Assembly (NCBI GenBank): GCA_024679065.1
Contig: JAGIQG010000024.1
Coordinates: 22,506,001-22,570,000 of the forward strand
Source of the DNA: Sphyrna mokarran
Lineage: Eukaryota
DNA length: 64,000 nt
Reading direction: 5' to 3'
Part shown: positions 1 to 64,000 of the stretch, piece by piece
Position numbering within the stretch: position 1 is the first letter of the stretch
Layout: each line of letters begins with the position of its first letter
Made by a program: the position numbers and the translations under genes
The notes under the pieces: generated by a model
The model's database searches: none
What the model was told of the DNA's origin: nothing
What the model saw: the letters and a program-made list of their open reading frames with translations, nothing else

Positions 1-13145: not shown

Positions 13146-14239
13146 TTACAGTCAATTCCAAAGCTGATTCAAGCAGAATTCTAAACAGAGTATTCTATTG
13201 TACCATCCAATTCCCTTTCCCTTTGATCCAAGCAAAACAATTTGATACAAAATTGGAGTGAAAATGTTCCCCTTGCTCTAAGGGTCAGAACACAGAAAAT
13301 AAACACCTGAAACACTTGAAGATGCTAACATGTCAATTGCTTTAAATCTGCCCTTTTTTGTACTAAATGTTCTCTTCTTTTTGTTTTGGCTAATTCGTAG
13401 AATGGATAATTAAGTGACTGTCATTCAAGTATTTGATAATTGCCTGTTTTTTAGCTGAAGATTATATATGTTGCAACCCCAGCATAACATTTATTCACAA
13501 AGTAGTTATGCTTTTATCAGGATTTAACTGTAATGCAAATTGATTTCTTTGAATTTGTGAAATATTAATTAGAATTAGTAATGAATGAGACTTAAACCCC
13601 CTCTCCCGGTCCTTCCTCCATTCATGCATTAGTAAGAGTAGGCTCCATTAAAGGGCTCAACCTTTGCCCACTCTGTTGAGGATTATAAGATCTCTATTGA
13701 TCAGAAATGGAATAGTTGGATCAGTCAAAAGGTCAGCAATGATTTTGAATATTAGTGTAGCAAGCAGCTATCGTAAGAGAGAAGCTCGTTTCTCAGAAGG
13801 CAGAATCAACATTTTGAAGGGTTGATTTTGAATGTGACTTAGCAATGAAACGGTTAAGCCACATCAGTCCTAGTTCTGAGGATAATCTGCTTTGGTTAAC
13901 ACTGTCCCCTCTGCATGGGAAATAGTGGGTGGTTGAATCATGCTGATTCAACAGAAGGTGTAAGAAATGTATACGTCAAACATAAGTGGGCTAAACATAG
14001 TAAACGAATGTTGGTGATGTTTACTCGTCATCCCCTGTCCGAATGAAGTCCTGATATCCTGTCTAACACTTAGTTCAGTTTGGACATTTCCACAACCTCA
14101 TTTCCATCACTACAATTGTGCATTTCTTCTACAGTAGCAGTGTCCACCATTCATTCTCCTGCTGCCAGTTCTTAGAAAATCCTTCAAGTCTCGACATATT
14201 CAACATTCTCCTTGCTGGCCTCCAACTTGTCTAGAATCT

Positions 14240-14885
14240 CAAATAAAAATCGAAAATGCTGGAGAAACTCAGCAGGTCTGGCAGCATCTATGGAGAGAGA
14301 AACAGATGCCCGAATTCTTTGGCTATTCACAACCTGCCACTGCTGCAAGCAAGGATGGAGAAGTTCTTGCTCAGCCAAATCTCCATTCACTGCAGTGGGA
14401 CCAGAGAATCATAGAATTCCTACAGTGCAGAAAGAGGCCATTTGGCCCATCAAACCTGCACCAACAATCCTGGTATGAAGTCTCACAACACCAGGTTTAA
14501 CCTGATGTTGTGAGACTTCTTACTGTATTTACCCCAGTCCAATGCTGGCATCTTCATATCATGGCCAATAATCCCACCAAAGCCCTTATCCCCAAAACCC
14601 CACGTGTTTACCCTGCTAGTCTGCTCTGACACTAAGAGGCAATTTAGCATGGCCAATCAACTTAACCCACACATCTTTGGATTGTGGGAGGAAATCAGAG
14701 CAGCCAGAGGAAACCCATGCAAACATGGGGAAACAGTGATCTGAAGCTGTAATTGAACCTGAGTCCCTGACGCTGTGAGGCAGCAATGCTAACAACTGTG
14801 CCACTGTGCCATCTGTTAGCATAAACAGCCAGAGAATTCTGGTCAGAGTTAACATTGAGAGCCTATATAACTCTTCTTCAGAGCT
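14240..14885. mobile_element. Four-layer nest: Penelope-like fragment > MITE (14307-14844) > HE1 SINE (14405-14810, -) > palindromic insert (14471-14564)
   Basis: AGA TSD at 14304-06 and 14845-47; ccaacaatcc/ccaataatcc TSD at 14461-70 and 14565-74. Confidence 0.75.
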
Positions 14886-15924
14886 CTAAGACCCCACTCT
14901 GCATATGCTATCCCGTACCAAGTCCTGTTCTCATTTGTCTTTCCTAGTGTGTTGAGTTTAGCATCCTTGCACTTGTCTTTAAATGTCTCCATTGTCTTGC
15001 CCCATGCACTATCCACAATTTTTCCCAACTCTTTGTTGCTTTGACTCTAGCCTGTTGTGCAATGTCACCAACATCTTACACCTATCAGCTCAACCTTTCT
15101 CCTGTCACCTCCCCATTAATGACAGTCTCTTCAGTTGTCTAAGTTCTACTTGCCATAATTCTCTCCCTCAAGCTTTCTACAACCGTGCCTCCCCCTCCCC
15201 CTTTATTACCTTCCCTGCCAAACCCCTTCAGGGATCCCAAGCACCCCACACATTCCCTCTTCCAGCCTTTTTGGAATGCGAACCTGTGCCCTTGGCATCA
15301 TTCTGTGCCGTACACTAGCTGGTTGAGTTAACTGATCCTCACGTAACATTGGAATATTCAAGTCGAAAATTTTAGGAAATAATTATCGTGGGTGAGGGGG
15401 ATGGGGTTGGCAGTGGATAGGGGGGGGTTTCTTGTAAACTCTTCTACTGCAAATCCTGAAGCAGATGAGAAGCCAAAAAAAAGGATTCAGATTGAGATGA
15501 ATTCATTTGATCCAATGTATGCAGCAAGGTGCAGTGATGGAGTCAAGTATTAATAAGGAGCTGGGATTGTTGCTGATTAGTGGAATACATTTATTATTTT
15601 GAAATGAGAGGAGGAAGATAACTGGAATGCTCAAAAATGAAAAATTCATGAGGAAGTCATGTTCAGTCTTACTGATGAAAATTAAAATTACAGAAGGGAT
15701 GATCATTCCTTTTGCCACACTTGTACTTTCACACGTTTCAAGATTAGACAAAGAGTTTTTTTTGGAAAATTGGAGTGTATTATCATTGAGCAATAGTACT
15801 GAGCAGTTGAATTATAGCAATCCTAGAAATGAGAGAGATATTTTTTAAACCCTGTCTGGCCATGGGTGCTAATAATGCAAAATAAAACACAAGACAGCGG
15901 TTTTTGATATTACTCAAAATTTAA

Positions 15925-16225
15925 GGTTTTAGTTTTATTTATTAGTGTCACAAATAGGCTTATATTAACACTGAAATGAAGTTACTGTAAATATCCCTTA
16001 GTTGCCACATTCCAGCACCTATTTGGATCCACTGAGGGAGGATTTAGCAAGCCCAATGCATCTATCCAGCATGTCTTTCCAAATGTGGGTGGAAACTGGA
16101 GCACTTGGAGGAAACCCACACAGACACGGGAAGAACATGCAGGCTCTGCACAGACAATGATCCAAGCTGGGGATCAAACATAAATCCCTGGCGCTGTGAG
16201 GCAGCAGTGCTAACCACAGTGCCAA
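15925..16225 (-). mobile_element. V-SINE with alternative 3' tail
   Basis: HE1 head and core, with the tail tttatttattagtgtcacaaataggcttatattaacactgaaatgaagttactg. Confidence 0.8.
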
Positions 16226-16919
16226 ATGAGAGCATTTAATTTTGATAACTGTAGAAGACATACAAAGGGACAATAAAGTTACGGCCAACTGAGTACAGAA
16301 GCGGGATGAAAGAGATGTCTTAGAAAACAGGGCTGTTTTGGTACATCTGGCTCTTTCCCAATCAAGGGGTTTAAGTTGTTATTTCCATTTGACTTCAACA
16401 GGACAAGATGTAAAATGAGCTTCTGTCTCACAGTCATGCATTTGACACTATCGCACAAACTCATGACCTGTCCCACAATGGTTTGTTTATATTACATGGT
16501 AGTGGGGGCAGGGAAAAATGAAAATAATTTTCTAAATGATTCAAACTTTCACTGGTGTTCAGGACACTATAAGTGAGCATGGAGAAGCAAATGCTTGCAT
16601 TAATGCCATCTCCTGCATGGTATTCCTGACATTTAACAGAAGTGGTGAAGGTGGGTTAGAAGCTAGAAGATTAGCTGGGAAAATATATTTATCATTTGTG
16701 TAAAATCTACTGCTGTCATTCCCTACCCAAATTATACTCTGTTTCCCTCCCATTGCCCTTTCTGTTTCAGAGCAGGGCACTTTCTAATACAGAAACTTGG
16801 ACATAAAAGGGAGTATGAATTAGCAATTGATTGATTATTTGCTTATTAACTTATTTGGTTTGAGGTTGTGAATAAAGCTTTAAAATAATACATGAGACCA
16901 TTTCACCAATTGTAACATT

Positions 16920-17728
16920 GAGCTGGATTTCACAGCCCACTGCTGGGGAGGTGAGTGTTGCGGGGGGTGGGGGGGAGGTGTTTTTGGCAGGAGTGGGAGC
17001 ATATTAAAAGTGTTGGGTAGCTCGCCTCCCATCTTCCAGTCCAGTCCCACGCTGACCTTTCTAATACATTATGTGGGTAGGTGCTGAAATTGGCAGCCCA
17101 CCCACCCCATTTAAAGAAATTACTAAAACTCAATTAGGTTTGTTAGCAAGCCTATTGACTGGAATAAGATGCATCCCGTGCGTGGGTGAGGGTGGGCAAG
17201 TTGTTTTTTGTGGTCTAGATTAATAAAGGGCAGGAAGGAAGGGAGGGTAACTCATTGGGGGGAATGCCCTGTGTGCATTGCAGCAATCTTCCCAAGATGT
17301 CATCCAAGTGCAACTCCCCCCAACTTCCGTCCTCTCCGGCTACCCTCCAAAACATGGCCCGCCCCCGCTCCCATTCCTTAATCTTGTACACCCACCCACA
17401 CCCTAAAGACTCAGTTTTCTCTTTTTGCAGCAGCCTTTGCTTGCCTTCGAACTTCCTCCTGCAATCCTGGCAGTGCCCACTACAGATCTTCAGCCAATCT
17501 GATTAGTCAGCAGCTCTTGAGGGCACAGCTTCTTCCCATGGGGGGAAACAGAAGGCCCACTCACAGCTAATTTAGCCCACTCCAGCATGTTCTGGCTGTA
17601 TGGTGGTGGGCTTCTTTTTGGTGTGTGGGCAGTTGTCTGATTTTCCTTCCAGGAATAGTGAGCTGTGCGCATCACACACACATCCCTCCCTCCCCTCTCC
17701 TCCACCCCATCACAATAATATACAGCCC
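16920..17728. mobile_element. Long non-autonomous DNA element related to the MITE family
   Basis: att|gagctggattt...aatatacagccc|att; GC-rich interior. Confidence 0.55.
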
Positions 17729-17804
17729 ATTGTTTTAAATAAGCAATGGCTTCCTGTTGCAGAATGTCAATGATAAATGTGGCACTTCAAATAAATAGGG
17801 TGTT

Positions 17805-18122
17805 TCTTCATTCATTCGTGGGAGAAGGACGTTGCTGGCTGGCCAGCATAGAGTCAACCACATTGCTGTGGCTCTGGGGTCACACGTAGGCCAGATAAGG
17901 TAAGAATGGCAGGTTTCCTTTCCTAAAGGACATTGGTGAACCAGATGGGTTTTTCTGACAATTGACAATAGTTTCACAGTCATCAATAAATTCTTAATTC
18001 CAGATATTTTTTATTGAACCCAAATTTCACTATTTGCTGGAGCGGAATTAGAACTTGGGTCCCAGAACATTAGCTGAGTTCCTGAATTAATTGTCAAGCA
18101 ATAATACCACTAGGCCATCACT
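17805..18122 (-). mobile_element. Family B tRNA-SINE
   Basis: Colinear with 3787-4142. Confidence 0.8.
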
Positions 18123-18504
18123 TTTCAATTTGGGGTTCTGGGTAAATGCAGCAACATGCATGTTTGCTGTAGTCTGGAGCTATGGACAGTGACTGTAGAG
18201 TCTCCAACTTTCCTTCCATCGCATGGCTGATCAGCAATCTCTTGCACTCCTACCATCTGCCACTGGCATGTGTTGGAAGGTCACATTATGAATGTGCCTT
18301 CCTTGGTCATCAAGTGTAGGAGTGGAACTCAAACCAGAGCTCCTGACTTAGAGGCAGCGACAATACAGTGTCACAAGACCTGCTCATATTAATACAAGTA
18401 TATTTGTAAACTATCAATTCATCTGTGTCTATTTAATACCTTTTGATGCAATATTGAATGAAAAATTTCTAATCTGAATGAGATTGTTAATTTGTAGCAA
18501 ATAT

Positions 18505-18762
18505 ATTAAAACAGAGATGAGGAGGATTTCTTCAGCAAAAGAGTGTTGAATCTGTGGAACTCTTTGACGCAGAAGATTATGGAGGCCAGGTCGTTGGGTG
18601 TCTTTAAGACAGAGATAGATATGTTCTTGATTGATAAGGTGATCAGGGGTTATAGGGAAAAACAAGAGAATGGTGATGAGAAAAATATCAGCCATGATTG
18701 AATGGTGGAGAAGACTCAATGGGCTGAGTGGTCTAATTCTGCTCCTATGACTTATGGTCTTT
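18505..18762 (+). mobile_element. CR1-like LINE 3' end
   Basis: gagatgaggaggatttcttcagcaaaagagtg...gggctgagtggtctaattctgctcctatg. Confidence 0.8.
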
Positions 18763-19187
18763 ATTATAAATGGATATTGGATATTGTAAAAGTGTGTTAT
18801 AATAAACATCTTCCCATTTGAATGTTACATACTGATATTTTTAGTGGATATGAGCTTGCCTGCAAGACATCACCTTTAACACGTGTTTAGTCCGACCACA
18901 AGGGAGATGTGTGACTAGTTGCTTCCAGTCCTGCATCCATGCTGTACTGTATTTCCATATTTGTATAAGCAAAGAAGATTGAATACATGAGTTTGATTAC
19001 CTTCTTGTGGCCAAGATGCCACAGATATACTTGCAATACAAGATCCAGTTGGGAAGGTGATGAGGCTGAATACTACATCTTGTCAATAAATTGACCCCAG
19101 TTTCAAGTATTAAATCCTCTCCTATCTTAAAGGCTAATTGTTGCATGCAAGAAAATGGTTGACATTGTTCTCTGTGGGAGATATATG

Positions 19188-19323
19188 GGCCAGAATTTTC
19201 CAGCTGTTCTTGCCGGTGGGATACTCTGGTCCCGGTGTCGTGGACGGAGATTTGGCTGAGCACTTAATTCTCTATCCTCGCTCACAGCGGTGGTAGAGGG
19301 TGAATGGCTGGAAAATTCCACTC
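19188..19323. mobile_element. MITE with ATG TSD
   Basis: atg|ggccagaattttccagc...gctggaaaattccactc|atg. Confidence 0.75.
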
Positions 19324-19689
19324 ATGATCTGCATTTTCTTACAAACAACCTCCTCCCATCATGAGGGAATCTTCCTCCATGCAAGCTCTTGCTGTTGGGA
19401 AGGAAGACGAGTTGATGGCCTTCTGCCCAGTTTTCTTTGGCTATTGAGATTGAGTATATTCTTCTTCACAAAGTTTCTGTCTGTTAAGAACTTTGTTGAG
19501 TTGGTGAGAACCTTCAAAGACTAGCCATAGACCATAATTGTTTGATGTATATTTCATATTTAGAATACGAAATACACACATCCTTCAACCTTCAAAGATA
19601 ACACTTGAAAGTGTCAGAATTCCACACAACCCTCTGTTGAGATAACGAGTGAGACATTCATTGCTTGTGCTGACCTGTAATTTGCTTTT

Positions 19690-19985
19690 TTAAAATTCTT
19701 TCAGTGGGCTTCACTGGTTGGATCATCATTTTTATTGCACAGCCCTAATTGCTCTTGAGAAGGTGGTGGTGAGCCACTTTCTTGAACTACTTCAGTCCAT
19801 GTGCAATAGGTACAGCTACAGTGCAGTTAGGGATGAGGAAGATCCAGGATGGAATGGATACTTCTAAGTCAGGATGCTGAGCAGCCTGGAAGGAAACTTT
19901 GCAAATGGTGGTGTTTCTGTGCATCTGCTGCCCTTGTTCTTCGTGGTGGCAGAGGTTGCATGTTTGGAAAGAGCTGTCAAAAGAA
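19690..19985 (-). mobile_element. LINE 3' end, same family as 55625-55947
   Basis: cttgagaaggtggtggtgagc...ttcttgaac is the reverse complement of the FKKAAHHHLLKG-coding segment. Confidence 0.7.
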
Positions 19986-20357
19986 CCTTATCAGTCTAAT
20001 GGCACAGGCATATGGAAACTGAAAAGGCAATCAAAGATAAGAATTCAGTAGGCCAGGAGATCTGAACTCTTAACTCAAGAACGTGAAAATGTTATCTTAG
20101 TTTTTGTTAAAATGTCAGAAAATTAGAAACTTGACACTATCAAGTAGATAATACTGTGTAATAATAAAACAAAAAAGAAGTTTCAATTAACTATGGCTGC
20201 AAAAATAGTGAGAATCTCACTTTGAACCCAGGTTGAATGAGAGACTATCATTGAGAAAGGGAATAAGGCAGAGATGTGAAAATATTTACCCTTGCAATTA
20301 GGATCCACCGGATTGTAAAAAATGTCTGTGTATGTGTGCATGCAGCAATTTTATAAC

Positions 20358-20750
20358 TTAATGGTAATGTCTCTGGACTGGTCATCCAAAGGATAAAGCC
20401 AATGCTCTGGGGACATGAGTTCAAATCCCAATATGGCAGCTGGTGGAATTTAAATTCAATTCAATTCATAAATTCTGGAATTGAAAGCCAGTGTCAGTAA
20501 CAGTGACCAAGAAGCTATCATCAACTGTTGTAAAAGCCTATCTGGTTCACTAATGTCTTTTAGGGAAAGAAATCTGCTATCTTTACTCGGTCTGGCCTAC
20601 CTGTCAAACCGGTCCCACAGCAATGAGGTTGGCTCTTAAATTGCCTTCTGAAATGGCCAAGCAAGCCATACAGTTGCAAGAGCAATTAGCAATGAGCAAC
20701 AAACGCTTTCCTTCCGGTAACGTCCACATCCCATGAAAGAAAAATAAAAA
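20358..20750 (+). mobile_element. Family B tRNA-SINE
   Basis: gagttcaaatccc B-box; tctggttcactaatgtc core; tail. Confidence 0.8.
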
Positions 20751-21769
20751 GTAAACAATCTGATCAAGCTTGTAGACTTGCTGATGATATCAAAATATAG
20801 CTGATATAGGAAGAAAAATGTGTGCTTCAATTTGTTGTCAACTGGACTATTGCCTCATCTTCTCTGCGCCTTGGAGAATAGGAAGCTGAGCAGTAGGTTG
20901 GAGAATTGAGTAAAGATGAACAATTAAGGGGAAAAGTGGCCAGTAGAAGACAAGTGAAGTCAAAGTTTCACGTCAATAAGATCATGAAGGAAATTCATGA
21001 TAAACAGCATGCATATGATTATCTACATTATATTATTTGAGTCCAATATTACATTATGTTCTTTAATTTTCTGTTGAAAGGTCATGCATTTTTATTCTTT
21101 AATACAAACTTACTCTTAGCTTCCATTCACAAGTTTTCCTCTCCTCTCCTAAAGATGTGGCTCATTATTAAGTATAATTGATTGGGAATCAGTGGTCTCC
21201 TGTTTTTAATCTGAGCAACTACTCTGCCTCAGCCTAGAATATTAGCTTTATGAATATTATTTGACAGAAGTGGGAATCACAGTTAAACCTAATCCTATTC
21301 ACATCCTACCATCCAGTCTTGCCATGTCTATGAGAAGGTGATCAGAAGTTGACTCCCTGTCCCACGTACACAAAACATTGACAAAAACAACTTACAAACA
21401 AGGCTCTCCAGCATTCATAAACTAAACCTTGGGGTGGAGCAATATTTCAGCACAATGAGAATTGAACCTGGGGATGAAATGACCTTTGTAGTTCATTGAT
21501 ACTCACCACCCAGCACATTGATCCCTGAGACAAGCAGTGTTTTAACAGAATGCACATTTTGAACTTTATCTTGTGGAATCTTCACACATCTTTTAAAAAA
21601 AAACTTGCATTTGTATAGTGCTTTCCATGACCACCAGACAATCTCAAAGCATTTTACAGCCAACGTAGGTTTTTGGAAATGTAGTTGCTGTTGTGATTTT
21701 TTACAATTACCTCATTTCCTTGGCCAGTGGAATCAATTAATTCATGTTGCAGATACACCAAGATGAGCC

Positions 21770-22075
21770 AGGTGAATTATTGTTTCTCTTCCTGCACCTA
21801 GTCATGCACTAAGGCAGGCTTTCACCTATTCCCATAGCAACTTTTTCTGGAACAGGTTGCTAGCATGTTGCCACTTTGAATCAAACATGGCTGACCATGG
21901 GTTTCACTTACCACCAGTCGTTGGCATGCTAGAAGGATTTGCAGGTTGCCATACACACCCTATTAGATCGTGTTATGGATGCACCTTCCTTAGCCATCAT
22001 ATCCTGGGGTGCGACTCGAACCTGAAGCTTCTGGTTCAGAGGCAGGGGAAGCTACCCACTCTGCCACAAGACATC
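21770..22075 (-). mobile_element. Third tRNA-derived SINE family (related remnants near 18150-18380 and 11500-11660)
   Basis: Minus-strand head gtcttgtggcagagtgggtagc...ggttcgagtcgc with A and B boxes. Confidence 0.55.
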
Positions 22076-22944
22076 AGTCAGACGAGTGGTACCAATCATG
22101 TGAATGACAGAAGTCTGCAACAGGATCATAGCAATGAAATAGAATTTTAAATAGCATACTGAATCCTGGCACCATCCATCTTAAGCATACTTTCAACCAA
22201 ATCCAAGTTTATTTCTGACTCAGCCCAAGCCATTCCTGTAAGATGGAATTCAAATTATAAACATCTCTTTCTCAGCCAAAGCCCACCTCACACAATGGGA
22301 ATGTCCTAAACTACCAGCCTTTGGAACCTGGGGGACGAGGGGGGTGAATGTTGGCGGGTAGAATAATGCAATTGGCAGATATTCAGACTACATTCAATTG
22401 GGAACAATATTTGTTCATTCTGGGGCATTTTTTTTGTAAAAATGATTTCAGAGGAAAATGATCGCTGCAGCATGTGGTTTGTGCCTTGAGGAGGAATGTT
22501 TTGAACAGCGTTCCATTGTAACCACAGTAAAAGAAAGATTGAGGTCTTACTGTGCAAAGGGCAGCCACTCAGCTCTTTTCTCATGGAAACTAATTGTATC
22601 TGAAAAAGGCATTAGGCAATCTTTAATGTTTCAGAAAACTCTTGTCGGTCTTTCCAGGACACATACATTTGGACTCACCAGGGCAAAGGATTTGGGTCGG
22701 CATGTGTCTGATTATGTGTTCACTGTTTCACTGATTGTTGCTAGTTGAAAGTAGAGATGTTGGAGATATGAGTCAGTGAGCCATAGCTCACACATAGCAG
22801 TAACATCGGAACTCGTAGCTCTTGAGTGACAGAGTGAGCAGCAACAAAGACCCGCACTGAGTTGTTTTTTCTCTAAACCCTAGTTTTTTGATGTGCATTT
22901 TATCCATGGTAAATCTATGCAAAACATTAGTTCTGCCCCAGTTA

Positions 22945-23765
22945 AAGTATTCTGTCTAATTCTGGCCACAACATTTTGAGAAGGAAGTGAAGGCTTTGGA
23001 GAGGATACAGAAGAGATTCACTGGAATGATTCCAGGGATAAGGAGTTACAGTTAGATAGATTGAGCATGCTGGTGGTGTTCACCTTAGAGCAGAAAGATT
23101 CAAGAAGAGATTTGATGGAGATGATTAAGATTATGAAGGGTTTTGGTTAAGGTAATAGACAGGTAAACGGTTTGTTAGTGGCTGAAGTGTTGATAAAATA
23201 TTTTTCACATCACTCCTTCGATCCATTGGAAGAGAGGAAGAGATTTAAGGTGATCGGCAATGAAACTAAGGGGTGATGTGAAAAATACTTCACACAGTAT
23301 TTGGAATGCATTGTCTCATCAGGGAATTGATACGGATTCAAAGTAACTTTAAAAATGAAATTGAACTAATACTTGAAAGAGAGGGAATTGCATGGATCTG
23401 GGGAAAGTGGGACTAACTAAATTGTTCTGAGCATCATAGAATCATAGAATCCCTACAATGCAGAAGGAGGCCATTTGGCCCATTGAGCCTGCACTGCCCG
23501 CAATTTCACCCAGATCATATTTCCATAATCCCACGTATTTATTCTGCTAATCCCCTGACACTAGGGTCAACTTAGCCTGGCCAATCAACCTAACCTACAC
23601 ATATTTGGACTATGGGAGGGAACCAGAGCAGACATGGGGAGAATGTGCAAATTCCACGCAGAAATCACCCAAGGTTGGAATTGAACACAGGTCCCTGGCA
23701 TTGTGAAGACAGAGAATAATGGGCATAATGGCCTCCTTCTTTACTGAATGATTTTATGATTCTCT
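22945..23765 (+). mobile_element. Decayed CR1-like LINE with an HE1 SINE (23432-23712, -) inserted near its 3' end
   Basis: ttctggccacaac...ttggagaggatacagaagagattcactggaatgattccaggg (LERIQKRFT motif); the LINE tail resumes at 23712. Confidence 0.7.
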
Positions 23766-24759
23766 GTCACATAAAACATGACATTTAGTGCACATCCCTC
23801 AACATTAGCACTCAACATAGTGCTTCAGATTGTCACATGTTAATTAGAAACAGAAAAATGGGGGGTGGGAGGAAATTATGTAAAGCACTTTTCTCTGACC
23901 CAATATCTGAAACTTCTGAGCAGTTATTATTGTCTTCTAATTAATTACAGAGCCTGGATTTCAACCCCCAAGTGGAAATGATGCGTGCAGGATTTTCTAA
24001 ATTTGGCAGCATATTACTAAGCATCTTCTCTCCAACTGCACATCACATATCAGTTTAACAGATGCATTTTGAGCAGCATGTATGCTGGGAGAGGCTAAAG
24101 TTAGGATCTGATGACAGCGTTGATTCAGACATCACTTAACGTATTATAACTCTGGGATGTGTGATTCACACATAGTGAAAATCATACCTGGAGAAGTTGC
24201 TGTGAATAGCTTATTGTGCCAGAAGAATTTTAATTTTACGTTAAGATTATGTTGTACTCTAGTCTGGAACATCTCCTCTGGACCCCACAAAGAAACCTTG
24301 GATTTCTCTTCCGCTGTTGGGAAGGGCATTCTTGGCTCTTCCCAGAAGTGCTATCAGCCCTGACACCAAGCCACTAATTTTATTGTGGGGACTCTGGCAG
24401 TGATGTTCTGCAATTTTCCTCTTTCACCCACCAACTACTTTTACTGGCATCTGAACGGAACTGGGACTGGGCTATAATGACAATACCTGGGAGTTAAACT
24501 GATTCTCATCAACAAATTGGAGTGGAAGTGGGCCACTTGCCACGTAGCTTCCATGCTGAAGTCTAACCTGGAGTTACAAATGGGGTTCATAAGGTAGAAC
24601 GAATGTCACAGGTCTTGTGGTGCTTTGGGAGGTATCTTTATCTGCTTTTCAGCCAGAAGCTCTGAGTTTAGGTTACACCCCAGGACTAGAGGGCCAAGGA
24701 AGGGGCATTCGCAATGTAGTCAATATGTTGATTATCAACCTGCTGACACGAAGGCTCAG

Positions 24760-25070
24760 AGGTTAATACCGTTCCATCACAGCATCAGGAACCAGGATTC
24801 AGTTCTGGCCACAGGTCACTGCCTGTGTGCAGTTTGTACATTCTATCAGTGAATGCATGGTTTTCCTCCAGGTACTCCAGTTACCTCCTATGCTCCAAAG
24901 ATGTGTGGGTTAGGTTGATTGGCCTTGCTAAATTGCCCCTTAGTGTCAGGGGGATTAGCAGGGTAAATACCTGGGGGTTACAGGGATAGGGCCTGAGTGG
25001 GATTGTCGTTGCTGCAGGCTCAATGGGTCAAATAGCTGATTTTGCACTGTAGAGATTCCATGGATTCTAT
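24760..25070 (+). mobile_element. HE1-like V-SINE
   Basis: Core and tail are recognisable. Confidence 0.8.
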
Positions 25071-25710
25071 GGAAAACATTCCAAATACCCCAACGGCAAG
25101 TGGTAAGAGTGAGAGAGACCCCTGGTCAGTCATGCTTGACGTGGAGTGGCCCCACTTAGGCCAAAAACCTCTGGTGACAGACTAGTGACTTGCCAGGGAA
25201 AACCTCGCAATAGGAATGATAAAAGTCTGCCTTATGTATCACTAGGTGTGGGAAGAGAAACAACAACAATAAACATTAAAATTATGATGCAGGTCCCCCT
25301 TACAGCCATGGGAAATCTGCCAGTCAATACATACAATATATGCAGAGTATATTCAATGTAATACGAGATTTAAGAACATAAGTACTCATGTGATATGACT
25401 GTACGCTCCAAAAATTGGATACATTGCAATAACATATTTATTATAATCACTCTCCTGTGAGTTGATTATCCATTCACATTGTGCTGTACCTGGCCCAGTA
25501 GGTTCAGAGAGCTATAATGTCATTGTTGCTACCAGGCATGAGCTGAAATCGATCTACTGATTAAGTAATTAAGCTGGAGTTATTTCCAGCCCTGTGACCA
25601 TAATGGCTCGACATTTTTAACAAAATGAAAAGATTTGGAACACTGAAGAAGTGAAGTATTTGTACAAAGAAACAAATAAAAATCCTCAATGTAAGGATCA
25701 CATCATTTTT

Positions 25711-25935
25711 TTGATTTGACTTATTATTGTCACATGTATTAACATACAGTCAAAAGGATTGTTTCTTGCACACTATTCAGACAAAGCATACTGTACATTG
25801 AGAAGGAAAGGAGAGAGTGCAGAATATAGTGTTACAGTCATAGCTAGGGTGTAGAGAATACTCAACTTATTATAAAGTAGATCCATTCAGAAGTCTGATG
25901 GCAGCAGGGAAGAAGCTGTTCTTGAGTTGGTTGAA
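25711..25935 (-). mobile_element. Rex1/Babar-like LINE 3' end
   Basis: (ttgat)n tail and 3' UTR match the family at 34267-34480; shorter copies at 28240-28345 and 33582-33712. Confidence 0.75.
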
Positions 25936-28715
25936 ATATATTTGGAAAACCAATGAGATGAGGCACAGGGAGGAAAGTCAAGTGATAGGGGGAGGGGGGA
26001 TTGCCCACCAATAAGAGAATCCACCTTCACCTTAGTGGAATGGAAATCAGTGCTTCTGGCACAGGTATTATTTCTACCTGGGCTTTCCTCTCTGCCTCTG
26101 TGCCAGGTACTAAAGACAGTAATCTTCTAATCTATCTAGAAGGGTACGCTTCAGAAGAAGTGAGGAGCCTACAGCACAAATGCCAGAATAGACCATTTGG
26201 ACCTTTGTGCCATTTGTGGAACCCATTGAAGATCTTTCTTTTTGAACAATGTTGTAGTAATTTTACATTGATTCTGGTCATTCTAGTCCTGGTGAAACCT
26301 ATTCAGGAATGCAGAGCATTGTGTTGAGAGCAAAGCGATTCTTTGCAAGTATCTGTCATCTTATTTTCATTCTTGTCAATGTTGGGAGTGGGGGAAACCT
26401 CAAACTCACATTAATAGAATAGTTGAAAATGCAGTATCAGGACTGTCTTTTTAAATTAGTAATTATACAAGTTTAATAACACCAATCAATGTTACTTTGA
26501 TGATAATGTAACAGGCACTATCTCATGCCCATAACAGTCTCCTGATGTTCATAGTTCTGTCAATACATTTCCAAATGACTGTTTTAATTACTATGCTGAC
26601 AATCATTTATGCAAACAAATAAGCTGTTGTTCAGGAAATCATTTTTTGTGTCTTTAATGTTCAGAGGCTGGTACACATGCTGGTACTTCAAATAAATTTC
26701 ATTCACAAAAGCAAAACAGTTCCTGACATTAATTAGTATGTTTTTCCACAAGTACTGCCAATACTATCAAGCCAAATCCTGTTACAAACTTCCCACTCCA
26801 CCAAATAAATTTTTTTTAAAAACTTTGTAGTACATCCTATGGTAATTTTTTTGTATGAACTATGAAAGGAAAAAAAAATTACTAGATGAAGTTTTTTTAT
26901 TGTTTCAGTGAAGTACCTCATTACAGATACTCAAAACATCCACCCAAATGTTGCACCTACGTTAAACACAGTGAAGCCAGTCAGTGGATAATAAATTGTT
27001 GGACCTTGTGTACCCATCCTATACACACACACAAACGCACGCACGCACACATACTGAAATCCTGGATTCTTTTCTTCAGGAATCAGCCCAAATATTTAAG
27101 TGTGAAGTACATGCAGGGCACAGTGTGAGATGTGATCCTTATATAACAAAGTGATCCAATCCAAATGAGAAGCCATGTGTTCTGTTGTTGTTTGCTGGAT
27201 GGAATTGAGATTTTTGCGAATGTTGAGACTGCCTCAGAAGTGTTAACTGTTTCTCCTGGTGAAGAGATGTGGAAATTATGGCTGGAATTTGCCAGTGGGT
27301 GCAAATTCTACCCTTGTAGCTGGAGACTTGGTTAGTCCACTGCGCCTTAAGGTTTCATATTTGTGGCTCACATTTTATATCCTTCAGCATTAAGCCAACA
27401 TAAAGTAAACACAAAGGACACAAAATAACACGGTAGGTTTCATACGTCAAATCATACGCACTAATATTTGGAACTAGATTTGGGCAACTGCCTCTTATTT
27501 TCAAAGTAGTGAAAAGCTCCCAAAATGGCCTTTCTTTTCCCCATGTGCCAAACACTGTTGGGAGACACCCCAGCAGAATGCAGAGAAAGAAAACATCTGC
27601 CAATCCAGGGCACATCGCTGGGTCAAAGTCAAAATTCATCGGTGCTTGGTGTAATATGTTTGCTATTATTTTTGATATAAAAGCATTGCATAAAAAAGAT
27701 GTGATCCTTCTGGAGAAATAAAAGGATTGTTTCGAGAGTAAGGAAACAGGCTACTGAGATTTAGCCATCTGAATTAATTAGGGATTTTTGTAACGAAGAT
27801 TCATCAGGAAATCGCCAACCCAGTACAACTCTACAGCTGACCTCCTGTTCTCTGTGATCACATCACTGTTTCAGGCCCACTATAAAGGCGAGAGGAATTC
27901 AGGATTTGCTGTAATATCCTAGTAAACGGTTTAATAAAGTGAAGGCATTTGGCGTGGTTCATTTAAATAAACATTTACTTCATAACTTTTGATTCTAATG
28001 GCCATCAGTCGAAAATATACTGAGGGAGTGAAGGACCCCTATTGTTCTACTGTGGGATCTGCACTGCTAATAGATTTATTTTAACCTATAGATGATACCC
28101 TAAATTGCATTAGCTGAGTGCAGGTGTTTTCTTTTTCTCTTAAGCAGATTTACTTTTCAATTTATTGGCCAAATTATGCTTTTGGACTGAGGGATCCCCA
28201 TTGTTCCATTGCAAAATGTGCATGAACTTATTATTTCCCTTGATTTGATTTGATTTAATTTATTATTGTCACATGTATTGGTATACAGTGAAAAATATTG
28301 TTATACAGATAAAGCACACCATTCATAGAGAAGGAAAGAAGAGATTTCTGAATTTTGTATCATAATTAGCATGACATAATTGGCCCATTGCTTTCCAGGT
28401 TAAGAATAAAATCTTAATTCTGAAGTTTATTAAATTAAATTATGCTACTTAGAATTTGCAGCAGAAAAGCAGGATATTTACCCTAACTGATACACCACAC
28501 ACTACCCTACTTGCACCGTATTTAATCTAACCTTATTTATTGTACTTTTCTCCCTCATATACTACTCTAACTATGACTTAGATCAAGTTGTCCAGCACAT
28601 AGCCTGCAGACTAGATTCCTGCTTGCCAACCAGCTTGTAGATCAGTGAGCAAACTGCAGATAAGTGGAAGTGACAGATTCTGCAAGGAACTGTTCCTCCA
28701 ATTATAGGCTGATTT

Positions 28716-29000
28716 ACATAGAACATGGAACATTGTAGCGCAGTACAGGCCCTTCAGCCCTTGATGTTGCACCACCCTATGAAATCAATCTAAAGCCCAT
28801 CTAACCCACATTATTCCAATATCATCCATATGTTTATCCAATGATCATTTAAATATCCTTAATATTGGTGAATCCACTACTATTGCAGGCAGGGCATTCC
28901 ACACCTTACTACTCTCTGAGTAAAGAACCTATCTCTGACATCTGTCCCATATCTATCCCACCTCAATTTAAAGCTATGTACCCTCGTGCTAGCCATCTCC
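28716..29000 (-). mobile_element. CR1-like LINE 3' end
   Basis: acatagaacat tail; gcattccacacc..actctctgagtaaagaa is the reverse of the FFTQRVV..WN motif. Confidence 0.75.
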
Positions 29001-29211
29001 TACATTTGCAGCAAATAGGTTTATTAGTGAATCTATCAGCAGCGAATGCTGGAAGTAAAGCAGTCTGTGATTAGAGGAACAGTGAGCAGTGTGATAGGGG
29101 GGTGGTTGTGCTGTGGCCTAAACGTTGGAGCAGTGCCGTGAGTGTGCAGGGAGGGAAGACAGGCTGTGAGAAAGACGCTGCCGACTGGAGGTGGAGAAGG
29201 GGTTTTAAGGG

Positions 29212-29475
29212 AGAGACTGCGAGAGAGAGGCTGTCTGCTATGGGTGGGGGACAGACTGCGAGGCACAGACAGTCTGGGCAGACTGAGAGGGTGAGGCTGT
29301 CTGCCAGATGTGGGGGACAGATTGTGAGATAAAGGTTGTCTGTTAGGGGTGGGATCCACACTGCGAAAGAGAAGCTGTCTGCTGACAGGTAGGACAGATG
29401 GTGAAGGAGAGGCTGTCTGCCACTGGTAGTGGACGGACTGCGAGAGAGAGGCTGTCTGCTGGCAGGGGAGACAGT
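29212..29475. repeat. Degenerate ~39-bp G-rich minisatellite (about 7 units)
   Basis: Recurring gactgcgagagagaggctgtctgc; GTCTG cores at 29233, 29272, 29299, 29338, 29377, 29415 and 29454. Confidence 0.8.
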
Positions 29476-30493
29476 TAAGGAGTTGACAGTGTCCTCTGCG
29501 ATTATATGTACAGGTAATTAATGGTATTCAACCAGCCAAGTCTGATTCTGTCCTGTGTACACCACTTGCAACGAGTCTTACCGAACTGTGACCAATGGTT
29601 TCTTCTTTCACTTCACAAGGTCCTGAGTAAAGAGACCAATTATAAACTGCTTATTTCTAGCCAAACTAAGGTTATCCAGTCAGTCTTTGAATGTGAAATC
29701 TTCCTATTCATGTAGTTAGTCTCAGCACATTGAGGTGCCTTTAGCTTTGGGGCTTCAATGACATTTGCTCTGTATTGCCTTGGGAAAAGATGTATTACTT
29801 GCTCAGAATGAATTGGGTGCTTTATTACATGGAATATGACAGAGCAATAAGAGTCTAAGTGATATTTTACTCATGTTGGCTTGAGATCAAAATGTTTTGG
29901 TAATATTTGGATGCTTAGGCATGATTTTCCAATCCCTCACAGTAGTGGAATCTTCCAGTCCCACTGAAGTTAGCAGAGAATTGAATAGCTTGCTGTATCC
30001 ATCAGCGGAAACTGGAAAATCCTGGCTTTCGACCTTTTCTTTGTGGTCAGTGTCTGAATTTCCTCCAACTTTGATTTCAATGCAGCAGGATAGTATAGTC
30101 TGAAACCTGAAAGGTTGGTACAAAACTAGTGACTAATGATTGTGGAAAGGATGCTCTTATACTGTTTATACTATGACATTTATCGCCGTTTGGGTTCCTG
30201 TGACCATTTTGACACAGTAGTTAGCACTGCTGACTCACTGTGCCAGGGACCTGGCTCGATTCTCACTTTGGGTGACTGTCTATGTGGAGGTTTGCACGTT
30301 CTGCTTGTGACTGCTTGAGTTTCCTCTGGGTGCTCTGGATTCCTCTCACAATCCAAAAATGTGAAGGTTAGGTGCATTGGCCATGTGAAATTGCCCCTTA
30401 GTGTCCAAGTTATGTAGGTTAAGGAGAATAGCTATGGTAAATATGTGGGTGTGGGGAAGTGAGTTCAGTTAAGATGTAAAGTCTTTTGGAAAG

Positions 30494-31301
30494 ATAGAAT
30501 GCAAGACTGGGCGGAGAAGTGGCAGATGAACTTCAACACAGATAAATGTGTAGTGGTCCATTTTGGCAGGTCCAGTGGGATGAAGGAATACAATATCACG
30601 GTTAGGACTCTTAGCAGTGTTGAGGAGCAGAAGGACCTTTGGATCCGATCCATAGGACTCTTAAATCGGCCTTGCAGGTGGAGGATGGCATATGGTGTGC
30701 TAGTTTTCATTAATCGAGGGATTGAGTTTAGGAGTCGGGAGGTAATGCTGCAACTTTATAAGACCCTTGTCAGACCCAACTTGGAGTGCTACGTGCAGTT
30801 CTGGTCGCCTCAATACAAGAAAGTTGTGGAAGCTATTGAGAGGGTGCAGAGGAGATTTACAAGGATGTTGCCTAGATTGGGAGGCATGCCTTATGAAGAT
30901 AGATTGAGGGAGCTAGACCTCTTCTCCTTGGAGAGACAAAGATTGACAGGCGATCTGATAGAAGTTTATAAAATGTTGAGAGGTATAAGTAGGGTGGATT
31001 CTCGGAGGCTATTTCCCAGGGCTGAAATGGTCACCACAAGAGGACACAGGTTTAAAGTGCTGGGGAGCAGGTACAGAGGAGATGTCAGGGTAAGTTTTTC
31101 ACTCAAAGGGTGGTGAGTGAGTGGAATTGACAGCCATCGGTAGTGGTAGAGGCGAACTCGCTGGGGTCTTTTAAGAGATTTCTGGATGAGTACTTGGGAC
31201 TTAATAGGATTGAGAGTTACAGATAGGCATGGTGGGTATGGATATGATCGGCACAACTTATCGGCCGAAGGGCCTGTTTGTGCTGTAATGTTCTATGTTC
31301 T
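30494..31301 (+). mobile_element. 5'-truncated CR1/HER1-like LINE (ORF2 C-terminus, frameshifted) inserted into an HE1 SINE (30208-30493 and 31302-31345)
   Basis: WAEKWQMNFNTDKCVVVHFG...LYKTLVRPNLECYVQFWSP...RGHRFKV; (ttctatg)n tail; SINE halves on both sides. Confidence 0.9.
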
Positions 31302-32559
31302 AAGTCAATGCAGATTTGATGGGCCAAATGGCCTCCTTTTGCATTTTAGGAATTCGATTGTGCAATGGCTCTTGTTGTCTGATTAACAAGCACGTATGGG
31401 CCAGAATTCTCCAATGTAACTTGCAGATGGGATTTTCCTGCCTTGCTGCAGTGAGCGGAGACCCAGAAATGCACCATGATGGTTGTGTGTGATAAGTGCA
31501 TAAAAGGTGATTTTTATGCAATGTCGGGTCATTTAGAAATCACCTCCCATCTTAGTTTCAACAGCTTTAGTATCAGATACCTCATTAAATCAGTATTATG
31601 ATGAGAAAAATAGCTAATAGTCTTTTCAGTTGAAGCCTGTTCATAAAAATGGCAATTTTCAATGTTTAAATTAACAGCAAGATAAATTTCTAATGCCTTA
31701 TCTTCCTGAAATTTGCTCACTGGGCCTGTAAGAGTGAGAGAAAAAATAAAGTGTGGCCCCTGGCGCGGAAAGGTTGGAAACTCTTGCCTTAGACATATCT
31801 AGGTATTTATGTCAACTACTTTATTTGGTAGCAAGTTTTACATTATACCATTGTCTGGTTTAGAATGCTTCTTCTGAATTCTCTCTCAGAGTATTGTGAT
31901 TGTCTTATTTGTTTGTATGGCCTTAGTTTTGGATTCCCTCACCATCTCTACAATTGCTTTTATCAAACCTGTCCATGCTTTTAAAGACTTCCACCATCAT
32001 CAACACCTCTCCACCCCACCCTCTCCCTGACAACATCACAAAATGTTCACCTCCCTATACAAAAGAGCTCAGGCTGTTCAGTCTTGGCTGATATTCTGTA
32101 ACCTCTCAGTTCAGAAATCTACTGTTTAGGAACAGCAGAGGCCATTTCCCCTGTTGAAACTGTAAGAAAGTTAAAATATTTGACTAATGAGGAAAAGGAC
32201 ATTAGCGATTGTCAAATTGTTTTCAGGGTTTGGGGTTTTTGTTTGAGAGAAGTGTTGATAGTAATTTGAAGGAGAGGGGAAGAACAGCGGCTGAACAGAA
32301 ATTTCCCCATTTAAATAGCAGAAACTATTGTCTCTAGTCAATAATACAAACACTTCCCCCTAACCACCAATAACATTTTTTTCTCATTCACCATGTGAAT
32401 GAGACTGTATCAGACTGTTTGCAACTTTTACATTGTATTTGACCTTGACCTGCATATCTGACCTCATTTCCTTCCCATCACCAGAATCATCTACTTCCAT
32501 ACCTGAGATATTGGGCATCCCTATCCCAGCTTTAATCTCTGTTGTTGAAAGCATCTTCT

Positions 32560-33092
32560 ACACTCTAAACTTGATTATTCTGATGCTCTCATTGCCAGCT
32601 TCCCACCTTGCACCATTCATAACTTTATTTTTTCCCAAACCTCTGTTTTCCTTATCCTAACTGACACCAAATCCCTTTCGCGCATCATCCCTATGCTTAC
32701 TGACATACATTTGCTTCCAGTCCAACAACACTTCAGTTTAAAATTTTTCATCCCTATTTTTAATTCCTTTCAAATGGGTTCATCTTTGTGCGACCTCCTC
32801 GAGCTCTCCCCAATTCTAACCTTTCTAATTTCCAATTCTCAATTATCATGATTGGCAGCTCTGCTTTGGTCCCCGAGCTCTTGCTTTTGAAAGCAAGAGC
32901 TCTTTTGCTTTCCAAAACCTCTCTGCCTCTCTCTCTTTCTTTAAGACACTCCTTAAAACTATCACCTTGACCAGCTTTCGACCATCTGTCTTAATGTTTC
33001 TTTAAGTAGCTCACTCTCAAGTTGTACTTGATAACATGACTGTGATGCTTGACTGTTTTATTCTGTTCAATGTACTGTTTAAATGCAAGTTA
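32560..33092 (+). mobile_element. L2-like LINE 3' fragment
   Basis: Encodes decayed RIIPMLTDIHLLPV (compare HITPVL..LHWLPV) and FKTLLKT motifs; aaatgcaagtt tail. Confidence 0.65.
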
Positions 33093-34266
33093 CTGGTGTG
33101 AAGTATCAGAATTGGATGCATTAAACTATTCTCCGATCATACGATATGTCATTGATAAAAATATAAAGCAATTTTTTTCAGACATTCCATATTGCAGTCT
33201 ATTTAATTTTTTTATGCTGCATGTGGAATCAATATAGAAAACATTATGGAAAATAGTCATGGATACATAACAGAGCACCCCATCAGCATGCTTATAACAG
33301 ACCACTCACAAATATGACTCAATTATTTTTTTACCTCACAAATATTCTATGAAACAAACTGTTTTGCATATCAATAAACCTACTTTGCTTAAGAAACTTA
33401 GGATAATAACATCTCTGTGACGGACAATAACATTTCAAACATCAATTTTGAATTACTTGTTCCAGTCCACCTTGTTAAATTTTAATTCACAAAAAAAAAC
33501 TCCTTTTGTAGAATGTACACTACTTTTTTCCTGGAATTAGAATACCAGATCTATTATCCAAGACCTTTGCTAATACTTCCCTTGATTTGATTTGATTTAT
33601 TATTGTCTTAAGTATTAACATACAGTGAAAGGTATTGTTTCTTGCACGCTATACAGACAAAGCATATCCTTCATAGAGAAGAAAAGGAGAGAATGCAGAA
33701 TGTAATGTTACACCAAGTATCAATCAAAACAAATTCTGGGCAACTTCATTGCTAATGTTCCAAAATTCTCAGTGAAAATTAAAATTCTCCTCCTGCACTC
33801 AGGACCAAAGTTGATATTGGGAATTCAGCAGGTGGAAGGCTACAAGTACAACAACATCCCTGGATTGTGTCACATCATTATTTGAGATCTAAACCACAAT
33901 ACCTCCAGAATACCTACCCTTGCAGTTTCCTGGAGGTGAAAGTTATTTATTCTCTTATTCCTTATCTCTGTCGTAAGTGCTGGAGGATTTTACATAACAA
34001 CTCATGCATGACAAATCCTTAAATGTGAACAAACATTTTAGAAAATCAAATTGTTGTTCTGAAAAGATTGTTTTCCGCTACACTGCATTAAGCCCAACGT
34101 AGTATCTCACACTCGATCTTACAACACCACCAATCAGCAAATGCTCCATCAGGATAAATTAGAGCAAAAGAACATAAGAGATTTTCATTCACTTGTATTG
34201 ACACAGATGGAGATATTTCCAGTATCTCCACACTTACTGAGATCATCATCACGTGGCTTAGGTGAG

Positions 34267-35925
34267 ATTGATTTGATTTGCTTTGTTATTGTCACATGTA
34301 TTAGTATACAGTGAAAAGTATTGTTTCTTGCGCAAAGCATACCATACATAGGGAAGGAAAGGAGAGAGTGCCAAATGTAATGTTACAGTCATAGTGAGAG
34401 AAGAGAAAGATCAACTTTATGTGAGTTAGATCCATTCAAAAGCCTAATGGCAGCAAAAAAGAAGCTATTTTTGAGTTGGTTGGTGTGTGTACTTAGACTT
34501 TTGTATTTTTTTCCCAATAGAAGAAGGTGGAAGAAAGTATGCCCGGCGTGCGTGGGGTCCTTAATTATGCTGGCTACTGTTCCAAGGCAGCGGGAAGTTT
34601 AGACAGTGTCAATGGATGAGAGGCTTGTTTGAGTGATGGACTGGACTACGTTCACAACCCTTTATAGTTTTTCGCGGTCTCGGATAGAGCAGGAGCCTAA
34701 TCAAGCTGTGATACAACTGGACGGAATACTTTCTACAGTGCATCTGTAGAAGTTGGTAAGAGTTGTTAAGACATGCCAAATTTCCTTAGTCTCCTGAGAA
34801 AGTGGAGGTGTTGGAGGGCTTTCTTAACTATAGCATACACATGAAGGGACCAGGATAGGTTGTGGTGATTTCGACACCTGAGAACTTGAACCTCAACCAT
34901 TTCTACTTGTCTCCATTGATCTAGGCAGGGTCATGCCCTCCACTATGCTTCCTGAAATCGATGACTATCTCCTTCATTTTCTTGGCATTGAGGGAGAGAT
35001 CATTGTCATCACATCACACTGTCGTTACCAGATTTGCTATCTCTTTCCTGTATTATATCTCACCATTATTCAAGATCCAAACCACAACAGTAGTGTCATT
35101 AGCAAACTTGAAAATCAAGTTGGAGGGGAATTTGGCCATACAGTGAGAGATGTATAGGTATAGGTGTATAAGGAGTATAGTAAAGGGTTGAAGACACAGC
35201 CTTGCAGAGCACCAGTGTTGAAGATGATTGTGGAGGAGGTGTTGTTGCCTATCCTTACTGGCTGCAATCTGTGGGTTAGGAAGTCTAGGATCCAGTTGCA
35301 GTGGGAGGAACTGACCCCAGGCCATGAAGTTTGTAGATGAGTCTTGTGGAATAACACTGTTAAAGGCTGAACTGTAGTCTATGAATAGGTGTGTGATATA
35401 GGTGTCTTTGTTATATAGGTTTTCCAGAGTTGAGTGTATAGCCACTTACATGGCATCTGTTGTGGACTTGTTGTGGTGATAGACAAACTGTGGTTGATCC
35501 CGGCAGTCTAGAAGGCAGGAATTGATTTGTGCCATGATTAACCTTTCAAAGCACTTCATAATGATGGATGTCAGAGCCACTGAATGATAGTCATTAGGAC
35601 ACCTTGCCTGGTCTTTCTTTGGGACAGGGATGATGGGTTTTTTTGAAGCAGATAGGGACCTCAGATAGGCTTAAAGAAAAAGGGAAGATGTCTGCGAATA
35701 TCCCCGCCAGCTGGTCCATGCTTGACCTGAGTGTTCATCAGGGTACACCATCTGGGCCAGTAGCTTTCTGTGGGTTAGCTTTCCAAAAGGCTGCTCTGAC
35801 GTTGGCAATAGTGATCTCCCATATTGGTTTGTCTGAGGTTTCCAGGATGGAGGGAGCACTCCCGCTGACCCCTTGCTCAAAACGGGCATAGAATGCATTG
35901 AACGCATTGAGATGGGGATGGTCAC
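34267..35925 (-). mobile_element. Rex1/Babar-like LINE, decayed reverse transcriptase plus 3' UTR
   Basis: Minus-strand ORFs [56 protein letters not shown]; (atcaa)n tail. Confidence 0.88.
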
Positions 35926-37451
35926 AATATGCATGAAAATAAGATTTAATTAAACAAAATGTGCGAATCCCATAAACTCTTCAGGATTGTGATGCTTGAG
36001 AGCTATAATCACTGTTACAAAAATGCTTAAAAACCTAAAATTGATACCTGCATCTGTAAAAACAAAATGCAGTAATGTCACTTGTGAAAGCAGTCGGATT
36101 TGAGTGACTTACACTTTACAAACATAACTTTTTCACAGCTAGCTGCAACTTTGCCGTATATTTTGCCTCCATTAGTACAACAGAGGCGCCAACTAGCGTC
36201 GACATGGTGATATTAGCGACCAACCATTCCGAACCAGAGCAACATCTATGAAGAGAATTGCTATCTCCTGTACAGAGATGCGCGCTCCTCATATAGACCG
36301 ACAATCTAACCGCATTCTGTCCGTGAATGCAATCTCTCACTGAATATTTCGAGGTGGAATTTTGAATTTGGTAATTTATAACAATTATAGCCTCAATTGA
36401 GGAACTAATTTGAGACAAAATTTCAAAGAAATGCCGCCTCCAACTCATGAAAAGATTGTCGACTCAAATTTTTGAACTTAAAACGAAGATCAGGTGTGAA
36501 GTGCAAAAGATAGTCTTGAATTTATTATTGTTATTGAGTTATTGTTGACTTGAGCCTTGTTTGCTCCTTATTGGCGGAGGTGGAGGGTGGTTTGGGGAGG
36601 GGGATAGCTTTCAGCTAGGAAACTGAACGATGCTGACTATAAATAACACTGTGAAGCATCCACACATCCCACAACCTGGAAGAATGGCCGAGAATGAGCA
36701 AATTATAGCTCCGCTTTCGGATTTACCTATTTGACCTGTTTTACTTCGAAACAACATGGTTTTGCAAAGGCATCACTGATCATCAGTGCCAAAGCATTGA
36801 AGTTTGTAACGGGAGGCATAGTGTAAGCTGATGTTTGCATAATTTGAGAATAGGGAAAGGCTGGAGAATCTAATTTTATTTTCCAGAAACCAAGAAAGCG
36901 GGATTCGGAGCGAATGATTTCCCATTCCATCATTCAAACAGATTTTGTTTATTAAAAAACGCATTTATTCTTAATCTCAATCCTATTCCGAGACCAGACA
37001 GATTTCATTTACCGCTTGGATTGTGAAACAGTCATGAATCTATATCCAACTCAATCACTTTGAAATCAAGGCGGGGGGATTTATTCGAGTGCACACCTTC
37101 AGTGGGGGATTGGTCCAAGTTGATTTGAGGCGTCGGTCCCACAATTTCGAAAGATTGACGCCTCTCGGTGTCGGTGAATCAGCAAGATCGCACGTGTTCG
37201 TTCAATACATTCGCACCACTTCTTTTCTTTATTGCAAAATTTGGAGCTGTGTAATAACTGTCTAGTAGCTCCAGGTCGCCAGTCAACTGGCGGCAGACGC
37301 GGTGAGACACCCCCTCAGTGAGACACACTTACTTGTAAAAACGTCCTCTTTCCGAGTTTTCGTTGCTTGATTAGCGCTGAAATCTCTGGAACTGGGAATA
37401 AATAGTTAATGAAAGGAACTACTGAGGGAGCTCTTAGAACAAGCATGAGGT

Positions 37452-37676
37452 CACACACCAACCAACTCAAGATCAGTTTCTTCCCTGCTGCCATCAGACT
37501 TTTGAATGGACCTACCTCGCACTAAATTGATCTTCCTCTGCACCCTAGCTATGACTGTAACACCACATTCTGCACCCCCTCGTTTCATTCTCTGTGAACG
37601 GTATGCTTTGCCTCTGTAGCGCGCAAGAAACAATACTGTACCCCAATACATGTGACAATAATACATCAAATCAAAT
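37452..37676 (+). mobile_element. Rex1/Babar-like LINE 3' end
   Basis: Same 3' UTR and atcaaatcaaat tail as the 34.3-kb element. Confidence 0.8.
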
Positions 37677-39799
37677 ATTTGATGGCTGGTCGACCCTTTC
37701 CGGGATGCTTTAAATAACCAAGAACCCGAAGCAATTTTATTTGGATAGTAAGCCTTTGGCAGGAGCAGATTCTGTGTGTGTTGTGGGAACGGAACATGTG
37801 AGGCGTCAGTGATTTCAACATTTTGATGAATAATGGCTTAGATTCCATATTTTGTAATTTACAAAAACGCGCTACTCAAAAAAAAACTGTGTTGGAGCCA
37901 GTATTACCTGTAGCAACTTGCACTCCAATGGGCAGATGAAAACAGCAAGAGATCTCGGCAAGTACGCGCAGTACATGAGGAATTATGGCAATTTTCTTTT
38001 ACCAGATTTGCTTAGTGTCTCGAAAGCCAGAAGCCCTACCCATCTCGGTGCACTGAATACATGCAACTAGGGTCGAGAGAGAAAGAGAGAGAGAAAGAGA
38101 GAAATCCTGAGAAGAAGCGGCTTCTGGTAAATCCTTGTGGCTATTTTATGGTGAAGTTTATTGACAGGTCTCTCCCACCGCACTTAACAAACAATCTGTC
38201 ACCATTCGACAATTCTACCTGTCATTTCAACCAGCTAGCCACATGCTTGGAAAACCTAATGTAGGTTTAAAGAGCCCTTGTTAAGTGGTCTGAGCAGTAC
38301 TTTGAGAGGAGGGAGGGGAGATCAGTGGGTTTTACCACAAACAAACACTTTTACACTAAGGCTATTAAACAGAAAGATAATGATATCTTCAGAAAAAAAA
38401 TTAAGTCAGATCTCAGTGCGATCTGAAATAAATTAACGGAACAGCTTCGATTTCAGCATCAAATTCACCAATTTCATGGGGGGGGGGTAGTCAGAAGGAA
38501 AATAGTTTTTCTTTATTTTTATTGATCAATTAAGTAACTGCAATTTGAATTCTTCGTTTGACGGAGAGGTCTCCGAGTGGGTATTTGAATTCGCCAGGTT
38601 TTCTAAATACCTGCATCGTTTTAATTTCGCAACATATCAAGAGAAAAGGGGGAAAACCCCTTTGATTTCCTGATCTGCAAGAATTGGACAGGGAAGGTGC
38701 TGGGTTGAGGGAATTCTGACCGCTACATTCGATTGCCTATCCGGTTTGACGGGGAGTGTGCGTGCTGACTTTATTCGCTGTAAGGGAATTGAGCAATCTT
38801 GCAACTGGATCAAAAATAATTCAAATCCAAACGTCTTGTAGCGGGAAAATGGCTGATTAATGCTCAGCAGAAGCTTGTGTATTTCTATCTAATCACACTT
38901 GCTTCCAAAAATGTATGAATTATAGTGGATCATGCTGTATTTAATCACTATGCCAGCGCGCAGAATAGAACTGGTGATGACTATGTGCGGAAGAAATCAG
39001 TGCAATCGAATTTCATCCATGGATATTAAAGGTGGCGATTTTGCCCGTTTACTGAACGGGCCATGAGTACAATGCCACATTCCTGGAAGGATTCCAGGGT
39101 CACTCCCCCTCCCCGCCCCTCCCCCCACACAAATTATGACAATCTAAGTTCTACCTGTCCTCGTCTAGTTGCGATGAAGACACCTTAATGATTTCCCCCC
39201 TCCCCTTCATTAATGGAGTGGGCGGACGTGTCATTATTAAAGTTACACCCATAATCAGTTAAATTATGCTACAGAAAATACACCATGACCCGCACACAAA
39301 ATATCATCCCGAAGGGGAGAGAAAACACCTAGCAATCTAGCTAAACCTGTATGCTATCATAATTGTATACGCGTGATTTGTACACAGCACATATAAATGA
39401 CAGAACGATCCTGTACACATGTGTAATATAAGGATACTCATAAACAAGATTGTTTTTAACCATTTAGAATATTTATGTAAATATGTAGTACACGTGCAGG
39501 CATCACATTTCATCCTTTTTCACAGGAATCTGAACATTGTACGGATAATTCTGCATTACTGTTGTTTTGTCTGATCTGTCCCCCACAAATTTTGTTCATC
39601 GTGAGCTGTGTCAGTCCTACTGATTTCAGCCTTTCGTTAGAATACAAACAAATCCCGTTCGAAACAACACTGACAAGTCGCTCTTTACCCAAGGAAAATA
39701 CTGTTTGTGATTTTCAGTTGAACTATGTCAGCTATGTAAACATATTAAGAAAGGCAAAAAAAACACATACACAGGCATCTGAATAAGGTTGGGCTGAAG

Positions 39800-40020
39800 A
39801 GAGTGGCGGGGCGGGGGGCGGGGAAGGCGGAAGAGAGGCTCCGCCTTCTTCTGGGGCGTGACCCACCTTCATTGGCTTTCAGGGTGTCAAAGGCGACATT
39901 GTAAGAGGTGATTGGCTAGGAGAGCTGTCAATCACTGCAGTTTCTCCCCCGCCCCTCTCTCCCACCCTCCACACACTCAGGTTAGGTGGCTGAATCTCGA
40001 TATTGGCAGCTCAGTGCTCG
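39800..40020 (+). promoter_or_regulatory. Probable RUNX3 proximal (P2) core promoter
   Basis: GC boxes (ggcggggcggggggcgggg near 39805-39823, cccgccc near 39948), reverse CCAAT boxes (ATTGG at 39871, 39911, 40002) and the PBX-PKNOX/MEIS decamer CTGTCAATCA at 39925-39934. About 0.8-1 kb upstream of the MRIPV ATG; TSS not determinable. Confidence 0.65.
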
Positions 40021-40772
40021 AATCAGAGAAAAGCGGGGCAAACTTTCTGAAAGAAACCCAAGGATTTCAAGTGCATTGATGTGGAGATTCGTCTAACCAG
40101 GCTGCAACCTTTAGGGATACTTTGTTTTTGAAAAAAAAAGATACTTTTTTTCTCTCTCTGAGTGTCTGTACTGAGCTGTGCTCTGGAAGTCGCTGCAGCG
40201 CCGGTTGTGTGTATGAGCGAACTGGAAGTGGCCGAGAGCTCAGTTTCTTGACAGAGGCAGCCGGGGGTGGGGGTGTGCTGGCTAAGTGAACTGAAAGTGA
40301 TCGTCGCCTCTCCCGGGGAGTTGGAAGTCGCGGCTCTTGATGATATGCTCTGACCCACGGCGAGCCACGGGTGAAAATGCAGTTTTAAAGTTGCAGAACT
40401 CTTTGGCTTGAAGAGTTTTTTTTTGCCCCATTCTGAGGTCATTTGCAACAACAACAGCACGATAATAATAAGAAGCCTCTTGACACCGGACGCGGATCCT
40501 CATACTTTCTGAGTGATCTATGGACCAGGAGGAATGGACTATTCAGTATCTCAATAGATAGGAAGGAGACAAGTATTTGGACATTTCAGTTGACGATCTG
40601 AAACGCGATTGCGTTGGACTGAAAAAAAAAGTTGCAGTTTGTTTTAAAAAAAAGTTGGCGTTTGAGAGGAAAGACTTTTTTCAAGCAATTTTATTTTAAA
40701 ACACACAACAGACCAGAGAGGGTTATTTGATCGGAGCCACTGTTGGAAGCGGTTGGCCTGCCGTTGTTCTGA

Positions 40773-41123
<351 letters not shown>

Positions 41124-41527
41124 TAATTCTCTCTGTGTGTTGGTTGTTTTGTCAAATTGGGAAAGTTTGCGTCGCATTACAACCACAACCGCAATATTTA
41201 TACCCGACTCAGTATCTGGGTAGAGACGCAAGATCCGATTGGAATGAAAACATGAAAAACTTGTTTTTTTTAAAAAAATATATACATTCAAATAAGCAAA
41301 CAACTACTATTAATGCCTTCAATATTAAACAGTGTTCTTGACAATGCAAGTGTGGATTTTCTTAAAAGTTTAGACATGGTGTTCTTTAATTAATATATTG
41401 CTGTTATTAATTTAATGGAATTGACAAGGCAAGTGTATATTATTGGATTGTACCTCCAGACAGTGCGGGGGATGTAATGCTGTCTGGTAGAAATATAATT
41501 AAACGGCAGTTCAAATATACAAGTGCA

Positions 41528-41585
41528 ATATATATAGATATATGTGTATATATATATATATATGTATATGTGTGTGTGTGTGTAT
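41528..41585. repeat. (TA)n/(TG)n microsatellite in the RUNX3 intron
   Basis: Direct reading. Confidence 0.9.
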
Positions 41586-42602
41586 AATGGTACGGGACCT
41601 GTGATAACTCTGCCCTGCAAATTGCAGAGAATATGTGCTGAATTCACCCAAAACGTACAGAAAATTGGCGGCAACTAACCTCCCCGGCAGCTTTTTGCCG
41701 TTTTAAGAAAATACTCAAATATGTTAGCACACCCTCCCCTTTCTTCTTGGAATTAAACAAACATTACAAACGATTGGAAACTTTTTAGTATTTCACCGTT
41801 CTCTTTCTACCAAGCCTTACAGCGAAGGAGCATGTCCTGTAAGCTCAGTTAGAAAGTTGGGCCCTGTTGCTGACTCTTCCTCTCTCTCTCTCCCTCTGCC
41901 GTGTTAAACATTGCATTCTGCAGATGAGGAACTGCTTGAATTTTTTGTCTGTTAGAATTGTGGCAAATGCGATAAAAGCAGCATCAATTCCACACGTAAA
42001 TTGGACCATTCAGAGTTTTCAGGTAGCCAGCCTGCACCAAGAGAGAGCCGCCAAACCCGCCGTTATAAACGTGCAGGATATAATAAATCGAAATAGGTTG
42101 TATAGGTTTGTGCAATCCCTGTAGTTTTAGAAAAAAGGGGATTGGAGAGAAACACGTTCATACTCTCTCTCATCTCCAATGATTTAACCCAGTGTTGGTG
42201 CTGTCAGCAAATTGGGGAAAAATAATAATAACGATGCGGGTTTTTTATTCCGCCAAAGCCTAGAGTGACAGAATGACACGGGGTTGCTGCTATTAACCTG
42301 ACTGAAAAGCAGGACAGCCTGAAATTGGGTGGAAATAGATTGCAGTCATGTCTCTTTGTTGAAGATTCTGTTTTATTCTAAGTTATTTAAAGCCGTGTTT
42401 CTTTATACAGGCGCCCACAGTGCACAGAATATTAGTGTTTAATTCACTTTGTTTCCAAATAATATGAGGGGAAGGAGTAATAATGGAATCATTTATAGTT
42501 ATATCTAATTGGTGTTGATTTTATGAATTTAAATGCACAGATTGCCTTGCTTATCGTGTGGGCAGACTTTCCGAACTGTCAGCGCTTTTTGTTTTTGGTT
42601 AG

Positions 42603-42917
<315 letters not shown>

Positions 42918-45900
42918 TGACAGCAACCTCCGTTTTTTGGTTTCTCCAGGGAATGTTTTGCGGGCTGTGAGATATTTTGCACACTTTTCCCTCCACCGAT
43001 GTGAGATTATTTTAAAATTAACCTGCAATCATTTCGCACCGCAGTTCCCCAACAATTCGACTTAACAAATCGAAAGGTTTTGGTAAATCTTTTCTTTCCC
43101 TCAATTCACGCCTCTTCCTTTGAGCTTGTTTTCATTGGGAGTTGTTTATTGTTACATAAAGTGAAATTGACATTGAGACTGATTTTCCTTATTTTTACAC
43201 GAATTTCTGCTTTTCTTGCGTGCTCCTGTAAACACCTCGCAACATTCTCACCTGTTCTGACTTTACTTTTTCTTAAATAAAACAAAACCAACTAGCTTAC
43301 ACTCAAGCAAAGCCCATTCGATTGTCTAAATTAGTACAATTTCCCGTGATCAGAAAATATACACTCGAGTTACTTCCCCAACGCCTCGCTTTTTACAACG
43401 GCTCGTTTCAAAACCCCAAACTCAAATTACTGACACGGATTTTCTTTTGGCTTTTTTTTCCTTTCTCCTGCCCATTCGCTCCCGATTCTGCCACTAAACA
43501 AATTCCAACTACCTGCAGAACGATGATAGGTTATTTTTTTTTGAGGACTTTACATGAACAGATCCTGCTGAAATTGAATTACTTCCTATGGTGTGGGCGA
43601 GAGTTGTGTTCGAGCCACTATCCACAGATTAAAAAAAAATAAAAACCGCATACATCTTCAACCTGGGCCGATTTGGAAGTTTAATCTAGATCCCTTTGTT
43701 CTATCCAAAGGATCTCGTCGTCTTTCGCATTTGAGGAGTCTAATCTTCTGCAGGGGGCCGGGGTTCGTTAGAATTATATTTTTTCTCAATAACTATTTTG
43801 AGGAATTATTCAATCATACGTGAACAACAAAAAGAGTGGTAACTGAAGTGCGAACGTGCGGAGGAATAAGTTTATGGATTAAAAATCGCAAGATGTGTAG
43901 CAGTTGAATGCTGTAGATAAGGCCAGTTAATAATGAAAAACACGTCTTTTACTTGGAAATCGTTGCAAGTAAACCGACAGTTAATTTATTCCGAAATTAA
44001 TCTCTGTTTTGCCCCATAAATTAATTTATCAATGAGGATGTTCTATAACAACCATTCACAATTGCCTCATATCAGCCTTCATAGACAAAGTGGATGCTCG
44101 TAAATAACATACATACCGTCCTGATTGAAAAATACAAATGATGTTCCTATTACCCTTAAGGCACATAAACTTCTGGGTGCCTTAAAACTATTAGCTTCAA
44201 TCCGATTATGTGCACATCTGTTTGCTTATAAGTAAGATTTTAACATTTGCTGTTAAAGTTATTGAATAACGCAAGAAAATGTAAGACTGTTGCCATAAGA
44301 AAATTGGCATGTAATTCAAGTTATAAAAATGGTTTAGAAAATATTTAAGATGGGAAGGCAATGTTTTATTAGCTGCATGACATATCTCTCGGAGACAATT
44401 TCCTTAGCAAATGTTCTGTGTAGATGTGATCGTGATGATGCAAATGCTTTTTTTTCCATGGGACCTTGCCATCACTAGCAAGGCCTACATTTCTCATCCC
44501 CAACTGCCCTTACGCTGGCCTCTGTGAACCTGATCTTGGATTTTCCTTCTGCTTCTTAATTATTGGTACCTATTTTTGAATATCCCCGCTGGACTCCATC
44601 TGCTGTTTAATCAGCATTCCATTCACAAAGTGCTACACAAAACGTTACTGCTTGCATGACGATCTTATTTTAGCACTCACATAAAAAGTTAATACAACCA
44701 CAGGTTCGATTTAGATTTTGGGTTTCTGCATAATCAGCTTTATGATTGTAATTTAATTCTTATAATAGGAGGATTTGGCCATATTAGGACAATTTTAAAA
44801 TTTATTTTAGTGATTTTATTTTTTTTTAAAGAAACAGCTTTTGCTGATGATTGGAAAATCCTCTAGATATTGTCACCAGACACATTTTGCAGCCAAAACA
44901 TTGAAAATAATTTCTGTTTGCATGAGGTACTGTAGAATAACACAGCTAAGATAAGTTTGGTCAAACTCAGTGCAAGAATTGGTCAGTGGCTGGAAGCTAT
45001 TGGAGTATATTTGTGTACATTTATTGTGATTGATCATTTTATAAAACTGCAATGGGGGCAGTTAGCTTATTCAGCTTTTTGCAATTCCAACTCTCACAAT
45101 TTTATCTGTAGAAAGTGTTTCCCTGACACACACATGTATAGGAACCACAAAAGAAGATTCTGTTCTAATGAGTTGGCAATAATTGACAGGTGTATTGTTT
45201 TAATACCCTGAAAAGCTTTTTTTTTAAAAGTGAAACAGATTCAGGCAAATAGGGCAAACACTTTATTTACTTATATAATTGCAGTATTTGAACATGATGT
45301 GAAGCAATAGTAGCTTGAAAAAACAAAAACCCCAGATAAACATTGTGTATAATAAACCAAACCCGCAATTATGCAATATAAAATTATATACAGAAAAAAA
45401 TTTTGATCAATTGACTTTGACATGGAACAGTTTTAGCAATTAAACTGACTTGTAAATATGGTATCTGATCTCTTGGCTCAAACACTGTTTTGCAAAGTTG
45501 GAGTTAACAAAAAAAATGTTCAGCAGAAAATGTAGGAATTATTCCCACTTTTTAGTATTTGTGTCAGATAAAAAGTATCAGTTGAGTTTCAAAGACAGTC
45601 TGTAAATAAATATATACTTGCATCTCTTTTTTGTAAAAAAAATGCTCCGGTTTAAAATTTAGCTTAATGAAAATTCTATGGTGTCTCTAATTTTATGGTA
45701 CAGTTTTAAAAATTGAGATTATTGTTGTTTTTTTCAGTGATCTTGCTATCCTATTAGTATTTCAATAGTCATTTTCACTATGTTAATATTCACAAGGGCC
45801 TTACAAATGTCGTCCTCAGAATGCAGTGGTTGGCAGTAGAATACAGAATTCTATGTTAACATGTACCCCTGTTTGCTGTCTTCTATCTTACATTCTTAAC

Positions 45901-48900
45901 AAAACAAATCTGCCTACTTAGACACTATCACATTTCTTGTGCAATACACAGAGCTCCTTTCAATCAGTTCTAATTAATATGAATTCTCAGTTAATTACTT
46001 AGAAACTGCAATGACCCATTTTCTGTGGGTTTTGGCTAGTGACGATAGGTGACAATACATACTGTATCGAAAATAGAAGCCAGTTCCTGTTGAGTGGAAT
46101 CCCTGTTTACCACAATTTAATGCCAGCTTGATGGCATTTGACTCGGTACGTTGCAAGAATATAAACAGATGATTGACTACTTCTAGTAATAAGACTGAAA
46201 ACAAAACAATGTGCTAAAATATCAGTACATATCATTTGTACACATATATTAAAATTTGAATTCATCATTTCATTGAATATTTCTGTCAAGTGAATGGTTT
46301 CTTTTTCCCCTGGCCCACATTTACATTTCCAATCCCTGCTTCCACGCAATTATATGAGAAAAATCTATTCACAAATCCAACAAGAACACCGTGAGACTAA
46401 ATCTTGTTTGATGTTGTGCAATTTTATCATTAAATGAAAAAATTAACAGTAATTCAGGACTGCAAACAATGATTCCTATTGGTAGAGCATCATTTTATTC
46501 ATCACTTTTGCTGTCAATATTTTTACCTGAAAGGTGTATTGTAACACGCAGGACAATTACACTTCAATCAGGTCAAACGCTACCAAATTTTCTTGTAATA
46601 AAATATTAAATCCCAAGCTTATCTAAATACCATCTGATGTGCTATGTTTGGACATTGCTTTCTAACATCTGCAGGTCCTAATGTGCACAAAGCTAGGGAT
46701 AACACAGTGACATTATGGAAATGTTGTAGAGGATTGCCCTGACTATTACTTTAATCTATTCTTCTAATCTATTTGATACGTACTGCTGATCAGTGAATAG
46801 GAACTGAGTTGATAAATCTGACGATCAAGAAGTGGTTTGTTTTAAATATAATACTATTAATTAAGTGAATGCTGACTCAGGGCCTATTCAATTCTCCTCC
46901 TCACAGGCCACAGTGAACCACAATAATGCCCCATCTCAGCAGTAGATGATGGACCACATCACAGGACAGGGTTGAGAACACGTCACCGCTATTAAATTCG
47001 AGCAGCCGCATTAAAATTTCAATCTGAAAACTTTAAGAAATAGTTCTTTAAACCTTACAAAAATTGGAATGCCCATTGTAATCCCAAGACCTTAATTCTC
47101 AATTTGTGATCTGGTGAATCATCAAAGCTGTTCAATTTGCATGTAGTGTGATGCAAAGACAAAAGGAAGAAAATTGGAAGATGGTTGAATAATGGATAAG
47201 CTGGACTAGTATAAAACCAATTGTAATACTGCAGTGGCCACACATTCAGCTTGAGAAGTATGATTTTATCCATACTGTGTGTTCTCTTTTCCAGTAGCAA
47301 GCATTTATTTATTTACTGTTGCCAATGCAAAATTTCATTGAACCAAAATTTGGTGTAACAGTAGGTGGATTGTTCCCCGCAGTTGAAAGTCTATATGGTT
47401 GCTGTTCTCAGCTGCGGCCAACACACTGTGAAGAATCTCTCCAGACTTTAAAATGTTTAGGCTTTGCACTTCCAATTTTCATTCTTTAATGATTTTCCCC
47501 TTAACTTCCCGACCTTTGGAGATTAGGGTTTTGAACACACTAAAACAAAAATGTATTTCTCGATCTTACAAAGACTTGGCATTTCTCATCACCTGCGTAA
47601 GAAAGACTTCTTTCCCATTCAAAAGCATAAGAAAGATTTATGGGATTGTAACTGCTTATTCTTCAGTCATTTCCATCTGCTTTAACTAACTAGATTCTAA
47701 AAAGATGTAAGGTGATTTTTAATATTTAATGATATACACCTTAGGATTTCTCATGCAATTTGAAAATTATACACGCAAGGATAGGATCTCCATTTTGGGT
47801 GCTGTTGTTGGTTTGGGTAAAAATTATGCCCAAAACTATGACTGGTTTAAGAAGAGTCCGATTCCCCTACCCACCCGGGCCTCAGAGTTTTGCTTCAAAT
47901 TTATTTGCATAAATTTAAAATCTGCCATGAGTCAATGCAATCGGGTAGCATTTTAAATACTCATTGAACAGAGAGTTTGTGATGAATAATTTCCCTTTGT
48001 ATGTTTAAAAGGTGAAGTTTGATTAAAACAAGCTGAAATTAAGTTGATCGCAAAAATCAGGGTGACAACTCACGATTTCTGAGCCACTCAAATTTAAGTG
48101 ACCAAAATTCACCTTTGAAAGATATATGCAAAACTATTTTCCAGCTATATTGAAGTGCAGCAGTCAGTTTCTTTACAATTTAAAGCAAAAGTCACACTTT
48201 GAAAATCCTGGAAGTCCACCTTTGAATGCCCTCGCAAAAAGTTGTTTCTTACAAGATGTTTGCCAAAACAATCAGCTCCTGAAAGGCCTGCAAGCAAGCG
48301 TCGAAACCTCGAAAGGTCATTCAGTCACCCTAGGGCCATGGTCAGTTTTGTGGACAGGGTCTGATCACAAGTATGTTTTTCAAATGAGCTCAGTAGACCT
48401 TGGCAACATGAGTTGTGCTGAACATAAATTGCACATAAATTCTCCAAACCTTTGCGCTGCGTGCACTGTTTCCACCTGAATTTCTCTGCAAAAATTGGCA
48501 CAATCGAGTGTATATTCCACTCCCCTGTTTTCTCTGTTTTGGCAAGGGTCAGTGTTCAGTGGAGAGGACGTGCTGAATTGTATGAAGAAGAAGAATATGA
48601 TGAATTTGTTGTTGAATTTATCTATACTTTATCTATAAGATTATGTATATTTTATCTATAAAATTCTCCAGTGGCACTGCAGGGTAAATTAATTTTGATT
48701 CAAAAGAAAGAACACAGTGAAAGTTCTGAAAATAATATAGTTAATTAAAACACATTGTCTTTTAAAACACAGGAGTTTCTATTGTCCTCTGATGGACTGC
48801 ACCACCCTGTCAGACTAACATGAATGACATCCAAGTATGAAAATAGGGAATTGTCTCATTCAGTGAATAGACACTTACTGAATGACATTGACAAATTAAT

Positions 48901-49478
48901 TCACTTTAAGTATTGGTTGCAACCTCAACGTGAGTCAACGTTTGAAAGTGACCAGAAGATTTAGCTTCATAGTGAAGGCGGCCTGGATTTTTCACCCACT
49001 GCTCACAGCTAAATGATTTCTTAATAGCCAAGGCAGTTGATGCTCACTGGAAAATGAACAGGAAAATCCTAAGTCATTCTATTTGAAATCCACCTTCATA
49101 TAACATCCCGTGGCTGCAGTAGAGATGGTCACCAGGAGATGGCAACTAAAAAAGATCCCACCTTATCAATGTGGGACAAGTCTGGAGGGGAGTGGGAATG
49201 GCCAAGGGGATTTTTTTTAAGAGCGGGTTGAGAGTTAGCTGTTCGTTCACGAAAGGTACTGCCTTAGAGGTGTAGGCTGGAACCAATGAAATCCATCCAT
49301 AATACATCAATCAGGGTTTATTTCATAATAAACTTTACTTTGCAAATTTAAAAAAAAATCAGTCGTGCACAGCAAAATTACTCTACATTGACAGGCTGGG
49401 GAATGTTGTTCCCTTCCTGTTCCCTTTCCTCCCCAGTCTTCAATGCTTAACGTGTCTGGCAGAAACATGGCAAAATAA

Positions 49479-49631
<153 letters not shown>

Positions 49632-50347
49632 TAAATATCAAACATAGAATACATTCATTCAGGATTAATTATCATCCGAGATTGGTGCTTTAATCAGCAG
49701 TAATTACTGCAAGCAAAGTGTTCATGAATGGGTTTATTCACTGCTTGAAATGTGAATTCAGAGTTGTGCTGTACAGTGATATCAATTATTATATACGTAC
49801 ACTGAAAACTTAAATACACAGCATAAAGATAACATGGAAAGTATTCATACAGGATTAACAGTCATTTCAAATCTGAGGTTACAATCAACCTTGATTAATT
49901 ACAGTACTTAACCCATGGAAGGGCAGATCCAGTGCTAAAATTGCAACTGATCTCTGAAGAATTATTCAGTATTTGTAAGCTGATGATAGGGATCTGAAGC
50001 TATGATGTTTGGTAGTTAAAGAGGAAATTGCACCTGGAAAAAGAAGGAACTAGCCAACATGAAATACAACCTGCATTCTTAGTTATGGAATTGGGATGAG
50101 GTACTGATGTTAAATCATGGTTGTAAATGAAACAGTGACATTGAATAGTTTATTTGCTCCTTACAGTAGTGTGTACATTTTAAATATTCAACGTCTTTAG
50201 CTGGATAATTTGTTCCTGTTCCCTTACAATCAATAAATAAATTCAAGCATTAAAATAGATGATTTTTGGGACTTAGCCCTTCAGGTTATAATCCTGATTG
50301 AAGTGTCCACTATACTTACCCTTTATGTTCAGATATTTAAAGCCATT

Positions 50348-50553
50348 GGCTGGAATTCTCCAGCCGTTCATGCTGGCGGGATTCTCCAGTCCCGCCACTA
50401 GCACAACTCCATCCGCAGGTTTCCCTGCATGGAGTGACATCAGTAGAAATTCCCATTGAAAGCAACAAGATCAGAGATTCTTGCTGCCAACAAACAGTCT
50501 GCTACCTCCCACCAGTAAGAAACATGCAGCTGGGAGGCTGGAAAATCTTGCCC
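50348..50553. mobile_element. MITE homologous to 8002-8197 (further copies near 29915-30025, 50876-51010, 54216-54350, 54430-54545, 57935-58062)
   Basis: ggctggaattctccagcc...ggctggaaaatcttgccc TIRs; colinear interior. Confidence 0.75.
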
Positions 50554-53007
50554 CTAATGTTTTACAGTTGGAGTTTTGATGTAGAGCTTTTTTAAAAAAA
50601 TCAGGGTCACAGAAATGGTGTATTTTCTATGTGACAGAGACTGAATTGTGGAACTGTGCAGTTTATTTACTATCTGGGCTGAACTCCCCTTCTTCATTGG
50701 GAGTTTCAGTCAATCAAAGAATGAGGGACCGACAGTGAAGAGATCAGTGGCATGAGAGGCCAAGTTGGGAGTACAATCCCATTTGTACCAATAATAATAA
50801 GAAAAGGTCAGGTCTAAGTATGTTGTAATTTAGAAAAGGATAGAAAAGTGAGTTAGGACAAGCATACTTCCTTTCCAGTGGAATTCTGCGAGCTTGCTCA
50901 CAGCTGGAATTTTTCAGTCCTGCTGCAATAAATGGAGATTTGGCAGAGTGCCAAATTCTCCATTCTTGCTAATAACAGCAGTGGAGTGAATGAGATTGAA
51001 GAATTCCTGACAAAGGAAGATCAGAAAATGCCATTTTCTGTCAGATATAATAAGATTTATGACATGCCTTGCTTTTCATATGTTCAAAAGAATGCTTTGT
51101 GCAGGCAGCCATGGATAAGAAAGTGTTTATTCCATCATTTGCAGTTGTGTTGGGAGTGCTGAACCTAGACTATACTTAGAGATGGCTGTGACCAGTGATG
51201 GTGACATGATAATTTAATGGAAAGGTCTTCAATTAATCCAAGTAAATTATTGCCTGGCAGTTAAGCGAAAACAATATTTACAAGGAATTCTGTAAAAGAA
51301 AAATATCAAATTCTTTGTGATCTGTTCTAATGAATTTGAGAAATACAGAATGATTCATTGAGTTTCCAAACTGTACAATATGAAAATAGATAAAATTTGT
51401 AATGACCTGATAAGTGTTCATCCCTGAGTAATTGCCACTGAAGATCAACTCTACAACAGCATTAATTATTTAACACAAGGTTCTTCAAAATGGACACATC
51501 CAAGTAAGAAGGTTCTAGCTGTGTGAAAACAGGGAAGTAGTCCATCAAAGCTAACAGATTGCTATGATGTGCATTTGGTTCCCATATGAGGTTAGGAAAG
51601 TCTTAGAGTACACCCTACTAGATCTGGGAACAACAATTAATACTTTAAAATTACCCCCAAGTTTGAATGATTGGCAATTGAAGTCTTCCAGGAAGAAATA
51701 AATAAACCAGTTATCCAAACGGCCATAGGTACATATGAAAGTGTCATGTTGATACAATGAGGAACTTATGGAGGAGCTTGACTTCCACAACAGCCAGGAA
51801 CATGTCAAGAATGTCATTTAAATTGTGATTTAGTAGCTTTGTTGAGAATGCATTATCTGTTTTTATCTGTTGCTTCAGAGTGCATCCATTATAGATTTTT
51901 CCAATTTAAAGCTTATGCTGCTTTGCTTTTAATTGAAAAACCTCAAGTGATACTCCAAGGCCCATACTTCATGAATCTACTAGATATGAAAAGAAAGAAG
52001 ATGAAGTAAAATGAGGAGTACAGATTCAGTAACACCTAGATCTGGTTCAAATGCCTGTAGACTGTAAGAGGAAGGGAAGTCAAAGAAATTCCTTGGTTTT
52101 GCAGTCTTGAGGTATAGAGGAGATTTTACAGTGCCTTTGAGTGCAGTCAGTGAGGCCACCTGTTGGATCGAGTGGACAATCATTCAGCCAAAAGAATGAG
52201 GGAATGATATGACATCCCAGTCCTGCTGACAATGTGGCCAATGCCATCTTCCTGAGGGAATTCCTGTTGGACACCCAAAGGACAGGCCCTATTAATGTGT
52301 AAACTCAGTACCATGGCAGACATTGACCTATAGCTCAATCAAAGGAAAGTACATCATGCAGATTATGCACGGGGATAATTTCAGCCAGGGATCTAACGCT
52401 AAAGAGCCCAGAAATTAAAAAAGGAAGAGAAGAAATGTTTCTCAAAGTTCCACCAAAACAAACTGAGCCATTGTTGCAATGAGTCTTCCTCCATCTATCA
52501 CCTGAACCTTCCATGAGGCCTGACCAGGTCCCTCAAAAATAGAATAGGTGCCCTTTTCAGCAGTATTAACTGTTTGGTTAACTCACTGACTGAGTTGACT
52601 GACTAATTTGAACTGAGCGCCCAAAAACTGACAGGAGCAAAAGATCTATTCCCTGATTCTAACAAAGAAGGATGACAAGACAACACGTTAGTTACAGCTT
52701 GACCAGCTTCTATCTTCACCTGACATCCACATCTGTGCATTTCCAGTCAGATTCATAATCCCCATCAATACCCTGGCTGAGGTCAGGTAACTTCATAGAG
52801 ACAAGCGATTGATTATACCTGGGACTGTTTAAAAAAAAAATCATTTTTATCACTTGGACAAGACTAAAGAGGGTCACATTAGTACTCAGCTTCACTTGTG
52901 TTGGCAGACTTTATGGTGAGAATACTCTTGTAGTAGGGTTAGATATGAAGATTCAGATAGGTACACGATGGCCAAAAGGCCTCTTCCTGTGCAGTAATGA
53001 CTCTATG

Positions 53008-53312
53008 CCATAGAATCCTATAGTGCAGAAGGAAGCCATTTGACCCATCGAGTCAGCATTGACCACAATCCCTCCCAGTTCATATCCCCATAACCCATCC
53101 ATTTACCCTGGCTTGTCCCCCTGACACTAAGGGGCAATTTAGGATGGCCAATCAAACTAACCTGCACACCTTTGGGAGGTGTGGGAGGAAACCAGAGCAC
53201 CCAGAGGAAACACATGCAGACACGGGGAGAATGTGCAAACTCCGCACAGACAGTGATCCAAATTGGTAATTGAACCCAGGTGCTGAGGGGCAGCAGCAAC
53301 TGCGCCACTGTG
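53008..53312 (-). mobile_element. HE1-like V-SINE
   Basis: Full length on the minus strand; a partial copy lies at 54985-55136. Confidence 0.85.
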
Positions 53313-53734
53313 TTAATCCCATAAAGGAACAGAATTATATATATTTTGTTTTTTATAAATTACTCCATTCTTGAAATTACAAAGCCAATGTACAGAGTGG
53401 ACCAGGCAAGTCCAAATCCATCTCATGCTCTAAAAAGCAAATTCAAATTGAATCCAACTTATGGTCTCAACAAGAGAAATATGCAAGATCCAAGCTGACA
53501 AGATAAGGCATTGCAACCCATCTTGGGAGTGATCCGATGCTTGATCCTAGCCGAAAGGTTGAGAGTGATCATGAAGAAACAGAATTAGGATGGTGCATGC
53601 CATTTAACTGAATGGCTTGGATCCTCAGGGGTCACAGGAGCACCCTTACCTTCATTATCTGGAAAACCGAAGCATAACATTTCTTGGCTAGTTATTGTTT
53701 TCATCAAGGTTTAAAATATCATTGCAATTTTTTA

Positions 53735-54089
53735 AAACAATTTGTTCATGGGACATGGGCATCACTAGCTGGCCAGCATTTACTGCCTATCCCTAGTTGC
53801 ATTTGGAGACTCAACCACATTGCTGTGGCACTGTAGTCACATGTAGGCCAGAGCAGGTAAGGATGGCAGATTTCCTTTCCTGAAGGACATTAGTGAACTG
53901 GGTAGGTTTTTCTGACAATCAACTATGGATGGTTTCATGGTCATCAGTAGAATTTCAATTTCAGATTTTTTTTAATTGAATTCAAATTCCATCATCCGCC
54001 TTGGTGGGATTCAAACCTGGGTCCTCAGAACATTAGCTGAGTTTCTGGATTAATTATTTAGTGTTATTATCACTCGGCTATTGCCTCCC
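53735..54089 (-). mobile_element. Family B tRNA-SINE
   Basis: Colinear with 3787-4142. Confidence 0.82.
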
Positions 54090-55624
54090 AGTTACTTCCA
54101 GTAAATTTAGTTTTTGGAAGTGTTTCTTTCATCGTCCCAATATTTTAAACTAGACACTACTGCAAAGAAATATTCTTCCATCATAAAAAGAAATGAACAC
54201 TTCTAAAAGTGCAAGGAAGGAATTTTCCAGCTGTTTGCGCCACACTGTTGCAGCAAGTGTGGATGGAGTGCTTGGTATTCAGACAAATATCCATTCAACG
54301 CAGAGGGACCAGAAAATCCCGCTGGAGTGAACGGCTGGAAAATTTCATCAAAGTAAATTATTGATGATAAGAATTCCCTTCCTCATGTAAATGACCAACT
54401 GGGGATATTTCTGTTTCAAAAAAAAAGTCAGCCAAATTTTCCCGTTTCACTCACCATGGAAATCGGAATGGGCTAGGGGCGGACCATGGAGAGGTCCATT
54501 GACCTCAGGCAGGATTTTTCAGTTTCGGGGTCAAAAAAATCCCAGCATGTGTCAGTTACATGGCCTTGAGGTGATTTATTTCTGAAATAGAAGATTTTAT
54601 GAGTTGATTCATATCAGTGAGGGAGCTCTCCTTGTACGTTGCCCTTGTTCTCCAATGAGTTGAAGTGAGAGTTCATTCAAATAGGGCGCAGTAATTTTAG
54701 TCTGGCTGTGAGACATTGGCTCTTTGCAAGTGGGCAGGACAATAATAAATTCAATGAAACTGTTGGCATGTCAAGCAAACAAACTGATAACGCCACCCAC
54801 TTTCACCGTTGCAATATCCACAAAGTTCACAGGCCTGTCCCACAGCTTTGAACTTCGCTGCTTGACTTGTACAATTTATTACCTACTCACATTTGTAGAC
54901 CATTTCAAGACAACTAAAATTAGGTGGCTCAGTCTGGTGCAGAAGATTAGATCCAGAAGAAGGATGAATTGAAAATTCCCACATTAGCTGCAGAAGGAGA
55001 CCATTCGGCCCATTCAACCTGCACCAATAACAATCCCACCCAGGCCCTATCCCTGTAACCCCAGGTATTTACCCTGCTAATCCCCCTGACACTAAAGGGC
55101 AACTTATCATGGCCAATCCACCTAACCCGCACATCTTATTGTGATAACATTTTTAGCTTTAGGCATGAACGCAATTGCTACCCTGAGTGTTCCATTTCAG
55201 AACCACTCCTGATATTATGCTGTCACAGACCATGTTCAGGATCTGGTCCGTCTCCCCATTCATTTACAGCATGTTACGTATCTTTGAAATCTGTACTCTT
55301 TTCAAATGTCGCAGGAGCGTTTTTCAGTGAGGTTACTATGTCGGTTAAGCAGCAAAGTTGGAAGTGATCTAGTGATTGTGGTGAGCTACACCAATCTAAC
55401 ACTGAAGTCATTTCCAAACAAATGATGTATTATTCCCCAATAAGCAAACTAAATATTCAGCCACCATGTTTACCCAGTTTTATTTGGACTCAGTTTCTTA
55501 ATGTTAGATCATTTCTAAATGAGTGGCAGGCAACTGTCCTAAATCCAACAAAGCGGTCGTTTAAATCAGACTGTGAACTTGGACTTCAAATACAATTTCC
55601 CTTAAATGCTGAGGTCATCCTTAA

Positions 55625-55947
55625 ACAGCACCCACGACCACTTCCATCTAGAAGGGCAAGGGCAGCAGATTCATGGGAACGCCACATCTGCAAGTTCCTC
55701 TCCAAGCCATTCATCACCCTGACTTGGAAATATACTACCATTCCTTTACAATCGTTGGGTCAAAATCGTGGAATTCCCTCCATAATGGCATTGTGAGTCA
55801 ACCCACAGAACATGGACTGCAGCAATTCAAGAAGGCAGCTCACCATCACCTTCTCAAGGGCAACTAGGAATGGGCAATAAATGTTGGCCAGCCAACAACA
55901 CTCCCCCCTCCCCCCTCCCCCATGTCCCATGAATGAATAAAAAAAAT
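55625..55947 (+). mobile_element. LINE (CR1/L2 group) 3' end, candidate partner of family B SINEs
   Basis: ORF end SFTIVGSKSWNSLHNGIV...FKKAAHHHLLKGN*, then gggcaataaatgttggcc...catgaatgaataaaaaaa. Confidence 0.75.
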
Positions 55948-56894
55948 ACAGTTGGTATTCAAATGTTGGGTCCATAGTGACCACCTAAGCCTCACTAATG
56001 ATTAGTACTGACTGAGCAAAGTGATGTTTTGTGCCATTTGGTAGGACTCACAAAAGCCAATCGTTATCCTGCGGGATATGAAACAAAATGTAAAGATCTA
56101 TTGTGCTGTCGCTGCACAAACTTGTTCACTGAATCAGGTGTAATTTTTTAAAACAGTTGAAGGGCCTAGAGTGCAGCTGCAGAATATCAAACGGCAAGTT
56201 TAACTATCCATTTAAAAGTAGAACACTGATCAAGTGTGTGACAGAGCAAAGCGTGAGAGTATTTTTGAAAGTTGCCAATCACACCTCATTGTAAAAGGGT
56301 TTAGCATGTAACACACAGATACAAAGAAATGTTACTCTGAGTGTGATATATCGCTTTGAGGCGATGGTTATCATCTATGTTTTTCCGTTAAGAAACCACG
56401 CCTGCTGGTTTTTTTTAAAATACTGAGGTACAAAGTTGTGGTAGGAAGCTGCTTAACCCTTTGAACACTGTAATATCCTCTCATACCTAAATGCATTCTG
56501 CATATTACAGTGTGAACTGACAACGTGATAACAGAGTACAAGGAAAAACATTGTCCGCTTGTGTGAATTCTTGTTATCTGATTTAAAAATATTACTTTTA
56601 GACGTGCAAGGGAAAACGTCAGTGGGTGCATTCTGCAAAAGGCTTTACTAACTGAATCAGTCTTTGGAGATGAAACATTTCCTGGTGAACTCTCATTGTT
56701 GCAGCATTGATGAAACTGGACATGAACTAAAAATATAAACAGAAAACAAGCAAAATAAGAATGAATCCTTTGAGGGCTTCATGATATTTCTGTACTGGTT
56801 AGCTAGCATCTAAGCCGCTAGTTGAGTAGAAATAAAGGTGAGTTATCATCAAACTGTGTAACTCAACAATGGACAGATCATCACTATGCCTTGA

Positions 56895-57255
56895 ATAAGG
56901 GATGATCTAATGGAATTGCTTCAGGATTTTATGCATTAACAGACTCAATCGTGTTCAGAGAGGGAAATAAGGGAAAATAACATTAAAATTAGAGCGAGGC
57001 TTTTCAGGGATGATGCCAGAAAACAATTCATCACATACAGAGTAGTGGAAATATGGAACTGACTTCCTCAAAGAGCTGTTGAAATTGAAGTGGAGATGAT
57101 GGGACATGGGCAGGGAGGGGGGTGCATTCAAAGTCGCAAAACTGAGACTGATAGATTTTGTTAGACATGGATATTAAGGATAATTAGAGTTAGGGTACAG
57201 ATCAGCCACCTTCCAACTGAATGTTGGAACAGATTCAAGGATTGAATGACTGCCC
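56895..57255 (+). mobile_element. Highly decayed CR1-like 3' fragment
   Basis: tcacatacagagtagtggaaatatggaac; cagatcagccac...aagggattgaatga-type tail. Confidence 0.6.
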
Positions 57256-57459
57256 AAGTAAGGACCAGGTTGGGATTGAACAATGGTGTATTTATCTTTG
57301 CAATGTATTTATATATAATTTGCATAAGTGTACTCTGGTTTATTACAAGTCTTCAGATATAAATATAGAGCCCAACACACTTGGAAGTTTCATTTACACT
57401 CAAAAAAAATCACCCGATGAAAGAATAAGCTTGAGGCAGCAAAACAGTAAGCAGTATCA

Positions 57460-57596
57460 TCAGAACCACAGTGATACTGAACCTGCTCAGAACCACAGTG
57501 ATACTGAACCTGCTCAGAACCACAGTGATACTGAACCTGCTCAGAACCACAGTGATACTGAACCTGCTCAGAACCACAGTGATACTGAACCTGCTC
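57460..57596. repeat. Perfect tandem repeat, 5 x 27 bp (TCAGAACCACAGTGATACTGAACCTGC)
   Basis: Five identical units starting at 57460, 57487, 57514, 57541 and 57568, plus TC. Confidence 0.97.
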
Positions 57597-58147
57597 TGAT
57601 AGTTACTTTATAAGTAAATTTGTTGATTGCTTTAGTGGAAGGACTGAGTGACACACTGCACACCATAACATTCGGTGTATACTGCATACTCTTACGTAAC
57701 ACATATTCCTAACATTTTTGTAAACTTAGGTTCTTAGGTTACACACATCTTGGTATTGTATCTATTTTCCAATAATGTTTGATTCATAAAATCTATTCAA
57801 TTGTTCTGTGTTTCTATGCAGAATACTTAGCATTGTTACCCACTCATTTTTTGGAATTAATATATTTTTCTAATAGGGACTACAGTGAAGTATTTGGTAA
57901 TTAGGGCTGAGAATTTGGAGAAATTTGAACTTTATGGTTGGGACTTTCAGGCTGCACCCGTCCCAAAACGAGGAAATCCCACCCCAGCTAACTGAGCTTT
58001 CTATGGTCCGCCCTTCGCCTGCTATGATTCCCCTGGCGGGCAAAATGGGAAAACTTTGCCCCTACATTTAAGTTGGGAGTATTTTGGAGAGAGGGAGGGT
58101 GTTACACAACTTGGATTCCATCAATTTGAAATCTCAACTATGTTCCT

Positions 58148-58447
58148 TTAAGTTAAAGTTTATTTATTAGTCACAAGTAGGCTGACATTAACATTGCAAT
58201 GAAGTTACTGTGAAACTCCTCTAGTCACCACACTTCAGTGCCTATTCAGGGTACACTGAGGGAGACTTTAGTATAGCCGATACACGTAACCTGTACATCT
58301 TTGGACTGTACAAGGAAACAGAAGCACTCTGTGGAAACCCATGCAGACACAGGAAGAATGTGTAAACTCTACACAGGTCGTGACCCAAGCCGAGCATTGA
58401 ACTCAGGTCCTCGGTGCTGTGAGGCAGCAGTGCAAACCACTGTGCCA
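58148..58447 (-). mobile_element. V-SINE with alternative 3' tail
   Basis: As 15925-16225. Confidence 0.8.
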
Positions 58448-59134
58448 ATGGTGAGATCAAGGAAGGCCGACATACATAGCTTATTGTTCTCACGTTTAGA
58501 TATATCTGCCTCAGTCAGGCTCAGAGAAAATAGCTGTATTGTTTTGCCCAACCAGTGTCAGCTGAAAATATGGACACACCCCAACTATTGGGAAACTTAA
58601 CGCAAAAGCAACTAAATCACAGGAACTCATCTGCCATCATTAACACAAATAGAAACTCAACCCAAACCATCAATTAAAAATCAGGATTCCAACTCAACCA
58701 GGATAAAAACCAAAAACCAGCTAAAGCATTTCCATAGCACTAATCAAACTAATCATCAGTGATACTGCCACTTCCGTGGTAATGCAAAACAGCTTAAGGT
58801 GAACACTGATGTGAAATTGGCACTGTAACAAAGAAAAGTAGTCACACACTGACTCTGAAGTACACAACTAGGGTGACATAGTTTCTCCAAAAGATTTTAC
58901 AAACTATTTGGGCTTTTTTTTTCGCATAATGGCAAAAAAAGCTTCAAATTGATGTGAAAAGGTTGTACAAATCTGTTGGATTTCTGGGCACTGTATAAAC
59001 TTACAATCGAGCCTATTTGAAAAATTTCAGGAAGGCTGCCTATTATCCTGACGAATAGTTTTCCTCAAAACACCAGTACTAAAATCTATTTAACTAGTTA
59101 TTTGTGGCTTCATATTTGTGGGATTTTGCTGAAA

Positions 59135-59420
59135 TGGCACAGTGGCACTGTGGTTAATGCTGCCTCATAGCATCAGGGTTCCAGGCGACTGTCTGTGCAG
59201 AGTCTGCACATTCTTCCTGTGTGGATTAGGTGTGGGTTTCTTCTGAGTGCTCCACTTTCCTCCACACTCCAAAGATGTGTGGATTAGGTGGATTGGCCAT
59301 GGTAAATTGCCCCTTAGTGTCAGGGGGATTAGCAGAGTGAATAGGTGGGTCTGGGTGGAATTGTTGTTAGTACAGGCTTGACGGGCCGATTGGCCTCCTT
59401 CTGCACTGTGAGGATTATAT
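59135..59420 (+). mobile_element. HE1-like V-SINE, apparently inserted in an older Deu-type SINE remnant (about 59030-59530)
   Basis: Clear HE1; flanks read tgtgggattttgct ... aaatggctgctgc ... gtgctatacaaaagcaa. Confidence 0.65.
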
Positions 59421-61787
59421 AATTCTATGAATAAAATGGCTGCTGCACTGGCTACATAATGAATGAAGGTCCCTACACTTTTTACTGACCATTTGTAAGA
59501 TGTGGTAATGTGCTATACAAAAGCAACACTCTCTGTAATGATGTGCACATTGCAATTCACACTCTGCTCTCATTAATAAGAACATTGTTGCTATGCGTAG
59601 GTGTAAATATGTGAATGTGCATCTTTTTTCCAATGGGCAGAGTGAGAGGTATCAGTCGTACTTTGCACTTGATGGCTATCAACTTCAACTTGTTAGTGCT
59701 TTAGAAAGGGCGGCCTAAAACAAGTGCAGAACTAGCGAAACAATAACTGCTTAACACTCAACAAAAATACGTATTAGTCTAATAAACAATAATTTTAAAA
59801 GATGGGCTTATGATATTAAAACACCAGTAAAGTACTGCTTATATTTCAATCACTTCCCTTTACGTACAAACACCTATTCTGCTGAAGGGAATCAAATCAG
59901 ACTCGAGGAGAGAAAATATTCCAGTAAATTGTGCACGTGCAGGTTGCAATTTTATTAAAGACATAGATACATTCCAATGTGAAGTGTCCTAAATCAGTCC
60001 ATTTTGAACTTATCAAAGTAAGCCAGTTAAGATTTGAATTGCCACAGTACACCATCACCTCAGAGATATGTGTTAAAATCCAATGAGAAAATGGGGAAGA
60101 TGCTAGAGAGCTAAGACTCCTGCATGGGAGCATTAAAACATCAAGGCTGTTATCCTTCTGACTCAGTGAACAAAGTTTCAAAGCTCATAGAATTATTCTT
60201 TATCTTATTGTGTACCGATATTCCCAAAGATCATCATATAAGCATTCCATCCATTGCACGGTATCCACAGTTACGCCCATTATTCACTATGGTCTGGGTT
60301 CCAGCTGAATTTTTGTGGAGAATCCACATGTAAATACTAAATGTTCTTCAGATGTGTTTTAGAGACAACAAAAACGTCAACGATAGACTCATTAAAGTGA
60401 CCACTTTGATCATTACTCAGAGGCCGAGCATTCAAATCTTTAGTGATCATTTAGTTGGCTTTGAGCATATTGGCAAGATGAGTTCTTCATGTTTGTTTTT
60501 TATGATGGGGAGTTATTTTTTAGAAAAAAAATGAAACATGTACCTCAGTTTATTGCTTATAGTAACCCTCATCTGTTACCTTATCTTTATGTAGAGTGGT
60601 AGATGTGATGGAATCTGTCATCTGTGCCCCTGTACTCATAAGGTTGGAGCTCATATGATAGATACACATGATTGACAGGTTAGTGTTAAACGTAACCTAA
60701 ACAGTTATACCAAAGAAAGAAAGCCCCACTCTGTGCCATTTTAAAAATACCATATTGATGATGATTATGAGTTTATAAAGCTGTGGTTACTAATTCTATT
60801 TCATTATCCAGTCCAGATTTTTTATATTTGCATTCTGCAATCAGATTGGCACAATGAATAGGGAAATTATTAGGGAAGTTATGTCATTGTGGAGTAAACT
60901 TGGAGATTGAATAGTGGAATGTTTCCTTTCTCCCATCCCGTTTGACCTTGTGGTTTGGAGGCAGATGCTCCAATTCTTTGGAACAACATTAGAGAAACTA
61001 AGTCTGTACTCACTACTACTAAAACCAGGCCCACAGGGGTTCATAATCTCTCCTTTTATAAGTTTTGACGAACACGCATCCATCACACTTCAGATGCTGC
61101 ACTTTGTTGCAGATGTAAACTAAGCTGCTATACAGAGAGAAAGAGAGGCAGCTCCTTTCATGTCGGGCTCATCTAACCTGCAGCCAGAGTTACAAGATCT
61201 GACAATTACACTCTGATTGATCCCAGGAGTTTACCAACAGCTCCATCTAGCTGGCTTTGTCTATTTAGCTATCTTGTTTGAACAATGGCCTTAAATGAGG
61301 CAGACCACTTTAAACATCACAACCACATTCAAGGCCCCCCACTTACCCTCCCCACAAGCAACACCTAGGGAAATCTGTGATTGTAGGATTAAATGCACCA
61401 CCATATTTAATTGCATTTATCTTATTCCTCCAGATTTTTTATCTATCTGTTTTGAACTTTAAAAACTCAAAAGCTGGAGAACCTGTTCTCATCTGATCCA
61501 ATTTCTTACCCTGTACTTACTCGCAGTTCAAAGAACTACGTTGATATTTGATCGTGGATGGAGGCAAGACTGGAAGTATGACTGAAGCTTTGAGGGCCCC
61601 TTACTTGACCAGGCACACTCCACCTTCAGTTAAATGCCATCAGCTTCAGATGTGGGCAATAACAGATTTCACTCATTTAAATGCACCATATTTAATTTAC
61701 AGGTTAAGGTGGATAAACTACACATGTGATGCATGAATACCACTAGTTTAATTGAAATATTGGCTTAGATAAATGAGATAATTTATA

Positions 61788-62062
61788 AAGTTAAATTTTA
61801 TTTATTAGTCATAAATAAGGCTCACACTAACGCTGCAATGAAGTTATTGTGAAATTCCCCTGTGACAAGTACTAGGGGACACTCTGGCATCTGTTTGGGT
61901 CAACGCACCTAACCAGACTGTGGGAGGAAACTGGAGCACCTGGAGGAAACCCCCACAGCCATGGGGAAAAGGTGCAAGCTCTGCACTGACGGTGACCCAA
62001 GCCGGGAATCGAACCCAGGTCATTGCCACTGTGAAGCAGCAGTGCTAATCACTGTGCCACCC
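61788..62062 (-). mobile_element. V-SINE with alternative 3' tail
   Basis: As 15925-16225; B-box ggttcgattccc on the minus strand. Confidence 0.8.
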
Positions 62063-62479
62063 ATATTTTACCTTAACACTTGCATCATGTAGCATACATG
62101 AATCATTTTAATTTTGTGTGCAAAATGTTGAATTTCATGATGCGGTTTACCACAACCTTTCGTTGTTTTTAGCAAAGTAATATTAATAGACTTCAGTCTT
62201 CCAATCCATGGTTTGTGCTAAGAGATTTTGTTAATGGCAGATACCAAATGACATTCCCTTTGGTCTATGTCGCCTACAATACTGTGATAGATATTTCTTT
62301 AACAAAAGACAGTACCAAAGCTGTGCCTAATAACTTCCAAATGCTTCACATGCTGAGGGTCCCACATAAAGCACCAAGTGTAGATCATATGGTAAGCTTG
62401 AAGTGACTCCCTCCAGAAGTCTAACTCACCTTGTTTCTACATCTCCACATCAATCTGCAGCAGCATTTAGAATATTGGT

Positions 62480-62985
62480 AAAATCCTGGTCACCAGACTA
62501 CCAGAAGGATGTGGAGACTTTGGGGAGGATACAGAAGAGGTGTACCAGGATATTGCCTGGTCTGGAGCTATTAGCTATGTGGAAAGGTTGGAGAAACTTG
62601 GTTTGTTCTCACTGGAACAACGGAGGTATAAGAGGTATGGATAGAGTGGATAGTCAGATGGTCTTTCCTAGGGTAGAAAAGACAAGTACTAGGGGACATA
62701 GCTTTAAGGTGCAAGGGGAAAAGTTTAGAGGGGAAGTGCAAGGCAAGTTTTTTGCACAAAGTGTGGTGAATGTCTGGAATGCGCTGCTGGAGAGGAGGTG
62801 GGAGCAGGTATGATAACGGCATTTAAGGGGCAGCTAAACAAATACATGAATAGGATGGGAATGGAAGGATGCAGACTCCGTTAAGTGCATACGGTTTTAA
62901 TCTGGGCAGGCATCATGATCGGTGCAGGCTTGGAGGGTCAAAGGGCCTGTTCATCTGCAGTACTTTTCCTTGTTCTTTGTTCTGT
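62480..62985 (+). mobile_element. CR1/HER1-like LINE 3' fragment
   Basis: WSPDYQKDVETLGRIQKRCTRILPGL...TRGHSFKV...FFAQSVVNVWNAL. Confidence 0.85.
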
Positions 62986-63759
62986 GCAAAAGCCAAACTG
63001 CTTCTTTACAGTGTTACAACTGGGCTGTGAATGCATCGAAAATCTCAAATAATCTGGTGTATCTACATCGCAATGTGGTGAGATCTCAGTTGCACCTGGT
63101 GCAATGTCACCCACCCATCTAATACTCAGCAGCAGATCGCGACAACAGTTTTCTGTACGATTCTAACATTTCACATCGGCACACAGCAAAGCCTTCAAAT
63201 GTCACTGGCACCCAACCCACTGCATCTTTATTAAAACTAAATAAAGAGCTTCTATTTATTGGCACCAGTCATAAACTTCCCATCAGATTGTAAAACTGAA
63301 AAGGTACATAGTCAAGAATTTGTAAAAACCTAAATAGAATACATGTTGGCATCAATTTATCCTAAATTCCAGGTTGTAGATGGTAACCATCCATGGTTCA
63401 GAGTTTTAACAATAGTTACTTGCAGTGAAATATAAAATGATATATCAGTGTGTTAGGTACAATCCTACGCTGAGGACATTAACTATATCATGTGGTGCGA
63501 GTGGTCCTGCAAATGTTATGGGACTTATCTTTTAAATGGATATTTCTCCTAGTGTAATGGTTGCTTTATGGTACATTATGGTACCCAATTCTGATCTGAA
63601 GAAAAAATACTTTTACTTAGCACTTCATCATATTCTTAGAAAGCAGCAAAGTGTTTTGGAACCAGTAAATTTCCTCACACCGCCCATCCCCCTTGACCCC
63701 TACCTGAGTATAGTATTATTGTGTAGACAGACTTGGTGGCCAGTCTGCATTTAGCAAAG

Positions 63760-63995
63760 TGGCAAATGAATGAATAGTTAATCTGTTCAGGTGGTGTTGG
63801 GTGAGGGAGGAATGTTGGCCGGTACTCCAGGAGAATTGCCTGTTCTTCAAATAGTGTCATGAGATCAACTATGTAAATTCCAGCAGGCAAATAAGGTCTG
63901 CATTTAATATCCTATTTCTGACATTGTATCGCTCCCTCTGTTGTCCAGAACATATCCTCAATTCTCTGAGTGAGACTTGAACTCATACTCTTCAA
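63760..63995 (-). mobile_element. DeuSINE-like remnant (SacSINE1/AmnSINE1 Deu domain)
   Basis: Minus strand reads gatctcatgacactatttgaagaacaggcaattctcctggagtaccggccaacattcctccctcacccaacaccac, resembling the Deu core as I recall it; B-box-like gagttcaagtc toward the head. Confidence 0.6.
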
Positions 63996-64000
63996 GGTCA

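What the first reader, a model, noticed from the sequence alone, without database searches (positions are those of the whole stretch)
57452..57596. Perfect 5x27-bp array of RUNX binding sites inside a RUNX3 intron: possible copy-number-tuned autoregulatory element
Seen: each identical unit contains AACCACA (= TGTGGTT, the RUNX consensus) at 57464, 57491, 57518, 57545 and 57572. The 27-bp spacing is about 2.5 helical turns, so neighbouring sites alternate helix faces. Established: RUNX genes auto- and cross-regulate through clustered ACCACA sites, for example at P1 promoters. Inference: zero divergence implies a recent expansion, so this could be a polymorphic VNTR that sets RUNX feedback or acts as a RUNX sink. 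It may also be a neutral slippage event that happened to capture a 7-mer.
Basis: partly seen in the sequence, partly recalled or inferred. Interest (0 to 1): 0.7.

Follow-up and report, generated by a model that had tools for sequence, protein, structure and literature searches.

The report
Young minisatellite in shark RUNX3 intron
A 27-base piece of a shark RUNX3 intron that holds one RUNX binding motif is present five times in a row in this genome and once in its relatives, most likely as a harmless copying slip rather than a feedback switch, though no binding or expression data could be tested.

Summary
Five identical 27-bp units (57460-57594), each with AACCACA, lie in a RUNX3 intron of a shark or ray, 7.85 kb after the last Runt exon and 115 kb from the P1 promoter. 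It is not an assembly artefact: short-read depth in a run of the same organism fits about five copies, with no one-copy allele seen. Four runs of relatives (three studies) carry one unit, so four units were gained on this lineage. The regulatory reading has little support. The flanks are no better conserved than nearby intron. Ten other arrays with four or more AACCACA at 26-28 bp period lie elsewhere in the genome; the sampled RUNX1 and RUNX2 regions have none. The canonical autoregulatory pair sits at P1. About 490,000 other AACCACA sites rule out a sink. Polymorphism is not shown. Chance of such an array inside RUNX3 is about 0.5-1%: odd for one gene, expected in a wide scan. Best reading: neutral slippage expansion that caught a RUNX motif (0.8); copy-number enhancer about 0.1. 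The scan noted a comparable motif-bearing 27-bp shark minisatellite in another genome, not this one.

The parts
57460..57596 (+). Perfect tandem array, 5 x 27 bp plus 2 letters; one unit in relatives
   Evidence: identity; joint 57459 to 57568, skip 108, in X2, X6, X9, X10; loop contig depth 62.4 in X1
57464..57470 (+). RUNX consensus motif AACCACA, unit 1
   Evidence: same core as the OSE2 site bound by Runx2 (PMC2275161, passages)
57491..57497 (+). RUNX consensus motif, unit 2
57518..57524 (+). RUNX consensus motif, unit 3
57545..57551 (+). RUNX consensus motif, unit 4
57572..57578 (+). RUNX consensus motif, unit 5
57452..57479 (.). 8-bp inverted repeat: left arm 57452-57459 abuts the array, right arm 57472-57479 lies in unit 1; predicted hairpin with 12-nt loop, possible trigger of slippage (inferred)
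   Evidence: -5.2 kcal/mol, z -0.9 to -1.4, not significant as a fold; such an arm beside 0.35% of window positions; noticed after the fact
57595..57600 (+). Imperfect direct microhomology to the first letters of the unit (57460-57465): 4 of the first 5 letters match; 5 of 6 with the 57600 T>A letter read in X9 and X10
40815..41084 (+). RUNX3 first coding exon of the P2 isoform (context; end approximate)
42708..42864 (+). RUNX3 second Runt-domain exon (context; ends approximate)
49507..49611 (+). RUNX3 third Runt-domain exon; the array lies in the intron that follows

Best explanation
A single 27-bp intronic segment of RUNX3 that holds one RUNX motif is present as five identical tandem copies in this genome and as one copy in four runs of relatives, and the gain is most likely a selectively neutral replication-slippage expansion with little or no effect on RUNX3 expression. 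Shown: the array, its intronic place, about five copies in reads, one unit in relatives. Inferred: a first slip between the imperfect 5-6 bp direct repeats that flank the unit, perhaps helped by the 8-bp hairpin at its left edge, then further slips or unequal exchange between perfect units. RUNX may well bind the naked array; neutrality at the gene is inferred from the lack of constraint and from base rates.
For: One unit in X2, X6, X9 and X10: 4 of 4 relative runs laid. Flanks not constrained: 9-10 differing letters in 101-120 bp left of the array and 7-11 in 153 bp right of it, against 37-49 in about 880 bp 0.4-1.2 kb upstream and 14 in 331 bp 0.9 kb downstream. Arrays of four or more AACCACA at period 26, 27 or 28 occur at 11 loci genome-wide, 10 of them away from RUNX3 and none on the RUNX1 or RUNX2 contigs; triplets 15-40 bp apart give 1,481 matches against 6,626 for the reversed control. 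0 of 8 minisatellites in 400 kb around RUNX1 and RUNX2 hold the consensus. The known autoregulatory tandem pair is intact at P1, 115 kb away (PMC3974841). Neither of the 2 human-elephant shark RUNX3 CNEs is intronic (Table S2). In humans 163 of 10,264 gene-proximal VNTRs were tied to expression (PMC8024321).
Against: The coincidence is uncommon for one gene: about 0.5-1.0% for RUNX3 and 2-3% for three RUNX genes, extrapolated from three periods. It is the only isolated perfect array of five or more units in 1.264 Mb sampled and the only cluster of three consensus sites within 150 bp in the RUNX3 span. AACCACA is 1.65-fold enriched in non-repeat RUNX3 DNA (34 in 121 kb against 54 in 317 kb, p 0.016, rank 36 of 2,590 7-mers), though the other three consensus variants are not. 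The motif with its flanks matches each P1 site at 9 of 10 letters. Six copies of OSE2 make a working Runx2 reporter (PMC3542067). Conservation was measured only against close relatives and is a weak test for a newly made element. No chromatin or expression data were available.
Confidence: 0.8

Rival explanations
1. The expansion made, or strengthened, an intronic RUNX-responsive enhancer or silencer, so RUNX proteins feed back on RUNX3 more strongly in this lineage, in proportion to copy number.
For: Five consensus sites in 115 bp inside RUNX3 itself; chance about 0.5-1% for this gene; mild AACCACA enrichment across the gene; RUNX1 regulates its own P1 through RUNX motifs (PMC4762634, abstract); the TRIB3 33-bp VNTR shows that a one-to-five expansion of a motif can raise expression (PMC7425993, abstract).
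Against: No local constraint; 16.6 kb from P2 and 115 kb from P1, whereas the TRIB3 repeat is a conserved promoter element; no parallel in RUNX1 or RUNX2; no variation in copy number seen in the one individual; like arrays are scattered in the genome.
Confidence: 0.1
2. The array is an offshoot of a dispersed shark minisatellite or of a short interspersed repeat that brought the motif with it.
For: A 26-bp minisatellite on C224 matches the unit at about 21 of 27 letters by my hand alignment.
Against: A 20-letter core of the unit with 1 mismatch allowed occurs only in the array (5 of 5 hits); the C224 unit is confined to one locus in the 100 of 137 hits listed and lacks the motif; a profile from 77 copies of the neighbouring repeat finds nothing at the array; the unit is ancestral single-copy DNA in relatives.
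Confidence: 0.03
3. The array is an assembly artefact, or the true copy number is one.
For: No listed X1 contig spans the array, and X1 has no listed contig for the exit at 57567-57594.
Against: X1 holds a closed 57-bp loop contig at depth 62.4 against flanks of 14.1 and 17.5; five copies predict 56-69, four 42-52, six 70-87; no skip-108 joint in X1.
Confidence: 0.02
4. The array titrates RUNX protein as a sink.
For: Five sites close together.
Against: About 490,000 AACCACA sites genome-wide by extrapolation from 89 in 500 kb, and 50 others in the RUNX3 span alone.
Confidence: 0.01
5. The array is part of a cryptic coding exon (27 bp is nine codons).
For: A 130-codon stop-free frame runs through it on the + strand, 57221-57613.
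Against: X2 and X10 have a one-base insertion behind 57401 inside that frame; none of four RUNX3 proteins aligns there.
Confidence: 0.01

Closest known systems
Human TRIB3 promoter 33-bp VNTR (PMC7425993; abstract seen)
   Same: One copy in relatives, up to five in one lineage; unit of similar size that carries a transcription-factor motif.
   Different: The TRIB3 unit is a conserved promoter element with shown polymorphism, reporter effect and expression link. This array is deep in an intron, unconstrained against relatives, with no polymorphism or function shown; its motif belongs to the host gene's own product.
Tandem RUNX sites of RUNX1-3 P1 promoters (PMC3974841, passages and Table S2 seen; PMC4762634, abstract seen)
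   Same: Same AACCACA core, same strand, clustered, inside a RUNX gene.
   Different: The P1 pair is ancient, conserved from elephant shark to tetrapods, at the promoter, 8 bp apart in this genome, and is present separately here (L046:2313-2327). The array is lineage-specific, 27-bp spaced and 115 kb away.
Synthetic 6xOSE2 Runx reporter (PMC3542067, abstract and passages; PMC2275161, passages)
   Same: Multimer of the same 7-bp core; shows that such an array can respond to RUNX on a plasmid.
   Different: Artificial and placed in a reporter plasmid; says nothing of an intronic array in chromatin.
Ordinary short minisatellites / VNTRs (10.1101/2020.11.03.367367, abstract and one section; PMC8024321, abstract and passages)
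   Same: Unit 27 bp, array under 140 bp, perfect copies.
   Different: Variation among individuals is not shown here; in humans about 19% of minisatellite loci were variable.

Membership tests
Minisatellite (tandem repeat, unit 10-60 bp) | Head-to-tail copies of a unit of that size | tested here: met
Minisatellite (tandem repeat, unit 10-60 bp) | Real in genomic DNA, not an assembly product | tested here: met
   loop-contig depth fits about five copies; X1 may be the sample the window came from, so this tests the assembly, not a second animal
Lineage-specific expansion | Single unit at the orthologous site in relatives | tested here: met
   skip of exactly 108 bp in 4 of 4 relative runs laid; no rooted tree, direction rests on parsimony and on the identity of the units
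VNTR | Copy number varies between alleles or individuals | tested here: inconclusive
   one run of the organism only; mean about 5, no one-copy joint; 5/5 cannot be told from 4/6
Expression-linked VNTR of the TRIB3 kind | Unit is a conserved regulatory element | tested here: not met
   flanks differ from relatives as much as or more than intron 1 kb away; no intronic RUNX3 CNE in Table S2 of PMC3974841. Letters inside the unit itself could not be read directly in relatives
Expression-linked VNTR of the TRIB3 kind | Copy number changes reporter or endogenous expression | not testable with these tools
   needs reporters and paired genotype and RNA
RUNX autoregulatory site cluster (P1 type) | RUNX consensus sites in a cluster within a RUNX gene | tested here: met
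RUNX autoregulatory site cluster (P1 type) | At the P1 promoter or 5' UTR | tested here: not met
   P1 exon and its tandem pair lie 115 kb upstream
RUNX autoregulatory site cluster (P1 type) | Cluster conserved across species and paralogues | tested here: not met
   one unit in relatives; no such array in 200 kb each of RUNX1 and RUNX2 (their P1 exons were not located, so first introns may be covered only in part)
RUNX autoregulatory site cluster (P1 type) | RUNX occupancy in vivo | not testable with these tools
   no ChIP, CUT&RUN or ATAC data
Dispersed minisatellite or interspersed-repeat family | Unit found at other loci | tested here: not met

The most novel reading that the evidence does not exclude
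Slippage multiplied one RUNX site inside RUNX3 into a five-site homotypic enhancer, giving this shark lineage a new, repeat-length-tuned feedback loop of a transcription factor on its own gene, with one-unit relatives as natural controls.
Probability: 0.08. Interest if true: 0.6.

Novelty: new member of a known kind. Interest (0 to 1): 0.2.

Why it matters
As a neutral array it is at most a species or population marker. If it proved functional it would be a clean natural experiment in how a feedback enhancer arises in one step from a single motif, in a gene central to T cells, sensory neurons and cartilage (recalled roles), with close one-copy relatives for comparison. Motif-bearing repeat expansions that change expression are already known (TRIB3), so even then it would be a new example with an autoregulatory twist, not a new kind.

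Tried and rejected
Dispersed family: the C224 look-alike (blastn E 1.2e-9) owes its score to repetition of one 27-bp match and is one locus. Remnant of the neighbouring short interspersed repeat: suggested by a shared 10-mer at 57433-57442, rejected by the profile search; only 4 of 77 copies hold AACCACA. Special folding of the array: z -3.68 on the minus strand against ordinary shuffles vanishes with the right control, as 16% of five-fold arrays of shuffled or random 27-mers fold as well. Strand bias of AACCACA in RUNX3: 20 against 14 after masking, p 0.39. Enrichment of the full consensus RACCRCA in RUNX3: 70 against 62 expected, p 0.18. Cryptic exon. Solved structures could not tell the paralogue: only RUNX1 and RUNX2 chains were among the 17 hits. 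Reading the motif's letters in relatives: the tool lists no differing letter in 57568-57596, but in these tables no difference appears unless some run has it 32 or more letters from a piece end, and 4-5 differences per run in 57568-57720 are unplaced; the joint fits over 29-30 letters, which suggests but does not show an identical unit. No RNA run holds the stretch among those listed. Earlier notes of the scan: none near this place or in look-alike stretches. Literature: a search for runx3 with VNTR or minisatellite (15 of 772 listed, titles only) and one for runx3, shark, binding sites and CNEs (3 of 3) showed no report of this array; two searches listed none on RUNX-site VNTRs among 20 of 348 and 11 of 12. 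Figure S1 of PMC3974841 was not opened.

Full report
Observation. The window holds a perfect tandem array at 57460-57596: period 27, 5.1 copies, 100% matches; the five units are letter-identical. AACCACA lies at 57464, 57491, 57518, 57545 and 57572. The window has 27 AACCACA sites, 22 of them outside the array.

Gene. The exon starting at 40815 is 93-96% identical to six elasmobranch proteins named RUNX3 and 86% to two elephant shark RUNX3 entries, against 71% to a shark RUNX1-like protein. The genome has three RunxI matches; the other two loci match RUNX1 (C335) and RUNX2 (C1104) proteins best. tblastn with tool-given RUNX3 proteins places Runt exons at about 40815-41084, 42708-42864 and 49507-49611, an optional exon 13 kb after the array, a further exon 28 kb after it and the last exon 43 kb after it. 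The P1 exon lies 57 kb before the window. The array is therefore 7.85 kb into the intron after the Runt domain, 16.6 kb from the P2 start codon and 115 kb from the P1 start codon. At P1 this genome has two AACCACA sites 8 bp apart (L046:2313-2327), matching the conserved tandem pair described for elephant shark and tetrapods (PMC3974841, passages).

Is it real? In X1, a short-read run that holds 95% of the stretch's words and may be the source sample, the left flank contig ends 30 bp into the array, and a 57-bp loop contig has depth 62.4 against 14.1 and 17.5 for the flanks. Assuming 31-letter words, five copies predict 56-69, four 42-52 and six 70-87; the estimate is 4.6-5.5 copies. X1 shows no joint that skips units. 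This removes the artefact reading. It shows no polymorphism either: one animal, mean about five, 5/5 not separable from 4/6. One oddity is unexplained: the right contig starts at 57595 rather than 57567, which may be graph cleaning or a variant at the array's 3' edge.

History. Four runs of relatives from three studies, about 4-8% different in this intron, each have one contig that passes from 57459 to 57568, skipping exactly 108 bp, four units (X2, X6, X10; X2, X9, X10). X2 differs from the others at several sites, so at least two lineages carry one unit, and gain on this lineage is the simplest reading. Whether AACCACA itself is intact in the relatives was not read directly: the joint fits over 29-30 letters and no difference is listed in the unit, but differences near piece ends are not listed. 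Zero differences in 135 bp bound the age only at 2.2% substitutions per site, which is most of a branch of about 3% (half the pairwise difference, my assumption). Sharks mutate slowly, 7e-10 per base per generation in the epaulette shark (PMC10587355, passages), so identical units do not imply a young or segregating allele.

How it probably arose (inferred). The unit is bounded by imperfect direct repeats: its first letters and the letters after the array match at 4 of 5 positions, and at 5 of 6 with the 57600 T>A letter of X9 and X10. That is a substrate for one slip of 27 bp; perfect units then slip or exchange unequally with ease (established knowledge, recalled). An 8-bp inverted repeat has its left arm flush with the array and its right arm in the unit; such an arrangement is found at 0.35% of window positions, about as rare as the motif itself, but I noticed it after the fact and the hairpin is weak (-5.2 kcal/mol, z -0.9 to -1.4). 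The array folds no better than 16% of control arrays.

Constraint. Differences from relatives are 9-10 in 101-120 bp just left of the array and 7-11 in 153 bp right of it, against 49 in 878 bp (X2) and 37 in 894 bp (X6) further upstream and 14 in 331 bp further downstream. There is no dip at the array. The two human-elephant shark CNEs of RUNX3 are both intergenic (Table S2 of PMC3974841), though that is a high bar.

Chance. A random 27-mer holds AACCACA with probability 0.37% and the wider consensus with 0.82%. Arrays with four or more AACCACA at a fixed period occur at 5 loci for 26 bp, 4 for 27 bp including this one and 2 for 28 bp (the two opposed C805 arrays counted as one); reversed-motif controls gave 7, 101 and 14 matches against 22, 6 and 16. 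Triplets 15-40 bp apart give 1,481 matches, control 6,626 (first 100 listed). Extrapolating 11 loci in three periods to 95-170 loci, the chance that one lies in the 159-kb RUNX3 span is 0.5-1.0%, and 1.7-3% for an assumed 0.5 Mb of three RUNX genes. That is unusual for a named gene but expected somewhere once many factor-motif pairs and genomes are scanned (inference). Of 42 minisatellites in 1.264 Mb sampled, only this one has the consensus in its unit (1 of 34; 0 of 8 around RUNX1 and RUNX2).

Results against the neutral reading. Perfect arrays like this are rare: it is the only isolated one with five or more units in the 1.264 Mb, and only one other cluster of three consensus sites within 150 bp was found. 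AACCACA is 1.65-fold enriched in non-repeat RUNX3 DNA with the array counted once (p 0.016, rank 36 of 2,590); the full consensus is not (p 0.18). The core equals the OSE2 site bound by Runx2 (PMC2275161, passages), and six OSE2 copies form a standard Runx2 reporter (PMC3542067, passages), so binding in vitro is likely. RUNX1 does regulate its own P1 promoter (PMC4762634, abstract).

Comparison. It works, at most, like the TRIB3 promoter VNTR, a 33-bp unit single in apes and present one to five times in humans, with an expression effect (PMC7425993, abstract); it fails that kind's feature of a conserved promoter unit, and variation and effect are untested. It is not a P1-type autoregulatory cluster: wrong place, not conserved as a cluster, absent from the sampled parts of the paralogues. 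Human base rates are low: about 19% of minisatellites variable (10.1101/2020.11.03.367367, one section) and 163 of 10,264 coding, UTR or promoter VNTRs tied to expression (PMC8024321, passages). A sink is excluded by about 490,000 other sites. The unit is unique in the genome, unlike an earlier scan note on a YY1-motif 27-bp shark minisatellite that belonged to a dispersed family (not checked here).

Verdict. A real, lineage-specific minisatellite that multiplied one RUNX motif inside RUNX3. Most likely neutral (0.8); a copy-number-dependent feedback element stays possible (about 0.1) and is directly testable. New member of a known kind; interest 0.2.

Noticed in passing
L046:2313-2327 and 2759-2765 (G000:C816:22448313-22448765), 57 kb before the window: RUNX3 P1 region: the tandem pair of AACCACA sites 8 bp apart and a third site 36 bp before the P1 start codon; the likely true autoregulatory element.
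   Followed up: partly
window 41181-41193: Two overlapping RUNX consensus sites about 100 bp after the first P2 exon; other close pairs at 5997/6033, 22473/22520 and 46916/46952. Conservation not tested; they may be better autoregulatory candidates than the array.
   Followed up: no
window 57567-57594, run X1: No contig is listed for the array's exit, the loop contig is closed and the right contig starts at 57595; graph cleaning or a variant at the 3' edge.
   Followed up: partly
L002, L028-L037 (G000:C224:38998481-39010800): A 26-bp minisatellite over about 12 kb whose unit resembles the array unit at about 21 of 27 letters but lacks the RUNX motif; one locus among the hits listed.
   Followed up: yes
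G000:C1548:84285749-84286063, C993:21404472-21404582, C113:18570096-18573399, C805:39399658-39405925: Other arrays with AACCACA in every unit, some longer than this one (about 12 units of 28 bp on C1548; kilobases on C113); the C805 arrays face each other in opposite orientation. Neighbouring genes not examined.
   Followed up: no
L003:6652-6744 (G000:C816:22576652-22576744): An optional RUNX3 coding exon that matches one catshark isoform (P0004, 84%) and is absent from three other RUNX3 proteins tested.
   Followed up: no
window 58140-58460: A very high-copy short interspersed repeat (77 near-full copies in 1.2 Mb sampled; summed depth about two million in X1).
   Followed up: partly
window 57221-57613 +: A 130-codon stop-free frame through the array, broken by a one-base insertion in X2 and X10; likely chance.
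   Followed up: yes
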